Shown piece after piece: positions 1 to 39,030 of a stretch of 39,030 nt of DNA. The notes below the pieces were generated by a model. That model had not been told where the DNA came from, did no database searches, and saw only the letters and a list, made by a program, of their open reading frames with translations. Positions within the stretch are counted from its first letter, which is position 1, and each line of letters opens with the position of its first letter. The stretch is taken from NCBI GenBank assembly GCA_044220955.1, contig JBGAQA010000046.1, positions 9,872-48,901 of the forward strand, written 5' to 3'. Made by a program: the position numbers and the translations under genes. Source of the DNA: Sandaracinaceae bacterium. GTDB taxonomy: Bacteria; Myxococcota_A; Polyangia; Polyangiales; Sandaracinaceae.

Positions 1-314
1 GCGGGGGGCGGCGCGGCCGACGCTGCGGCGGCCGACGCCGCGGCGACCCGCGACGCCGCGACGGGGACGGCGCCGCCCGCGACGGGCTGCGCGTGTCGGG
101 CGGGCGAGGGAGCCGCGCCGTGGCCGGCCGCGCTCGGCCTCGCGCTCTGCGCGCTGATCGCCGCGCGCGGACGCAGGCTTGGAACGTCGCATCGACGGGC
201 GCGCGCGACGATGCCGACGCGCAGGTGTGCCGCACCATGCCAATCGCCCCGCGGTATGATGGATCCACCGCCAAACGGGGGTGGAACGGCGCTTGCTGCC
301 GAGGACGGAGCCGG

Positions 315-1907
315 ATGCGAGACGACGATCGGACACACTCGGGCTCGCGGGGAGATCCCCGCGGCGCGCTGATCCACCCGGCGTTCCTCGCGGCGCTCGC
401 GCTCCTCGTGCTCAACGACCGCGTGCTCAAGGGCTCCGGGCTCTTGCCCGCCGCGATCACCGGCAAGCTCAGCGACGTCGCCGGCCTGGTGGTGGCGCCC
501 ATCGCGCTCTCGGCGCTCTTCGGCGCCCGCTCGCGCGCTGCGCAACGCGCGGTTCACGTGGTGGTCGCGCTCGCGTTCGCGCTGACCGAGCTCTCGCAGG
601 GCTCGGCGGATCTGCTCGCCACCTTCCTGCGTGCCATCGGCGTGCGAGGCGCGACGCTCGTCGCGGACGCGAGCGACCTCTGGGCGCTCGCGGTCTTGCC
701 GCTCCCGTATGCGCTGCTCGGCGGTGGCCGCGCGCCCGTCTCGCGCGCCGCCCCGCGGGTCTCGCTCGGCCTCGCGCTGCTCGCATGCGCCGCGAGCCCC
801 CAGCCGCCGCCGCCGAGGTGGTTCACGCACGCGTACGTCGTCAACCGCACCGGCACGGCGGCCGACGTCCGGATCGCGTGGACCGCGGCGCGGCCCGACT
901 GCGCCGCGCTCGACACGCCGCTGGCCGGCCAGCCTCCGCTCTCGCGCGTCGTCGACCCGGCCATCTTCGGCGACGCGATCACGTTCCACCTCGATCCGGG
1001 AGAGACGGTGCCCCTCGACGAGACGGCAGCCCGCGCGGCGGTCGGCCCCGTGCGAGGCGCTCCCCGCGACGCGGGCCGACCCGACGCGGCCAGCGCGCGC
1101 GACGCCGGCGGCGCTCCGGCCGCCTCGTCCTCGTGCCAGCTGGTCCTGCTGCGCGCCGACGGAGCCCCGGATCGCATCGTCGTCGTGACCACCGCGAGCG
1201 CGTTCGCGGTGCCGACGAGCGTCGGCGAGCCGCCCTCCCCCGAGCGCGCGGTGCAGCTGCAGGGAGCCGACGGCGTCCTCTCGTGGGCGGTCGGCAGCGC
1301 GTTCCGCAGCGACGACGCGCTCGCCGCCAGCGCGCCCACCACGTGCACGACGACGCGCGCCGAGATGGCGTTCTCCACGTCGTCTCGCAGCGCGGGAGCG
1401 CTCTCGAGGCTCGTCCCGGGCGCCGATGGCTGCGTCGACGTCGAGCTCGACGACGCGACCGGCGTGCCGGCGCACACGTTCGTGTGCGGCGTGCCGCTCG
1501 AGATGTTCCCGTTCGCGAGCGGCGAGGCGCTCGACGTCACGGCCGACGCCGCGCACCTCGCGATCCGGAGCGGCACCGGCAGCACGCTGGAGCTCGCGTC
1601 GTCGCCGACCGGATCGACCTCCGTCGGCGCGACGCGGACCGGCACCACGGACCTCGAGCGCTGCAACGGCGAGCGCGTCGCGTGCGGCGCGTTCGTCGTC
1701 CCGCTCGGGGTCACGCTCACCCCCGCCACGCCGCTCGCGCCGGGCGAGGACCCGCGTGGCGTCGTCACGCACACCGACGGGGCGGCCGTCACGCGCATGC
1801 TCGTCGGCCGCGCCGAGCACGTCCTCTTGGCCATGCCCGGCTGCCCCGGCGGCCGCGACCTCCCCGGCGCGCACACCCAGCTCGCCGTCGCCGCCGATCG
1901 ACCCTAG
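315..1907 (+). CDS. Hypothetical protein: N-terminal multi-pass membrane domain (NDxxLK...TGKLSDVAGL) plus Cys-containing extracytoplasmic region
   Basis: ATG at 315 follows GAGGACGGAG, in frame with ORF 93..1907. Several hydrophobic helices, then LALLAC-AASPQPPPP and a soluble beta-rich region with paired Cys. TATGAT at 255-260 upstream. Confidence 0.75.
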   Translation: MRDDDRTHSGSRGDPRGALIHPAFLAALALLVLNDRVLKGSGLLPAAITGKLSDVAGLVVAPIALSALFGARSRAAQRAVHVVVALAFALTELSQGSADLLATFLRAIGVRGATLVADASDLWALAVLPLPYALLGGGRAPVSRAAPRVSLGLALLACAASPQPPPPRWFTHAYVVNRTGTAADVRIAWTAARPDCAALDTPLAGQPPLSRVVDPAIFGDAITFHLDPGETVPLDETAARAAVGPVRGAPRDAGRPDAASARDAGGAPAASSSCQLVLLRADGAPDRIVVVTTASAFAVPTSVGEPPSPERAVQLQGADGVLSWAVGSAFRSDDALAASAPTTCTTTRAEMAFSTSSRSAGALSRLVPGADGCVDVELDDATGVPAHTFVCGVPLEMFPFASGEALDVTADAAHLAIRSGTGSTLELASSPTGSTSVGATRTGTTDLERCNGERVACGAFVVPLGVTLTPATPLAPGEDPRGVVTHTDGAAVTRMLVGRAEHVLLAMPGCPGGRDLPGAHTQLAVAADRP

Positions 1908-1921
1908 AGGAGACAACGACC

Positions 1922-3487
1922 ATGACGCGTCTTGACCACTTCGCTCCCTGGCTCGCGTGCCTCGCCTCGCTGCTCGCACCCGGCTGCTCGTCCTCCGGCT
2001 CGTCGGCCGAGTCCGCGACGCCGCGACACGGCTCGGTCGGCGTCGGACAGGGCGGCGCGCAGGACATCGCCGAGTTCCGATCGATCCTCGCCGACGGGGC
2101 GGTCCCTGCGCCCGCGACGCTCGACCCCGTCGGGTTCTTCGCCGAGCACGCGCTCGCGCTGCCGCCGGCCGACTGCGGCGACGTCGTCTGCGCGCAGGCC
2201 GCGCTCGCCGTCGCGCGCACGTTCGAGGGGGCGCCGTGGACGATGGCGTTCGTCGCGCTGAACAGCTCCGTCGACCCAGCGGCCCTCACCCGACCCCCGG
2301 TCCACGTCGTGCTCGTCGTCGAGCACACCGCGCGCTTCGCGCCGCTCGCGCCCGCGCTCTTCGACGCGGTGCACCACTTCGCCGTCGCGCTGCGACCCGA
2401 GGATCGCGTCAGCGTGATCGAGGTGGGCCGCGAGGCGCGCCAGCTCGAGCGCGACCTCGCCCCGAACGACCCCGCGCTCGCCGTCGCCGCCACGACGCTG
2501 GCGGCGCCCGGCACCGACGGCGCCGCCGCCACCTACGAGGGCCTCGCGCTCGCCGCGCAGGTGCTCGACGACCCGGCGTGGACGGGCCACCGGCACGTGC
2601 TGATGCTGACGAGCGGCGCGGCCGACGCCGGACTGGCGAGCCCCGATCGCGTGGTCGCGCTCGCGAGCGCCATGCTCGAGAGCGGGACGACGGTCTCCAT
2701 CGTCGGGGGCGGCGCGCCCTACGCCGACGCGCTGCCGATCGCGCTCGGCGAGCTCGGCGGAGGCGCGTACTACTTCGCGGAGAACGGTACCGACCTGACG
2801 AACATCCTCGACCTCGAGGGGCGCACGTCGCTCTTCCCGATCGCGCGTGACTTCACCCTGCGCGTCACCCCCGCGCCCGGCTACACGATCGGCCGTACGT
2901 ACGGCGCGGCGCGCGCGCAGTCGACGAGCGCCGAGGCGACGCTCTCCTCCGCGGTGCTCCTGCTCGGCCAGCGGACGGGCCCCTCCGACGTCGACCACGG
3001 CCGGCGCGGCGGCGGCGGGGGCTTCTTCGTCGAGCTGATCGAGGACCCGGCGGTCCCCTTCGCGGCCGGGAGCCCCGCGTTCGCGGTCGAGATCTCCTAC
3101 GTCGACAGCGCGACCGGGAGCCCGGTCACCCACACCGAGACCATCTCGAACCCGCTGGCGAGCGGGCAGACGCCGACGGGCAACCTGCCCGAGTTCAGCG
3201 ACATGACCGTCGGCAAGGCGTTCATGATGCTGAACATGTACCTCACGCTGCGGACGGCGACGTCCTTCTACGCGGACGGCGACTGTGCGCGCGCGATGGG
3301 CACCATCGACATGATGCGTCAGACCATCGAGTGGTGGCAGGGCTCGCCGCTCGCCGATCCCGACGTGCAGCAGGATTGGATGCTCGTGAACTCGCTGCGC
3401 GACGTGCTCGACATGCAGTGCAGCGCCATGGGAGCGGTCTCACCCGTCCCCCCACGGGGCTTCGGAGGCAGCTGTTTCATCGACTGA
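1922..3487 (+). CDS. VWA-domain lipoprotein (YfbK-like), MIDAS degenerate
   Basis: GAGGAG RBS before ATG 1922. Lipobox LLAPGC then Ser-rich linker. VWA-like segments RPPVHVVLVVEHT, LRPEDRVSVI, TYEGLALA, HVLMLTSG and ELGGGAYYFAE. Confidence 0.8.
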   Translation: MTRLDHFAPWLACLASLLAPGCSSSGSSAESATPRHGSVGVGQGGAQDIAEFRSILADGAVPAPATLDPVGFFAEHALALPPADCGDVVCAQAALAVARTFEGAPWTMAFVALNSSVDPAALTRPPVHVVLVVEHTARFAPLAPALFDAVHHFAVALRPEDRVSVIEVGREARQLERDLAPNDPALAVAATTLAAPGTDGAAATYEGLALAAQVLDDPAWTGHRHVLMLTSGAADAGLASPDRVVALASAMLESGTTVSIVGGGAPYADALPIALGELGGGAYYFAENGTDLTNILDLEGRTSLFPIARDFTLRVTPAPGYTIGRTYGAARAQSTSAEATLSSAVLLLGQRTGPSDVDHGRRGGGGGFFVELIEDPAVPFAAGSPAFAVEISYVDSATGSPVTHTETISNPLASGQTPTGNLPEFSDMTVGKAFMMLNMYLTLRTATSFYADGDCARAMGTIDMMRQTIEWWQGSPLADPDVQQDWMLVNSLRDVLDMQCSAMGAVSPVPPRGFGGSCFID

Positions 3488-3623
3488 CCTCTCGGCGAAG
3501 GGGGCGCTCGCGCGTCCCCTCGCGGGACCGGCAGAGCCGGATCCCGCTCACCCCCGCTCCGTCTCGGCTCGCCACCGCTCGCCTCGCGACGCACACCGGT
3601 CGTCTCGCGCGGCCGCCTCGATC

Positions 3624-4178
3624 ATGCCCGAGGCGGACGTCGATTTCGGGACGGCCGCTGGGCTCGCGCGCGCGCTGGGCGCGTGGCTCTCGCTGGCCTG
3701 CCTGCTCGCAGGCTGCCCGGTCGCGCCGGCGCCGCCGCACGTGGGGCCCGACGGCGCGACCAGCTTCCTCGAGCTCGGGACGGGCGAGTCGGGCTTCGAG
3801 AGCCTGGTCGACGGAGGCGCGATCGAGCTCGTGCACGGCCCGCAGGGCGGCTACCACGTCTGGGCCTCGTGCCGGATCTTCGGCCTCGATCCCGAGGGTC
3901 GCGTCCTGCACTACGTCGTCGCGACGCCCGACGGAGCGGTGCTCGCCGACGCGCCGCTCGCGCTGATGACGCGCTACCTCACGCCCGACCAGGGCGGCTG
4001 GCTCCGCGCGGGCGATCGGGTGATCTTCGGCGGCATCACGGGGCCCGGCGACGTGGTAGGTCGCTCGGTCGTGCTGCGCGTGACGCTCGAGGAGCCGGCG
4101 ACGAGCGGCGACGGCGGTCCGCGCGCGACGCTGGCCCTCGCCGAGCACGCGCTGACGATCGTCGACGCGCTACCCTGA
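3624..4178 (+). CDS. Myxobacterial-type hypothetical lipoprotein
   Basis: Lipobox CLLAGC; conserved-looking ELGTGESGF...ELVHGPQGGYHVW segment; coding-like GC3. Confidence 0.7.
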   Translation: MPEADVDFGTAAGLARALGAWLSLACLLAGCPVAPAPPHVGPDGATSFLELGTGESGFESLVDGGAIELVHGPQGGYHVWASCRIFGLDPEGRVLHYVVATPDGAVLADAPLALMTRYLTPDQGGWLRAGDRVIFGGITGPGDVVGRSVVLRVTLEEPATSGDGGPRATLALAEHALTIVDALP

Positions 4179-4208
4179 GCGGCCACGAGACGCCGAGGCG
4201 GCGACCGT

Positions 4209-4466
4209 TCAGAGCCGGTCGTCCGGCTCGAAGAGGCGCGGGTCGGTGTCCGCCCACACCTCGGGCTCGTGGTGCGCGGTCGCACGCCGCAGATCGACGT
4301 CGCCGCCGCGCGCGTCGAGCGTGTCGACCGTGAGCTCGATCGTGCGATCGCGCAGGCGCACGTGCCCGACGATCGGATGCCCGCCGCGCGTGGGCGGCGG
4401 CGCCTCCCCCGGCGCCGAGCACGCGAGCAGGCCGAGCAGGGTGGTGGCGAGGAGGACGGCGCGCAT
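4209..4466 (-). CDS. Small hypothetical lipoprotein (85 aa), probably leaderless
   Basis: MRAVLLATTLLGLLAC lipobox; TACCTT lies 6 nt upstream of the ATG at 4466. Confidence 0.6.
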   Translation of the reverse strand: MRAVLLATTLLGLLACSAPGEAPPPTRGGHPIVGHVRLRDRTIELTVDTLDARGGDVDLRRATAHHEPEVWADTDPRLFEPDDRL

Positions 4467-4591
4467 GCCGTCAAGGTAAGCGAGAACGAGGCCGCCGAGA
4501 AGCGCCGGCGCCGTCGAGGTCGCCCGCGCCTCCGAGAGCCTCGTGCCCGCGCATACCGACCCTGGACGCCTTCCTCTCCGAGTGCATCGAC

Positions 4592-4807
4592 ATGGCGCAG
4601 GCGTGCGCATACGTGCCCGACGCGATCGTCGGTACGGCCGAGCTGTCCGGCCAGATCGTGAGGGATGGCGGCTCGCTGAGCTTCGACTACAGGTTCTCGG
4701 ACTACGTGGGCCTCGTGGTGCAGGCGACCGGCCCGTTCCCGGTGGCCGATTGCTACCTGACGACGCTCTTCCACGTCGGCTTGGGCGTGAGCGGGTACCT
4801 GCTCTGA
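4592..4807 (+). CDS. Small ORF or gene remnant with amphipathic beta-strand pattern
   Basis: 71 aa with alternating hydrophobic residues (LSFDYRFSDYVGLVVQA, FHVGLGVSGYLL) like the end of a beta-barrel; no signal peptide or clear RBS. Confidence 0.3.
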   Translation: MAQACAYVPDAIVGTAELSGQIVRDGGSLSFDYRFSDYVGLVVQATGPFPVADCYLTTLFHVGLGVSGYLL

Positions 4808-4861
4808 TCGCTCCCGTGCGCTGGGGGATCGTGTCGGCCTCGGAAGACGCCTACGAACCGG

Positions 4862-5160
4862 TCATGGCGCGTCGGTCCCCGTGTCGCGGGCAGGTGGTCC
4901 CGCGTCGCACAGGACGCCCGAGACGTGGACGTGAAGGCGGCTGCCGGCGCAGGTGAGCTGATACGGGCACTGCCAGCACGCCGAGATCCCGTCGCAGGCG
5001 ACGGGCGTGTCGCAGCTCGTTCGGCAGGCGATGCCTGCATCGCCACGGAGCGCGGCGAAGGCCTCGTCGCACGAGTGAACGCCGCCGGCGTCGAGCGCGG
5101 CGTCGCCCCCGCGTTCGACGAACTGGTCTCCCGACAAGCCTCGCCGTCGACCGCGACCAT
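4862..5160 (-). pseudogene. Possible frameshifted Cys-rich secreted protein remnant
   Basis: MVAVDGEACRETSSSNAG (ATG 5160) joins GDAALDAGGVHSCDEAF...CDAGPPARDTGTDAP* if one base is added to the C5 run at 5106-5110. Confidence 0.3.
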
Positions 5161-5204
5161 CGAACCCGATCCCCGAGGCACCCGCGACCTGCGAGCGCCG
5201 CGAG

Positions 5205-5271
5205 CCTCGCCCTCGCCCTCGCCCTCGCCCTCGCCCTCGCCCTCGCCCTCGCCCTCGCCCCTCGCCCCTCG
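5205..5271. repeat. Hexanucleotide microsatellite (CCTCGC)9 plus two degenerate units
   Basis: Nine perfect copies at 5205-5258, followed by CCCTCGC CCCTCG. Confidence 0.95.
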
Positions 5272-5314
5272 AACGCGCGGGTCCACCTTCGCGCCATCGG
5301 TCACGGGCGAGATC

Positions 5315-5545
5315 GTGCTCGGCCTGCCGGAGACGGACGGCGAGATCCTCGCCTGCGCGGGGTGCGGCCGTGTCACGCGCGTCTCGTCGCCGCCGCGCTT
5401 CGGCCTGGTCGCCGGCCTCTGGTGCTCCGAGCACGGGCCGTGCTGCGGCGGCTGCGCCCTCGAGCGCGGGGCGTGGTCGAACGACGACTCGTGCTGCATG
5501 TACCGCGAGGTCGTCGTGGACCGCGACCATCGACCGGATCCCTGA
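5315..5545 (+). CDS. Small Cys-rich putative metal-binding protein (start uncertain)
   Basis: 3' part of ORF 4925..5545: CAGC...WCSEHGPCCGGC...SCCMY, with coding-like codon usage only after the microsatellite; first in-frame GTG at 5315. Confidence 0.45.
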   Translation: MLGLPETDGEILACAGCGRVTRVSSPPRFGLVAGLWCSEHGPCCGGCALERGAWSNDDSCCMYREVVVDRDHRPDP

Positions 5546-5566
5546 ACGGCGACACCACCACGCTGG

Positions 5567-6577
5567 TCACCGGCGCTCTTGGGTGATCTCGGCGCAGCCG
5601 TCCTCGACCGCGAGCGTCGCGAGCGCGCCCTCGATCAGCGTCCACTGCGGCGGCACGTGCCCGACGTCGGCGTCGAAGGCGACGGGCACCGGCAGATCGT
5701 CGAAGAGGCGGTGGAGCGCGTGGACGTACGCGGGCCCGCGCGCCTCGGGCGCCTGCGATCGCCCGAGCACGATCGCCGCGACGCCCTCGAACCACCCCGC
5801 GAGGCGGAGCTGAACGAGCGCGCGCGCTGCTTGTCCGGGCGCGAGCTCGCAGTTCTCGAGGAACACGATGACGCCCTCGTCCGCGTGCTCCCGGACGAAG
5901 CGCGGCACGTCGCCGAAGCGCGTCCCGGCCAGGCTGCTGATCGTGTCGAGGCACCCGCCGACCAGGCGCCCGCGCGCGCGCAGCGGACGGCCGTCGAGCG
6001 TCTGCACGCGCGCGGGCTGATCGAGCTGGAAGGGCGCCTCCGGCCGGCGCTTCCAGTCCACGAACGCCGTCTGGTAGTGCGTCGAGCCGCGCTGCGTGAA
6101 GGGCGCGTCCGAGGACAGCCACGACAGACAGCGCGCGCTGAGGGGGTCGCGCTGGGCGGGCACGAGGTCCATGAGGTTGGGCCCGTGCGCGGAGGCCCAG
6201 CCGAGCTCGAGCAGCATCGGCACGAGCAGCGTGCTGACGTCCGAGTAGCCGAGGATCCACTTCGGGCGGGCCTGGCGCAGCTTCGCGAAGTCCATGCGCG
6301 CGAGCACCTCGATCGCGAGGTCGCCCCCCCAGGGCGGCATGACCGCGTCGAGCTCGTCCGAGAGGAGCGCCCGCATCCAGGCGTCGAGCCGCACCTGCCA
6401 CGGTGCGCTCTCTTCCCCGCGCAGACACGACGACTCGAGGGGCGTGAAGCCGCTCGCGCGCAGCGTCTCCTTCACCAGCTCGAGCCGCGGCGCGAGCGCG
6501 GCGGGGACGGGCGAGCTCGGCGCGACGATGGCGATCTTCGAGCCGGCGCAGAGCGGGCGCGGAAAGCGAGTGTTCAT
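5567..6577 (-). CDS. Peptidase S66 family (LD-carboxypeptidase/MccF-like)
   Basis: KIAIVAPSS, PPWGG, KWILGYSD (catalytic Ser), GRLVGGCLDT, IVFLEN (Glu), DADVGHVPPQWTL (His). Confidence 0.92.
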   Translation of the reverse strand: MNTRFPRPLCAGSKIAIVAPSSPVPAALAPRLELVKETLRASGFTPLESSCLRGEESAPWQVRLDAWMRALLSDELDAVMPPWGGDLAIEVLARMDFAKLRQARPKWILGYSDVSTLLVPMLLELGWASAHGPNLMDLVPAQRDPLSARCLSWLSSDAPFTQRGSTHYQTAFVDWKRRPEAPFQLDQPARVQTLDGRPLRARGRLVGGCLDTISSLAGTRFGDVPRFVREHADEGVIVFLENCELAPGQAARALVQLRLAGWFEGVAAIVLGRSQAPEARGPAYVHALHRLFDDLPVPVAFDADVGHVPPQWTLIEGALATLAVEDGCAEITQERR

Positions 6578-6765
6578 CGCCGCGGAGCTTGTGGCCCGAC
6601 TCGTGAGCGCCGCAAGCGGCGCCCTCGCCCGCGCGCTCGCCCTCGGTGGCGTCCGGGGACCGGCGACTCGCTGCGTCGAGCGGCGCCACCCTGACTCGAC
6701 GAACGCGGCGCTCGAGGATCTGTCGGCGGCTGCCGCGCTCCCGTACCCTCGGCGCGAGCGAGCGC

Positions 6766-7848
6766 ATGGAGCCCCTCGATCACCTGACGGGCGAGATGAG
6801 CGAAACGAGCAGCCTGACGATGCTGCTCGCCTACTCGCTGCTCTACGCGCTCGCAGCCTGCGTCGCGCTCGCCGCCTCCCACGCGGCGAGTCGACGCGCT
6901 CGCGACGCGCAGGCGGCCATCGACGGCGCCCCCTCGCTGCGCGTGGGCGGGGCGCTCGTCCTCGGCGTCGTCGAGACCGAGGGCGACGATCCCGCGATCA
7001 CGATCACGCTGACCGAGGACGGACGCCAGTGGGGCGGCGGCAGCGGCGGGCTCCACCACGAGTGGACCGAGGTCGAGCGCGCATCGAGCGTACGTTCGTT
7101 CCACCTCGTCACCGATCGCAACGAGCGCGTGCGCGTCGAGCCCCCCGCACAGGTGGCGCTCGTCGACCGGTTGCGAGTGGTCGAGCGGCGCGGGACGCGG
7201 CGCGTGCGCGTGGCAGAGCTCACCGAGGGAGAGCGCGCGTCGATCACCGGTCGGCTCCGTCGCGAGACGCCATCGCGGAGAGAGGCAGGCTCGTACCGGA
7301 CAGCGGCCACGGCAGGCGACGCCGGCTGGGTGCTGGACGCCGCGCCGGACGGATCGATGGTGGTCGCGACCGAGTCTCTCGCCGAGCATCACCGCGACTG
7401 GGCGAGGTTCCATCGACGCGCCGCGATCGGCCCGATCGTGCTGCTGCTCGTCGTCAACGCGCTCGCCTACCTGCCGTTCTACGACTTCGTGCTCCACGGC
7501 CAGCGCGTCGTCGGGACCGTCGTACGCCCCGAGCTCTCGTTCAGCTACGACCGCAACGGCAGGCACACTGCCTACCGCGTCCTGGTCTCCCTGCCGGACC
7601 AGCAGGTGTCCCTGCCGGTGTCGCGCGGCGGGTACCTGCTGGCGCGAGAAGGGGCGCCCATCGCGCTGATGCTCACGCCCGGCCGAAGACTGCGGCTCGG
7701 GAGCGAGCCAGGCATCGAGGCGCTCCCGATGGTTCTGCTGCTGATCCCGACACTCACGCTCGCGGTGCTCGTGCTCACCGCCCGCCGGAGCCGGACCGAG
7801 TGGTGGGAGCAACCACGCGTACGGACGCGAGGCAGGGGACCGCTCTGA
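6766..7848 (+). CDS. Membrane protein, GIDE-like beta domain plus DUF3592-like domain
   Basis: ATG 6766 is in frame with ORF 6646..7848. Three TM segments. RVRVAELTEGERASITGRL resembles GIDE-type domains; HGQRVVGTVV...YRVLVSL...GAPIALML resembles DUF3592. Confidence 0.6.
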   Translation: MEPLDHLTGEMSETSSLTMLLAYSLLYALAACVALAASHAASRRARDAQAAIDGAPSLRVGGALVLGVVETEGDDPAITITLTEDGRQWGGGSGGLHHEWTEVERASSVRSFHLVTDRNERVRVEPPAQVALVDRLRVVERRGTRRVRVAELTEGERASITGRLRRETPSRREAGSYRTAATAGDAGWVLDAAPDGSMVVATESLAEHHRDWARFHRRAAIGPIVLLLVVNALAYLPFYDFVLHGQRVVGTVVRPELSFSYDRNGRHTAYRVLVSLPDQQVSLPVSRGGYLLAREGAPIALMLTPGRRLRLGSEPGIEALPMVLLLIPTLTLAVLVLTARRSRTEWWEQPRVRTRGRGPL

Positions 7849-7862
7849 GGCCGCGCGCCGAG

Positions 7863-7905
7863 TCGCCCTCGCCCTCGCCCTCACCCTCACTCGCGCCCTC
7901 GCCCT
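7863..7905. repeat. Degenerate (CCCTCG)n tract in intergenic DNA
   Basis: tcgccctcgccctcgccctcaccctcactcgcgccctcgccct, the same unit as at 5205. Confidence 0.75.
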
Positions 7906-8054
7906 GCCGGGCCCCTCGCCCGGGCATTTCGCGTCGACCGGGAACACGGCCCCCCTCGCGCTTGTCCCTGCGGAAGCCCCTCGCTAAGGTCGGGCCGCTC
8001 TCGCGAGTCCTTTCTGCGCCGCCGTTCGCGCGTCGTGCCGGAGACCTACCGCCC

Positions 8055-11000
8055 ATGAAGTCTCGTTCCCGCGCCGCTTCGGCGCTCGTGCTCCTCGCGC
8101 TCGCGCTCGTCCTCTCCTCTCCGTCCCACGACGCCACCGCGCAGGTCAGCACGCCCTACGAGGCGCAGGTCGCCGAGCTCGCGACCGCGGCGCACCGCGC
8201 AGGTCGCGCGGCGCGAGCCATCCTGCCGATCCTCGAGATCTACAGGCAGTGGAACGACGTGCGGCCCTCCGTGACCCTCGCCGCCCTCGAGCGCCTCGCG
8301 GCCGATCGCGCGCTCTCGGTGCCGGTGCGGCAGTACACGGCGCAGCTGCTCGCGCGTGGCCGCCTGCGCGCCGGCGACCCCGCTGCCTCCACGCGCGCGA
8401 TCGACCAGCTCGGCTACATCCGCACCTGGCGCGTGGTCGGGCCCTTCGACAACGAAGGGAAGGCCGGCTTCGCGCGCGTCGAGGACCCGGAGCGCCTGCG
8501 CATGGAGGTGATGGATCCGGACGCTCGCTTCGAGGGTCGCGAGCGGCCCGTCGCGTGGCGCGACTACCCCGACGTGGGGCACTTCGGGTACGTGTCGTTC
8601 GACGCCGTGATGCGGCCCGACACCAACGTGTGCGGCTACGCCGAGACGTGGGTGACGAGCCAGCGGGCCCAGCCGCTCTCCCTCTTCCTCGGCGGCGGCG
8701 GGGCGATCGCGGCGTGGTGGAACGGGCAGGAGGTCCTGCGCGACGCCGCGTACCGCCAGCCCGACCCGGATCGCGCCTCGGTGATGGTCGGCGCCCAGCA
8801 GGGGCCCAACCGCCTGATGGTGAAGGCCTGCGTGTCGTCGAGCACGTGGGGCTTCTACGCGCGGCTGGGCGACGCCACGGGCGCCCCCGCGACGGGCCTG
8901 ACGTATGCGACGACCGGGGACGCGAGCGCGGTGCACGCCTCGAGCGCGCACCTGCCCGCCGCGCCCCAGGCGCCGCTCGCCGCGCTCGAGGCCGCCGCCG
9001 CGGGCGAGCACCCGAGCGCGCAGGCGCTCGAGGATCTCGCGCGGATGCTCGCGTACACCGGCGCCGACGACCCGGCCGAGCAACGCGGCAAGCAGCTCGC
9101 CGAGCGCGCGGCCACGCTGCAGCCGAGCGCCGAGCGCTGGGTGTTCGCCGCGACGCTCGCGACGGCGCGGGGCGACGCGTCACGCTTCGTGGATCGCGCC
9201 GTGGCGCTCGCTCCGGACGACCCTGCGGTCGTGCTCGCGCGCGCACGGCTCGTGCTGGGCGGACCGAGCCCCGAGGACGCGCTCCCCATCCTCGACCGCA
9301 TCGCGCAGGGCTCGACCGAGTGGCTCGACGCTGCCGAGATGCGCGCCGACCTGCTCGAGGATCTCGGTCTCGCCTACGCCTCGCGCGCGGTGCTCGAAGA
9401 CGCCGCGTCCCACGCGCCCGGCGCCCCGCGCTGGATGACGCTGCGCGTGCACGCCGCCGACGCCGTCGGGGCGCGCGACGAGGCGATGACGCTCGCCGCG
9501 GAGGCGCTGGCCGCTCGCTACGACGACCAGTCGATGCGCGAGATCCTCATCGGCGACGCGATCACGCGAGGCGACCAGGACCGCGCGCTCGCGCTCATCG
9601 ACGAGTACCGCTCGCTCGGCAACGATCACACCGGCTACTACGGCCACGTCGCGACGTTCTACGACGCGCTCGGCCGCGAGGACGAGTCGATGGGCATGTA
9701 CCGGCTCGCGCTCGACCTCGCGCCGGAGGACGCGGGCGTCCACGTGTCCTACGCCCACGCGCTCCTGCGGCGCGGGCAGCCGCAGATCGCGATCGAGGAG
9801 CTCCGGCAGGCGCTCGTGCTCCGCCCCCAGGACGCCGAGAGCCGGGAGCTGCTCGAGAGCATCCAGCCCGAGGAGCGCGCCGACGAGGCGTACGCGGTGA
9901 GCGAGGACGATCTGCTCGCGCGCAGGAGCGACGACGCCAGCTACCCGACGCGGATCCTCGAGGAGCTCACCGTCAACACCGTCTTCGACAACGGCCTCGG
10001 CTCGAGCTTCCACCAGGTCGCGGCGCAGATCGTCGACGACCAGGGCGCGCGCGACTGGCGGACGTTCCCGATCCAGTTCGATCCGGACGTGCAGCGCGTC
10101 GCGGTGCGACTCGCCCGCGTCACCCGCGACGGAAGACACCTCGACGCGACGGACTCGTTCGAGCAGCAGCTCGGCGAGCCCTGGTACCGCATCTACTACG
10201 ACACGCGCGCGCTCGTGGTCGTGTTCCCCGACCTCGAGCCGGGCGACATGGTCGAGATCCGCTACCGCATCGACGACGTCGCCGAGCGCAACCTGTTCGA
10301 CGACTACTACGGAGACGTCCACTACCTCGGCGGCCAGACGCCGATCGCGCGCCTCGACTACGTGCTCATGACGCCGAGCGCCCGGAGCTTCTACTTCAAC
10401 ACGCCGGCACTGGCGTCGCTCGCGCACGACACCAGCACGGTCGGCTCGCGCCGCGTCGACCACTTCCACGCCGACGACATCGCGGCGATCCGGAACGAAG
10501 ACAGCATGCCCGGGCAGACCGAGGTCATCCCCTATCTCCACGTGTCGACGTTCCAGAGCTGGGACGACGTCGGCCACTGGTGGTGGGGGCTGGTCCACGA
10601 CCAGCTCTACGCCGACGAGCACCTCACGCAGATCGTGCACGAGCTCACCGACGGCGTGACGGATCTGCGTGAGCGCGTGCAGCGCATCTATCGCTGGGTG
10701 ATCGACAACACGCGCTACGTCGGCCTCGAGTTCGGCATCCACGGGTTTCTGCCGTACCGCGTCCCGCAGATCGTCCAGCGCGGGTTCGGCGACTGCAAGG
10801 ACAAGGCGTCGCTGCTCTACACCATGCTGAGCGCGGCCGGGATCGACGCGCGCCTCGTGCTCGTGCGCACGCGGCACAACGGCGCGATCCACGACCTGCC
10901 GGCGTCGCTCGCGATCTTCGACCACGCCATCGCGTACGTCCCCGAGCTCGACCTCTATCTCGACGGCACGGCCGAGTTCAGCGGCACGACCGACTTCCCG

Positions 11001-11717
11001 CAGATGGACCAGGGCGTCACGGTGCTCGTGGTCGGTCCCGAGGGCGCCGAGCTCCGCCGCTCGCCGCAGCTGCCGCCCGAGCACGACCGCCGGACGCGCC
11101 GCCTCGAGGTGACGATGGCCGCCGACGGCTCGGCGCGCCTCGTGGGAGACGAGGAGATCCGCGGCTCGGAGGCGCCCGGCTACCGCTCGACGTACCAGAC
11201 CGAGGGCACGCGCCACGAGCGCTTCGAGCGGGCGATGCGCGGCATCTTCCCGGGCATCGAGGTCGGCAGTGAGCGCTTCGAGCACCTCACCGAGTTCGAG
11301 GTGCCGGTGACGTACCACTACGAGGCGCGCGTCCCCGTGTTCGGCGTCCGCGACGCCGACGGCCTGCGCGTGCCGGGCTCCGTGCTCGATCAGCTCACCA
11401 CGCTCTTCGCGCGCACCGAGACCCGCCGCTTCGCGCTCGATCTCGGCGGGCGCAGCAGCTACGTCGAGGACCGGACGCTGCACGCACCCGCCGGCTACAC
11501 GATCGGCGCGGTCCCCGAGGGCGGTGTCGCCGACTCGGCGTTCGGCCACTTCGCGATGACGGTCACCCGGAGCGGGACCGACGTCGTCGTGCACACCGAG
11601 CTCTCGCTCGCCGCCGACACGGTGCCGGCCACCGAGTACGCGGCGTACCGCGAGTGGGTCGGCAGAGCGGACACGATCCTGCGAGAGCGCGTCGTGATGA
11701 TCGGAGGTGGGCGATGA
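8055..11717 (+). CDS. Secreted jelly-roll + TPR + DUF3857 + transglutaminase-like (+DUF3858-like) protein, catalytic triad intact
   Basis: ATG 8055 with Sec signal MKSRSRAASALVLLALALVLSS...ATA-Q. WRVVGPFDN...NRLMVK beta-sandwich, TPR helices, FPDLEPGDMVEIRY (DUF3857), RYVGLEFGIHG, GDCKDK (Cys), FDHAI (His), LYLDGT (Asp). Confidence 0.9.
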   Translation: MKSRSRAASALVLLALALVLSSPSHDATAQVSTPYEAQVAELATAAHRAGRAARAILPILEIYRQWNDVRPSVTLAALERLAADRALSVPVRQYTAQLLARGRLRAGDPAASTRAIDQLGYIRTWRVVGPFDNEGKAGFARVEDPERLRMEVMDPDARFEGRERPVAWRDYPDVGHFGYVSFDAVMRPDTNVCGYAETWVTSQRAQPLSLFLGGGGAIAAWWNGQEVLRDAAYRQPDPDRASVMVGAQQGPNRLMVKACVSSSTWGFYARLGDATGAPATGLTYATTGDASAVHASSAHLPAAPQAPLAALEAAAAGEHPSAQALEDLARMLAYTGADDPAEQRGKQLAERAATLQPSAERWVFAATLATARGDASRFVDRAVALAPDDPAVVLARARLVLGGPSPEDALPILDRIAQGSTEWLDAAEMRADLLEDLGLAYASRAVLEDAASHAPGAPRWMTLRVHAADAVGARDEAMTLAAEALAARYDDQSMREILIGDAITRGDQDRALALIDEYRSLGNDHTGYYGHVATFYDALGREDESMGMYRLALDLAPEDAGVHVSYAHALLRRGQPQIAIEELRQALVLRPQDAESRELLESIQPEERADEAYAVSEDDLLARRSDDASYPTRILEELTVNTVFDNGLGSSFHQVAAQIVDDQGARDWRTFPIQFDPDVQRVAVRLARVTRDGRHLDATDSFEQQLGEPWYRIYYDTRALVVVFPDLEPGDMVEIRYRIDDVAERNLFDDYYGDVHYLGGQTPIARLDYVLMTPSARSFYFNTPALASLAHDTSTVGSRRVDHFHADDIAAIRNEDSMPGQTEVIPYLHVSTFQSWDDVGHWWWGLVHDQLYADEHLTQIVHELTDGVTDLRERVQRIYRWVIDNTRYVGLEFGIHGFLPYRVPQIVQRGFGDCKDKASLLYTMLSAAGIDARLVLVRTRHNGAIHDLPASLAIFDHAIAYVPELDLYLDGTAEFSGTTDFPQMDQGVTVLVVGPEGAELRRSPQLPPEHDRRTRRLEVTMAADGSARLVGDEEIRGSEAPGYRSTYQTEGTRHERFERAMRGIFPGIEVGSERFEHLTEFEVPVTYHYEARVPVFGVRDADGLRVPGSVLDQLTTLFARTETRRFALDLGGRSSYVEDRTLHAPAGYTIGAVPEGGVADSAFGHFAMTVTRSGTDVVVHTELSLAADTVPATEYAAYREWVGRADTILRERVVMIGGGR

Positions 11718-14700
11718 GCCGCTCCCACATCGCGCTCGCACTCCTGATCGCGGTCGCGCTGGGCGGCTGCCCCGTGAGCACCGGCACCACGCCGCACGCC
11801 CTCGGCATCGACGATCTGCGCCGGCGCGCCGCCGAGCGCCCGCTGGACCCGGACGCGGTCTACGCGCTCGCCGAGGGCGAGCTGCTGGCCCCCGCGGGCG
11901 ACGCCAGCGCCGCGCGCGCGGCGATCGATCGCGCCCTCGCCCTGCGACCCGACGACCCGCGCACGTTCTTCCTCTCGGCGCTCGAGCACAACATGCACGG
12001 ACGACTCGGCGCGGGGCTGGAGGCCGTGCTGCGCGTGGTGGAGACCAGCGCGTCGAGCGGCGACCCGCGCGCAGCCGAGCTCGCCGAGGCGGCCGCGAGC
12101 GCCATCTCCGACTACGACGGCTCGGTCGCCGACTTCGGCACGATCGTCCGCGCCCGGATGTCGCCGATCGTCGAGCACCCCGGCAGCGCCGGCAGCGCCG
12201 CCCGCTTCACGCTCTCGCAGCTCTTGATCGAGCTCGCCTACCGCGAGGGCGACGTCGCGCGCGTGCGCGCGCTGGCCGCCAGCGTCGGCTGCCAGACCGA
12301 GTACCGCGTCGCCGGGCCCTTCGGTCACCGCGCGCTGCTCGGCTTCGATCAGGCGCTCGCGCCCGAGCAGACCGGCCCTCTAGCGGAGAGCTACGACCTC
12401 GGCCCGGCGCGGCGGACGCGCGCGACGCGCGCCATCGAGACGGCCGGCTGCGCGCTCCACATGGGCAACGGGCCCGTGGGTGGCTCGGGCGTGACGTACG
12501 CCGAGACGACGATCGACGTCCCCGCCGCCGCCACGTACCTCGTGCGGCTCGAGACGCCCAACGCGGTCGAGCTCTTCGTCGACGACACCTCGGTCGCTCG
12601 CGTCGATCGCCGCGTGGAGCTCGTCCCGCGCACGACGTGGCACGAGGTCGCGCTGGACGCGGGCGCGCACCGCCTGATGGTGAAGGTCGGCTCGCGTCAC
12701 CCGAACCCGCTCCTCATCCTCGCCGCCTTCCCCGGAGAGGCGCGCGGCGCGCTGCCGGACGGCGAGCGCCCGGCCACGCTCGGGACGGACGGCTACTTCG
12801 AGCGCATGCTGAGCGCGGCGGTCCACATCGCGCGCAGCGACTACGTCTCGGCCCGCGAGACGCTCGCGCCCATGACCGCCGGCGACGATGCAGCGGTCAT
12901 CCCCCTGGTCGTCGCGAGCACCGTCGCGATGGCCGACCCGATCCGCGGCAGCGCGCTCGGCAGCGAGGACGCGCGGCGCTACCTCGAGGTCGCCGAGGAG
13001 CGCGACGACACGGCCTGGTATCCCCGCTTCCAGCTGCTCGTGCTCGACGCGCTCGGTGGTCGCGTGCGCGAGGCGCTCCCGGGGCTTCGCACGGCCGAGA
13101 CGGACTTCCCCGAGGTGCCTCTGTTCCCGATCACCCTCGCGCAGATCCTCCAGCGCGCCGGGTGGCAGGAGCAGGCGGACGCCGAGATCGCCGCGCTGCT
13201 CGCGCGCGCGCCGCGCTCCTGTGCCGCGATCTCGGCGACGCTCGAGGCGGCGGTGCGCCGCAGCCACGAGGGCGAGGCCGCCCCGCTCGCCGAGCGGATC
13301 GTCACGGAGTGCGACGCGAGGAGCGACGCACGCCTGCAGCACTTCGTGCGACAGCGACGCTGGGACGACGCGAGCGGCGAGCTGGCGCGCCTGGCCGCGC
13401 TCGAGCCCGACACCCACCGCTACCAGGTGCTCGACGGCCGGCTCACGCTGGCGCGCGCGCGGGGCGATCGCGCGGCGACCGAGCAGATCCTCGGACAGCT
13501 CGAGCAGCTGATGCCGCAGTCGCTGAGCGTCGTCACCATGCAGGCCGATCTCGCGCTCGCCACGGGCCACCGGGACGCCGCGGCCGAGCGCTTCGCGCGC
13601 GCGCACCGTGAGGAGCCCGAGTCGATGGCGGACCTGTTCCGCATCGAGCGTGCCGTGCTCGGCGTGAGCCCGCTCGAGTCCTACCGGCGCGATGGCGCCG
13701 CGGTGATCCGCGAGTTCGAGGCGTCGGGCCATCACTACGAGGCGCCGCGCGTGCTCGTGCTCGACTACACGGTCACGCGCCTGTTCCCGGACGGCTCGAT
13801 CCTCGAGCTCACGCACAACATCATCCGGGTGCAGTCCGACGAGGCGGCCGAGCAGGAAGGGCAGTTCACGCCGCCCGAGGGCGCACAGCTCTTGACGCTG
13901 CGCACGGTGAAGGCCGACGGCACGCGGCTCGAGCCCGACCAGATCGCCGGCCTCGAGCACATCGAGCTACCGAACGTGGCCGTCGGCGACTACGTCGAGT
14001 TCGAGTACCTGCGCACCGAGCCGGCACCCGCGGCGTACGGCGGCGGCGCGACGGGCGAGCGCTTCTACTTCCGGAACTACGAGACGCCCTTCGAGTCGTC
14101 GAGCCTGACGCTCGTCGCGCCGCGCGACATGGAGATCGCCGTGGACCCACGCGGCGAGGCGCCGGCGACCGAGACCCACGACGACGGAGAGCTGCGCGTC
14201 TACCGCTGGGCCGTCCACCAGAGCGAGCCCTTCGTGCGCGAGCCGAGCACCGTGTCGCCGACCGAGTTCTTCCCGTCGATCCTCTGGGGCTACCGCGCGG
14301 ACTGGTCGTCGTACGTCGACAGCCTGCGTGACGTGCTCGCCGACCGCGAGGTCCGGGATCCGGCGGCGCAGCGCCTCGTGCACGAGATCGCGTCCCCCGA
14401 CGGCGCGACGACCGCCGAGCAGCGCGCCGCGCGCCTCTACGAGTGGGTGATGGAGGAGATCGAGGAGTCGAGCAGCGCGCTCTTCGAGCAGGCAGGGACG
14501 ATGGTCGCGGCGCGCACGGGCAGCCGCGCGAGGGTGCTCCTCTATCTCTTGCACCTCGCCGGCATCGAGGCCGAGCTCGCCCTGGTCCGCGACTTCGGAG
14601 CCGACGCGACGGACAGTCCGGTGCCGGAGGACGAGCGCTACGGCTCGCTCCTCATCCGCATGCACGGCACGGAGGGCCCGGTCTGGGTGGCGACGGGTCA

Positions 14701-15445
14701 GCGAGGCGCCCCCTTCGGCACGATCCCGCCGAACCTGCGCGGCATGGACGCGCTCGTCCTGAACGCGAGCGCCGAGCGAGCCACCGTGTCGATGCCGCCG
14801 ATCGAGGCCGACCTGAGGACGGTCGAGGTCGATGCGACGCTCGACGAGGACGGCGACGCGCGCTTCGACGTGCAGGAGACCTTCCGCGGCGCGGGCGCGG
14901 CGATGTGGCGCACGCAGCTCGAGGGCGTGCCGGCCGCGAACCTCGAGGACGCCTTCGACGAAGGCTACGTCTCGCGGATCCTCCCGGGCGCGCACATGAC
15001 GAGCCTGCGGATCACGGGGCGCGAGGAGCACGACCAGCCGCTCGTGCTGCACTACGAGTTCGAGGTGGAAGGCCTCGGGCACGTCGCGGGGGGCCGTCGC
15101 ATGCTGCCGGCGCTCATCCCGACGCAGCTGACCAGCGCGTTCGCGCGCCTCGCGAGCCGCGCCACGGTGCAGGTCGTCTCACCCTCGCTCGCGCTCGACG
15201 TCGCCGTGCGCGTCCACGTCCCCGCGGGCGCCGAGGTCGGGTCCCTGCCGGACGCGCAGGCGGAGATGGGAGGACCGAACGGCGCCACGGCCAGCTACGT
15301 CACGACGCGCACGGACGACGGCTTCACGCTCGAGCGCCACGTGCGCGTCCCGCGCATGCGCATCACGCCCGGCGAGTACGCCGCCTTCGCCGGCTTCTGC
15401 CGCGAGGCCGACGCGCTCGAGGGCCACGAGATCAGCATCGAGTAG
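11714..15445 (+). CDS. Lipoprotein paralog: jelly-roll + TPR + DUF3857 + degenerate transglutaminase-like domain
   Basis: ATGA overlap with the previous stop; GGAGG RBS; lipobox VALGGC; YRVAGPF...HRLMVKV; LPNVAVGDYVEFEY. The triad-equivalent positions read GSRARV, YGSLLI and VWVATG. Confidence 0.88.
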   Translation: MSRSHIALALLIAVALGGCPVSTGTTPHALGIDDLRRRAAERPLDPDAVYALAEGELLAPAGDASAARAAIDRALALRPDDPRTFFLSALEHNMHGRLGAGLEAVLRVVETSASSGDPRAAELAEAAASAISDYDGSVADFGTIVRARMSPIVEHPGSAGSAARFTLSQLLIELAYREGDVARVRALAASVGCQTEYRVAGPFGHRALLGFDQALAPEQTGPLAESYDLGPARRTRATRAIETAGCALHMGNGPVGGSGVTYAETTIDVPAAATYLVRLETPNAVELFVDDTSVARVDRRVELVPRTTWHEVALDAGAHRLMVKVGSRHPNPLLILAAFPGEARGALPDGERPATLGTDGYFERMLSAAVHIARSDYVSARETLAPMTAGDDAAVIPLVVASTVAMADPIRGSALGSEDARRYLEVAEERDDTAWYPRFQLLVLDALGGRVREALPGLRTAETDFPEVPLFPITLAQILQRAGWQEQADAEIAALLARAPRSCAAISATLEAAVRRSHEGEAAPLAERIVTECDARSDARLQHFVRQRRWDDASGELARLAALEPDTHRYQVLDGRLTLARARGDRAATEQILGQLEQLMPQSLSVVTMQADLALATGHRDAAAERFARAHREEPESMADLFRIERAVLGVSPLESYRRDGAAVIREFEASGHHYEAPRVLVLDYTVTRLFPDGSILELTHNIIRVQSDEAAEQEGQFTPPEGAQLLTLRTVKADGTRLEPDQIAGLEHIELPNVAVGDYVEFEYLRTEPAPAAYGGGATGERFYFRNYETPFESSSLTLVAPRDMEIAVDPRGEAPATETHDDGELRVYRWAVHQSEPFVREPSTVSPTEFFPSILWGYRADWSSYVDSLRDVLADREVRDPAAQRLVHEIASPDGATTAEQRAARLYEWVMEEIEESSSALFEQAGTMVAARTGSRARVLLYLLHLAGIEAELALVRDFGADATDSPVPEDERYGSLLIRMHGTEGPVWVATGQRGAPFGTIPPNLRGMDALVLNASAERATVSMPPIEADLRTVEVDATLDEDGDARFDVQETFRGAGAAMWRTQLEGVPAANLEDAFDEGYVSRILPGAHMTSLRITGREEHDQPLVLHYEFEVEGLGHVAGGRRMLPALIPTQLTSAFARLASRATVQVVSPSLALDVAVRVHVPAGAEVGSLPDAQAEMGGPNGATASYVTTRTDDGFTLERHVRVPRMRITPGEYAAFAGFCREADALEGHEISIE

Positions 15446-15592
15446 CGGGGTCACTCCACACCCATCCAAGTCATCGAATTCACACGGTTCCGGCGGCTAG
15501 TTGCGCAAGACAGAATTGCCGAAAGTGTATTGCGCATCTACCCGCCGGTCCCTAATGATTCCAGGTAGTTGAGACCCCGTGGAGTGACCCCG
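15446..15592. repeat. 147-bp imperfect palindrome with perfect 14-bp terminal inverted repeats
   Basis: cggggtcactccac (15446-15459) is the exact reverse complement of gtggagtgaccccg (15579-15592). Inner arm 15490-15508 pairs with 15530-15548 at 17/19 on the same symmetry axis. Confidence 0.9.
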
Positions 15593-15649
15593 GGGGGACC
15601 CCGGGGGGCTGCTCTTTCGCGGCCCGATCGTTTCCGGTAGAAACCCGAC

Positions 15650-17725
15650 GTGCGGATCGACGTCGCCGACCCGGGATCGGAGCGCCTCGCCGTCGTCGCG
15701 GCGCTCGTGGGCGCGGGCTTCGACGTGGCGACCTGCGAGCTGCGCGACGTGGACAAGACGCGCGCCGATCTGCTCGTGCTCGCGGCCGACGCCCCCGACG
15801 CGCTGAAGATGCTGCGCCGGCTGCGTGACGATGGGCGGCGGCCCGACGTGCCCGTGATCCTGCTGGGCACCCCCGAAGGCACGACGCCGATCCCCGAGGG
15901 GCCCGCGTTCGGTGCCGAGCTCGTGCTCTGCCGGCCGGTCGACGAGACCCACCTCGTCGAGGGCGCGCGCCGCCTGCTCCGCGAGCGTCGCGCCGAGCGC
16001 TCGATCGTCGAGCGCGTGCCGGAGCACACCCTCGAGCTGCGCGAGCGCGAGCCCCGCGACCAGGACGAGGGCGAGCGCGACGACCCGAGCGGCGTCTCGG
16101 CCATCCGATCGATGGATCTCGAGCCGTCCGACGAGGGCGACCACGGCGGCGGCGACGAGCGCGACGACCGCAAGTCCGCACCGGCGGCGCGCCCCTCCTC
16201 ACCCCCCTCCCCCACCGGGATCTCGCAGATCGAGCGCCGCTCGGAGATCCCCCTGAGCGCGGTGACCACCGGGTCCGGGTCCGTCCCGGGCAGCACCGCG
16301 GACTTCGCACAGGCCGCCATCTCGGACTCGCTGCGCGCGCTGCTCGCGGCCGCCGACCGACGCGTCTTCCCCGGCCTCGCCGCGATCGACGTCTCGATTC
16401 CCGCGGGTGAGGCCTCGGCGCGCGAGCTGGTGCCGGACGAGCTCTTCGACGACGCCAGCCCCGACGCGGAGGGCGAGGACGAGGGCCTGTTCGTCGTCGC
16501 GCCGCTCGCTTCGGTCCTGGGCGCGTCGGTCTCCTCCGCGCCGCCGCGCGCCGCGCGGCCGCCGAGCGATCCCCCCGCCGAGCGAGAGAAGAAGACGTCG
16601 CCCGGCACGCCGCTCAGCCTCGGGGCGGGCTTCAAGCTGCCCAACCCGCTGCCGCCGCGCGCAGAGGCCCTCGCTTCGATCCCGATGGACGAGGCGCTCG
16701 GACCCCTCGACGCCGCCGACGTTCGCCGCCTCGCGATCCTTCCCGGCGCGATGATCCGCGCGCTCGCCGCGATCGTCCTCGGGCGCGCGTCGGTACGCGC
16801 GATCGTGACCTCGCCCGCGCTCGACGCCGAGCTCACGTTCTCGCGCGGCGAGCTCGCGAGGGTTGCCGGCCCCGTCGCGCGCCTCGCGCTCGAAAGGATG
16901 GGGCGGACGGCCGCGGACGAGCCCTCGGCACGCGCGCGGCTGACGATGGGGGTCGAGCGCGGCGAGCTCTCGAGCGCGGCCGAGGCGCTCGCGCTCGCGC
17001 GCGGCGAGCGCGATCTGCTCGCGCGCGTGGCGCTCGCGACGTCGGGCGAGGCCGTGTTCCACGCCGCACGCGACGAGGACGTCCCGGCGCGCCTCGGCCC
17101 GACGGCGCGGCTGCTCGGCTCGATCGGTGCCGGAGCGCGCGGCGCGTGTGTCGACGCCCTCCTCGCCCCCCTGGGCGCCAACGGACGGCTCGACGCGACA
17201 CGCGCGCTCGGCGGCGTCGTCGCCGCGCTCGGCGTCGACGCCGATCTGGCGCGCTTCTTCGAGGCGCGAGAGGACGGCGTGCTCCGTCTCGAGCTCGCCC
17301 GCGCGTCCCGCCTCGCCGCCGAGCTCCCCGGCGTCGCCGCGCTGCTGGTCGCCGCGGGCGCGCTCACCATCACCCCCGGTCGGGCCGAGGTGGCCGAGGT
17401 CGACGTGCGCGCGATCGAGCTGGTGCTGCGGGAGCACGCGGCGCGCGCGGACGACGCCGACTACTTCACCATCCTCGGCGTCCGCGATGACGCCACGCCG
17501 ACCGACATCGCCGCCGCGCACGACGGTCGCAGCACGATGCTGCGCACGCTACCCCTCGAGGAGCTCGGGCTGGGCGCGCTCGCGCCCCTGCGCGCGGCGG
17601 CCCTGGCCGCGCTCGACGAGGCCCGGGAGTGCCTCGCGGACGACGCCCTGCGTTCCCGCTATGCCCGAGCCCTCGCCGCGGGATCCCCCGGTGGGGCGGG
17701 TGCCGCTCCGTCCGGCGCGGTGTAA
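15650..17725 (+). CDS. Pseudo-receiver + acidic/Pro-rich linker + DUF4388-like region + C-terminal J-domain-like protein
   Basis: N-terminal receiver fold pattern (ADLLVLA...DVPVILLG...FGAELVLCRPVD); ELTFSRGELARV; C-terminal DYFTILGVRDDAT...LDEARECLADDALRSRY. Confidence 0.75.
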   Translation: MRIDVADPGSERLAVVAALVGAGFDVATCELRDVDKTRADLLVLAADAPDALKMLRRLRDDGRRPDVPVILLGTPEGTTPIPEGPAFGAELVLCRPVDETHLVEGARRLLRERRAERSIVERVPEHTLELREREPRDQDEGERDDPSGVSAIRSMDLEPSDEGDHGGGDERDDRKSAPAARPSSPPSPTGISQIERRSEIPLSAVTTGSGSVPGSTADFAQAAISDSLRALLAAADRRVFPGLAAIDVSIPAGEASARELVPDELFDDASPDAEGEDEGLFVVAPLASVLGASVSSAPPRAARPPSDPPAEREKKTSPGTPLSLGAGFKLPNPLPPRAEALASIPMDEALGPLDAADVRRLAILPGAMIRALAAIVLGRASVRAIVTSPALDAELTFSRGELARVAGPVARLALERMGRTAADEPSARARLTMGVERGELSSAAEALALARGERDLLARVALATSGEAVFHAARDEDVPARLGPTARLLGSIGAGARGACVDALLAPLGANGRLDATRALGGVVAALGVDADLARFFEAREDGVLRLELARASRLAAELPGVAALLVAAGALTITPGRAEVAEVDVRAIELVLREHAARADDADYFTILGVRDDATPTDIAAAHDGRSTMLRTLPLEELGLGALAPLRAAALAALDEARECLADDALRSRYARALAAGSPGGAGAAPSGAV

Positions 17726-17741
17726 GTTCACGGGCGAGACG

Positions 17742-18257
17742 ATGGCGATCCGCAAGATCCTCCACTACCCCGACAAGCGCCTCCGCACGCCCGGGGCGAA
17801 GGTCGAGACGTTCGACGCGGCGCTGCACGCGCTGATCGACGACATGGCCGAGACGATGTACGCCGCGCCGGGTGTCGGCCTGGCCGCCCCGCAGATCGGC
17901 GAGAGCAAGCGGCTCTTCATCGTGGACATCGCGACGGGCGAGGACGAGCCGAGCGACCTCCGCGTGTTCGTGAACCCGGAGATCGTCGAGCGACACGGCG
18001 ACATCACCTGGGAAGAAGGCTGCCTCTCGTTCCCGGGCATCCACGAGGAGATCGACCGCAGCGAGCGCATCAAGGTCCGCGCGCAGGATCGCGACGGCAA
18101 GAGCTTCGAGCTCGAGGCCGAGGGCCTGCTCGCCGTGGCGATCCAGCACGAGCTCGACCACCTCGACGGCAAGCTCATGGTGGACCACCTCGGGATGCTG
18201 CGACGCCGCGTGGTGCACCGCGAGATGACGAAGCGCGCGCCCGAAGCCGCCGAGTAG
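17742..18257 (+). CDS. def: Peptide deformylase
   Basis: MAIRKILHYPD start; GVGLAAPQIG, EGCLSFPG and QHELDHLDG motifs. Confidence 0.98.
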   Translation: MAIRKILHYPDKRLRTPGAKVETFDAALHALIDDMAETMYAAPGVGLAAPQIGESKRLFIVDIATGEDEPSDLRVFVNPEIVERHGDITWEEGCLSFPGIHEEIDRSERIKVRAQDRDGKSFELEAEGLLAVAIQHELDHLDGKLMVDHLGMLRRRVVHREMTKRAPEAAE

Positions 18258-18266
18258 CGCGACCGG

Positions 18267-19232
18267 ATGACCCGCGCGCGATCGATCTTCTTCGGCACGC
18301 CCGAGATCGCCGTTCCGAGCCTCGAGGCGCTGGCGTCGATCACGGAGGTCGTCCGCGTGGTGTCGCAGCCGGATCGAGCCTCCGGGCGTGGGCACAGGCT
18401 CACCGAGACGCCGGTGCACGGGGCGGCCCGGCGCCTGGGCCTGCCGCTGATGCAGCCCGCGAAGGTGCGCGTACCGGAGTTCGCCGCGGAGCTGAGGGCG
18501 CTCGAGGCCGACGTCGCGATCGTGATCGCCTACGGCCGCATCCTGCCCCTGGCCGTCCTCGAGGCGCCGCGCCTCGGTTGCTTGAACCTCCACGCCTCGC
18601 TCCTGCCGCGCTGGCGGGGCGCCGCGCCGATCCAGTGGGCGATCCTGAGCGGCGACCGCGAGACGGGCGTGTGCCTCATGCAGATGGACGAAGGGCTCGA
18701 CACCGGCGACGTGCTCGCGCGCGTGACGCGCCCGATCGGCGAGGACGAGACCGCGGGCGAGCTCTTCGAGGCGCTCGGTCGCGACGCGGCAGCACTCCTG
18801 CGTGAGCAGCTCCCGCGCTTCCTCCGCGGAGAGCTCGCGCGCGTGCGGCAGCCGACCGAGGGCGTGACGGTCGCGCGGATGCTCGAGAAGTCCGACGCGC
18901 GGATCGACTTCCGGCAGGGGGCGCGTGCGATCCACGACCGCGTGCGCGGCCTCTGCCCCTGGCCTGGCGCCGAGACGCGCGCGCTCGGGCAGCGCGTGAA
19001 GGTGCACGCGACCCGCGTCGCGAGCGAGGCGGGCGTGCGAGGGCGCAGCGGAGAGATCGTCGCGATCGGAGAGGACGGAGTCGAGGTCGCCTGCGGCGAG
19101 GGCACCCTCCGACTCCTCGAGCTGCAGCTCGACGGCAGGAAGCGGGCACGCGCGCAGGAGGTGGCGAGCGGCCTGCGCCTGCGTGTCGGAGCGTGCCTCG
19201 GCGTCGACGAGACGGAACCGGAGCGGCCATGA
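18267..19232 (+). CDS. fmt: Methionyl-tRNA formyltransferase
   Basis: FFGTPEIA, SQPDRASGRG, NLHASLLPRWRGAAPIQWAI, MDEGLDTGD; directly follows def. Confidence 0.97.
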   Translation: MTRARSIFFGTPEIAVPSLEALASITEVVRVVSQPDRASGRGHRLTETPVHGAARRLGLPLMQPAKVRVPEFAAELRALEADVAIVIAYGRILPLAVLEAPRLGCLNLHASLLPRWRGAAPIQWAILSGDRETGVCLMQMDEGLDTGDVLARVTRPIGEDETAGELFEALGRDAAALLREQLPRFLRGELARVRQPTEGVTVARMLEKSDARIDFRQGARAIHDRVRGLCPWPGAETRALGQRVKVHATRVASEAGVRGRSGEIVAIGEDGVEVACGEGTLRLLELQLDGRKRARAQEVASGLRLRVGACLGVDETEPERP

Positions 19233-19257
19233 GGCCCGAGCGGAGCGAGGGACCACC

Positions 19258-19824
19258 ATGAAGATCTACACGCGGACGGGCGACGCGGGCGACACCGGCC
19301 TCTTCGGGGGCGAGCGCGTCAGCAAGGCCAGCACTCGGGTCGACGCCTACGGCGAGGTGGACGAGCTGAACTCGGTGCTCGGCGTCGCGCGCCTGCACCG
19401 CTTCGGCCAGGGCGGCGACGACGACTTCGATCGCCTGCTCGCCGGCATCCAGAGCCGCCTCTTCGATCTCGGAGCGGAGCTCGCCAACGCGAAGGGGAAA
19501 GACCTCGGGATCCCGCTCGTCGACGACGACGACATCTCGGCGATGGAGCGCGCGATCGACCGCGCCGAGGAGGAGGTCGCGCCGCTGAAGGTCTTCGTCC
19601 TGCCGGGTGGATCGCCCCTCGGGGCGGAGCTCCACGTCGCGCGCACCGTGTGCCGCCGCGCCGAGCGCCGCGTCGTCGCGCTCGCGGCCGAGACGACGCT
19701 GCGGCCGGAGGTCGTCCGCTACCTCAACCGCCTGAGCGACCTGCTCTTCACGCTCGCGCGCCTCGCGAACCACCGAGCCGGCGTCGGCGACGTGCCCTGG
19801 GTGGGCCGCGGCACGCGGAGCTGA
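19258..19824 (+). CDS. ATP:cob(I)alamin adenosyltransferase, PduO type
   Basis: MKIYTRTGDAGDTGL, YGEVDELNS, FVLPGG, HVARTVCRRAER, YLNRLSDLLFTLAR. Confidence 0.96.
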   Translation: MKIYTRTGDAGDTGLFGGERVSKASTRVDAYGEVDELNSVLGVARLHRFGQGGDDDFDRLLAGIQSRLFDLGAELANAKGKDLGIPLVDDDDISAMERAIDRAEEEVAPLKVFVLPGGSPLGAELHVARTVCRRAERRVVALAAETTLRPEVVRYLNRLSDLLFTLARLANHRAGVGDVPWVGRGTRS

Positions 19825-19844
19825 GGGGACTCCCGGCGACCCTC

Positions 19845-19853
19845 TGTTATCCT
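19845..19853 (+). promoter_or_regulatory. Extended -10 element (TGnTATCCT) for a leaderless transcript
   Basis: TG-T-TATCCT ends 6 nt before the GTG at 19860; no SD sequence. Confidence 0.55.
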
Positions 19854-19859
19854 CCCCGC

Positions 19860-20261
19860 GTGCCGCTGCCGCCCCAGCCCCACAAGCGCATCCTGATCGT
19901 CGAGGACGACGTGACGAGCGCACGGATGCTGCGCGACTACCTCGAGGCGCACGGCTACCACGTCACGCTCGCCGCGAACGGCGTCGACGGGCTCGAGCGC
20001 TTCGGAGCGGAGCAGCCCGATCTGATGATCGTCGACGTGGCCCTGCCGAAGAAGAGTGGCTTCGAGCTCTGCTTCGACGTGAAGCGCACCGCGCACGGCC
20101 GGAAGATGCCGCTGCTGCTGATGAGCGCGGTGTACCGCGACGCCGATCACGCCAGAGCCTACGCGACGGACCAATTGCGGGCGCAGGACTACCTCGCCAA
20201 GCCCTTCGATCTCGCCCTGCTGCTCGCCCGCGTGCAGGCGCTCCTCGACCCGCCCGGCTGA
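19860..20261 (+). CDS. Single-domain response regulator (receiver)
   Basis: ILIVEDD, PDLMIVD (phosphoacceptor), LLMSA and YLAKPF all intact; GTG start inferred. Confidence 0.9.
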   Translation: MPLPPQPHKRILIVEDDVTSARMLRDYLEAHGYHVTLAANGVDGLERFGAEQPDLMIVDVALPKKSGFELCFDVKRTAHGRKMPLLLMSAVYRDADHARAYATDQLRAQDYLAKPFDLALLLARVQALLDPPG

Positions 20262-20267
20262 GGCCCA

Positions 20268-21131
20268 TCAACCCGGCGTCCGCCACCCGTCGCGATCGTC
20301 CCAGCCCATGCAGTAGCGCGCGTTGATCTCCGAGAGCGAGCGCAGCGCGAGCGGCGCCTCGCCGGCGCCTCGGTGCAGGTACGCGTCGGCTCCGAACGGG
20401 CCGTGGTAGCCCGCCTCGGCGAGCGCAGCGCCCGCCCGCTCCGCGGTGTCGACGAGCCTTCGCTCGAGGGGCGGATCGAGACCGAGCGCCCGAGACGAGC
20501 GTACGAAGGCGCCTTGAAGCGAGACCGTCTGCTCGCGGATCGATCGCACGCTCGTCCCGCTCCGCGTCACCCAGGCGTGGACCGAGAGCTCGCGCGCGAT
20601 GGCGACGCGCGGCTCGATCACCAGAGCGCCGTCGCGGCGCAGCGAGGCCGCGACGAAGGCGCGGTCCGCATCCGTCGCGTGGCCACCCCGCACGCGGCGC
20701 TGTCCGCGACCCGACACGCCGAAGGAGCGCTTGAGGAGCCACTCGCCAGGACGGGCGAGGGCCGCCACGGCGACGTCGAGGTCGCGCGCGAGCACGGCAC
20801 CCGGCAGCTCGCCCTCCGAGAGCGCGTGCGCGAAGGGGCGCGCGTTGACGCGGGCGAGGACGTCCACGTCCGGGGCGGCCGGGCGCGCCACGGACGCGCG
20901 ATCGAATGCGCGGAGCGCGCGCGGGGTCGGGCTCCACGCGATCCCGCAGGCGCCCGACGGCGCGGACTCGACGAGCGGTTCGATCACGACGGATCCGGCG
21001 GGCAAGGTCGGCCGGATCTCGCGGGCCATGCGCGCCACCCGCTCGAGGACGAGAGCGGCCGGCGCATAGCGCGCTCCACGCTCGAGCTCGAGCTCGGCGT
21101 CGAGGTTCAGGACGAACGCGAGCGCGCTCAC
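20268..21131 (-). CDS. ATP-grasp ligase-like protein
   Basis: WLLKRSFGVSGRGQ, VIEPRV, GYHGPFGADAY, SEINARY. GTG 21131 overlaps the upstream TGA (alternative ATG at 21146). Confidence 0.8.
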   Translation of the reverse strand: MSALAFVLNLDAELELERGARYAPAALVLERVARMAREIRPTLPAGSVVIEPLVESAPSGACGIAWSPTPRALRAFDRASVARPAAPDVDVLARVNARPFAHALSEGELPGAVLARDLDVAVAALARPGEWLLKRSFGVSGRGQRRVRGGHATDADRAFVAASLRRDGALVIEPRVAIARELSVHAWVTRSGTSVRSIREQTVSLQGAFVRSSRALGLDPPLERRLVDTAERAGAALAEAGYHGPFGADAYLHRGAGEAPLALRSLSEINARYCMGWDDRDGWRTPG

Positions 21132-21928
21132 GGCGGCGGCTGCCATGCCTCGAGCGCGTCGATCATCTCGGCGGGCCAGCCGGCTTCCGAACGTGCGGCG
21201 CGATCGATCGAACGCCCGCGGAAGAGGATCGGCGTCAGCGGAGGCGGGAGCGCGGCGACGAAGCGCGCGAGGTCGAGGCCCCCCGCGAAGTGCCGAAACC
21301 AGCGCGCCGCGAAGCGCACGTGGGCGACCTCCTCGCGGCCGATCGCCTCGGTGAGCGCGGCCGCGCGCTCGTCTCCCGCGGCGCGGAGCTCGGTCTCGAA
21401 GCGACGCGCGTGATCGAGGTTGGCCGACTCCAGTCCGAGACCGACGAACGCACAGAACGACGCCGGGTCGCGGACGGCGCCGACGCGCTCCCAGAACCAG
21501 TCGCGCACCGGGAGCGACCCGAACGGGTGTCCGAGCCGCGCGAGCTCGACCTCGTACGCGGCGAAGTGGCGCGCCTCGTCCTGCGCGAGGGCCGCGAGAC
21601 CGCGCACGAACGGGTCCGGCGCGTCCGCGAACGCGAGGATCGCCCAGGCGAAGAGCTCGGCGGCCTGCAGCTCGTGGTGTGCGAACACGTGGAGCAGCTC
21701 GGCGCGCTTCTCCGGGCTCACGAGCGCGCCGGCTCGCGGCGTCTTCCTGCGGCGGGTGGAGCGCACGAGCCCGTCCGGGCGCCCGGGCGCGGGCAGACGT
21801 CGAGGCGTGAACGAGACGTCGCGCAGCAGCGGGGCCACGCCCGGGCTCCGCTTGTCTTCGAGCCGCGCGCTCGTGACGAGCGCCCACGCCCAGCGCTCGA
21901 GCGAGCCTGCCTCGGGTGCCGCGTGCAT
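21128..21928 (-). CDS. Ferritin-like diiron protein (DUF455-like)
   Basis: PGRP, LLHVFAHHELQAAEL, DEARHF, LESANLDH and REEVAHV give the four-helix-bundle E/ExxH ligand spacing. Confidence 0.85.
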   Translation of the reverse strand: MHAAPEAGSLERWAWALVTSARLEDKRSPGVAPLLRDVSFTPRRLPAPGRPDGLVRSTRRRKTPRAGALVSPEKRAELLHVFAHHELQAAELFAWAILAFADAPDPFVRGLAALAQDEARHFAAYEVELARLGHPFGSLPVRDWFWERVGAVRDPASFCAFVGLGLESANLDHARRFETELRAAGDERAAALTEAIGREEVAHVRFAARWFRHFAGGLDLARFVAALPPPLTPILFRGRSIDRAARSEAGWPAEMIDALEAWQPPP

Positions 21929-22017
21929 GGTCCTCGAGGATGCTGCGGCCGCCCCCGCGCCCGGTCCAGGCGATCGAGCGGCCTCCCGGGCGATAGCTGC
22001 TACACCCCTCGCCTCCC

Positions 22018-22329
22018 ATGACCGCGACGGCGAGACCGATCACCACCAAGCAGTCCGCGCACCTGCGCGCGCTCGCGCATCACCTCGACCCCGTCGTGCA
22101 GCTCGGCAAGGAGGGCATGACCGACGCCATCGTGGCCGCCCTGAAGAGCGCGCTCGACACGCACGAGCTGATCAAGGTGAAGCTGCCGCAGATCGACAAG
22201 AGCGAGCGCAAGGCGCTCACCAGCGCGCTCGCCACCGCGACGTCCGCGCACGTGGCCGGCGAGATCGGGCGGGTCGCCGTGCTCTACAAGCGGCACCCGA
22301 ACAAGCCGAAGATCGCGCTCCCGAAGTAG
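22018..22329 (+). CDS. yhbY: Ribosome assembly RNA-binding protein (CRM domain)
   Basis: LRALAHHLDPVVQLGKEG...ALDTHELIKVK...IGRVAVLYK. Confidence 0.95.
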   Translation: MTATARPITTKQSAHLRALAHHLDPVVQLGKEGMTDAIVAALKSALDTHELIKVKLPQIDKSERKALTSALATATSAHVAGEIGRVAVLYKRHPNKPKIALPK

Positions 22330-22336
22330 AGGCGCG

Positions 22337-23656
22337 ATGCGGCTGCCGAGCGGTCTGTCGCGGTCGAGGGTCGTCGCGCTCGAGCGCGCGCACGTGTGGC
22401 CGCCCTACACGTCGAGCGAGCGCCACGAGGGCCGGGAGCCGCTCGTGGTGGTCGAGGCCGAGGGGCCATTCCTGCTGGACGCGGACGGCCGCCGCTACGT
22501 GGACGCCGTGTCGTCGTGGTGGTCCGCGACGCTCGGCCACAGGCACCCGCGCCTCGTGCGCGCCCTGGTCGAGCAGGCATCCCTCCTGACGCACGTCGCG
22601 GCCGGTGGAATCACCCACGCGCCGGTCGCGCTCCTCGCGAGCGAGCTCGCCGCCGTCGCGCCGACGGGCCTGACGCGCACCCACTTCTCGGACGACGGCT
22701 CGACGGCCGTCGAGGTCGCGGTGAAGGTCGCCTTCCAGTACTGGCAGCAGAACGGCCGGCCTGCGCGGCACCGATTCGTCTGTCTCTCGGGCGCCTACCA
22801 CGGCGACACCCTCGGCGCGGCGAGCCTCGCGGCGATCGAGGAGTTCGCCGGCGTCTTCGGACCGCTGCTCTTCGAGGTCGTCCGCGCGCCCGACCCCGGC
22901 GAGCCGGGCGGATGGGATCGGGTCGTCGATCACGTCGACCGCACGCTCCGCGCACGCCGCGACGAGATCGCGGCCGTGATCGTGGAGCCTCTGATCCAGG
23001 GCGCGAGCGGGATGCGCATGCACGCGCCCGACGTGCTGCGGCGCGTGGCCGAGTCGGCGCGCTCGATCGACACCTTCCTGATCGCGGACGAGGTCTTCAG
23101 CGGCTACGGTCGCACCGGCACGATGTGGGCCTGCGACCGCGCGGGCGTGGCGCCCGATCTCCTCTGCCTCGCGAAGGGCTTCACGGCGGGGATCCTGCCG
23201 ATGGGCGCGACGATGGCCACCGAGCGGGTGTACGACGGCTTCCGCGGCGGCCCCGAGCGGGCGCTCATGCACGGCCACACGTTCTGCGGCCACCCGCTCG
23301 GCGCGGCGGTGGCGCGCGAGGTGCTGGCCGTGTACCGGGACGAGAAGATCGTCGAGGGGCTGGCCGTCCGCGCCGATCGGATCGCGCGCCGGTTCACCTC
23401 GTTCGCGAACATCCGAGGCGTCCGCGCCGTGCGGGCGCTGGGCTCGATCGGCGCCGCGGACCTCGGCGACGTCGGCTACGGCGGGACCGGCGTGGGCTGG
23501 CGCGTGGCGGACGAGGCGCGCGCGCGCGGCGTGTTCCTGCGCCCGCTCGGGGACACGGTGTACGTCGCGCCGCCGCTCAACGTGCCGCTCGACGTGCTCG
23601 ACACGACGCTCGACGCGATCGAGGAGTCGATCCGTGTGGCGCTCGCGGCTCGCTGA
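22337..23656 (+). CDS. bioA: Adenosylmethionine-8-amino-7-oxononanoate aminotransferase
   Basis: HVWPPYT, DAVSSWW, DDGSTAVEVAVK, AYHGDT, EPLIQGASGM, IADEVFSGYGRTG, CLAKG (PLP Lys), LRPLGDTVY. Confidence 0.93.
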   Translation: MRLPSGLSRSRVVALERAHVWPPYTSSERHEGREPLVVVEAEGPFLLDADGRRYVDAVSSWWSATLGHRHPRLVRALVEQASLLTHVAAGGITHAPVALLASELAAVAPTGLTRTHFSDDGSTAVEVAVKVAFQYWQQNGRPARHRFVCLSGAYHGDTLGAASLAAIEEFAGVFGPLLFEVVRAPDPGEPGGWDRVVDHVDRTLRARRDEIAAVIVEPLIQGASGMRMHAPDVLRRVAESARSIDTFLIADEVFSGYGRTGTMWACDRAGVAPDLLCLAKGFTAGILPMGATMATERVYDGFRGGPERALMHGHTFCGHPLGAAVAREVLAVYRDEKIVEGLAVRADRIARRFTSFANIRGVRAVRALGSIGAADLGDVGYGGTGVGWRVADEARARGVFLRPLGDTVYVAPPLNVPLDVLDTTLDAIEESIRVALAAR

Positions 23657-23690
23657 GAGGCGCCCGCTCGCGCCTCTCGTCTCGCGCCCC

Positions 23691-25658
23691 TCACTCCCTC
23701 ACGGCATACACGAACGCCACCTGCGGGAAGCTCCGGTAGCGCTCGACGATCGTCGCGTGCGGCACGCGCGTCCCGTCGACGTACTGCGCGGCCAGCGCCT
23801 CGGCCGCCGCGCGGTCGCCGCTCGCCTTGATGTGCATCACGCGCCGCATGATCGCCTCGCACGCCGCCGGCAGCCTCGCGAAGTCGATGCTGAACGCGCC
23901 CTGGCTCGCGCCATCGGCCGCCGTCGCAGCCGGATCCCAGCTCAGCGCGCCCTCGTCGAGCAGGATGCCGATCTGGATCGCGGCGAGCTGCGAGTACGGC
24001 TTGCGACCGCCGGTCGGCGTGTACATGCCGCGCGAGATGTGTCCGAACGCCCAGACGATCGAGTCGACGTAGATCTCGCGCTCTTGCTGCTCGGTGAGCA
24101 CACCTCGCTGGCGCAGCCAGTCGATGAAGAAGAGGCCACCGCTCTGCGCCTTGAGCTCCTCGAGCATCGACGCGAGGCCCCCGCCGAACGCCTCCGCGTC
24201 GGTCTGCCCCGCGGGCGTCCGGTACTCGTGCGAGGGGCCGAGGTTGTGCGTGGCCTCGTGCAGGATCGTGCTGAGCAGGCCCGGCGTGGCGTCGTCGGTG
24301 TACGACGCCATCGAGGCGCTCGAGAGCAGGGACATCGCCTGCGCGCGGCGCCGCGCGAGCGAGTCGGCGTCGGTGTAGAGGTTGCTCATCGCGACGGTCC
24401 GGCCGCGGCCCTCGTCGGTCACCGGACCCCAGTTCGGCAGGCTCTGGCCGATCGTCGCGCCGAACGCGTCGCGATCGTCGCCGGCGTTGACCACGATCTC
24501 GATGAAGTCGGGGAGCTGGAACGACACCTCGCGCGCCGCGTACTCGCCGGGCACGAGCGCCGCGAGCGCGCCCTCCATGTCGCTGCGGAGCGGCGCGAGG
24601 CGGTCCTGCCAGACGAGCGAGCCCTGATCGATGCGGGCGAAGGTGAGGTGGAAGCCCGCCTTCTGGCTGCAGGGCTCCCAGTACGTCTCGTCCGGACCGA
24701 CCCGGACGTACCAGCGCGAGTTGCGGACGCTCATGCGCGACCACGCCTCGTCCGCCGGCAGCCAGTCGTTCGTCTCGAAGCTCGTGGCCGCGGCGCGCAG
24801 GTACGTGACGAGCGCCGTCTCCGCCGGATCCGTCATGGCGTCGGCCGCCGCGCGCAGCTCGGCGGCGATCGGCCGCATGTACTCCTCGTAGGCGACCGTG
24901 TAGGGCACGGCGATCAGCGTGGCGTCCGGCCCCGCGCGCACGACGGTGAAGGGCGAGAGCAGCGTGGTCGCGTCCGGCCGGGCCTCGAGCGTGGCGCAGA
25001 AGCCCTCGTCGGCCTGGAGCTCGAGCGGGTACACGTCGACCGGCTGGCGCGGCGCGCCCTCGATCGCCGAGCACGCGGGATCGGACTCCGTGACCGACGA
25101 CGCGCACTCCGGCCCCCAGTTGCGGCGGAAGACGCTGGCGCTCGCCGCGTCGCCCGCGGGCAGGCGCGCCTGCATCGCGTCCATCCCGACCTGGTGCGCG
25201 TAGAGGCGGTCCATGAGCGCGGCGACCGCGAGCATGTGGTGCGCGAACGCTCGGTGCGCCTCGGGCAGACCCGTGAGATCGGTCTCGACGAGCGTCGGGG
25301 CGGCGTGATCGAGCTCGGCGAGGATGGCGGCCTGGCGCGGGTCGGCAGGCACGGCGGCCCTCTCTTGCGCGCGGATGGCCGCCACGACGCGCTCGTAGTC
25401 GCTGGTGAACGCCCCGCCCGAGACCCAGCTCTCGGCGCTCGGGTAGAACAGCAGCGAGCGCACCTCGTCGGGATCGGGCGCGCCGCTCCCGTTCGTGTCG
25501 CTCGCCCAGAAGAGCGGCTCGTTCAGCCGCATGGCGAGCTGGTTGAAGCGCAGCCGATCGGCGCTGCTCCGGGAGGGCGTGGTGCTGCCGTGCGAGGAGC
25601 CGCCGCACGCCGCGAGCGGGAGGGACCAGAGGACCAGGACACGAAAGGCTGCGCGCAT
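23691..25658 (-). CDS. Lipoprotein metallopeptidase, M49 (DPP III)-like with HExxH
   Basis: Lipobox LPLAAC; GPDETYW, TIGQSLPN, LHEATHNLGP and LEELKA motifs. Confidence 0.82.
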   Translation of the reverse strand: MRAAFRVLVLWSLPLAACGGSSHGSTTPSRSSADRLRFNQLAMRLNEPLFWASDTNGSGAPDPDEVRSLLFYPSAESWVSGGAFTSDYERVVAAIRAQERAAVPADPRQAAILAELDHAAPTLVETDLTGLPEAHRAFAHHMLAVAALMDRLYAHQVGMDAMQARLPAGDAASASVFRRNWGPECASSVTESDPACSAIEGAPRQPVDVYPLELQADEGFCATLEARPDATTLLSPFTVVRAGPDATLIAVPYTVAYEEYMRPIAAELRAAADAMTDPAETALVTYLRAAATSFETNDWLPADEAWSRMSVRNSRWYVRVGPDETYWEPCSQKAGFHLTFARIDQGSLVWQDRLAPLRSDMEGALAALVPGEYAAREVSFQLPDFIEIVVNAGDDRDAFGATIGQSLPNWGPVTDEGRGRTVAMSNLYTDADSLARRRAQAMSLLSSASMASYTDDATPGLLSTILHEATHNLGPSHEYRTPAGQTDAEAFGGGLASMLEELKAQSGGLFFIDWLRQRGVLTEQQEREIYVDSIVWAFGHISRGMYTPTGGRKPYSQLAAIQIGILLDEGALSWDPAATAADGASQGAFSIDFARLPAACEAIMRRVMHIKASGDRAAAEALAAQYVDGTRVPHATIVERYRSFPQVAFVYAVRE

Positions 25659-25684
25659 GGCGCGCTTCGTAGCACGATGGCGCC

Positions 25685-26494
25685 ATGATGGATCTGCGCG
25701 GAAAGCTCGCCCTGGTCACCGGCGCCGGGAGCGGCATCGGCCGCGCGACGGCGCTCGCGCTCGGCCGCGAGGGAATGCGCGTCGTCGTGTGCGATCGAGA
25801 CGAGGCAGCCGTCGCCGGCGTGGGGCGCGAGCTGGGCTCGGCGCTGGCGCTCGCCGAGACCGTCGACGTGACCAGCCGCGACGGGATGCGCGCGCTCGCC
25901 GACCGGGTCCACGCGCTCGCGCCGGCGCTCGACGTGCTGGTCAACAACGCCGGCGTCGCGCAGGCAGGCCGCATGGTCGACACCCCGCTCGCGGACTGGG
26001 ACCACGTGCTCGGCGTGAACCTCTTCGGCGTCGTCTTCGGCTGCCACTTCTTCGTGCCGCCGATGGTGCAGCGCGCCCGGGGCGGTCACGTGGTCAACGT
26101 CGCGTCGATGGTCGCGCTCGTCGCGCTGCCGGGGACCATCGCGTACACGACCAGCAAGTTCGCGGTGCTCGGCCTCTCGGAGGCCCTGCGCGCGGAGCTC
26201 GCGCCGCACGGGATCGGCGTGAGCGCCATCTGCCCGGGCATCACTCGCACGAACATCGCGCGCTCGATGCGCTACTCCGAGCCGCTCGCCAGGCACCGCG
26301 GCGTGCTCGACCGGCTCGGGCCCTCCTTCGGCCACGACCCCGACTCCGTCGCGCGCGCCGTCGTCGGCTCCGTGCGCCGCAACCGCGGGACGGTCCCGGT
26401 GTCGTTCGAGTCGCAGGCGCTCTCGCTGATCAAGCGTGCCTCGCCTGGCGCGGCAGCCATGATCGGCGCGGCGATCGCGCGGATGGCGCCGTGA
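25685..26494 (+). CDS. Short-chain dehydrogenase/reductase
   Basis: TGAGSGIG, LVNNAGV, VVNVAS, YTTSK. Confidence 0.95.
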   Translation: MMDLRGKLALVTGAGSGIGRATALALGREGMRVVVCDRDEAAVAGVGRELGSALALAETVDVTSRDGMRALADRVHALAPALDVLVNNAGVAQAGRMVDTPLADWDHVLGVNLFGVVFGCHFFVPPMVQRARGGHVVNVASMVALVALPGTIAYTTSKFAVLGLSEALRAELAPHGIGVSAICPGITRTNIARSMRYSEPLARHRGVLDRLGPSFGHDPDSVARAVVGSVRRNRGTVPVSFESQALSLIKRASPGAAAMIGAAIARMAP

Positions 26495-26624
26495 CCTCCG
26501 GCGGAACGGCCGTGGCCCTTTCGTCGCGCGCGGCGCCACCGACCGGGCGCCCGACGATGCCGCGACGCAGTACCATCGCGCGCGTGATGCAACCTCGGTC
26601 CGGGCTCCCGTCGGTGCGCCGCCC

Positions 26625-27878
26625 GTGAGCACGCCCGTCGTGCTGACGCCCTTCGCGCTCGGCCCGCTGCGCCTGCGCAACCGCGTCGTGAAGACCGCGA
26701 CCTACGAGGGCATGGTCGCCCTCGGACTGCCGGCCGAGACGCTCGTGCGCCACCACCGCGAGCTCGCCGCGGGCGGCGTGGGGCTCACGACGGTCGCGTA
26801 CTGCGCCGTCTCCGAGCACGGGCGCACGTTCGACGCGCAGCTCGTGATGAGCGCGCGGGCCGTCGCGCCGTTCCGTGCCCTCGCCGACGCCGTCCACGCC
26901 GAGGGGGGCGCCGTCAGCCTCCAGCTCGGGCACGCGGGCGGCTTCACCAAGGACACCGCGCGCAAGCGCGTGGGCGGGCCGCGCGGGCCCTCGACGGCTC
27001 TCAACGCGTACGGCTCGATGAAGGGCATGCCGCTCGTTCGCCCCATGAGCGAGGACGACATGGCGCGCACGGTGCGCGGCTTCGCGGACGCGGCCGCGCT
27101 CGCGCGAGACGCGGGGCTCGACGCCGTCGAGCTCCACCTCGGGCACGGCTACCTGCTGAGCCAGTTCCTCAGCCCCTTCCTCAACCGCCGGCGGGACGCG
27201 TACGGCGGGACGCTCGAGAACCGGCTGCGCCTGCCGCTCCGGGTGCTCGACGCCGTGCGCGCCCGGCTCGGCAGCGCGTTCCCGGTCCTGTGCAAGATGA
27301 ACCTCGACGACGGCGTTCCAGGTGGACTGCACGTCGAGGAATCCGCTCGCGTCGCGCAGGCGCTGGAGGGGGCGGGCGCGAGCGCGCTCGTGCTCTCCGG
27401 GGGCCTCGTGAGCCACTCCGCCTTCTACCTGCTCCGCGGAGAGCGCCCGCTGCGCTCGATGATCGAGGTCGAGCCGGACCGCGCGATGAAGCTCGCGCTG
27501 CGCGTCTTCGGCCCGACGCTCGTGAAGTGCATCGCGTTCGAGCCGCTCTTCTTCCTCGACCAAGCCCGGCAGGTACGGGCCGCCGTGAAGCTCCCGCTCG
27601 TGTACCTCGGCGGCGTCACGTCGCTCGAGGCGGCCGAGACGGCGATGGCCGCGGGCTTCGAGCTCGTCGCCATGGGCCGCGCTCTTCTCTCGGACCCCGA
27701 TCTCGTGCGGCGCTGGTCCGAGGGACGGGGCACGGCGACGCGGTGTACGCCGTGCAACGAGTGCATCGCCGAGATGGATCGCGAAGGCGGCGTGCTCTGC
27801 GCGAAGGACGAGAGCCAGCTCGCGCGGCGCGCGCGCGAGGTGGCGCTCGGCATGCACCTCCGCGTCGCGGGCGCGTGA
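26625..27878 (+). CDS. NADH:flavin oxidoreductase (Old Yellow Enzyme family)
   Basis: LRNRVVKTATYEG, QLGHAG, DAVELHLGHGYLLSQFLSP..N.R.D.YGG..ENR, GRALLSDP, CTPCNEC. Confidence 0.93.
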   Translation: MSTPVVLTPFALGPLRLRNRVVKTATYEGMVALGLPAETLVRHHRELAAGGVGLTTVAYCAVSEHGRTFDAQLVMSARAVAPFRALADAVHAEGGAVSLQLGHAGGFTKDTARKRVGGPRGPSTALNAYGSMKGMPLVRPMSEDDMARTVRGFADAAALARDAGLDAVELHLGHGYLLSQFLSPFLNRRRDAYGGTLENRLRLPLRVLDAVRARLGSAFPVLCKMNLDDGVPGGLHVEESARVAQALEGAGASALVLSGGLVSHSAFYLLRGERPLRSMIEVEPDRAMKLALRVFGPTLVKCIAFEPLFFLDQARQVRAAVKLPLVYLGGVTSLEAAETAMAAGFELVAMGRALLSDPDLVRRWSEGRGTATRCTPCNECIAEMDREGGVLCAKDESQLARRAREVALGMHLRVAGA

Positions 27879-27879
27879 G

Positions 27880-28626
27880 TCAGGAGAGGAGGCGCTCGAA
27901 CGTCACCGTGCGCAGCGCGTGGCGCATCACCAGCGCCGCAGCCACCCCGTAGACGACGGCGATGCAGAGCGGCCGTACGACGCCGCCGGGCAAGAGAGCG
28001 CTCCCGACGAGCGTCACGATGATCGTCGGCGCGAGCATGGCCCCGCCGATGTTGTTCGCCGTGCGGAAGTCCTTGGCGAGCAAGGACATCAGGAGCGCGA
28101 TGCTCGTCGAGAGCGCGAGCCCCGCGACGAGGAGCACGGGCAGGCCCGCCACCTGCTCGATCGACGCCGCGCCGATCGCCGGTAGCACGAGCACGTCGAG
28201 CAGCAGGAGCGGCACGCTCATCAGGGACGCGGCGGCGAGCGTCGCGAGGAGCTTGGCCACCATCACCTGCTCGATGCGGACCGGCAGCGCCACCAGCAGC
28301 TCCAGCGTGCGGCGCTCGCGCTCGCTGATCAGCAGGTACGACGCCATCATCGTCGGGAGCACCATCCCCACGACGGCCACGAAGAGCGGCAGCATCGCGC
28401 CCGCGAGGTGCCGGGGCTCCTGGGTCATGTCGCCGAGCAGGCCGAACTGCATGCTGGGCGGCGGTGGGCGGCCGTGCGGCGGCGTGCGCGACGCGGTCGC
28501 GAGCAGCGAGGGGATGAGCCCGAGCATGAAGATCGGCAGGAACGCTCCGGTCGCGATCGCGGCCTTCGAGGCGACGAGCTGGCGCCACTCCTTCGCGAAG
28601 AGGACGCGGACTTCGTGGTCGATCAC
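27880..28626 (-). CDS. ABC-2 type transporter permease
   Basis: LFAKEWRQL, SERERRTLELLVALPV, AKLLA, about 6 TM helices; GTG 28626 overlaps the upstream TGA. Confidence 0.88.
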   Translation of the reverse strand: MIDHEVRVLFAKEWRQLVASKAAIATGAFLPIFMLGLIPSLLATASRTPPHGRPPPPSMQFGLLGDMTQEPRHLAGAMLPLFVAVVGMVLPTMMASYLLISERERRTLELLVALPVRIEQVMVAKLLATLAAASLMSVPLLLLDVLVLPAIGAASIEQVAGLPVLLVAGLALSTSIALLMSLLAKDFRTANNIGGAMLAPTIIVTLVGSALLPGGVVRPLCIAVVYGVAAALVMRHALRTVTFERLLS

Positions 28627-30371
28627 GGCGGCGCCCCCGCCGCGCTCGGGCTCGCGCTCTCGGCGGGCGGAACGCTCGGGGTGACGCCGCCCGTCTCGAC
28701 GACGCGGAAGAAGAGATCCTCGAGCGAGGGCTTCACGATGCGGCACTCGAAAACGTCGAGCCCGGCCGCGAGCAGCTCGCGCAGGAGCCCCGGGGCCCGC
28801 GCCTCGGCGTCGAACATCGCAACCCGAACGTCGCCCTCCTCGAGCTCCGGCGCGTGGCCGCGCGCCTTCAGCGCCTCGACGAGCCCCGCGGCGCCGCCGC
28901 GGGCGCGCAGCGCGATCCGGCTCTGGACCTTGCCGCGGAGCTCCTCGAGGCTGGCATGAACGACGACCTCTCCGGCCCTCAGGATGATGACCGAGTCGCA
29001 GAGCTCCTCGGCCTCGGCGAGGTTGTGCGTGCACAGGAGCGTGGTCCGGGAGGCGCTCGCCTCGCGCACCGCCTCGATCATCTGCCGCGACGCCACCGGA
29101 TCGAGCCCCGCGGAGGGCTCGTCGAGCACGAGCACGTCGGGATGCGGCAAGAGCGCCGCCGCGAGCACGAGCCGACGCTGCATGCCGCCCGAGAGCTCGC
29201 TCGTGGGCCGGTCGAGCACCTCCTCGAGGCCGAGACGCCGCGCCGCGTCGAGCGCCGTGTCGCCTCGCCCGTAGAGGTCGCGCACGAGCGAGAGGTAGCC
29301 ACGGACGTCGAGGTGCTCGTACATCCCCGGCTGCTGCGGGACGATCCCGACGCGGCGCTTCTTCTCGAGGAACGTGGGGTCGTCGCTGGCGTCTCCGAGC
29401 ACGAAGACGAACCCGCGCGTCGGCGCGATCGCGCCCGTGATCATCCGGATCGTCGTCGTCTTCCCCGCGCCGTTGGGACCGAGCAGGCACGCGCGCTCGC
29501 CCTCGCGGAGCGTGAACGAGACGCCGCGGAGCGCACGGACCTCGCCGTACTCCTTCTCCGCGCGCACGACCTCGATGGGTGCGCCGCTCGAAGCGGGGCG
29601 CGCCTCTCGCGCAGAGACCGCGAGCTTCGGGAGCGCGCGATAGGTCAGCGCCATCGTGAGCAGGCTGACGGGCAGGGTCGACAAGACGAAGAGCTCGGTC
29701 ACGCCGATGCCGAACGGGCGCAGCGGCACGAGCATGCCGTCGCTCACGGCGTGCATGGCGATGGCGAGCACGAGCCAGCGCTCGCGGCGCTCGACGACGG
29801 CGCGCATCACGAGCGTGCTCGCCGCGACGTGGAACGGGATCGTGCAGAGCCGCTCCATCGTCCCGAGGAGCGCGCCCGTCACGCCGTCTCGATGGTACGC
29901 GTCGATGCCCGCGCGGATGGGCTCGAGCTGCGCCGCGTCGACACCGAGGTTCTCGATGCCGACCCGGTCGATCACCAGCACCTGCAGGAGCGCGTAGCCG
30001 GCGAGCAGCCCGACGAACGCCGACTCGATGCCGCCGTGGCCGGCGCCGTACGCGAGCGCGTGCACTCCCGTTCGCTCCCTCGTGAGCACCCAGCGCATGG
30101 CCACGAAGCGCGCCCCCTCCTCGAAGAGGCCGGCCGCCAGACCGTAGTAGGCGCCTGCGGCCGGGACGAACGCGGGCGAGTGCGGGTCCGGGAGCAGCGA
30201 CTGCGTGTAGGCGAGGAAGGGCAGGTGCCCGACCTGCGAGACGACGAAGGCGAGCGCGCCGACGACCACGGCGCGCAGGCCGATGCCCCAGCGACGACGC
30301 AGGGCGCGCACGAGGGCGATCGGAGCGCCGATCGTCACGACCACCTGCAAGAACGTCGCGAGCTCGGCCAT
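28623..30371 (-). CDS. Fusion: YhfC/PrsW-type intramembrane glutamic protease + ABC ATP-binding domain
   Basis: N-half: GALAFVVSQ, GLAAGLFEEGAR, YGAGHGGIES, MERL..IPFH, AIAMHAVSD. C-half: GPNGAGKTT, LSGGMQRR, VLVLDEPSAGLDP, LCTHN. One uninterrupted frame from ATG 30371. Confidence 0.88.
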   Translation of the reverse strand: MAELATFLQVVVTIGAPIALVRALRRRWGIGLRAVVVGALAFVVSQVGHLPFLAYTQSLLPDPHSPAFVPAAGAYYGLAAGLFEEGARFVAMRWVLTRERTGVHALAYGAGHGGIESAFVGLLAGYALLQVLVIDRVGIENLGVDAAQLEPIRAGIDAYHRDGVTGALLGTMERLCTIPFHVAASTLVMRAVVERRERWLVLAIAMHAVSDGMLVPLRPFGIGVTELFVLSTLPVSLLTMALTYRALPKLAVSAREARPASSGAPIEVVRAEKEYGEVRALRGVSFTLREGERACLLGPNGAGKTTTIRMITGAIAPTRGFVFVLGDASDDPTFLEKKRRVGIVPQQPGMYEHLDVRGYLSLVRDLYGRGDTALDAARRLGLEEVLDRPTSELSGGMQRRLVLAAALLPHPDVLVLDEPSAGLDPVASRQMIEAVREASASRTTLLCTHNLAEAEELCDSVIILRAGEVVVHASLEELRGKVQSRIALRARGGAAGLVEALKARGHAPELEEGDVRVAMFDAEARAPGLLRELLAAGLDVFECRIVKPSLEDLFFRVVETGGVTPSVPPAESASPSAAGAPP

Positions 30372-30475
30372 GTGTCGCGCCCCCGAGCCGACTCTACGCG
30401 ATCGCAACCATCCTATGGCGCCGCTCGTGCGATAGATCGACGTACCCGGCCGCACGTCCGAACCCGTCTGCCTCC

Positions 30476-31756
30476 ATGCGCCTGACCGCCACGCTCGTGC
30501 TCTTGGCTTCCCTCGCGCTCCCCGCGACGGCGCGCGCGCAGCCGGGGCCCCCTCCGGACGGTCTCTACGAGGACTTCCCGTCGATGTTCCTCGCGCCGGG
30601 AGCCCCGCTGACCGCGCCCAGCACGCTGCTCCCGCGCTGGGTCGACGTTCGCACCCGCGGGCGCGTGACGACCGTCACGTTCGAGCCGGACGAGCGCGTC
30701 GTGTGGCGCATCACCTGGGGCCCGCACGGACCGACGCGCAAGACGACGCTCGTCGACGGCGCGGTGTGGACGCGCTCGCGCTTCGCGTACGACGCCGCGG
30801 GCCACCTCGCGACCAAGGAGGTGAGCGGGCCGGGCGCCGCCGGCGGCCTCACGTTCACCTACACGACCGACCCGACGACGGGCGAGGTACGGACGCGCAG
30901 CGCGACGCTTCCGGCCACGTACCCGTCGAGCAGCACGACGGTCGCGGAGCGCGTGGAGGTCACTCGCAGCCCCGCCGGAGTCACCGTGACCGTGACCCGC
31001 GACGGGCACACCGCGCGCCGGGATCGCTACGATCCGGACCTGCGCCTGCTCGAGTCGCGCTTCTTCGACGTCCGCGGGACCGAGACCGCGCGGCTGACCT
31101 ACGCGCGCGACGCGAGCGGCAGCCTGCGACGAATCCGGCGCCGCATCGGTCACCACGGCCACGCCGTCGACCCGACCCACCCGGACCCGACGGTGACGTC
31201 GAGCGACGTGCAGGCGCTGGCGTTCTGCCCCGTCGAGCACCACGAGGCGCTGCTCCTCCTGGGCGCGCCGACGACCGCCACCGACGAGGGCCGCGGTGCG
31301 CGCAGGGAGATCCACACCGACTTCGCCCCCGACACCTGCTGGATGAACGCGACCTCGGGTCTCGACTTCGACGCGACCGGGCTGCTCGTCCAGCGCACGG
31401 TCGGATGCATCTGCGGCTTCTGCGTCGCGGCCGCCGCGATCGACCCGGACGACGCGGCGAGCGCGCTCGGGGTCGCTCGGCACTGGACGCACGGGCCCTG
31501 GGTGCGCATCGACGGCACCGTCGAGGTGACGATCGAGCACGCGCTCGTGACCCCGTCGGGCCCGCGGGCGGCCGGAACGCTCGCCCCCGGAGACGTCGTG
31601 CTCGCCGCGGACGGGACACCCCACGTCGTCGTCTCGGTCGAGCTGCTTCCCGACGACGGAGCGCGGCTCGGCGTGAACCTCACGACCGAGGACGGGACTT
31701 TCGCCGCCGGCGGCCTGCTCTTCGTGTCCGAGACCGCGCGCGCCTGCGAGCCCTGA
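30476..31756 (+). CDS. Secreted protein with YD-like repeats and C-terminal Hint-like domain
   Basis: Signal peptide ending ARA-Q. YD-like strands FAYDAAGHL, RYDPDLRL, LTYARDASGSL. C-terminal C-VAA...VEVTIEH...G..AAGTLAPGDVV...VVSVE...NL..EDGTFAAGGLL. Confidence 0.72.
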   Translation: MRLTATLVLLASLALPATARAQPGPPPDGLYEDFPSMFLAPGAPLTAPSTLLPRWVDVRTRGRVTTVTFEPDERVVWRITWGPHGPTRKTTLVDGAVWTRSRFAYDAAGHLATKEVSGPGAAGGLTFTYTTDPTTGEVRTRSATLPATYPSSSTTVAERVEVTRSPAGVTVTVTRDGHTARRDRYDPDLRLLESRFFDVRGTETARLTYARDASGSLRRIRRRIGHHGHAVDPTHPDPTVTSSDVQALAFCPVEHHEALLLLGAPTTATDEGRGARREIHTDFAPDTCWMNATSGLDFDATGLLVQRTVGCICGFCVAAAAIDPDDAASALGVARHWTHGPWVRIDGTVEVTIEHALVTPSGPRAAGTLAPGDVVLAADGTPHVVVSVELLPDDGARLGVNLTTEDGTFAAGGLLFVSETARACEP

Positions 31757-31770
31757 TCGCGGCGAGACGA

Positions 31771-31800
31771 TTGCGCCGGGCATCGGAGGCCTGGTAACAC
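31771..31800 (+). promoter_or_regulatory. Putative sigma70-type promoter for the GNAT gene
   Basis: TTGCGC (31771-76), 18 nt, then TAACAC (31795-800) preceded by TGG; 9 nt upstream of the ATG. Confidence 0.35.
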
Positions 31801-31809
31801 CGCGTCTCC

Positions 31810-32643
31810 ATGGCCGGGGGCAAGCGCAGCTCGAAGTCCAAGTCGCTCGACGAGATCGCGCAGAAGCTGCTGGCGCCCGATCCACCCGCCAGCGGCGCGA
31901 GCGCCGCCCCGCTCGCCGCGCGGAGCAAGCGCGGGAAGAAGCCCGCCCCCACCCGTCCGCCCCTCGGGCGCGCGGAGGGCAAGCTCAAGCGCGTCGGCGA
32001 GGACGGCGAGAGCGGCCAGCCCGAGACGCACATCACCGTGCGCCGGATGCATCGGCGCGACATCCAGCGCGTGTGGGACTTCCTCAAGCTCTCGTTCCGC
32101 GACGTGAACCGCGAGACGGTCGAGTACCAGCGCCCGCGCAGCAAGCAGCGCTTCGAGGAGTCCTGGGACGACGAGGGGATCGAGCAGCTGCTCTTCGAGG
32201 TCGACGGCGAGATCGTCGGCTACGCGGAGTGCGCGTTCGAGGTCACCGGCTCGGACAACTGGGTGAACCCGCGCTACTTCGAGAGCCGCGACATGAGGCC
32301 CCTCTTCGTCGAGGAGCTCGCGACGCACCCCGCCTACCAGGGCCGCGGCGTCGGCTCGTTCATGCTCGAGCAGCTGCAGCACCTCGCGCGCATCCACGGG
32401 TGCACGCACCTCGTGCTCGAGGTCGCCGAGAACAACGAGGACGCGCTCAAGTTCTACAGCCGGCGCAACTTCGTGAAGCTGGACGCGGCCGTGTTCATGG
32501 CGATGGCGGTCGAGCGCGAGCCCGATCTCTTGCCGCCGCGCGTGCTGAAGACGGGGACGCCGAGGAAGAAGCGGCGCGGCCGGCGGGCGACACCCTCGCC
32601 GGCGGCGGCCCCCGGCGAGGGCGACGACTCCGCGGGAAGTTGA
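31810..32643 (+). CDS. GNAT family N-acetyltransferase with basic disordered tails
   Basis: EVDGEIVGY, FVEELATHPAYQGRGVGS, LVLEVAENNEDALKFYSRRNF. Confidence 0.9.
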   Translation: MAGGKRSSKSKSLDEIAQKLLAPDPPASGASAAPLAARSKRGKKPAPTRPPLGRAEGKLKRVGEDGESGQPETHITVRRMHRRDIQRVWDFLKLSFRDVNRETVEYQRPRSKQRFEESWDDEGIEQLLFEVDGEIVGYAECAFEVTGSDNWVNPRYFESRDMRPLFVEELATHPAYQGRGVGSFMLEQLQHLARIHGCTHLVLEVAENNEDALKFYSRRNFVKLDAAVFMAMAVEREPDLLPPRVLKTGTPRKKRRGRRATPSPAAAPGEGDDSAGS

Positions 32644-32680
32644 CCCGCCCTCGGGCGCGTTGCAGCGTCGGGGCTCGCCC

Positions 32681-33721
32681 ATGAGCGACGACGCCACGCC
32701 CGCCGCCGATCTGCCCGCGCCGAAGAAGCGCGGGACGCGCGCGTATGCGCTGCTCGGGGCCAAGGTCGCGGTGACACTGCTGCTGCTGGCCTTGCTCGGG
32801 CGCTCGATCGCGACGCGCGAGGGGATGGACGAGCTGCTCGCGCGCGCCGAGGACGTCGCGCTCGCGCCGATGCTCGCCGCCGTCGCGCTGCACTTCGTCG
32901 CGGCGCTCGCGGGCGTGCTCCGCTGGCGCATCCTGCTCGCGGGACGCGGGATCCGCCTCCCGATGCGCGTGCTCGTGCGCTCGTTCCTCGTCGGGCGCTT
33001 CCTCGGCGCCTTCACCCCGTCGACGACGGGCCTCGACGGCTACCGGCTCTACGACGTGGCGCGGCGCACGGGCGACACGGCCGGATCGACCGCGACGATC
33101 GCGGTGGAGAAGCTGGTGGGCCTCGTCGGGATGGCGACGGTGTGCCTGACGCTGCTCCCCTTCGGCCTCGCCGAGCGCCTCGGCGTGCTCGCGGTGCTGA
33201 TGGCGCTCGCGATGGCGTCGGTCGCGGGCGTGGGGCTCTTCGTCATGGCGTCGCCGGCTCGTGCGCGCGCGCTCGTCCGCTTCGCGCCCGCGCCGCTGCG
33301 AGGGCGCGTCGACGCGATCGTGAGCGCGGTCCTCGGCGCAGGCCTCTCTGGCGCGACGCTCGGGCCTGCCGTGCTCCTCGGGATCGTGTCGCACCTGGCG
33401 CTCTCGGCGACGTTCGCGGCGAGCGGGCTCGCCTTCGGCGTCGGCGCGCCGCTCGGGACCATGCTCGCGGTCGGCAACGCGATCGTCATCGCGGTGCTCC
33501 TGCCCGTCTCGATCGGCGGTGTGGGCGTCCGCGAGGGCGTCGCGGTGGCGCTGCTCGCCGGCGCGGGGATCGAGACCAGCCAGGCCGTCCTGCTCGCGCT
33601 CGGCAGCTGGCTCGCCGGCCAGGTCCCTGCCCTGCTCGGAGGGCTGGCCCTGCTCGCGCCGGACGGCGCCGCGGAAAAAAAAACGCCGCAGACCCTGCGC
33701 GCTGACGTCACTGCCGCGTGA
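32681..33721 (+). CDS. Lysylphosphatidylglycerol-synthase TM domain / UPF0104 flippase-like protein
   Basis: LRWRILL, GRFLGAFTPSTTGLDGYRLY, VEKLVG, LPVSIGGVGVREG; multiple TM helices. Confidence 0.88.
   Translation: MSDDATPAADLPAPKKRGTRAYALLGAKVAVTLLLLALLGRSIATREGMDELLARAEDVALAPMLAAVALHFVAALAGVLRWRILLAGRGIRLPMRVLVRSFLVGRFLGAFTPSTTGLDGYRLYDVARRTGDTAGSTATIAVEKLVGLVGMATVCLTLLPFGLAERLGVLAVLMALAMASVAGVGLFVMASPARARALVRFAPAPLRGRVDAIVSAVLGAGLSGATLGPAVLLGIVSHLALSATFAASGLAFGVGAPLGTMLAVGNAIVIAVLLPVSIGGVGVREGVAVALLAGAGIETSQAVLLALGSWLAGQVPALLGGLALLAPDGAAEKKTPQTLRADVTAA
33675..33701 (-). terminator. Putative intrinsic terminator of the 33708-34127 gene, embedded in the convergent gene
   Basis: The minus strand reads cgc-gcag-ggt-ctgc-g-gcg followed by T9, 6 nt after the stop codon. 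Confidence 0.5.
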
Positions 33722-34127
33722 GCGACACCCCCTCGACGGTCATCACCCACGCGCCGGTCCCCGGCTGCTGGTGGGGCGGGTCGGCGACCACGAGCGTGAC
33801 CTCGGTGACCAGCACGCCCACGCGGATGTCCTGGCCCGAGATCCCGGCGAACGTCCCGTTGTAGGAGACGTGGCCCGTGCCCGACTGCTGCTCCCAGCGC
33901 ACCGAGGCGGAGTCCACGGTCAGGGTCGTGGGCCCCGCGCCCGACCAGGTGCCGTAGTAGAGGGTCTGCTCGACCCGGGCCGGCTCGCGCGGGCGCGGCT
34001 GTATCTCCTCCGCGCAGAACATCCCACCTGCACCGCAGACGATGCACCCCAGGAGCGCCATCGCGGCGAGGACGCCGAGCACGATGAAGAGGATTCGCCG
34101 ACCACCCTGCCCCTGCTCGTCCGCCAT
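33708..34127 (-). CDS. Hypothetical single-TM protein, probably leaderless
   Basis: TM helix ILFIVLGVLAAMALLGCIVCGAGG then a small beta domain; TAGAAT lies 6 nt before the ATG. Confidence 0.7.
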   Translation of the reverse strand: MADEQGQGGRRILFIVLGVLAAMALLGCIVCGAGGMFCAEEIQPRPREPARVEQTLYYGTWSGAGPTTLTVDSASVRWEQQSGTGHVSYNGTFAGISGQDIRVGVLVTEVTLVVADPPHQQPGTGAWVMTVEGVSLTRQ

Positions 34128-34280
34128 GGCGCGATTCTACGCAGCGCGCGGCTGCATGCGAGCGTCGCGTGGTGCCAAGCTCCGGCCGTCCCCTCGAATC
34201 CATCTAACCATTGACAACGCTCGGACAGACGGGAATCGTTGTCCTTCGGGGAATGGGACGTAGTTCGCAGAGGAGCACGA

Positions 34281-36101
34281 GTGGCTGACGGTCCGACGAC
34301 CGAGGCTGGCCCGCCGGATCCGGGGAAGCCGACGAACGCACGCCCGCTGGTGCCGAAGCCCGCAGCGATCGCGCCGCCGCCGGAGCCGGAGCCGCCCGCC
34401 GCGGACGCCGGTGCCGACGTGGAGGTCGACGCGGACGTCGAGGTCGGGGAGCCGGCGGCCTCCCCCGCGAAGCAATCGGGCTCCGGCCCGACGGCCCTCC
34501 AGAAGTCGTCGCAGTCGGGCCCGGACCCGCTCATCGGCCGGGTCGTCAACGATCGCTTCCGCATCGTGTCCATGCTCGCCCGCGGCGGCATGGGGAAGGT
34601 CTATCGCGCCGAGCAGGCACCCCTGGGCCGCGAGGTCGCGCTCAAGGTCCTCAACCCCAACTACAGCGGGGACAACGACCCCGAGTTCCACAAGCGCTTC
34701 TTCCTCGAGGCGTCGACCTGCTCGAAGCTCACCCACCCGAACACGGTCACGATCTTCGACTACGGCCGGACGGACGACGACGTCTACTACATCGCGATGG
34801 AGCTGCTCGAGGGGCGCACGCTGCACCGCGCGCTCCGGGACGAGGGCCCGTTCGGCGCGGAGCGCGCCCTCGGCGTCGCGCGCCAGATCTGCCGCTCGCT
34901 GCGGGAGGCGCACGGCCTCGGCGTCATCCACCGAGATCTGAAGCCGGCCAACGTCTACCTCGTTCGCCACGGCGACGAGAACGACTTCGTGAAGGTCCTC
35001 GACTTCGGCCTCGTGAAGAACGTGGACGACAAGGGCGAGGATCTCACGCAGACGGGCCTGTTCATGGGCTCGCCGAAGTACATGTCGCCCGAGCAGATCC
35101 GCGGCGAGCGCGCGGACGCCCGCGCCGACATCTACTCGCTCGGCGTGATGATCTACGAGATGGTCACCGGGAAGGTGCCGTTCGACCGGCCCAACTCGGT
35201 GAACATCCTGATGGCGCACGTGCACGAGGCACCGCCGCCCTTCGCGGAGATCAACCCGAACGTATCCGTCTCGCCCTTGCTCGAGGCGCTGGTGATGAAG
35301 TGCCTCAACAAGCAGGCGTCGGACCGCTACGGCAGCATGGAGGAGCTGCTCGGCGCGATGAAGGGCATGGGCGATCCGCGCAGCGGCGACCTCGGCACGT
35401 CGGGCGAGGTGACGGCGTACTCCACCGGCAAGCATCCGCGGCAGGCCGGGGACGTGCAGGCGTCGCTCACCCCGAGCGGCGTCGTCGTCCCTCCGAGCTC
35501 GCTCAAGACACAACAGCCGAACGTGACGTCGACCTCGACCACGCTCCCCGCCGGACGGGACACCGAGCCAGCGCCCCCCTCGCGCGCGCCGATGTTCGCG
35601 GTGCTCGGCCTCGGCGTGGCGGTGATCGCGGGGCTCGTGTGGTTCGCGTCCGGCGGGACCCCGCCGCCCTCGACCACGAGCGTGCGGCCCGAGCACGACG
35701 ACGCGATCGGCACGCTTCCGACGTCGGTGCCCCACGTCGATCCGCCGCCCACGAGCGTGACGCCCGCCATCCTACGGACGCTGGTGTCGCTGCGCTCCGA
35801 GCCCGCGGGCGCCACCGTGAACGTCGGCGAGCAAGCGTACGGACCGACGCCGACGGACGTCGAGTGGACGGGAGACGACGCGATCCGGGGCCGCGAGGTC
35901 ACGTTCGTGTTCCACCTCGCGGGACACCGCGACTACTCGGTGGTGCGCACCGTGACCGGGGAGACGCTCGACGTGAGCGCGACGCTCGATGCGCTGCCCA
36001 CCGATCGGCCGTTCCGTCCGCGCCCGCCCCGCCGCCCCGAGGGCGACGACGGCACGAGCCCGGTCGGCCCGGTCAAGGGCTACAAGCTCGATCCGTATTG
36101 A
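34281..36101 (+). CDS. Membrane Hanks-type Ser/Thr protein kinase with PEGA-like extracytoplasmic domain
   Basis: GAGGAG RBS before GTG 34281; ARGGMGKVY, VALKVL, HRDLKPAN, DFG, GSPKYMSPEQ, DIYSLG; TM helix; SLRSEPAGATVNVG...GPTP. Confidence 0.95.
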   Translation: MADGPTTEAGPPDPGKPTNARPLVPKPAAIAPPPEPEPPAADAGADVEVDADVEVGEPAASPAKQSGSGPTALQKSSQSGPDPLIGRVVNDRFRIVSMLARGGMGKVYRAEQAPLGREVALKVLNPNYSGDNDPEFHKRFFLEASTCSKLTHPNTVTIFDYGRTDDDVYYIAMELLEGRTLHRALRDEGPFGAERALGVARQICRSLREAHGLGVIHRDLKPANVYLVRHGDENDFVKVLDFGLVKNVDDKGEDLTQTGLFMGSPKYMSPEQIRGERADARADIYSLGVMIYEMVTGKVPFDRPNSVNILMAHVHEAPPPFAEINPNVSVSPLLEALVMKCLNKQASDRYGSMEELLGAMKGMGDPRSGDLGTSGEVTAYSTGKHPRQAGDVQASLTPSGVVVPPSSLKTQQPNVTSTSTTLPAGRDTEPAPPSRAPMFAVLGLGVAVIAGLVWFASGGTPPPSTTSVRPEHDDAIGTLPTSVPHVDPPPTSVTPAILRTLVSLRSEPAGATVNVGEQAYGPTPTDVEWTGDDAIRGREVTFVFHLAGHRDYSVVRTVTGETLDVSATLDALPTDRPFRPRPPRRPEGDDGTSPVGPVKGYKLDPY

Positions 36102-36156
36102 GTCTTCAGAGAGCGCTGGCGCCTCTCGACATCGTCCTGGTCTTTCGGGACCCAGT

Positions 36157-36181
36157 CCTCTCCCCGCCGGGCGGGGAGAGG
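36157..36181. repeat. REP-like GC hairpin between convergent genes
   Basis: cctctccccgc-cgg-gcggggagagg, a perfect 11-bp stem. Confidence 0.75.
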
Positions 36182-36216
36182 GAGTCGCACCCTGCCCGGC
36201 CCGCGCCGGCGGTCGA

Positions 36217-37410
36217 CTACCAGCCGCTGATCTTGGCGATCATGTACTTCATGACCTCGCTCGTGCCGCCACCGATGCGGAGCAAGCGGTGGTCGCGGTA
36301 GTAGCGCGCGACCCAGAGATCCTCGAGGTAGCCCATGCCCCCGTGGAACTGCACGACCTGGTCGGCCACGATGGACATCTCCTCGCCGACGAAGAGCTTG
36401 GCCATCGCGATCATCTTGGTCGTCTCGAACGAGATGTCGCCCTTGTTCACGTAGCGGTCCGTGTTGAACGCGTGCGCGGCGCGGTAGGTCAGCGAGCGCG
36501 CGGCCTCGACCTTCGTGTAGAGCTCGGCGAGCTTGTGCTGCCAGACCTCGCGCTTGATGAGCGGCTTGCCGAACGCCACGCGGGAGCGGCCCCACTCGAG
36601 CGAGCGGTCGAGCGCGTGCTGCGAGCCGGCGACGGCCGAGCTGGCTGCGATGAGGCGCTCGCTCTGGAAGTTCTGCATCAGGTAGATGAAGCCCATGCCT
36701 TCCTGACCGAGGAGGTAGCGCTTGGGCACGCGGCAGTTGTCGAAGAAGAGCTCGGCGGTGTCGCTCGACCAGTTGCCCATCTTGCTGAGCTTCTTGCTGA
36801 CGCCGAAGCCCTTGGTGTCGGTCGGGAACAGGATGATGGAGATCCCGTGGTGGCCGGCCTCGGGGTTGGTCTTCACGAGCAAGGTGACGAAGTCCGCGCG
36901 CGTCCCGTTCGTGATGTAGGTCTTGCTGCCGTTGATGACGTAGTCGCCGCCCTCGCTGCGCGCCGTCGTGCGCATGCCCGCGACGTCGCTGCCGGCCCCG
37001 GGCTCGCTCACGCCGAGCGCCGCGATCTTGTCGCCTCGGAGCGCAGGCTCGAGGAACTCCTTCTTCTGCTCGGCCGTGCCGAGCTCGTTGATGCAGGGCG
37101 TAGCCATGTCGCTCTGCACCAAGAGGCCCATGCCGACGCCGGCCATGCCGCAGTGGATGAGCTCCTCGCTCTTGGCGATCGAATACCAGTAGTCGCCGCC
37201 ACCGCCGCCGACGTCCTCCGGGTAGTGCGCGCCCGTGATGCCGAGCTCGCCGGCCCGCTTGAAGACCCAGTTCGGGAAGAGCTCGTCGCGCTCCCACTCC
37301 TCGACGTGCGGCGCGAGCTCCTTGACGGCGAAGTCGCGCACCGTCTTTCGGAACATGTCGTGCTCGGGCGTGAACGGAGGAAACGGAGCGGGCGCGTTCG
37401 TGTCGGTCAT
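36217..37410 (-). CDS. Acyl-CoA dehydrogenase
   Basis: GGAG RBS before ATG 37410; ALGVSEPGAGSDVA, INGSKTYITNG, DTAELFFDN, FQSERL, QFHGGMGY, RIGGGTSEVMK. Confidence 0.96.
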   Translation of the reverse strand: MTDTNAPAPFPPFTPEHDMFRKTVRDFAVKELAPHVEEWERDELFPNWVFKRAGELGITGAHYPEDVGGGGGDYWYSIAKSEELIHCGMAGVGMGLLVQSDMATPCINELGTAEQKKEFLEPALRGDKIAALGVSEPGAGSDVAGMRTTARSEGGDYVINGSKTYITNGTRADFVTLLVKTNPEAGHHGISIILFPTDTKGFGVSKKLSKMGNWSSDTAELFFDNCRVPKRYLLGQEGMGFIYLMQNFQSERLIAASSAVAGSQHALDRSLEWGRSRVAFGKPLIKREVWQHKLAELYTKVEAARSLTYRAAHAFNTDRYVNKGDISFETTKMIAMAKLFVGEEMSIVADQVVQFHGGMGYLEDLWVARYYRDHRLLRIGGGTSEVMKYMIAKISGW

Positions 37411-37497
37411 TGGCTTCTCCGGGACTGAATGGCCATTCATTCGTACCAGCCCGTGGCGGCTCTCCGCAAGCCTCCCTGGTATCCTCCGCCCGAGACC

Positions 37498-38007
37498 GTG
37501 CGCACGCTCGCGCTCATCACGCTCCCGCTGCTCGCGCTCGCCCTTCCGGGGTGCGAGACGCTCGACCGCTTCCGCACCGACGATCACGCGGTGTTCCACG
37601 GCCGGGTGACGGGCGACACCACGGACTCCTTCATCCGACGCGGTTTCGCCGCCGGGACCACGATCGACCTCGAGTTCGACCCGACGCTGGCCCACGGTCC
37701 CGCCGCGGGCACGATCACGACCGCCTCGCCCGACGGCGTGGCTCACTTCGACCACACCGAGCTACGCGTGATCGAGTCGCTCGAGCACGATCTGCTCTCG
37801 CAGTACGACTTCCCGGGCGCCGGGCGGATCCGCAATTTCGTCTACGACGCGCGGCCCGAGGCCGGTCCCCTCGCCGGGCGCGACGCGATGGTCTTCCTCT
37901 CGCTGATGGAGGACGGCTCGATCGAGGTGCGGGTGATGGCGGGAACGGGCGACGAGTCGCGCGGCGACGTCTTCGGTCTGTTCCGCGCGTCGCGCGTGGC
38001 GCGATAG
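37498..38007 (+). CDS. Hypothetical lipoprotein
   Basis: GTG 37498; lipobox LALPGC; TGGTATCCT extended -10 at 37477-37485. Confidence 0.75.
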   Translation: MRTLALITLPLLALALPGCETLDRFRTDDHAVFHGRVTGDTTDSFIRRGFAAGTTIDLEFDPTLAHGPAAGTITTASPDGVAHFDHTELRVIESLEHDLLSQYDFPGAGRIRNFVYDARPEAGPLAGRDAMVFLSLMEDGSIEVRVMAGTGDESRGDVFGLFRASRVAR

Positions 38008-38044
38008 CCCGCGAGCCGCGCGGCGCTCGAAAGGGCCGAGCGGG

Positions 38045-39030
38045 TCACTGCTGCGCGCTGAAGACGATCGGAAACGTCGTCTGCGTCTCGGAGGCGGAGG
38101 GCGGGAACTGCCACCGGCGCACGCCGCGCTCGAGGCAGTCCTGCAGACCGGCGACCGTCGGACCGCGGGCGTGGACGAGCGTCACGCGTCCGCTCGTGCC
38201 GATCGTGATGTCGATGTCGTAGCGGACGTCGCCGTCGACGTGGCCCGCGGCGCGCAGCGCCGTCTCCCAGCACGTCGTGAGCCCGCGCTGACCGGCGCGG
38301 CGGACCTCGCTGATCTGCTCGGCGGTCAGCTCCGAGCTCGAGTGGCGCGCGGTGCTCGTGTCGTCGTGGTGGGGCGCAGTGCTCGTGGCGATCGGCGCCG
38401 GGCCCGCGCCGTCGTCGGCGAACTGCGCGAAAGGATCGTCACCCGGGGGCGCCTTGGTCGCGGCACGGCCGCCGCTCGTCGGGGGCGCCGCGGTCCCCGT
38501 GTGAGGCACGCGCACGAGCGTCGTCGCGGGCACGGCGCTGGTCGGCGGCGGCGCGGCCGTCGGTGGCGGCGCGGCGACCGTCGCGACGCTGGCCGGCGGC
38601 GGCGAGTCGTCGATCGGCGCGAGGTGAGGCACCTCGGTGGTCGGGGCGACGGTCGCCACGGTCGCGACGACGGTCGTCGTCGGAGCAGGCGGCGCCAGGA
38701 CGAAGCGCTGGACGATGCCATACATGAGCACGCCACCCGCGGCCATGGCGAAGCCGATGCCCATCATCGCGCCGACGCCGAGGCTACCCCGGCGCTCTTC
38801 GCGCGGCGGCGACGCCGCCACGGGGGCCGGCGGCGCGAAGGCGGCAGGACCGGGCGCCGGCGCGGCGAGGGCGGCCGGAGGCGGCACGAACGAGGGCCGC
38901 TTCGGCTCGGGCTCGGCGGGCGGGAGCCCGAAGGGCTCGTCGTCGACCTCGGCCAGCGCTGCCGGCGGCGGCGTGACGGGCTTCGGCGCGGCCTTGGGGG
39001 CGGGCGCCGGCGCCATGGGGCGGGCGGGAA
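38045..39030 (-). CDS. GltJ/AgmX-like gliding-motility protein, partial (Pro-rich linker, TM, AgmX/PglI TonB-C-like domain)
   Basis: LTAEQISEV...LTTCWETAL...ITIGTSGRV...LQDCLERGVRRWQFP...TFPIVF; frame is open to the window edge. Confidence 0.8.
   Translation of the reverse strand, partial: PARPMAPAPAPKAAPKPVTPPPAALAEVDDEPFGLPPAEPEPKRPSFVPPPAALAAPAPGPAAFAPPAPVAASPPREERRGSLGVGAMMGIGFAMAAGGVLMYGIVQRFVLAPPAPTTTVVATVATVAPTTEVPHLAPIDDSPPPASVATVAAPPPTAAPPPTSAVPATTLVRVPHTGTAAPPTSGGRAATKAPPGDDPFAQFADDGAGPAPIATSTAPHHDDTSTARHSSSELTAEQISEVRRAGQRGLTTCWETALRAAGHVDGDVRYDIDITIGTSGRVTLVHARGPTVAGLQDCLERGVRRWQFPPSASETQTTFPIVFSAQQ

Follow-up and report, generated by a model that had tools for sequence, protein, structure and literature searches.

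A YhfC protease-like domain fused to an ABC ATPase and coupled to an ABC-2 permease in Sandaracinaceae

A 39,030-nucleotide stretch of Sandaracinaceae DNA (the window; assembly GCA_044220955.1, contig JBGAQA010000046.1) encodes a YhfC domain joined in one reading frame to an ABC ATPase and followed by an ABC-2 permease gene. Functional coupling of this protease-like domain to the ABC-2 transporter, already proposed in the initial annotation of the window, is well supported because fusions occur in many genomes, single chains unite all three parts, unfused operons carry the three genes side by side, and the permease co-occurs with the fusion. The fusion itself is real, rare, and patchy.

Gene and domain organization of the locus

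The locus comprises two genes on the minus strand, with the following features:

28623..30371, minus strand: YhfC-ABC ATPase fusion gene P0001, 582 aa, one frame without a stop in translation
29643..30371, minus strand: YhfC domain, residues 1-243, seven membrane helices, predicted N-out/C-in, motif residues present
29586..29642, minus strand: linker of ~19 aa, Pro/Ala-rich, open in all intact relatives
28932..29585, minus strand: ABC-2 (DrrA/NosF-like) nucleotide-binding domain with Walker A, LSGG signature, Walker B, and H-loop
28692..28931, minus strand: ATPase C-terminal DrrA1-3_C-like domain (weak Pfam match), then a low-confidence Pro/Ala tail (residues 563-582)
27880..28626, minus strand: ABC-2 permease gene P0002, 248 aa, of the ABC2_membrane families, with loop 105-117 as predicted coupling helix

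P0001 matches the Pfam family YhfC (PF10086) at residues 17-213 (E 4.6e-34), scoring 118 bits against a curated cut-off of 24.2, which places it within the family. ABC_tran matches at residues 281-420 (E 2.4e-29), and DrrA1-3_C at 509-558, weakly and under its cut-off. The same Pfam scan returned neither a C39 nor an ABC_membrane match, leaving YhfC as the identity of the N-terminal domain. Translation and Pfam thus agree with the 582-residue frame of YhfC, short linker, and complete ATPase read initially from the sequence; the domain, first described broadly as YhfC/PrsW/CPBP type, is YhfC by Pfam and not PrsW or CPBP proper. Every motif listed in that reading is present: EEGAR (84-88), GHGGIE (111-116), ER..H (173-181), and HAVSD (207-211) on the YhfC side, and Walker A GPNGAGKT (298-305), LSGG (393-396), DEP (417-419), and the H-loop residue H449 in the ATPase. 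The predicted permease overlap also holds, with the GTG start at 28626 lying over the TGA stop of the fusion (GTGA) in a translationally coupled arrangement. AlphaFold2 resolves the whole fusion into two well-folded parts (mean pLDDT 91, pTM 0.63).

The window DNA is present in sludge and bioreactor metagenomes. Alignment of seven leaders revealed no conserved element in the upstream region, and the locus displays no sigma-70-like promoter and a single intragenic terminator-like match, at chance level. One RNA run covers only 180 bases of the ATPase part, which is not a measure of expression.

The reading frame is continuous across the linker

The linker, where a stop or frameshift would have spoken against the fusion, is bridged without a gap by contigs from two independent studies, both other than the possible source study. 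The X2 record 7 contig (29448-30289) differs from the window by one letter and the X4 record 17 contig (29448-30600) by 11. The sole listed change within the linker, at 29637, falls on the third base of the Arg245 codon and is silent. In one X2 contig, a single base is deleted at 29576 (depth 7.65 of 13.1), a change absent from record 7, X4, and X9; this contig may derive from another organism, since most records are only 90-95% alike. The linker is open in all intact relatives, spanning 17-30 aa, with one HMM split match as the exception, and relatives conserve the fusion instead of always encoding two genes. Independent contigs and homologs together rule out an assembly artefact.

Distribution of the fusion

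Proteins of 320-1019 residues, searched with the YhfC part as query, yielded 18 matches: the query, 11 further full-length fusions (counted as 90% clusters), one fragment, and five YhfC proteins lacking an ATPase. A combined YhfC and ATPase-core profile, run against 1.84 billion representatives, recovered 12 full-length fusions (50% identity clusters) among the best 150 matches, the remainder being multi-ATPase proteins behind which weaker fusions may be hidden. Two other loci, L002 and L003, are chance matches.

Within the family, YhfC is encoded by 14 of 32 genomes, each of which has a copy whose coding sequence extends into an ABC ATPase; in G003 a frameshift lies inside the YhfC part of the fusion, and in G025 the fusion is interrupted by contig ends. 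The phylum sample contains YhfC in 11 of 401 genomes (four fused, one in an unfused operon, six free only). The window-type permease follows the window-type fusion exactly, occurring in the 10 of 32 family genomes that carry the fusion and in 3 of 401 phylum genomes, all three fusion-bearing. In G356, the fusion and the permease reside on separate contigs, and both are retained. Such scattered occurrence would suit an accessory role in defence or quality control.

Four gene architectures and repeated fusion

YhfC is combined with an ABC-2 ATPase and permease in four architectures. The first, found in the window, is a YhfC-ATPase fusion with a separate permease gene, and the second a single YhfC-ATPase-permease chain of 828-853 residues (G008, G009, G012, P0020, and P0287). 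The third consists of three separate genes in the same order (G150, L088, and L124, with L113 alike as far as its contig extends), and the fourth of an ATPase followed by a YhfC-permease fusion (L087 and L096). A metagenome search with a YhfC pattern, biased toward GC-rich codons, gave 119 matches, from which 85 non-YhfC matches and seven without flanks were dropped. The 27 remaining loci include three of the third architecture, two of the fourth, none fused to an ATPase, and 22 with no adjacent ABC-2 gene, some of these having short flanks.

The ATPase tree divides the fused ATPases between two lineages, and both also contain free relatives. A single clade for the 18 fused against the 17 free ATPase rows is rejected (p-AU 4e-36), and the tree, which is quick and unrooted so that fusion gains are indistinguishable from losses, requires at least four changes of state between fused and free. 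Fusions were not counted on the YhfC tree, whose deep branches are poorly resolved. From these sequences, YhfC and the ABC ATPase have likely fused several separate times in evolution, and the two are therefore likely to form one machine. Fusion to two ATPase lineages and to the permease is strong guilt by association, the non-independence of close kin notwithstanding.

The YhfC model has an APH-1-like fold and intact protease-clan motifs

The YhfC model consists of seven membrane helices, in line with the count of about seven made from the sequence, and one loop helix (pLDDT 96.7). An N-out/C-in topology, with the ATPase in the cytoplasm, is indicated by the basic character of loops 1, 3, and 5 and of the C-terminus. 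The closest solved fold is that of APH-1B (Z 18.1, rmsd 4.0, 218 residues aligned), which defines a seven-helix APH-1-like fold, followed by chain 4 of the TMCO1 translocon (Z 15.0, rmsd 3.6, 214 aligned), which we take to be TMEM147. SpdC matches at Z 7.9, and Rce1 (Z 7.4, rmsd 4.1, 141 aligned) falls far below APH-1 and the translocon subunit. Foldseek returned no match to the YhfC model at E 0.001, with APH-1 ranked at the top, and neither the YhfC nor the permease profile has a sequence relative with a solved structure.

In 28 of 28 fusions there is no variation at E84, E85, R88, H112, E116, E173, R174, H181, or H207, and position 211 is D or N throughout. YhfC motifs 2 and 3 are placed on P0001 residues as we presume them to map. 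Adjacent glutamates with an arginine, two histidines, and an Asn/Asp near the second histidine, the sequence hallmarks of a glutamic intramembrane protease, are thus all present. Glutamic intramembrane peptidases have EExxxR as their active-site motif (10.1101/2023.06.07.544157; PMC5874806), and E84/E85/R88, H112/H181, H207, and D211 match the residues described for Rce1 and its clan (PMC5874806). Free YhfC homologs conserve the motif residues almost as well as the fusions, so their invariance is uninformative about the transporter specifically. In the closest pair, dN/dS of the YhfC part is 0.15; values of 0.6-0.7 for more distant pairs are unreliable, synonymous sites saturating early in GC-rich DNA. 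The intact motifs favour catalysis by the YhfC domain, with proteolysis as the activity that the clan motifs would predict.

The domain might instead be non-proteolytic, acting as a scaffold or substrate-presenting subunit like APH-1, LnsB, and SpdC, or performing lipid or acyl chemistry, with the transporter moving a lipid or lipidated molecule. We regard this as unlikely, though it is the strongest of the alternatives. Its appeal lies in the top fold matches, in the non-catalytic co-option of CPBP-fold proteins (PMC7387801), and in the membership of B. subtilis yhfC in the FapR lipid-synthesis regulon (PMC4525379); the literature searched holds no assayed activity and no tested partner for any YhfC protein. 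However, the motifs of APH-1, SpdC, and LnsB are described as degenerate and the proteins themselves as non-catalytic (PMC7387801), whereas every motif residue is kept across the fusions, and no lipid-pathway gene is conserved beside the module.

The Rce1 cavity opens to the cytosol, with the motif-1 arginine at the cavity base on the far side (PMC5874806). In the YhfC model, the motif-1 helix runs from outside to inside, the reverse of Rce1, so the predicted cavity opens on the periplasmic side. By this analogy, the structure suggests an outward-facing active site, which would suit outer-leaflet substrates better than a cytoplasmic precursor.

The ATPase likely pairs with a cognate ABC-2 permease

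The P0001 ATPase is closest to NosF and DrrA-type proteins, and its complete motifs together with the DrrA-like C-terminal domain assign it to an ABC-2/type V exporter. Pfam, translational coupling, triple fusions, and the complex model all identify P0002 as the cognate ABC2_membrane permease. The modelled ATPase-permease complex scores 0.66, compared with 0.00 for the best of three controls, with contact agreement of at least 87% and partner pLDDT of at least 71; the score mark applied is reached by 116 of 157 solved pairs and 2 of 215 mismatched pairs. ATPase and coupling helix meet in the textbook manner, and the model score may owe something to likeness to solved transporters. Modelling the complex, as first suggested, thus supports the ATPase-permease contact, to which all confident contacts belong, and leaves the YhfC domain unplaced.

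Free ATPases 50-58% identical to the P0001 ATPase number more than 100; free relatives come from Archangium, Hyalangium, and Kallotenue among others. In the 401 phylum genomes, no window-type ATPase occurs besides three fusions, and a search of 28 genomes from one family, selected with a marker, recovered none, as did a search of plasmids. A search of viral sequences gave one weak match to the window-type ATPase.

Neighbours, tails, and candidate substrates

Window-type loci contain no conserved neighbour, small ORF, or precursor gene, and their flanking genes differ between genera. Free yhfC adjoins an SdpI-family gene in 4 of 27 scanned loci, representing three lineages. SdpI is a peptide-immunity protein (PMC2910880), and prokaryotic members of the clan have been linked to protection from antimicrobial peptides (PMC5874806). 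In genus g7, a MYXO-CTERM-like protein is encoded 3' of the permease in all four loci.

A dedicated precursor would be expected if the module matured and exported its substrate in the manner of peptidase-containing transporters (PCATs), cutting a leader or anchor from one protein and then exporting it as a signal peptide, bacteriocin, or surface protein. Such a function is rather improbable in our estimate. It draws on the parallel architecture, on the proposal that PrsW domains process and release fused toxins (PMC3482391), on pheromones made via the Eep/PptAB route (PMC4173765), and on the g7 neighbour, but that neighbour is confined to one genus, window-type loci lack a conserved small ORF or precursor, and no adaptor or outer-membrane channel gene is adjacent. 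A general myxosortase, the MYXO-CTERM sorting enzyme, would be a CPBP-family enzyme present wherever MYXO-CTERM proteins occur; G000 has eight other Rce1-like genes, and the family search did not find YhfC in 18 of 32 genomes, so YhfC may well not be that enzyme. The 'cleave-and-export' of a precursor first envisaged for this locus finds no support, with no conserved adjacent substrate gene and an active site predicted to face outward.

Where an unfused yhfC gene lies immediately 5' of an ATPase gene, its product finishes with a proline-rich segment and D/A-S-R-Y/F in four of four cases, compared with none of 35 others; three of the four are close kin, making about two independent cases. A D-S-R-Y/F-type ending occurs in 41 of 105 free homologs, mostly of 288-297 residues and, where named, from Anaerolineales. 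The fusions carry no such tail, which from its sequence context is a possible docking tag, replaced by the linker in fusions. At L088 and L124, a Big_7-TM-zinc-ribbon protein is encoded right after the permease and ends in D-E-S-R-Y/F like the YhfC of its operon.

This shared tail, the influence of EcsAB on RasP proteolysis (PMC5413573), and the service of APH-1 to a protease of type I membrane proteins (PMC7387801) could point to regulated proteolysis, in which the ABC part gates or powers the protease and a single-pass protein (signal peptide-Ig-TM-zinc-ribbon) is cut to release its cytoplasmic part. We consider this still less probable. The Big_7 protein was not found in five of five searched genomes with a fusion or the G150 operon, in a search run without a positive control, and among 6105 predicted G000 genes the tail motif gave four matches, none a plausible membrane client. 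Finally, an incidental read-through fusion of neighbours with separate jobs, YhfC serving at most as a membrane anchor, is very improbable: free YhfC genes and free same-lineage ATPases are far commoner than the fusion and the YhfC part is frameshifted in G003, but fusion recurs with two ATPase lineages and with the permease, and the YhfC part has invariant motifs and the low dN/dS given above.

Proposed mechanism

The reading we favour, with confidence evenly poised between acceptance and doubt, is that the fusion and its permease form a cut-and-clear exporter for membrane-embedded peptides. Two fusion chains and two permeases would assemble into a DrrAB/NosFY-type exporter, the 2+2 stoichiometry being taken from the known type V build. 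Its two built-in YhfC domains, predicted glutamic intramembrane proteases, would cut peptides or helices in the inner membrane, and the exporter would expel the cut pieces. Membrane-active peptides or leftover signal and anchor helices are the presumed substrate class, with indirect support from the SdpI neighbours, the clan link to antimicrobial-peptide protection, and the EcsAB/PptAB precedent. In the unfused operons, the D-S-R-Y/F tail would dock YhfC on the transporter, for which the fusion would be a covalent substitute. Weighing against this reading are the lack of a substrate gene among the neighbours, the non-catalytic APH-1 as nearest fold, the 22 of 27 metagenome YhfC loci with no ABC-2 gene alongside, the many free ATPases, and the FapR regulation of B. 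subtilis yhfC. A broader and more tentative view holds that YhfC proteins, the bacterial proteins nearest in fold to APH-1 of gamma-secretase, are the proteolytic subunit of an undescribed class of ATP-driven membrane-clearing machines. In these machines YhfC would be tag-docked on a type V exporter or joined covalently to the exporter ATPase or permease, in the extreme as a half-transporter with 13 helices in a single chain.

Discussion

Permease fusions that link a CPBP-clan protease with an ABC-2 exporter have already been catalogued. NF041647 (NCBIfam, ABC transporter permease subunit/CPBP intramembrane protease) likewise joins a clan protease covalently to an ABC-2 exporter subunit, but carries a CPBP/Rce1-like domain at the permease C-terminus, whereas here YhfC sits at the ATPase N-terminus, sometimes with a permease behind. 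The window permease scores 15 bits against the NF041647 cut-off of 435 and lies outside that family. The novel elements are the fusion of YhfC to an ATPase, the union of all three parts in a single chain, evidence that fusion has recurred, and the D-S-R-Y/F tail. The chance that the fusion was already a common annotated architecture, raised at the outset, is not borne out: the best 25 of 188 NCBIfam families include no model of a YhfC-ATPase fusion, and source names give one half only, YhfC protease or ABC-2 ATP-binding protein. Searches of openly available literature listed no paper on a YhfC-ABC link or on the unfused yhfC-ATPase-permease operon.

That operon (L088, L113, L124, and G150) has the same three parts in identical order, its closest named proteins being from Anaerolineales, and differs from the fusion in its separate genes, its other ATPase lineage, its tailed YhfC, and, often, a Big_7-zinc-ribbon gene. 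C39-ABC PCATs resemble the fusion in carrying protease and ATPase on one chain. In PCATs, the C39 domain is soluble and cytoplasmic and belongs to a type IV exporter. The role of C39 has been described (PMC3482391). By contrast, P0001 has no C39 domain, is paired with a type V ABC-2 permease, and has no precursor gene that we found, which sets it apart from the PCATs. RasP/EcsAB in B. subtilis and Eep/PptAB in enterococci and streptococci share the principle of an intramembrane protease working with an ABC exporter of hydrophobic peptides; mutations in EcsAB block RasP, PptAB exports Eep-cut peptides, and both exporters have been proposed to clear peptides from the membrane (PMC5413573; PMC4173765). 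RasP and Eep are M50 zinc proteases encoded by separate, unlinked genes, whereas the protease-like domain here belongs to a glutamic-type clan and shares a chain with the ATPase. For RasP-EcsA, the PDB lists an integrative model (9a6w).

The fusion shares sequence family and motifs with YhfC (DUF2324, PF10086) and a seven-helix fold closest to APH-1. YhfC family members are usually free proteins of about 250-300 aa, and B. subtilis yhfC is tied to lipid synthesis and not to an ABC exporter. The four gene architectures tie YhfC to one kind of exporter and so give the family a concrete partner. With the 830-aa triple fusion, one gene should suffice to specify the complete machine. If the module cuts and exports, it would be a hard-wired counterpart of RasP/EcsAB that uses a different protease clan, and a relative of APH-1 with its catalysis intact.

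Gene neighborhood of the fusion-permease operon

Two genes of the window lie near the operon, which is composed of the YhfC-ABC ATPase fusion and its ABC-2 permease:

window 30476-31756, + strand, gene divergent from the operon, encoding a 426-aa protein
window 23691-25658, - strand, lipoprotein-like gene, encoding a 655-aa protein with an HExxH motif

The 426-aa protein carries Cys motifs, a signal-peptide-like N-terminal start and a C-terminus that we take to resemble a Hint domain; searches of Pfam, NCBIfam and Atlas returned no matches. A homolog occupies the equivalent position in genome G004. The 655-aa protein, likewise without matches in Pfam and NCBIfam, is encoded close to the operon in G000, G002, G003 and G004. 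In G004 its gene immediately follows the permease, and in G003 it shares the strand of the operon. This proximity was observed in just the one genus of these four genomes; a downstream peptidase is a possible role.

At all four loci of genus g7 (L034-L037), the permease is followed by a same-strand gene for a Cys-rich surface protein of 554-585 aa with a MYXO-CTERM-like C-terminal end. At one further fusion locus, the next ORF is not the permease but, presumably, a VgrG-like gene in its place:

L052:2888-5929, fusion locus in genome G356

Additional copies and alternative arrangements

Genome G000 contains two further copies:

G000:C108:2310-3059 (L064/L188), second window-type permease, 67% identical
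G000:C37:4979-5776 (L005/L059), second yhfC gene, free, ~265 codons, motifs intact

Neither an ATPase nor yhfC was found on the 5.1-kb contig of the second permease, which could serve as an alternative partner for the fusion protein. ABC genes are absent from the 13 kb read around the free yhfC.

A different YhfC fusion type, present in P0015, P0016, P0018 and loci L045/L054 (G217), bears a lipoprotein-like soluble domain at the N-terminus, which is DUF3108 in P0018. At L033 (G043:C713), the order is reversed, with the permease immediately upstream of a free yhfC lacking the C-terminal D-S-R-Y/F tail; this contig stops short of any ATPase. The unfused, three-gene operon of L124 is preceded by:

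L124:4392-7783, an SPFH gene and one for a small PLDc_N membrane protein, plus a second ATPase-permease pair

With this second pair upstream, YhfC is flanked by two ABC-2 transporters.
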